Positions 1 to 6,148 of a stretch of DNA of 6,148 bases are shown here, one piece after another (the first letter of the stretch is position 1; each line of letters starts with the position of its first letter). The stretch lies in NCBI GenBank assembly GCA_023136205.1, contig JAGLRQ010000138.1, forward strand, positions 1-6,148, read 5' to 3'. This stretch comes from Candidatus Auribacterota bacterium (GTDB taxonomy: Bacteria; Auribacterota; UBA6266). A program made the translations under genes and the position numbers. The notes under the pieces are model-generated. The model was given only the letters and a program-made list of their open reading frames with translations. It was not told the DNA's origin and searched no databases.

Positions 1-1055
1 CCAACCTTGTGCTGGATAGCCCCGGATATTCCGCAGGCAATATATATTTTAGGGCATACAGTTTTTCCTGTTTGCCCGACCTGATGAGAATAAGGAATCC
101 ATCCCGCATCCACAGCAGCCCTGCTGGCACCAACAGCCCCTCCAAGGGCCTTAGCCAGATTCTCAATCAAATGAAAATTCTCAGGGCCTTTTAGAGCCCT
201 GCCCCCGGAGACAATTATATCAGCTTCAGCCAGGTTCACCGTAGCTTCCAACTCCTCCACAACTTTTAAGACTTTTGTGCGGGCTTTTGTATCCCCTTCT
301 GAAACTTTTATCTTTACTATATCCCCTTTCCTTTTTTGATCAGGAACAAGCTCCTTCATAACCTTGTGCCTGACTGTAGCCATTTGAGGACGATAGTCTT
401 TACACAAAATTGTAGCCATTATATTTCCGCCAAACGCGGGCCTGGTCTGAAGAAGAAACCCTGTTTCTCCATCAATTGAAAGCTCTGTGCAATCGGCAGT
501 AAGGCCTGTCTTGACTTCAACAGCTACTCTCGGAATAAGCGCTCTTCCTATCGAGGTAGCTCCGGTAAGAACTATTTCAGGTTTTTTCTCATTGATTATT
601 TTGGTAAGGATTTTTGCGTACGCTTCGTCAATGTAATTTTCAAGGTTTTTATGTTCCGCTACAAAAACTGTATCAGCACCGTGCTCAACAAGCTTTTTTG
701 CTTCGTGATGGACATTGTTACCAATCAAAACAGCACAGAGCCTGCAATTCCTGTCATCGGCAAGTTTTCTGCCTGCGCCCAAAAGCTCATAAGAAACCCC
801 CTGGATTTTACCTTTTTTCTGTTCGGCAACTATCCAGACATCTTTATATGACGACAGATCTTTAGTAGCGCCTTCATGATGTACCCTCATAATAATCGCA
901 TCAAATTTACATGCTTCAACGCATGCCCCGCAAAGAGTACATTTTTCTTCAATGATGACCGCAACCTTGTCACGCATTTCTATTGCGCCGAAAGGGCACG
1001 AACCAACACAGAGTTTACACCCTACACATTTTTCCAGTTCAATCTCTATTCCCAT
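1..1055 (-). CDS. etfA: Electron transfer flavoprotein alpha subunit (EtfA) fused to an N-terminal 2x[4Fe-4S] ferredoxin domain; 3' end runs off the window
   Basis: The minus-strand frame is open from the ATG at 1055..1053 to the window edge. I checked all 351 codons and found no stop, which explains why it is absent from the start-to-stop ORF track. An in-frame TAA at 1068..1070 fixes the start. The translation begins MGIEIELEKCVGCKLCVGSCPFGAIEMRDKVAVIIEEKCTLCGACVEACKFDAII. It continues through ...KDVWIVAEQKKGKIQGVSYELLGAG...RPAFGGNIMATILCKDYRPQMATVRH...AVGASRAAVDAGWIPYSHQVGQTGKTVCPKIYIACGISGAIQHKV. The last stretch matches the EtfA FAD-binding signature (IY-I/V-A-x-GISG-x-IQH). Confidence 0.92.
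   Translation of the reverse strand, partial: MGIEIELEKCVGCKLCVGSCPFGAIEMRDKVAVIIEEKCTLCGACVEACKFDAIIMRVHHEGATKDLSSYKDVWIVAEQKKGKIQGVSYELLGAGRKLADDRNCRLCAVLIGNNVHHEAKKLVEHGADTVFVAEHKNLENYIDEAYAKILTKIINEKKPEIVLTGATSIGRALIPRVAVEVKTGLTADCTELSIDGETGFLLQTRPAFGGNIMATILCKDYRPQMATVRHKVMKELVPDQKRKGDIVKIKVSEGDTKARTKVLKVVEELEATVNLAEADIIVSGGRALKGPENFHLIENLAKALGGAVGASRAAVDAGWIPYSHQVGQTGKTVCPKIYIACGISGAIQHKV
882..1055 (-). other. Ferredoxin-like domain with two 4Fe-4S cluster-binding motifs, at the N-terminus of EtfA
   Basis: There are two complete CxxCxxCxxxC motifs. The first is C10-VG-C13-KL-C16-VGS-C20-P (codons 1028..996). The second is C39-TL-C42-GA-C45-VEA-C49 (codons 941..909). The spacing is typical of a bacterial 2x[4Fe-4S] ferredoxin. 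A short linker (HHEGATKDLSSYKD) follows before the Etf fold starts. Confidence 0.88.
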
Positions 1056-1070
1056 TCTTAATGCCTTTTA

Positions 1071-1850
1071 TTATACAAAGCCGTTCTGTATTTCATTCAT
1101 AAGCTCTGCGACAACTTCATCCGCGGTACCTTTAAAAATTTTGCCGCCCTCTTTTTTAGGCGGGGTAAAAATTTTCATAACCCATGTCGGAGAACCATCA
1201 AGGCCCACCTTGCCGGTATCAATCTTTAAATCTTCGGTGGTTATAATCTTTATTTCCGACTTCTTTGCCTTCATCTTTCCTTTAAGAGAAGGCAGCCTGG
1301 GTTCATTTATTTCTTTCACAACGGTCAAAAGGACAGGCAAAGTTGACTCAACAACCTCATATCCTTCTTCCACCATTCTTTCGGATACAATTTTGCCATT
1401 CTCAATTTTTTCAATTTTCTTTACATATGTTATCTGTGGTATATCCAGATGAGTTGCAATACCCGGGCCTACCTGGGCCGTGTCACCGTCAATAGCCTGT
1501 TTGCCGCATATAATTATGTCATAACCTATTTTTTTAAGCCCTTCGGAAAGAGCAAAGGATGTAGCCAGCGTATCCGAACCCGCAAAAGCCCTGTCACTCA
1601 GAAGTACCGCTTCATCAACGCCAAGTGATATAGCTTCCCTCAGAGCCGCTTCCACCTGGGGAGGCCCCATGCTTATCACGGTAACTTTACCGCCGTACTT
1701 TTCCTTTATTCTTACGCCTTCTTCAATAGCATACATATCAAAAGGATTAATGATACTCGCAACCCCTTCCCTTACCAGAGTATTGGTCTCAGGGTCTATT
1801 CGTATATCGGTAGTATCGGGAACCTGTTTTATGCAGATAACGATATCCAC
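1071..1850 (-). CDS. etfB: Electron transfer flavoprotein beta subunit (EtfB), resembling the clostridial bifurcating type
   Basis: This is a 259-aa ORF starting MDIVICIKQVPDTTDIRIDPETNTLVREGVASIINPFD, a canonical EtfB N-terminus. It also contains VISMGPPQ and GKQAIDGDTAQVGP. The start codon is GTG (plus-strand cac at 1848..1850). AAGGAG at 1866..1861 lies 10 nt upstream. The start overlaps the upstream ACAD stop codon by 1 nt. Confidence 0.93.
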   Translation of the reverse strand: MDIVICIKQVPDTTDIRIDPETNTLVREGVASIINPFDMYAIEEGVRIKEKYGGKVTVISMGPPQVEAALREAISLGVDEAVLLSDRAFAGSDTLATSFALSEGLKKIGYDIIICGKQAIDGDTAQVGPGIATHLDIPQITYVKKIEKIENGKIVSERMVEEGYEVVESTLPVLLTVVKEINEPRLPSLKGKMKAKKSEIKIITTEDLKIDTGKVGLDGSPTWVMKIFTPPKKEGGKIFKGTADEVVAELMNEIQNGFV

Positions 1851-3004
1851 TAAATTGAAGCTCCTTCTTTAATAATATTCATCGCGATAATTCCCCGCTG
1901 AATCTGATTGGTCCCTTCATAAATCTGTGTTATCTTCGCGTCTCTCATCATTTTTTCAACGGGATATTCTTTCATATAACCGCTGCCGCCCATGATCTGG
2001 ACAGCGTCTGTGGTAACTTCCATGGCTGTATCAGACGCAAACATTTTTGCCATGGCTGATATTTTTGCTACATTCTTATCACCGGAATCAACATCTCTGG
2101 CCGACTGGTATACCAGTGTTCTTGCCGCTTCAATCTTTGTAGCCATGTCAGCCAGCATAAACTGGATTCCCTGGAAAGAAGCAATCGGTTTTTCGAATTG
2201 AACCCGTTCTCTCGCGAATTTCACAGCTTCTTCAAAGGCTCCCTGTGCAATACCAAGAGCCTGGGCTCCAACACCGGGCCTGGATTTATCAAACGTTTTC
2301 ATGGAAACCATAAAACCCGCGCCTTTGCGCCCAAGCATGTTTTCCTTAGGCACTTTACAGTCCTCAAATACCAGTTCGCTTGTCACCGACGCCCTGATTC
2401 CCATTTTATCTTCTTTCTTTCCAAAGGAAAATCCTTTCGTTCCTTTTTCAACAATAAACGCCGAAAGGCCCCTGGCCCCTTTCGCTTTGTTTGTAGCAGC
2501 TATGATAGAGTATATTTCAGCTTCCCCACCATTTGTTATCCATTGTTTTGTCCCGTTTAACACATAATAATCTCCGTCTTCAACAGCAGTTGTCTGAATT
2601 CCACCCACATCGCTTCCCGCGTTGGATTCAGTAAGGCCAAAAGCCGTGAGTTTTTTACCGGCAGCTATATCCGGAAGGTATTTTTTTTTCTGTTCGGCAG
2701 TTCCATATAAAAGAAGAGGATAGGTTCCCAGGCCGGTTGCCGCAAATGCAAGAGCAATACCACCACAGTATTTGCTTAAGGTCTCTGTAGCTATGCACAT
2801 CTCTAAACATCCGCCGCCCATACCGCCGTATTCTTCAGGCAGATAGACACGGAATATATCAGATTCAGACAATATCTTTACTATATCCCAGGGAAACTCC
2901 CCTGTTTTATCATACTCAGCTCTTACTGGGACAATTTTTTCCTTGCCGATTTTATCGCATATTTCCCGTATCATCAATTGTTCTTCAGTAAATTCGTAAT
3001 TCAT
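1850..3004 (-). CDS. Acyl-CoA dehydrogenase, short-chain/butyryl-CoA dehydrogenase (Bcd)-like flavoprotein
   Basis: The ORF-track product is 388 aa from the ATG at 3016. I place the start at the second ATG (3004), because GGAGG at 3014..3010 lies 5 nt upstream of it and Bcd-type proteins begin M-x-F/Y-x-(L/F)-T-x-EQ, here MNYEFTEEQ. ACAD hallmarks are FGLTESNAGSD, KQWITNGG, GIRASVTSELVFEDCKVP and a C-terminal KITQIYEGTNQIQ. The catalytic base Glu sits in the MCAD/SCAD position (codon 1918..1916). Confidence 0.9.
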   Translation of the reverse strand: MNYEFTEEQLMIREICDKIGKEKIVPVRAEYDKTGEFPWDIVKILSESDIFRVYLPEEYGGMGGGCLEMCIATETLSKYCGGIALAFAATGLGTYPLLLYGTAEQKKKYLPDIAAGKKLTAFGLTESNAGSDVGGIQTTAVEDGDYYVLNGTKQWITNGGEAEIYSIIAATNKAKGARGLSAFIVEKGTKGFSFGKKEDKMGIRASVTSELVFEDCKVPKENMLGRKGAGFMVSMKTFDKSRPGVGAQALGIAQGAFEEAVKFARERVQFEKPIASFQGIQFMLADMATKIEAARTLVYQSARDVDSGDKNVAKISAMAKMFASDTAMEVTTDAVQIMGGSGYMKEYPVEKMMRDAKITQIYEGTNQIQRGIIAMNIIKEGASI

Positions 3005-3009
3005 AACGT

Positions 3010-3014
3010 CCTCC
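3010..3014 (-). promoter_or_regulatory. Shine-Dalgarno sequence (GGAGG) for the ACAD gene
   Basis: The plus strand reads cctcc at 3010..3014, which is GGAGG on the coding strand. A 5-nt spacer (ACGTT) separates it from the ATG at 3004. Confidence 0.7.
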
Positions 3015-3021
3015 ATAGAAA

Positions 3022-3077
3022 AAGTTATTAGGTTATTGAGTTATTAGACAACCAATAACTTAGCAACCTAATAACCT
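3022..3077. repeat. Imperfect dyad built from phased 8-bp GTTATT units (three direct plus three inverted); on the transcript it forms a long AU-rich hairpin followed by UUUUUC
   Basis: The plus strand at 3024..3075 reads GTTATTAG GTTATTGA GTTATTAG acaa CCAATAAC TTAGCAAC CTAATAAC. The outer units (3024..3034 and 3065..3075) are an 11/11 perfect inverted repeat. The inner AGTTATT/AATAACT pair is 7/7, and the middle units match 5/8. In the minus-sense RNA the stem is followed by UUUUUC (3023..3018), then directly by the ACAD Shine-Dalgarno sequence. Confidence 0.8.
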
Positions 3078-3081
3078 GTAT

Positions 3082-4326
3082 TTATCCTTCAAATTTCTTA
3101 ACAGCCAGAGTGGCATTGTGCCCGCCAAATCCCAAGGAATTTGAGAGAACTGCCTTTACTTCAACTTTCCTCGCCTCATTAGGAACATAATCAAGATCAC
3201 AGTCGGGATCCGGGGTTTCGTAATTTATCGTAGGAGGGATAATCCCATGTTTAATAGTCATTGCGGTCGCAATTAATTCGGCGGCACCCGCCGCTCCAAG
3301 TAAATGTCCCGTCATTGATTTTGTGGAGCTTACGGCAAGTTTTTTTACATGATCACCAAATACAGCTTTAATCGCCGCGGTTTCACATTTGTCATTTAAT
3401 TTTGTAGATGTCCCGTGAGCGTTTATATAATCATAGTCGTCCTTATTAATTCCGGATTTTACAATTGCCATTTCCATCGCGCGGGCGGCGCCTTCACCGT
3501 TTGGCGTCGGAGCCGTGATGTGATGCGCATCCCCGGAAAGCCCGTATCCTACCATTTCACAGTAAATTTCAGCGTTTCTTTTTTTAGCATGTTCCAGTTC
3601 TTCAAGAAGAAGAATCCCTGCTCCCTCTGACATTACAAAACCATCTCTATCTTTGTCAAAAGGCCTGCTTGCTTTCTCCGGTTCGTTATTCCGAGTTGAA
3701 AGAGCCCTCATAGCGCAGAAGCCGCCGAAGCCTAATACCGTCAGAGCTCCTTCACTTCCACCTGCCAGCATGGCATCAGCATCACCATCCCTGATTACTT
3801 TCCATGCCTCGCCCAGTGAATGAGCGGCGCTTGCGCAGGCTGTTACCACACACATGTTGGGGCCCTTGGCCCCGACAGCAATAGATACATGTCCCGCGGC
3901 AATGTTTGTAATCAGTTTTGGAATGAGGTGAGGAGACATCCTCTTAGGGCCTTTCTCAACAAAAATCGTATGTTGTTCCTGCATTGTTTTTATGCCGCCA
4001 ATGCCTGACCCCGTATAAACACCAACCCTGTTAGGATCGGCTTTATTCATGTCAAATTCGGCATCTTCCATAGCCATTTTCGCGGCAGCAACGGCATAAA
4101 GAACAAATTTTTCCATTTTCCTTGATTCCCGTGGTTCTACATATCTCGCAGAGTCAAAGTTTTTTATTTCGCCCCCTATATGGGAATTGAATTCCGCGGG
4201 ATCAAAATATGTGAGACGGGCAATACCGCTTTTTCCTTTCAGAAGAGCATCCCAGTATTCTTTAAGATTATTACCGTTCGGAGCAATAACACCAAGGCCT
4301 GTAATTACAACACGCTTGTGATTCAT
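3082..4326 (-). CDS. fabF: 3-oxoacyl-[acyl-carrier-protein] synthase II (KAS II)
   Basis: This is a 414-aa ORF of the KAS I/II family. The active-site Cys is in VVTACASAAHSLGEA (C164). The catalytic His residues are in NAHGTSTKLND and MTGHLLGAAGA. The C-terminus has NSLGFGGHN. The gene sits immediately downstream of acpP, as in canonical fab operons. A GAGG lies about 12 nt upstream of the ATG. Confidence 0.95.
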   Translation of the reverse strand: MNHKRVVITGLGVIAPNGNNLKEYWDALLKGKSGIARLTYFDPAEFNSHIGGEIKNFDSARYVEPRESRKMEKFVLYAVAAAKMAMEDAEFDMNKADPNRVGVYTGSGIGGIKTMQEQHTIFVEKGPKRMSPHLIPKLITNIAAGHVSIAVGAKGPNMCVVTACASAAHSLGEAWKVIRDGDADAMLAGGSEGALTVLGFGGFCAMRALSTRNNEPEKASRPFDKDRDGFVMSEGAGILLLEELEHAKKRNAEIYCEMVGYGLSGDAHHITAPTPNGEGAARAMEMAIVKSGINKDDYDYINAHGTSTKLNDKCETAAIKAVFGDHVKKLAVSSTKSMTGHLLGAAGAAELIATAMTIKHGIIPPTINYETPDPDCDLDYVPNEARKVEVKAVLSNSLGFGGHNATLAVKKFEG

Positions 4327-4350
4327 AATCTATAAATTCCTCGTAATAAC

Positions 4351-4396
4351 AGGGCATCTCAAGTTCGTAATGTAAAGGAACGAACTGAAATGCCCT
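4351..4396 (-). promoter_or_regulatory. Stem-loop in the acpP-fabF spacer (possible partial terminator, attenuator or mRNA-stabilising hairpin)
   Basis: AGGGCAT (4351..4357) pairs with ATGCCCT (4390..4396), 7/7. The inner AGTTCG (4362..4367) pairs with CGAACT (4381..4386), 6/6. A small internal loop separates the two stems. On the transcript the hairpin is followed by GUUAUUACGAGG, which is only a weak U-tract. Confidence 0.45.
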
Positions 4397-4412
4397 ATGA
4401 TTTTTATAAATG

Positions 4413-4649
4413 TTATTTCTGGTGACCCTCTATATATGTTACAACATCACCGACTTTTTTTAGTTTTTCCGCTTCTTCGTCAGGTATATCAGCATTGAAT
4501 TCTTCTTCCAAAGCCATAACGAGCTCAACGGTATCAAGCGAGTCAGCCCCGAGATCATCCATAAAAGACGAATCATTTGTTACTTCCTCGGCGTTAACAC
4601 CAAGTTGTTCAACAATAATTTTTTTTACTCTCTCCGCGACTGATGACAT
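4413..4649 (-). CDS. acpP: Acyl carrier protein
   Basis: This 78-aa acidic protein contains [19 protein letters not shown], including the DSL phosphopantetheine-attachment serine (S37). It lies between fabG and fabF. A strong Shine-Dalgarno sequence is present upstream. Confidence 0.96.
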
Positions 4650-4654
4650 TATCT

Positions 4655-4659
4655 CCTCC
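4655..4659 (-). promoter_or_regulatory. Shine-Dalgarno sequence (GGAGG) for acpP
   Basis: The coding-strand sequence is AGGAGGAGATAATG. GGAGG lies 5 nt upstream of the ATG at 4649. Confidence 0.75.
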
Positions 4660-4693
4660 TTTTAAAATGAATATCAGTTATTTTCTAATTACA

Positions 4694-5437
4694 TTATGCC
4701 ATTACCATTCCACCATCAACTACAATAACCTGGCCGGTCATATATGATGAAAGTTCAGATGATAAAAACAATGCGGCGTTTGCTACATCTTCCGGCTTCC
4801 CTAAAGTATTAAGTGGAATAGCTTTTAACATCTGCTGTTTTACTTCATCTGAAAGAACATCTGTCATTTTCGTTTGAATAAATCCAGGTGCTATGGCATT
4901 TACATTAATACCCCTGGATGCCAATTCACGGGCACCTGTTTTTGTTAGGGCTATAACACCCGCCTTGGACGCGGCGTAATTCGCCTGCCCGGCATTTCCC
5001 ACAATACCGATTATGCTGGCAATGTTAATTATTCTGCCCGAACGCTGCTTCATCATAGGGCGGCTTATTGCCCGCATAAAATTAAAAACGCCCTTAAGAT
5101 TAACGCTGATAACCGTGTCCCAGTCTTTATCTTTCATACGCACCAACAAAGTATCTCTCGTCAGTCCAGCATTGTTAACGAGTATATCTATTTTACCTGT
5201 GTTGTCAAGAATTTTGTTAACAGTTTCATCGACGTTTGCCGTATTTGACACATCACACTTACAGCAAAACGTCTTTTGCCCCATTGCTTCGATTTCCGAA
5301 GCCGCGGATTTTATAGTTTCTTCAACCACATCGCACAATGCTATGTCGGCCCCTTCAGAAGCCAGTTTGAGAGCTATTGCTTTCCCTATACCCTGGCCGG
5401 AACCTGTAACTAAAGCAGTTTTTCCTTTAAGCAGCAT
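4694..5437 (-). CDS. fabG: 3-oxoacyl-[acyl-carrier-protein] reductase (classical SDR)
   Basis: This 247-aa ORF has the classical SDR motifs: TGSGQGIG (Gly-rich loop), NNAG, and the catalytic Ser...YAASKAG (YxxxK). Its length and its position between fabD and acpP are typical of FabG. Confidence 0.9.
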   Translation of the reverse strand: MLLKGKTALVTGSGQGIGKAIALKLASEGADIALCDVVEETIKSAASEIEAMGQKTFCCKCDVSNTANVDETVNKILDNTGKIDILVNNAGLTRDTLLVRMKDKDWDTVISVNLKGVFNFMRAISRPMMKQRSGRIINIASIIGIVGNAGQANYAASKAGVIALTKTGARELASRGINVNAIAPGFIQTKMTDVLSDEVKQQMLKAIPLNTLGKPEDVANAALFLSSELSSYMTGQVIVVDGGMVMA

Positions 5438-5442
5438 ATTTA

Positions 5443-5448
5443 CCTCCC
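5443..5448 (-). promoter_or_regulatory. Shine-Dalgarno sequence (GGGAGG) for fabG
   Basis: The plus strand reads cctccc at 5443..5448. A 5-nt spacer separates it from the ATG at 5437. It sits in the 13-nt gap after the fabD stop codon. Confidence 0.75.
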
Positions 5449-5450
5449 GG

Positions 5451-6148
5451 TTACTGAACCAAAGATTTTAATGTTTCAAGGCTTTTATTATTTTCCACGA
5501 CACAGCATTTTTTGCCGGAATCAATTCTTTTTAAAAGGCCTGTTAAAACTTTCCCGCAGCCAGGCTCAACAAACAGATTAATACCATTCTCTATCATAGA
5601 TTCAACACATTTTTGCCATAGCACCGGACTGGTTACCTGGGTTGCCAGAAGCGCCCTGATATCAGATTTTTCATTATAAAAACTACCTGACACGTTGCAT
5701 GTTATTTTCATCACAGGTGAAGCTAATTCAACTTTGTTAAGTTCACCAACAAGTTTTTCTTCCGCTTCACGCATTAATGATGAATGATATGCTCCTGCCA
5801 CTTTAATCTCTATTGCTCTTTTAATACCCGCTTCTTTTGCTATTTCAATAGCTTTTAAAACAGCCGGGCGGCTTCCGGAAATTACAACCTGCCCGGGAGA
5901 ATTTATATTGGCCACTCCTATCTCTCCTGTCTCTCCCGCAACTTTTTCAACAATCTCCCTTGCCGTTTTTTCATCCGAGCCTAATAAGGAGGCCATCGTC
6001 CCTTCATTCTTTTCACAGGCCTCCTGCATAAGAGAACCCCTCTTATATACAAGAGAAACAGCATCTTCGAACTTAAGTGCTCCCGCGCAAACCAGCGCGG
6101 AATATTCCCCGAGGCTTAACCCCCCGCACATTACCGGTTTAATCCTAA
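5451..6148 (-). CDS. fabD: Malonyl CoA-acyl carrier protein transacylase; 5' end lies beyond the window
   Basis: The frame stays open upstream of the track's ATG (6131) to the window edge (...RIKPVMCGGLSLGEYSALVCAGAL). Motifs include the GxSxG nucleophile elbow plus EYSALV, then KRGSLMQEA, NSPGQVVISG, AGAYHSSLM (catalytic His) and VEPGCGKVLTGLLKRI. These align along the length of E. coli FabD from its GHSLGEY motif onward. About 90 N-terminal residues are missing. Confidence 0.93.
   Translation of the reverse strand, partial: RIKPVMCGGLSLGEYSALVCAGALKFEDAVSLVYKRGSLMQEACEKNEGTMASLLGSDEKTAREIVEKVAGETGEIGVANINSPGQVVISGSRPAVLKAIEIAKEAGIKRAIEIKVAGAYHSSLMREAEEKLVGELNKVELASPVMKITCNVSGSFYNEKSDIRALLATQVTSPVLWQKCVESMIENGINLFVEPGCGKVLTGLLKRIDSGKKCCVVENNKSLETLKSLVQ

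Follow-up and report, generated by a model that had tools for sequence, protein, structure and literature searches.

Type II fatty-acid synthesis in bacteria has four known enoyl-ACP reductase (ENR) families, FabI, FabL, FabV and FabK, all of them antibiotic targets, and each dissipates approximately 60 kJ/mol per reduction. FabI, FabL and FabV (SDR family) transfer hydride directly from NAD(P)H, with no flavin; FabK is an FMN enzyme with an NMO/TIM barrel and conserves no energy. The ACAD fold also accepts phosphopantetheine-tethered substrates, as in MbtN (an acyl-ACP dehydrogenase) and RedW/PigA (prolyl-PCP dehydrogenases). The car operon includes CoA-transferase/ligase genes but no fab genes. 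In the CarCDE complex of Acetobacterium woodii (6FAH), the EtfA homologue CarE carries a ferredoxin domain (PMC5861303).

The window analysed here is a stretch of 6,148 nucleotides from a Candidatus Auribacterota genome. The sequence-only reading of this DNA had described seven co-directional genes, and these are indeed all found on the minus strand, from fabD' to etfA'. The distances given between them (13, 44, 86 and 77 nt, a 1-nt overlap in which the etfB start shares a nucleotide with the ACAD stop, and 15 nt) were reproduced exactly. The features are as follows:

5451..>6148, minus strand: fabD', malonyl-CoA:ACP transacylase, 5' end beyond the window edge (Pfam Acyl_transf_1)
4694..5437, minus strand: fabG, 3-oxoacyl-ACP reductase (TIGR01830, 343 bits, above the cut-off of 298)
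4413..4649, minus strand: acpP, acyl carrier protein, 78 aa (TIGR00517, 119 bits, above 70; DSL phosphopantetheine site)
3082..4326, minus strand: fabF, beta-ketoacyl-ACP synthase II (TIGR03150, 636 bits, above 494)
3022..3077, minus strand: AT-rich 23-bp hairpin, then a short U run (dG -24.7 kcal/mol, z = -3.8)
3010..3014, minus strand: Shine-Dalgarno GGAGG of the ACAD gene, 5 nt ahead of the ATG at 3004 (read from the sequence)
1850..3004, minus strand: ACAD-fold flavoenzyme, 384 aa, candidate ENR catalytic subunit (three Pfam ACAD domains)
1918..1916, minus strand: codon of the catalytic Glu363 of ACAD (alignment to MCAD Glu376)
1071..1850, minus strand: etfB, predicted bifurcating-type small Etf subunit, 259 aa (ETF domain, PDB matches)
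1490..1464, minus strand: DGDTAQVGP motif of etfB, identical to the C. difficile EtfB segment
<1..1055, minus strand: etfA', with an N-terminal 2x[4Fe-4S] ferredoxin domain (Pfam Fer4, ETF and ETF_alpha)
1028..996 and 941..909, minus strand: the two CxxCxxCxxxC motifs of etfA (sequence motif)

The fabD' product matches TIGR00128 with 218 bits over profile positions 82-287 and stays under this NCBIfam cut-off solely because the gene is truncated by the window edge; the complete fabD on locus L001 encodes 335 aa. The window contains 351 of the 399 codons of etfA, whose 3' end lies beyond the edge and which is full length (399 aa) on L001. An ENR had been reported as missing from the window, and no ENR homologue is present among its ORFs: ORF and Pfam scans revealed no NMO-domain ORF of the FabK type (TIGR03151), and the only SDR is fabG, which passes the equivalog TIGR01830 and is not an ENR.

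We consider it fairly likely that the ACAD, EtfB and ferredoxin-domain EtfA form the enoyl-reduction module of the adjacent type II fatty-acid synthase (FAS), most likely acting as an NADH-dependent, ferredoxin-reducing ENR. This ACAD/Etf system probably catalyses the final step of every elongation round and would be an undescribed enzyme that saves energy; our full-text literature search found no paper linking ACAD/Etf to enoyl-ACP reduction. The proposal, first made from the sequence letters, is supported in that every computationally testable prediction (genetic context, FabK slot and Etf type) gave a favourable result.

The trio resembles Bcd-EtfAB in its acd-etfB-etfA order, in the predicted bifurcating type of its Etf subunits and in its catalytic subunit. 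The latter is a member of the ACAD superfamily (PF02771, PF02770 and PF00441 all score above cut-off), and the catalytic Glu within the motif IYEGT is intact, as first read, and invariant in 84 of 84 orthologues. Among solved structures the closest to this subunit is C. difficile Bcd (5OL2_C; 420 bits, approximately 55% identity), and another Bcd, 4L1F (394 bits), is also close. The protein is under every NCBIfam equivalog cut-off, including those for AcrC (acryloyl-CoA reductase; the best, 471 against 640), cyclohexane-1-carbonyl-CoA dehydrogenase, glutaryl-CoA dehydrogenase and, by a wide margin, RedW (255 bits), PigA (239) and MbtN (63); the L033 orthologue likewise falls below these cut-offs. 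MbtN and RedW/PigA also differ from the trio in being oxidative enzymes of secondary metabolism without a bifurcating Etf.

The ACAD also differs from Bcd. Its helix E lacks one residue, a feature shared with MCAD, and the small residues Ala84 and Ala88 occupy the positions of MCAD Gln95 and Glu99. The orthologues form a separate, tight group (63-75% identity across phyla, which indicates one strongly constrained housekeeping function); in a neighbour-joining tree they cluster mostly by phylum, with the clostridial Bcds as an outgroup. Residues of the thioester/pantetheine site conserved in MCAD and Bcd (Asp253, Arg256, Tyr375 and Glu376, MCAD numbering) are kept, so that a switch from CoA to ACP is not visible in the ACAD sequence. 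In addition, unlike Bcd-EtfAB, the trio has no crt, hbd or thl neighbours, is embedded in a fab operon close to acpP, has an extra 2x[4Fe-4S] domain on its EtfA and presumably acts on ACP-bound substrates of C4-C18.

The Etf subunits are closest to CarCDE, which shares the three-subunit architecture with a ferredoxin domain N-terminal on the EtfA homologue. The ferredoxin fusion of EtfA noted earlier is confirmed by the N-terminal domain with its two Cys motifs, both of which occur in 49 of 51 orthologues, and full-length EtfA and CarE (6FAH_A) align over their entire length (431 bits). EtfB matches CarD (249 bits), C. difficile EtfB (244) and A. fermentans EtfB (240). For both subunits the top five PDB matches are all characterised bifurcating Etfs (244-249 bits for EtfB and 317-431 for EtfA), while human ETF scores far lower (approximately 111 bits for EtfB with ETF-beta and 170 for EtfA). 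Judged by sequence, EtfB and EtfA thus belong to the two-FAD, NADH-oxidising (bifurcating) group, as had been anticipated, with CarDE as the best solved match. The likeness is weaker in the catalytic subunit: CarC (337 bits) is a more distant ACAD than Bcd.

A 538-kb Auribacterota scaffold places the module in a larger context, reading recG-rsmD-coaD-pta-yceD-rpmF-plsX-fabH-fabD-fabG-acpP-fabF-ACAD-etfB-etfA-smc. Gene order around the trio is identical in a second Auribacterota species (L168, 89% identity). Where thl, hbd and crt were to be sought downstream of etfA, we found smc, and neither L001 nor L168 carries a crotonase, 3-hydroxybutyryl-CoA dehydrogenase or thiolase gene within 10 kb. 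The 77-nt spacer between fabF and the ACAD contains no sigma-70-like site, in agreement with the earlier reading; the hairpin in it is followed by the U run, GGAGG at 3014..3010 and the ATG. Another in-frame ATG, at 3016, shares sequence with the Shine-Dalgarno site; gene calls on four contigs give the 384-aa product with the N-terminus MNYEF, as in homologues. None of 200 shuffled sequences folds as stably as the hairpin, whose arms are unique to this spacer within the 20-kb locus L001. It was not flagged by a G+C-based terminator scan and is not conserved in L168. It is possibly a leaky or partial terminator or an mRNA stabiliser, so that co-transcription in this species can only be presumed, and a strong hairpin with a U run at this point speaks against the module being part of the FAS operon here.

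We compared 84 ACAD loci: 80 species-level loci from a contig scan (63-72% identity, many phyla) together with L001 and L005-L007, fetched earlier. The adjacency of ACAD and fab genes, whose conservation had been proposed as a check, extends well beyond close relatives. ACAD directly abuts fab, plsX, rpmF or rnc in 38 of the 84, in at least eight phyla and at two insertion points, and is there, as expected of an ENR class, encoded within a type II FAS operon. Fifteen of these follow fabF or rnc (Auribacterota, Omnitrophota, TA06, Eisenbacteria and Fibrobacterota), 18 follow fabH, plsX or rpmF, and five have a fab gene directly downstream (one, L039, relies on a weak acpP match of 31% identity). 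In Nitrospirota, Thermodesulfobacteriota, Margulisbacteria and Saganbacteria, ACAD lies between fabH and fabD with overlapping ORFs. Two further loci have fab genes no more than a few kb away and 44 have none within view; an adjacent Etf is missing in approximately 27 of the 67 loci with visible downstream sequence. In Firmicutes the trio stands isolated amid housekeeping genes, and these members probably also have FabK. No crt, hbd or thl family recurs near ACAD across the 84 loci, and butyrate and beta-oxidation genes are not recurring neighbours. Sampling from the FabF side, ACAD was present in 7 of 80 metagenomic fab clusters, FabK in 2 and both in none.

A direct comparison with a known ENR is provided by a Firmicutes contig (L114) with the order plsX-fabH-FabK-fabD-fabG-acpP-NMO-fabF. 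Its FabK is genuine (TIGR03151, 494 bits against a cut-off of 453; 407 bits to 7L00). In Margulisbacteria and Saganbacteria (L033, L169 and L170) the co-linear cluster reads plsX-fabH-ACAD-etfB-etfA-fabD-fabG-acpP-NMO-fabF, its ORFs overlapping or nearly touching (fabD of L169, for instance, begins at 12136, before the end of etfA at 12139), so that ACAD-etfBA occupies the slot of FabK. This comparison is across phyla; three Margulisbacteria/Saganbacteria relatives looked up showed no exchange within the lineage. Both systems would be flavin-dependent and NADH-driven, but their folds are unrelated: the trio combines an FAD-containing ACAD with a two-FAD Etf and Fe-S clusters. FabI, FabL and FabV would share with the trio the conversion of trans-2-enoyl-ACP to acyl-ACP, with no sequence or fold relationship to ACAD. 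The NMO between acpP and fabF was rejected as a FabK equivalent; it is a FabX-like 4-Cys paralogue found in both operon types. NMO paralogues near some ACAD orthologues score 179-254 bits against the TIGR03151 cut-off of 453. FabK-like paralogues adjoin ACAD in L040 and sit inside the Margulisbacteria operons, and one of these could be the real ENR. No equivalog-level ENR occurs within +/-10 kb of the ACAD loci, and a search with an E. coli FabI sequence as the probe detected no FabI, FabL or FabV within 10 kb of any of them.

The module could be an ordinary CoA-specific Bcd/EtfAB of fermentation or fatty-acid degradation (a crotonyl- or short-chain enoyl-CoA reductase or an acyl-CoA dehydrogenase), with its proximity to fab genes due to shared acyl-thioester/lipid regulation or to history. 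The nearest solved relatives are CoA-dependent Bcds, with which the ACAD shares approximately 55% identity and the thioester/pantetheine-site residues; the best NCBIfam model is AcrC, albeit below cut-off; approximately half of the loci are not beside fab genes; and the Margulisbacteria/Saganbacteria genes have been annotated as putative energy-metabolism Bcd/EtfAB (PMC6349859). We nevertheless find this explanation unlikely, since crotonase, 3-hydroxyacyl-CoA dehydrogenase and thiolase recur in none of the 84 neighbourhoods, two independent insertion points place the module inside fab operons where ORFs overlap, the module stands in for FabK in a co-linear operon, and its cross-phylum identity is that of a constrained housekeeping function.

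Fab-operon linkage is equally compatible with an acyl-ACP dehydrogenase of FAS (possibly with isomerase activity) that back-tracks to enoyl-ACP for anaerobic unsaturated fatty acids, the Etf removing electrons. Dehydrogenation is the default ACAD activity, and Helicobacter pylori FabX provides a precedent for back-tracking in FAS II (PMC8626469). Such a role seems very improbable: the Etf appears to belong with the NADH-oxidising, bifurcating Etfs and not with the canonical ones that accept electrons, neither an ETF:quinone oxidoreductase nor a FixCX gene adjoins the trio, and L033, L169 and L170 carry the FabX-like 4-Cys NMO as well as the ACAD module, which substitutes for FabK and not for the FabX-like gene. 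An enoyl reductase of FAS that recovers no energy, receiving electrons through Etf from NADH or (via the ferredoxin domain) from reduced ferredoxin, would fit the many loci where ACAD has no adjacent Etf. A Fusobacterium ETF beside a Bcd is described as a plain electron shuttle (PMC12630350), and Matheus Carnevali et al. did not expect the Margulisbacteria Etf to bifurcate (PMC6349859). We consider this, too, distinctly unlikely, given that EtfB shares DGDTAQVGP and an N-terminal segment with solved bifurcating EtfBs and scores more than twice as high with them as with AMP-binding canonical ETFs, and that the architecture is identical to that of CarCDE, a bifurcating complex (PMC5861303).

For the bifurcating ENR that we favour, we infer that the substrate is ACP-bound, that the reaction runs reductively and that ferredoxin is reduced. 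On the model of Bcd-EtfAB and CarCDE, the FAD of EtfB would accept an electron pair from NADH and divide it. Of the two electrons, one would pass uphill to ferredoxin, either by way of the EtfA 2x[4Fe-4S] domain or bypassing it, and the other downhill via the EtfA FAD to the ACAD FAD. Two such rounds would allow the ACAD to convert trans-2-enoyl-ACP into acyl-ACP by means of the conserved Glu363 (net: 2 NADH + enoyl-ACP + 2 Fd(ox) -> 2 NAD+ + acyl-ACP + 2 Fd(red)). Low-potential electrons from every elongation round could then be used by Rnf or hydrogenases. Auribacterota are described as fermenters, and an Erginobacter MAG is reported to encode Rnf and a bifurcating [FeFe] hydrogenase (PMC9324843), which would serve as sinks for reduced ferredoxin.

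There is about an even chance that the module represents a fifth, previously unrecognised class of bacterial ENR, a bifurcating one, in strict anaerobes of at least eight phyla (Auribacterota, Omnitrophota, Nitrospirota/Thermodesulfovibrionia, Thermodesulfobacteriota, Margulisbacteria, Saganbacteria, TA06, Eisenbacteria and Fibrobacterota). A textbook pathway would gain an unrelated fold and mechanism, and among bifurcating enzymes this one would be the first in core anabolism and the first to act on an ACP-bound substrate. It may explain how FAS II is completed in many uncultured anaerobic lineages. 'Butyryl-CoA dehydrogenase/EtfAB' would then be a widespread misannotation, read as butyrate fermentation or beta-oxidation in MAG reconstructions, and synthetic biology would gain a ferredoxin-producing ENR. 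Membrane-lipid synthesis would regenerate reduced ferredoxin at each elongation round, energy-limited anaerobes would recover low-potential electrons from biosynthesis (approximately seven Fd(red) pairs per palmitate), and models of growth yield and redox balance for these anaerobic phyla would change.

The minus strand holds all the coding capacity of the window, and Pfam and NCBIfam agree with every gene identity in it. The genes are listed below, together with a hairpin in the spacer between fabF and the gene for an acyl-CoA-dehydrogenase-fold flavoenzyme (ACAD).

Features of the window
5451..>6148, minus strand: fabD, its 5' part missing at the window edge (Pfam and NCBIfam)
4694-5437, minus strand: fabG, above the NCBIfam equivalog cut-off
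4413-4649, minus strand: acpP, above the NCBIfam equivalog cut-off
3082-4326, minus strand: fabF, above the NCBIfam equivalog cut-off
3077..3022, minus strand: 23-bp AT-rich hairpin (dG -24.7 kcal/mol, z = -3.8)
1850-3004, minus strand: ACAD, with all three ACAD domains (Pfam)
1071-1850, minus strand: etfB (Pfam/NCBIfam)
<1-1055, minus strand: etfA, partial at the window edge, with a 2x[4Fe-4S] ferredoxin domain as its first ~60 residues

The spacings given by the sequence-only reading (13, 44, 86 and 77 nt, a 1-nt overlap and 15 nt) were remeasured and match exactly. Its description of the proteins is also borne out: the catalytic Glu of the ACAD is intact (residue 363, within IYEGT) and EtfA is fused to a ferredoxin domain. 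The ACAD exceeds no NCBIfam equivalog cut-off, its best match being AcrC (471 < 640).

A promoter between fabF and the ACAD had been thought absent and, indeed, a scan of the 77-nt spacer reveals no sigma-70-like site. The hairpin is followed on its 3' side by a short U run, then GGAGG, then the ATG at 3004, and may either terminate transcription leakily or stabilise the mRNA. It occurs nowhere else in the surrounding 20 kb of L001 (the scaffold locus matching the window) and is not conserved in L168, from a second Auribacterota species whose ACAD is 89% identical. There the spacer is 99 nt long, does not fold significantly (z = -1.3) and shows little sequence similarity to that of the window. 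This strong hairpin is species-specific; we therefore rejected it as a conserved regulatory element or a member of a repeat family and give it little weight either way.

A 538-kb metagenomic scaffold and two MAGs encode the exact EtfB of the window, and the nearest named ACADs are those of Candidatus Aureabacteria (now Auribacterota, PVC group). Gene order on the scaffold is recG-rsmD-coaD-pta-yceD-rpmF-plsX-fabH-fabD-fabG-acpP-fabF-ACAD-etfB-etfA-smc, followed by an aminotransferase, an AsnC regulator and ribBA-ribH-nusB, and is identical in the second Auribacterota species. Downstream of etfA, where a search for thl, hbd and crt had been suggested, the scaffold carries smc instead. The ACAD-etfB-etfA trio is an insertion into a deeply conserved plsX-fab-acpP-(rnc)-smc block. 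The pta gene (TIGR00651, 347 > 311; L001:1778-2764) lies upstream of the window in the block before rpmF-plsX. It is found in this block in L168, L037, L082 and L131 as well (Auribacterota and some Omnitrophota), and directly precedes yceD in L001 and L168.

The ACAD is a member of a markedly conserved orthogroup. Beyond the Auribacterota ACADs, identity reaches a plateau of 70-75% in TA06, Edwardsbacteria, Eisenbacteria, Omnitrophota, Lentisphaerae and Verrucomicrobiota. When one genome from each GTDB species was scanned with the ACAD, 80 loci came up (63-72% identity). With four distinct loci fetched earlier (L001 and L005-L007) these make 84, onto which fab, etf, rnc and smc genes were mapped (view at most +/-10 kb around the gene). 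The ACAD lies directly 3' of fabF or rnc in 15/84 (Auribacterota, Omnitrophota, TA06, Eisenbacteria and Chitinispirillaceae). It lies directly 3' of fabH, plsX or rpmF, that is, in mid-operon before fabD/fabG, in 18/84 (Nitrospirota, Thermodesulfobacteriota including Thermodesulfatator and Syntrophorhabdaceae, Margulisiibacteriota and Saganbacteria). A fab gene lies directly 3' of the module in 5/84, L039 being included by a weak acpP match (31% identity). A fab cluster is thus directly abutted in 38 of the 84 loci, with fab genes a few kb away in 2 more; roughly half of the orthologues lack a fab linkage. The adjacency, for which conservation in related genomes had been proposed as a check, is conserved across many phyla and at two insertion points, and is not confined to close relatives. 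In a neighbour-joining tree the ACADs group mostly by phylum and two clostridial butyryl-CoA dehydrogenases (Bcds) fall outside the clade. The association must therefore be ancient, and it was either retained or formed anew at two distinct points of insertion. Among the 67 loci with enough downstream sequence, 40 include etfB and a ferredoxin-fused etfA and ~27 have no adjacent Etf.

The trio is not always contiguous. Unrelated genes (Fic and two genes with no Pfam match) separate the ACAD from etfB in L171 (10195-13956), and unrelated genes are similarly placed in L038, L039 and L067. In the TA06 locus L005 the ACAD is 3' of rnc with no adjacent Etf, and a 347-aa gene whose only match, a faint one, is to CarboxypepD_reg lies between fabD and fabG (L005:5568-6611). 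Loci labelled Nitrospiraceae (L009, L014, L017, L041, L046, L050, L055, L059, L061 and L062) carry the clade ACAD outside a fab cluster, in most cases in a conserved hpt-queD-tldD neighbourhood (the tldD-family ORF is missing in L014, L055 and L062). They are mostly without Etf; L009, and also L052, retain ACAD-etfB-etfA-fabD.

All ORFs of the 84 neighbourhoods were also clustered into families. The only recurrent neighbours are fab genes, yceD, rpmF, rnc, smc, rib genes, nusB, hpt, queD, tldD and similar; crotonase, 3-hydroxyacyl-CoA dehydrogenase and thiolase form no recurrent family in these loci. In the Firmicutes members, Pfam analysis of the flanks shows the trio alone amid unrelated housekeeping genes. 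These observations, with smc located 3' of etfA, remove the main rival explanation, a neighbouring butyrate or beta-oxidation operon.

We also sampled from the fatty-acid synthesis (FAS) side by scanning metagenome contigs with the window FabF, which gave 80 fab clusters selected irrespective of the ACAD. Seven include an ACAD (64-68% identity): five 3' of fabF, one as ACAD-etfB-etfA-fabG-fabF and one as plsX-ACAD-fabD. Two of the 80 have, between fabH and fabD, a gene of the NMO family (the TIM-barrel flavoproteins to which FabK belongs) that exceeds the FabK equivalog cut-off (494 and 459 > 453). The gene in this slot scores 407 bits against C. difficile FabK (7L00). ACAD and FabK occur together in none of the 80 clusters. 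The order in L114, attributed to Firmicutes by the relatives of its FabK, is plsX-fabH-FabK-fabD-fabG-acpP-NMO2-fabF. That of the ten-gene operons of Margulisbacteria and Saganbacteria is plsX-fabH-ACAD-etfB-etfA-fabD-fabG-acpP-NMO2-fabF. In these operons the reading frames overlap or nearly abut (by a 4-nt overlap for etfA/fabD in L169) and each fab gene passes as an NCBIfam equivalog. The ACAD-Etf trio occupies the place of FabK, and this cross-phylum comparison is evidence for non-orthologous displacement. Three FabH relatives within Margulisbacteria and Saganbacteria all have the ACAD module (the L171 contig stops before fabD); no FabK/ACAD swap within one lineage was found among them, and the displacement is therefore documented only across phyla.

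The second NMO-family gene, NMO2, lies between acpP and fabF in the following loci.

NMO2 genes
L033:15197-16156 (Margulisbacteria operon)
L114:8013-8957 (Clostridia-like Firmicutes operon with FabK)
L169:14112-15086 (Margulisbacteria operon)
L170:14029-14988 (Margulisbacteria operon)

NMO2 is a FabK paralogue (179-219 bits, far under the cut-off of 453). Its best solved relative is, narrowly, 7E1Q (143 bits, against 127-136 for FabKs), which is the FabX of H. pylori; FabX has a [4Fe-4S] domain in place of the NAD(P)H-binding part of FabK (PMC8626469). Both NMO2 proteins inspected (L033 and L114) carry a four-cysteine motif, CxxCxxxCx5C, in the region where FabK has this part. NMO2 is probably an Fe-S enzyme of the FabX kind that serves the anaerobic synthesis of unsaturated fatty acids in bacteria other than Campylobacterota. 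It is unlikely to be the real FabK of the Margulisbacteria operon, given its low score, its proximity to FabX, its cysteine motif and the presence of a true FabK alongside it in L114.

Two other arrangements were noted. In L106 (plsX-fabH-X-fabD-fabG-acpP-fabF-rnc) the fabH-fabD gap, elsewhere the slot of FabK or the ACAD module, holds a 557-aa ORF (X; L106:2259-3932) with no Pfam, NCBIfam or PDB match. In a Spirochaetales MAG (L040:10001-12163) a solitary clade ACAD with no Etf nearby is directly followed by a FabK-like NMO gene (254 bits < 453, no Cys motif).

The Etf of the window is of the bifurcating type. With all solved bifurcating Etfs (CarDE 6FAH, C. difficile 5OL2, A. fermentans 4KPU, T. 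maritima 7KOE and Ldh-Etf 7QH2) as references, EtfB scores 240-249 bits and EtfA 317-431 bits; with human ETF the scores are only ~111 and ~170 bits, respectively. The EtfB segment GKQAIDGDTAQVGP, whose core is identical to that of C. difficile EtfB, is present in almost all orthologues; this segment distinguishes the FAD-binding bifurcating group from the AMP-binding group. EtfA aligns end to end with CarE, eight-cysteine ferredoxin domain included, and both EtfA Cys motifs occur in 49/51 orthologues. CarCDE, the caffeyl-CoA reductase-Etf of A. woodii, is described as having the same ferredoxin domain (PMC5861303). The high-potential acceptors given for Etf bifurcation are only crotonyl-CoA, caffeyl-CoA, pyruvate and quinone (PMC5861303). 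In the passages concerned, Matheus Carnevali et al. report 'a putative Bcd close to EtfAB' in Margulisbacteria, Saganbacteria and Melainabacteria, take the genes as energy metabolism and think bifurcation unlikely (PMC6349859); those passages do not tie the genes to fatty-acid synthesis. Our Etf sequence comparison does not support their verdict on bifurcation.

A second, different Etf-fab linkage, in which fabF is directly followed by etfB, is seen in four metagenomic contigs.

Contigs with fabF-etfB
L118:1401-3121
L125:2588-4139
L137:10233-12001
L151:2088-2867

Where the contig continues, etfA is next, with no ACAD between in L137; L118, L125 and L151 stop within or just 3' of the etf genes. 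These Etfs are only 30-45% identical to that of the window, the two EtfA N-termini inspected (L118 and L137) have no ferredoxin domain, and the L137 Etfs score best against bifurcating-group models.

The solved proteins closest to the ACAD are the Bcds of C. difficile (420 bits, ~55% identity) and A. fermentans, whereas CarC is more remote (337 bits). A solved Bcd with 55% identity leaves the ACAD fold in no doubt. The clade was aligned to human MCAD (the sequence used is 100% identical to 1EGE). MCAD Glu376, Tyr375, Arg256 and Asp253 are retained, and helix E has the same length as in MCAD, whereas it is one residue longer in clostridial Bcds. The position of MCAD Gln95 is Ser or Ala and that of Glu99 is Ala in 79/84; the window ACAD has Ala84 and Ala88 there. 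In MCAD the acyl pocket is closed at its base by these two side chains, both of which are Gly in VLCAD; our literature search found no supporting citation for this role. Small residues at these positions are consistent with longer acyl chains, which a FAS reductase would have to accommodate, but Bcds are likewise small at both positions, which makes this a weak lead. Clade-specific basic residues (K23, K236, R303 and K314) are candidates, as leads only, for an ACP-docking patch. The ACAD sequence itself offers no proof that specificity has shifted from CoA to ACP.

The gene anatomy, the Etf type, the embedding in the fab operon and the positional equivalence with FabK are observed, whereas an ACP-bound substrate, a reductive direction and ferredoxin reduction are inferred. 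If the trio works like Bcd-EtfAB and CarCDE, NADH would reduce the EtfB flavin, which would pass one electron to ferredoxin, by way of the EtfA Fe-S domain or past it, and the other via the flavin of EtfA to that of the ACAD. Once this had happened twice, the ACAD would reduce trans-2-enoyl-ACP. The potential of the enoyl/acyl-thioester couple is close to 0 mV. Caffeyl-CoA is at about -30 mV and the coupled reaction yields about -36 kJ/mol (PMC5861303), so that the thermodynamics would equal those of the known complexes. A fermentative lifestyle has been described for Auribacterota, with Rnf and a bifurcating [FeFe] hydrogenase reported in the Erginobacter MAG and a sulfhydrogenase in all Ace Lake species (PMC9324843); these enzymes would consume the reduced ferredoxin.

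We favour, as reasonably probable, the reading of the trio as a bifurcating enoyl-ACP reductase of the adjacent FAS. It is weakened by the orthologues, about half, that have no fab linkage and by the loci with no adjacent Etf. An ordinary CoA-specific Bcd merely located near fab genes would fit the sequence similarity, but its pathway partners are missing and neither the position of the trio within the operon nor the displacement of FabK fits; we consider it unlikely. A non-bifurcating enoyl reductase appears more doubtful still. Least probable is an oxidative acyl-ACP dehydrogenase which, like FabX, would serve unsaturated fatty-acid synthesis: the fab linkage suits it, but the Etf is of the NADH-oxidising type and a FabX-like gene is present alongside.

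Enoyl-ACP reductases go by the names FabI, FabK, FabL and FabV, and a full-text search of 8 million papers and preprints found no description of an ACAD/Etf type. The components themselves are those of a familiar kind of bifurcating complex, the Bcd/Car type. If the favoured reading is true, novelty would lie in the pathway role and in the carrier, and 'Bcd/EtfAB' calls in many MAG-based reconstructions would not indicate butyrate metabolism.

Follow-up and report, generated by a model that had tools for sequence, protein, structure and literature searches.

The spacer between fabF, the β-ketoacyl-ACP synthase II gene, and acd, the acyl-CoA dehydrogenase (ACAD) gene, of an uncultured Candidatus Auribacterota bacterium is occupied by a palindrome of phased octamers. 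This raises the question of whether the element controls expression of the acd-etf genes relative to the preceding fatty acid synthesis (FAS) genes. An earlier note on this DNA had offered three options (leaky terminator or attenuator, operator array for a multimeric regulator, RNA element acting on the adjacent ribosome-binding site) and had held that, whichever applies, the element decides whether the Bcd/Etf module is expressed with the FAS genes.

Architecture and gene context of the fabF-acd spacer

All genes of the window (the whole 6,148-nt stretch of DNA that was analysed) are located on the minus strand, which is the mRNA strand for the element. The features referred to are as follows:

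3018-3075, minus strand: whole element (dyad and U-run)
3024-3075: octamer dyad, 52 nt, symmetry centre 3049/3050
3024-3031, plus strand: unit 1, GTTATTAG
3032-3039, plus strand: unit 2, GTTATTGA
3040-3047, plus strand: unit 3, GTTATTAG
3048-3051: centre of 4 nt, ACAA on the plus strand, loop UUGU on the mRNA
3052-3059, plus strand: mirrored unit 1, CCAATAAC
3060-3067, plus strand: mirrored unit 2, TTAGCAAC
3068-3075, plus strand: mirrored unit 3, CTAATAAC
3052-3075, minus strand: 5' arm of the hairpin, mRNA units GUUAUUAG, GUUGCUAA and GUUAUUGG with a degenerate middle octamer; whole arm GUUAUUAGGUUGCUAAGUUAUUGG
3024-3047, minus strand: 3' arm of the hairpin, mRNA units CUAAUAAC, UCAAUAAC and CUAAUAAC; whole arm CUAAUAACUCAAUAACCUAAUAAC
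3018-3023, minus strand: U-run UUUUUC, adjoining the stem and followed by UAU
3010-3014, minus strand: acd Shine-Dalgarno sequence GGAGG, followed by ACGUU and AUG
1071-1850, minus strand: etfB, with a ferredoxin-fused etfA beyond
1850-3004, minus strand: acd, acyl-CoA dehydrogenase, 384 aa, ATG at 3004-3002
3082-4326, minus strand: fabF, β-ketoacyl-ACP synthase II, 414 aa, stop codon UAA at 3084-3082
4413-4649, minus strand: acpP
4694-5437, minus strand: fabG
5451-6131, minus strand: fabD (partial)

The direct units of the dyad are three GTTATTRR octamers, followed by the 4-nt centre and three mirrored octamers, and this arrangement about 3049/3050 corresponds exactly to that described in the earlier note. 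The span of 3017-3081 given there contains the element but is slightly too wide, the proper element extending over 3018-3075. The outer arms pair at 11 of 11 positions (3024-3034 versus 3065-3075), as had been stated, and the inner arms, previously counted as 7/7, pair at 7-8 of 8. A repeat finder delimited the arms as 3024-3045 and 3054-3075 (22 nt, 86% complementary), and TRF applied to the element reported a period of 8 (2.9 copies, 80% matches) as well as one of 16. The octamer GTTATTAG occurs three times in the window, always within the element (expected, 0.19; none of 200 shuffles reached three), and five of the 12 occurrences of GTTATT in the window (4.5 expected) are likewise found inside it. 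Among the close inverted repeats in 21 kb of the source contig, the dyad is the longest. As an array of three octamers it is short and may not pass the "longer than expected" threshold of long simple-sequence repeats (LSSR). The earlier note had also proposed a search for further octamer arrays; a second copy of dyad or array was found neither in the 21-kb part of the source contig nor at related loci, and a second dyad was not found within ~65 kb of Auribacterota sequence; no Auribacterota locus with octamer arrays is among the 240 listed matches of the genome-contig and metagenome scans described below.

The neighbourhood reads recG-rsmD-coaD-(PTA_PTB)-yceD-rpmF-plsX-fabH-fabD-fabG-acpP-fabF-ACAD-etfB-etfA(ferredoxin-fused)-smc, with all genes co-directional and separated by short spacers. 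The start of acd was placed at ATG 3004 by the gene callers (an ORF listing gave an ATG at 3016), resulting in a fabF-acd spacer of 77 nt that is filled by the hairpin. On the mRNA, the fabF stop codon UAA is followed by AUACAG, the dyad, UUUUUC, UAU, GGAGG, ACGUU and AUG: the distance from stop to stem amounts to 6 nt, from the end of the dyad to the acd start to 19 nt, and from the U-run to GGAGG to 3 nt, in accordance with the geometry reported before. A sigma-70-like promoter was detected neither in the fabF-acd spacer nor in the final 300 nt of fabF, which agrees with the -35/-10 pair sought in vain by the earlier reader; the scan covers sigma-70-like sites, and a promoter of non-sigma-70 type inside fabF is conceivable. 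Since the genes share one strand and no promoter was detectable after fabF, the palindrome is transcribed within a polycistronic mRNA and acd-etf expression must come from read-through. No cognate regulator gene was found within +/-10 kb; the sole regulator gene there is of AsnC type and is paired with an aminotransferase gene. The acpP-fabF spacer also carries a long hairpin. Next to these features, rnc is absent from its usual place after fabF in the Auribacterota lineage of the window, and in a TA06 genome it separates fabF from the ACAD gene; the gene of the distant ACAD homologue P0011 does not adjoin fabF.

Folding of the palindrome and terminator properties

The mRNA strand of the dyad is predicted to form an AU-rich hairpin of 21-24 bp (z -3.6 to -3.8), so that the roughly 24-bp hairpin followed by UUUUUC that had been read from the bare sequence is recovered by folding. 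The predicted sense fold consists of 12 outer pairs, a 3x3 internal loop, 9 inner pairs and a tetraloop, with ~5 G-C pairs among 21 stem pairs. In a 101-nt context, the sense strand folds at -24.7 kcal/mol (z = -3.55; 1 of 200 shuffles equally good), and in a 96-nt context z reaches -3.83 (0 of 200 shuffles). The plus strand of the element folds about as well (-21.7 kcal/mol, z = -5.1), and for the dyad alone the values are -21.4 kcal/mol (sense) versus -20.5 (antisense); with both strands about equal, the dyad shows no sense-strand folding bias that would be a sign of selection on RNA. In the structure of minimum free energy, two U of the U-run can pair with the upstream AG, thereby lengthening the stem. 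Rfam covariance models gave no match to the element at their gathering thresholds and only generic hairpin matches at E <= 10 (best, 20.7 bits against a cut-off of 80).

The proposal that the RNA occludes or exposes the ribosome-binding site finds no counterpart in the predicted structure: the dyad pairs with itself, and GGAGG and AUG both sit outside the stem, their bases being 37-68% and 76-79% unpaired, respectively, in a 126-nt context.

Several properties of the hairpin are those of an intrinsic terminator. The sense-strand stem-loop is stable (-21.4 alone, -24.7 in context), UUUUUCUAU follows directly after the stem (a terminator U-tract lies 0-2 nt away from it), and the T-weight of the U-run amounts to 4.18, compared with 4.0-5.0 for the terminator of an FMN riboswitch in the same genome. 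This riboswitch, located upstream of ribBA (Rfam RF00050, 112.6 bits), ends in GCUCUGAAGAAUUUUUCAGAGC followed by U7, and the window lineage thus uses terminators of the hairpin-plus-U kind. Typical intrinsic terminators possess compact, GC-rich stems of 5-14 bp. The stem of the element, in contrast, comprises 21-24 AU-rich pairs with only ~5 G-C among them and an internal loop, and its tract is U5 only. A consensus terminator scan, which demands an unbroken stem with no fewer than 3 G-C pairs and a loop of 3-8 nt, did not flag the element. A d'Aubenton-Carafa-type score, computed with modern energy parameters, is -1.3 against a threshold of 0; the same discriminant yields +5.8 to +20.9 for the FMN terminator and -26.7 for the acpP-fabF hairpin. 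By the computed scores, the element is a borderline terminator, and any termination at this site would therefore be partial. Partial termination would also fit the need of the operon, in which acd-etf has no other evident source of transcripts.

Occurrence within the species, in sister lineages and in other genomes

Five public contigs encode exactly this FabF protein, among them a 538-kb ENA scaffold and the NCBI MAG GCA_030639325.1, and the nearest ACAD homologues are labelled Candidatus Aureabacteria, which is now the phylum Candidatus Auribacterota of the PVC group. At least 11 contigs of this species-level lineage (L001-L005, L136-L140 and L264) carry the 77-nt spacer without a single difference; they originate from several samples, include two independent NCBI MAGs and form about two haplotype groups plus one intermediate. 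In the flanking 3' end of fabF and in ACAD, 37 of 531 third-codon positions are segregating (~7%). With this rate, the spacer would be expected to show 5.4 differences, and 0 were seen (P ~0.004; P ~0.02 for zero differences in the 52-nt dyad alone), and the three-unit arrays show zero length variation in the sampled population. As proof of selection, this invariance was downgraded: the polymorphism-free stretch over the spacer (173 nt) is the largest but only modestly larger than others (162 and 112 nt inside ACAD, and more). It hints, weakly, at constraint. The acpP-fabF spacer is equally invariant within the species.

Two sister lineages keep exactly the same gene order as the window, one with 98% ACAD protein identity and ~5-6% divergence of the flanking DNA (L014/L015), the other with 89% ACAD protein identity (L006-L013 and L265). 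The GTTATT dyad is absent from the fabF-acd spacers of both (L014/L015 and L006/L265), which measure 87 nt and 99-108 nt, respectively. The spacers of the three lineages cannot be aligned to each other except at the Shine-Dalgarno region, and those of the sisters consist of unrelated sequence of similar length with no empty site. The other spacers remain alignable between the window lineage (L001) and L014, with 42/45 identical positions for fabG-acpP, 80/87 for acpP-fabF and 20/22 for yceD-rpmF (91-95%), and the hairpin of the acpP-fabF spacer is conserved into the 89% lineage. The latter also has a promoter-like TTTAAA-16-TATAAT in its fabF-acd spacer, conserved between L006 and L265; no promoter-like site was found in the spacer of the window lineage or of L014. 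The absence of the dyad beside alignable neighbouring spacers points to a lineage-specific replacement at a rapidly turning-over spacer site, and its absence from sisters of the same gene order implies that it is neither essential nor an ancient control point. By these comparisons, the dyad is a young local feature and not a conserved regulatory switch. The earlier note had named precisely this pattern as refuting its proposal, and the claim that the element is decisive for expression of the Bcd/Etf module with the FAS genes is not supported. The comparison of orthologous spacers recommended there, in which conserved octamers would indicate a protein site and compensatory changes an RNA structure, revealed no conservation of the octamers in the sister lineages; within the species, every dyad copy found at the locus is identical and offers no base changes to compare for covariation.

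Octamer arrays were retrieved from unrelated organisms by a scan of genome contigs with GTTATTNNGTTATTNNGTTATT and one of metagenomes with GTTATTAGGTTNNTNAGTTATT, each yielding at least 120 matches. Arrays of the form (GTTATTNN)n are common, and nearly every listed match is longer than the pattern demanded. Bacteroidota dominate among the matches listed, which further comprise Patescibacteria, Nitrospinae, Elusimicrobia, Planctomycetota, Cloacimonadota, Omnitrophota, Firmicutes, Gammaproteobacteria, Cyanobacteria and one methanogen. Also among the matches listed, 304 of 314 arrays are intergenic, and a direct array followed by an inverted array within 60 nt, i.e. a dyad, is present in 32 of 240 loci, for example in MAGs of Saprospiraceae (L016), Uhrbacteria (L062) and Nitrospinae (L083). 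One locus (L218) matches the 22-nt 5' arm of the window element exactly, and in another (L158) variant units of one arm are mirrored in the opposite arm. Of the dyads among the matches listed, 22 of the 26 that could be classified have co-directional genes on both sides. The median distance is 4 nt from the upstream stop to the dyad and 25 nt from the dyad to the next start; with 6 nt and 19 nt, the window element is typical of this placement. Most of the listed dyads elsewhere are devoid of a T-run, and across 22 of them folding of the sense strand is not favoured (8 better, 13 worse, p = 0.52), so that termination is not a property of the class. Single arrays, again among the matches listed, read AATAAC on the mRNA in 45 loci versus GTTATT in 15 (p = 1.3e-4), the former at a median of 19-25 nt before the next start, the latter at a median of 16 nt after the previous stop. 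In viral contigs, four-unit arrays of GTTATT were found in 100 stretches, compared with 64 and 49 for the same-composition cores GTATTT and GATTTT, respectively. The GTTATT unit is thus not special, as control octamers form arrays almost as often.

The same phased dyads in unrelated genomes, together with the behaviour of the control octamers, indicate that the 8-bp phasing stems from tandem repetition and not from the register of a bound protein. Mirror symmetry belongs to the DNA level and is most simply accounted for by an inverted copy of the array. AATAAC units carry TAA and a period of 8 rotates the reading frame, which accounts for the intergenic location of the arrays; a three-frame stop device was rejected as their defining function, because GTTATTGG units contain no stops. 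The arrays, with the window dyad as one instance, could also represent an undescribed cross-phylum class of intercistronic elements with fixed polarity, reading 5'-GTTATTRR-3' away from the neighbouring gene boundary and, as dyads, filling co-directional spacers. Such a class might serve a common post-transcriptional role: it might couple or uncouple the translation of neighbouring cistrons, or be bound by a general RNA-binding protein (S1 or a cold-shock protein, for example), in the manner proposed for TAACTGA arrays. We regard this as quite unlikely, the similar behaviour of control octamers pointing to a generic mutational phenomenon and not to a specific signal.

Relation to known systems and candidate explanations

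REP/BIME of E. coli, ERIC/IRU of Yersinia and Correia/nemis of Neisseria are intercistronic palindromes which can act as exonuclease barriers or RNase III sites and so cause unequal expression within operons. Like these, the window palindrome lies between co-transcribed genes and folds in the mRNA. Unlike REP/BIME, ERIC and Correia elements, which are multi-copy, conserved and in some cases mobile with target duplications, its arms are simple repeats, and neither a second copy nor a duplication was found in the Auribacterota sequence covered. A REP/RAYT-type element was ruled out for want of a GTAG head and of a second copy in the sequence covered. The same holds for an integron attC site: in the consensus RYYYAAC...GTTRRRY, AAC and GTT face inward, whereas here GTT and AAC are outermost and the flanking genes are housekeeping genes.

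Short-unit repeats offer a further comparison. Prokaryotic LSSR have units of 5-11 nt (Mrazek 2007, as summarised in PMC4679880), and intergenic arrays of the heptamer TAACTGA occur in Beggiatoaceae, Cyanobacteria and Bacteroidetes, with their function left open (MacGregor 2015, PMC4679880). In Gramella and Aequorivita, such arrays are missing from the same spacer in close relatives (PMC4679880), and the BOGUAY genome harbours one indirect repeat among 170 sets (MacGregor 2015, PMC4679880). The window element shares with LSSR, the cyanobacterial STRR heptamers and the TAACTGA arrays the head-to-tail short units, the intergenic location, the patchy phylogenetic distribution and the absence in close relatives. 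It further resembles the TAACTGA arrays in a preferred orientation near the downstream start and in its unit, TAAC-YY-AA compared with TAAC-TG-A, and it differs from them in that its units are octamers, only three to an arm, and that the array forms a hairpin with an inverted copy of itself. MacGregor 2015 (PMC4679880) is the sole literature found on comparable arrays, and a literature search for the octamer sequences themselves returned nothing relevant. On the whole, the element belongs to known kinds, namely intercistronic terminator-like hairpins and prokaryotic simple-sequence repeats.

Of the options raised initially, the leaky terminator or attenuator remains the best reading, with the reservation that the computed scores make the hairpin only a borderline terminator. 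Tentatively, the element may be regarded as a palindrome derived from a simple-sequence repeat and acting as a leaky, borderline intrinsic terminator/attenuator or pause site. A short period-8 repeat, (GTTATTRR)3, and its inverted copy would have formed a species-level palindrome that replaced the earlier fabF-acd spacer and became fixed in one species. In the polycistronic fab-acd-etf mRNA, this palindrome would fold into the hairpin of 21-24 bp, 6 nt past the fabF stop and followed by UUUUUC, the most probable consequence being weak, leaky intrinsic termination or pausing, with a protected 3' end on the fab transcript as a likely by-product. The output of acd-etf would thereby be lowered relative to the fab genes, read-through being its supply route. 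The stem is so near to the stop codon that the start of the 5' arm would be covered by a ribosome completing fabF translation, which would favour read-through, as in the rph-pyrE attenuator of E. coli. The element is comparable to the latter in having a hairpin and U-run just past an upstream stop within an operon, downstream genes that depend on read-through, and a stop 6 nt away that would let a terminating ribosome interfere with the stem; unlike rph-pyrE, it is confined to one species-level lineage and its regulatory input is not evident. Counted in favour of an attenuator were the stable sense hairpin with a U-run on its 3' side and a stop codon 6 nt on its 5' side, the promoterless spacer, the FMN terminator of the same lineage, the invariance and the repeat origin. 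Counted against it were the absence in the sisters, the long AU-rich stem, the tract of U5 only, the lack of a flag in the scan, and a class of dyads that mostly lack a T-run and show no sense bias.

In the main competing reading, which is possible though somewhat unlikely, the palindrome is a neutral by-product, i.e. a repeat that expanded and was copied in inverted form (e.g., by slippage plus intrastrand template switching) within a spacer tolerant outside its Shine-Dalgarno region, with no selected function and at most an incidental effect on expression. Such an origin would agree with the three unrelated spacers of three related lineages beside neighbouring spacers aligning at 91-95%, with the commonness of period-8 arrays and dyads in many phyla (304 of the 314 listed arrays being intergenic), with the nearly equal frequency of control octamers in viral contigs (100 vs 64 vs 49), and with a dyad class that has no sense folding preference and mostly no T-run. 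It accounts less well for 0 differences in 77 nt despite 7% third-position polymorphism and for the constant length of a repeat which, if unconstrained and prone to slippage, should vary in the sampled population; moreover, on physical grounds RNA polymerase and RNases are unlikely to be unaffected by a hairpin of 21-24 bp with U5 within an operon. That the hairpin is instead an intercistronic processing or stability structure, serving as RNase III substrate or 3'-5' exonuclease barrier and splitting or differentially stabilising the fab and acd-etf mRNAs, is unlikely. Stems of ~21-24 bp fall within the size range of RNase III substrates, which the element, with its central internal loop, fits better than the size of typical terminators. 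Its position is strictly intercistronic, and the acpP-fabF hairpin conserved into the 89% lineage suggests that intercistronic structures are used in this operon. In a 2025 report on Haemophilus (PMC12721329), intergenic simple repeats are linked with RNA structure and RNase III. However, the element is absent in the sister lineages and rnc does not follow fabF in the window lineage.

Very unlikely, in our view, is a role in translational coupling, in which acd would use the A-rich 3' arm (YYAAUAAC)3 as a ribosome standby site or an S1-type leader, held in pairing with the 5' arm until a ribosome at the fabF stop unwinds the latter, frees the leader and ties acd to fabF translation. The strand and position rules of single arrays elsewhere (AATAAC 45 vs GTTATT 15), the placement of the window dyad (6/19) close to the medians of other dyads (4 nt after stop, 25 nt before start), and the TAACTGA heptamer arrays just upstream of starts, proposed as sites of a post-transcriptional regulator (PMC4679880), would all be in line with it. 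But acd has a strong canonical GGAGG outside the hairpin, of the 21-24 pairs no more than the first few would be opened by a ribosome that terminates at the stop, and the dyad class has no sense-strand pairing preference; selection against TTG triplets and purine runs resembling an SD, in GTTATTRR-sense arrays close to starts, could account for the orientation rules. An operator array for a multimeric transcription factor, or another protein site at the DNA level controlling fab or acd-etf, is highly improbable, even though the DNA itself is perfectly symmetrical, the two strands are equal in folding, the half-site is repeated, and the element shares with the FapR, FabT, FabR and FadR operators a location in a fab cluster and dyad symmetry. 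Unlike these operators, it is neither at a promoter (no sigma-70-like site occurs in or near the spacer on the sense strand) nor conserved at orthologous loci, and apart from the AsnC-type gene no regulator gene is found within +/-10 kb; its sequence also seems unlike that of the four operators. An 8-bp spacing places successive sites on different faces of the DNA helix, no other copy is found in the 21 kb or at related loci, and the same phased architecture occurs in unrelated phyla and with other octamer units. The strict phasing, which had suggested an operator to the earlier reader, is better attributed to the tandem-repeat origin. Equally hard to credit is the insertion of a miniature mobile palindrome (MITE, REP or Correia-like). 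The presence or absence between close lineages does resemble insertion or replacement, and the element is palindromic and intercistronic; yet no target-site duplication is seen (flanks ATACAG and TTTTTC), ~65 kb of Auribacterota sequence contain no second copy, the arms consist of internal repeats, where a terminal inverted repeat would be unique sequence, and the sister spacers are unrelated sequence of similar length and not empty sites.

The preferred reading as a leaky terminator or attenuator bears on the metabolism of one uncultured Auribacterota species: if the hairpin terminates or attenuates, it would set the level of an electron-bifurcating-type acyl-CoA dehydrogenase/Etf module relative to the FAS genes. 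Judged by its distribution, the element is not a conserved regulator of the link between FAS and Bcd/Etf, nor, being absent in the nearest relatives, does it represent a general principle of fab regulation. If the terminator reading is true, it would also mean that a simple repeat can give rise, in a single step, to a new control point within an operon. Perhaps of more value is the stereotyped siting, in many phyla, of period-8 arrays and inverted array pairs between genes of the same direction, which is essentially undescribed.

Position of the ACAD-etf module beside the fab cluster

In the window lineage, the acyl-CoA dehydrogenase (ACAD) gene acd directly follows fabF, i.e., it occupies the usual position of rnc, and smc is located just beyond etfA.

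Window 1-3004 and L001:11323-14471 (L001, a contig of the window lineage): ACAD, etfB and ferredoxin-domain-fused etfA, between fabF and smc
Window 5451-6131: fabD (fabH-fabD region, L001:6929-8876)

A TA06 genome (L143) displays the gene order fabH-fabD-x-fabG-acpP-fabF-rnc-ACAD, and linkage of this ACAD clade with fab clusters therefore recurs across phyla. No genes for FabI, FabK or FabZ were seen within the 21-kb neighbourhood. As called in the window lineage, fabD encodes 335 aa and shares 50 nt with fabH, versus 309-310 aa without overlap in a sister lineage (L014; ACAD 98 % identical) and in L006, a member of the lineage with 89 % ACAD identity (89 % lineage); the fabD start in the window-lineage calls is, therefore, probably over-extended.

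Period-8 arrays in other genomes

Tandem arrays of the type (GTTATTNN)n with a period of 8 are widespread in genome, metagenome and viral contigs and nearly all intergenic (matches listed: L016-L135, L144-L263 and L266 onward). Among these matches, the longest arrays exceed 15 units, direct-plus-inverted dyads occur at about 13 % of the loci, and single arrays present AATAAC on the mRNA in 45 cases versus GTTATT in 15, the former about 20 nt upstream of starts and the latter about 16 nt downstream of stops. Arrays of the control units GTATTT and GATTTT reach 0.5-0.65 times the frequency of those of GTTATT. Neighbours of (GTTATTNN)n arrays are often arrays of other 7-8-mers.

A distinct variant, (CGTTATTA/CGTTATTT)n, is found in Prevotella and other Bacteroidales (L023, L036, L041, L053, L054, L057, L058, L064, L079 and L099). 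It directly abuts CAT (ATG on the opposite strand), so that the leader of the downstream gene reads (TAATAACG)n, about 10 nt or less from the start codon.

Spacer turnover and conserved spacer elements

Comparison of L001 with L014 and L138 (the latter from the same species-level lineage as L001) revealed large indels between close lineages in several spacers besides fabF-ACAD, namely etfB-etfA (15 versus 96 nt), etfA-smc (136 versus 189 and 225 nt), smc-aminotransferase (84 versus 31 nt) and asnC-ribBA. Spacers within the fab cluster are comparatively stable, and turnover thus falls mainly at the borders of the acd-etf module.

Window 4352-4395 (L001:9932-9975), minus strand: 16-pair hairpin GGGCAUUUCAGUUCGU...ACGAACUUGAGAUGCCC, acpP-fabF spacer
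L001:20053-20223: FMN riboswitch (RF00050, 112.6 bits), upstream of ribBA
L006:9922-9949 and its counterpart within L265:590-698: promoter-like TTTAAA-16-TATAAT (10/12), fabF-ACAD spacer of the 89 % lineage

The acpP-fabF hairpin, which lacks a U-run, is conserved in L014 (80/87 spacer positions matching, with a U-A to U-G change in the hairpin), whereas the 52-nt fabF-ACAD dyad is not; the base of the acpP-fabF hairpin, GGGCAUU...AAUGCCC, is kept even in L006 of the 89 % lineage. The FMN riboswitch, likewise conserved in L014, carries a canonical terminator in which GCUCUGAAGAAUUUUUCAGAGC precedes U7; classical intrinsic termination is thus in use in the window lineage. The promoter-like site is common to two metagenome-assembled genomes of the 89 % lineage and may allow independent acd-etf transcription there, in contrast to the window lineage.
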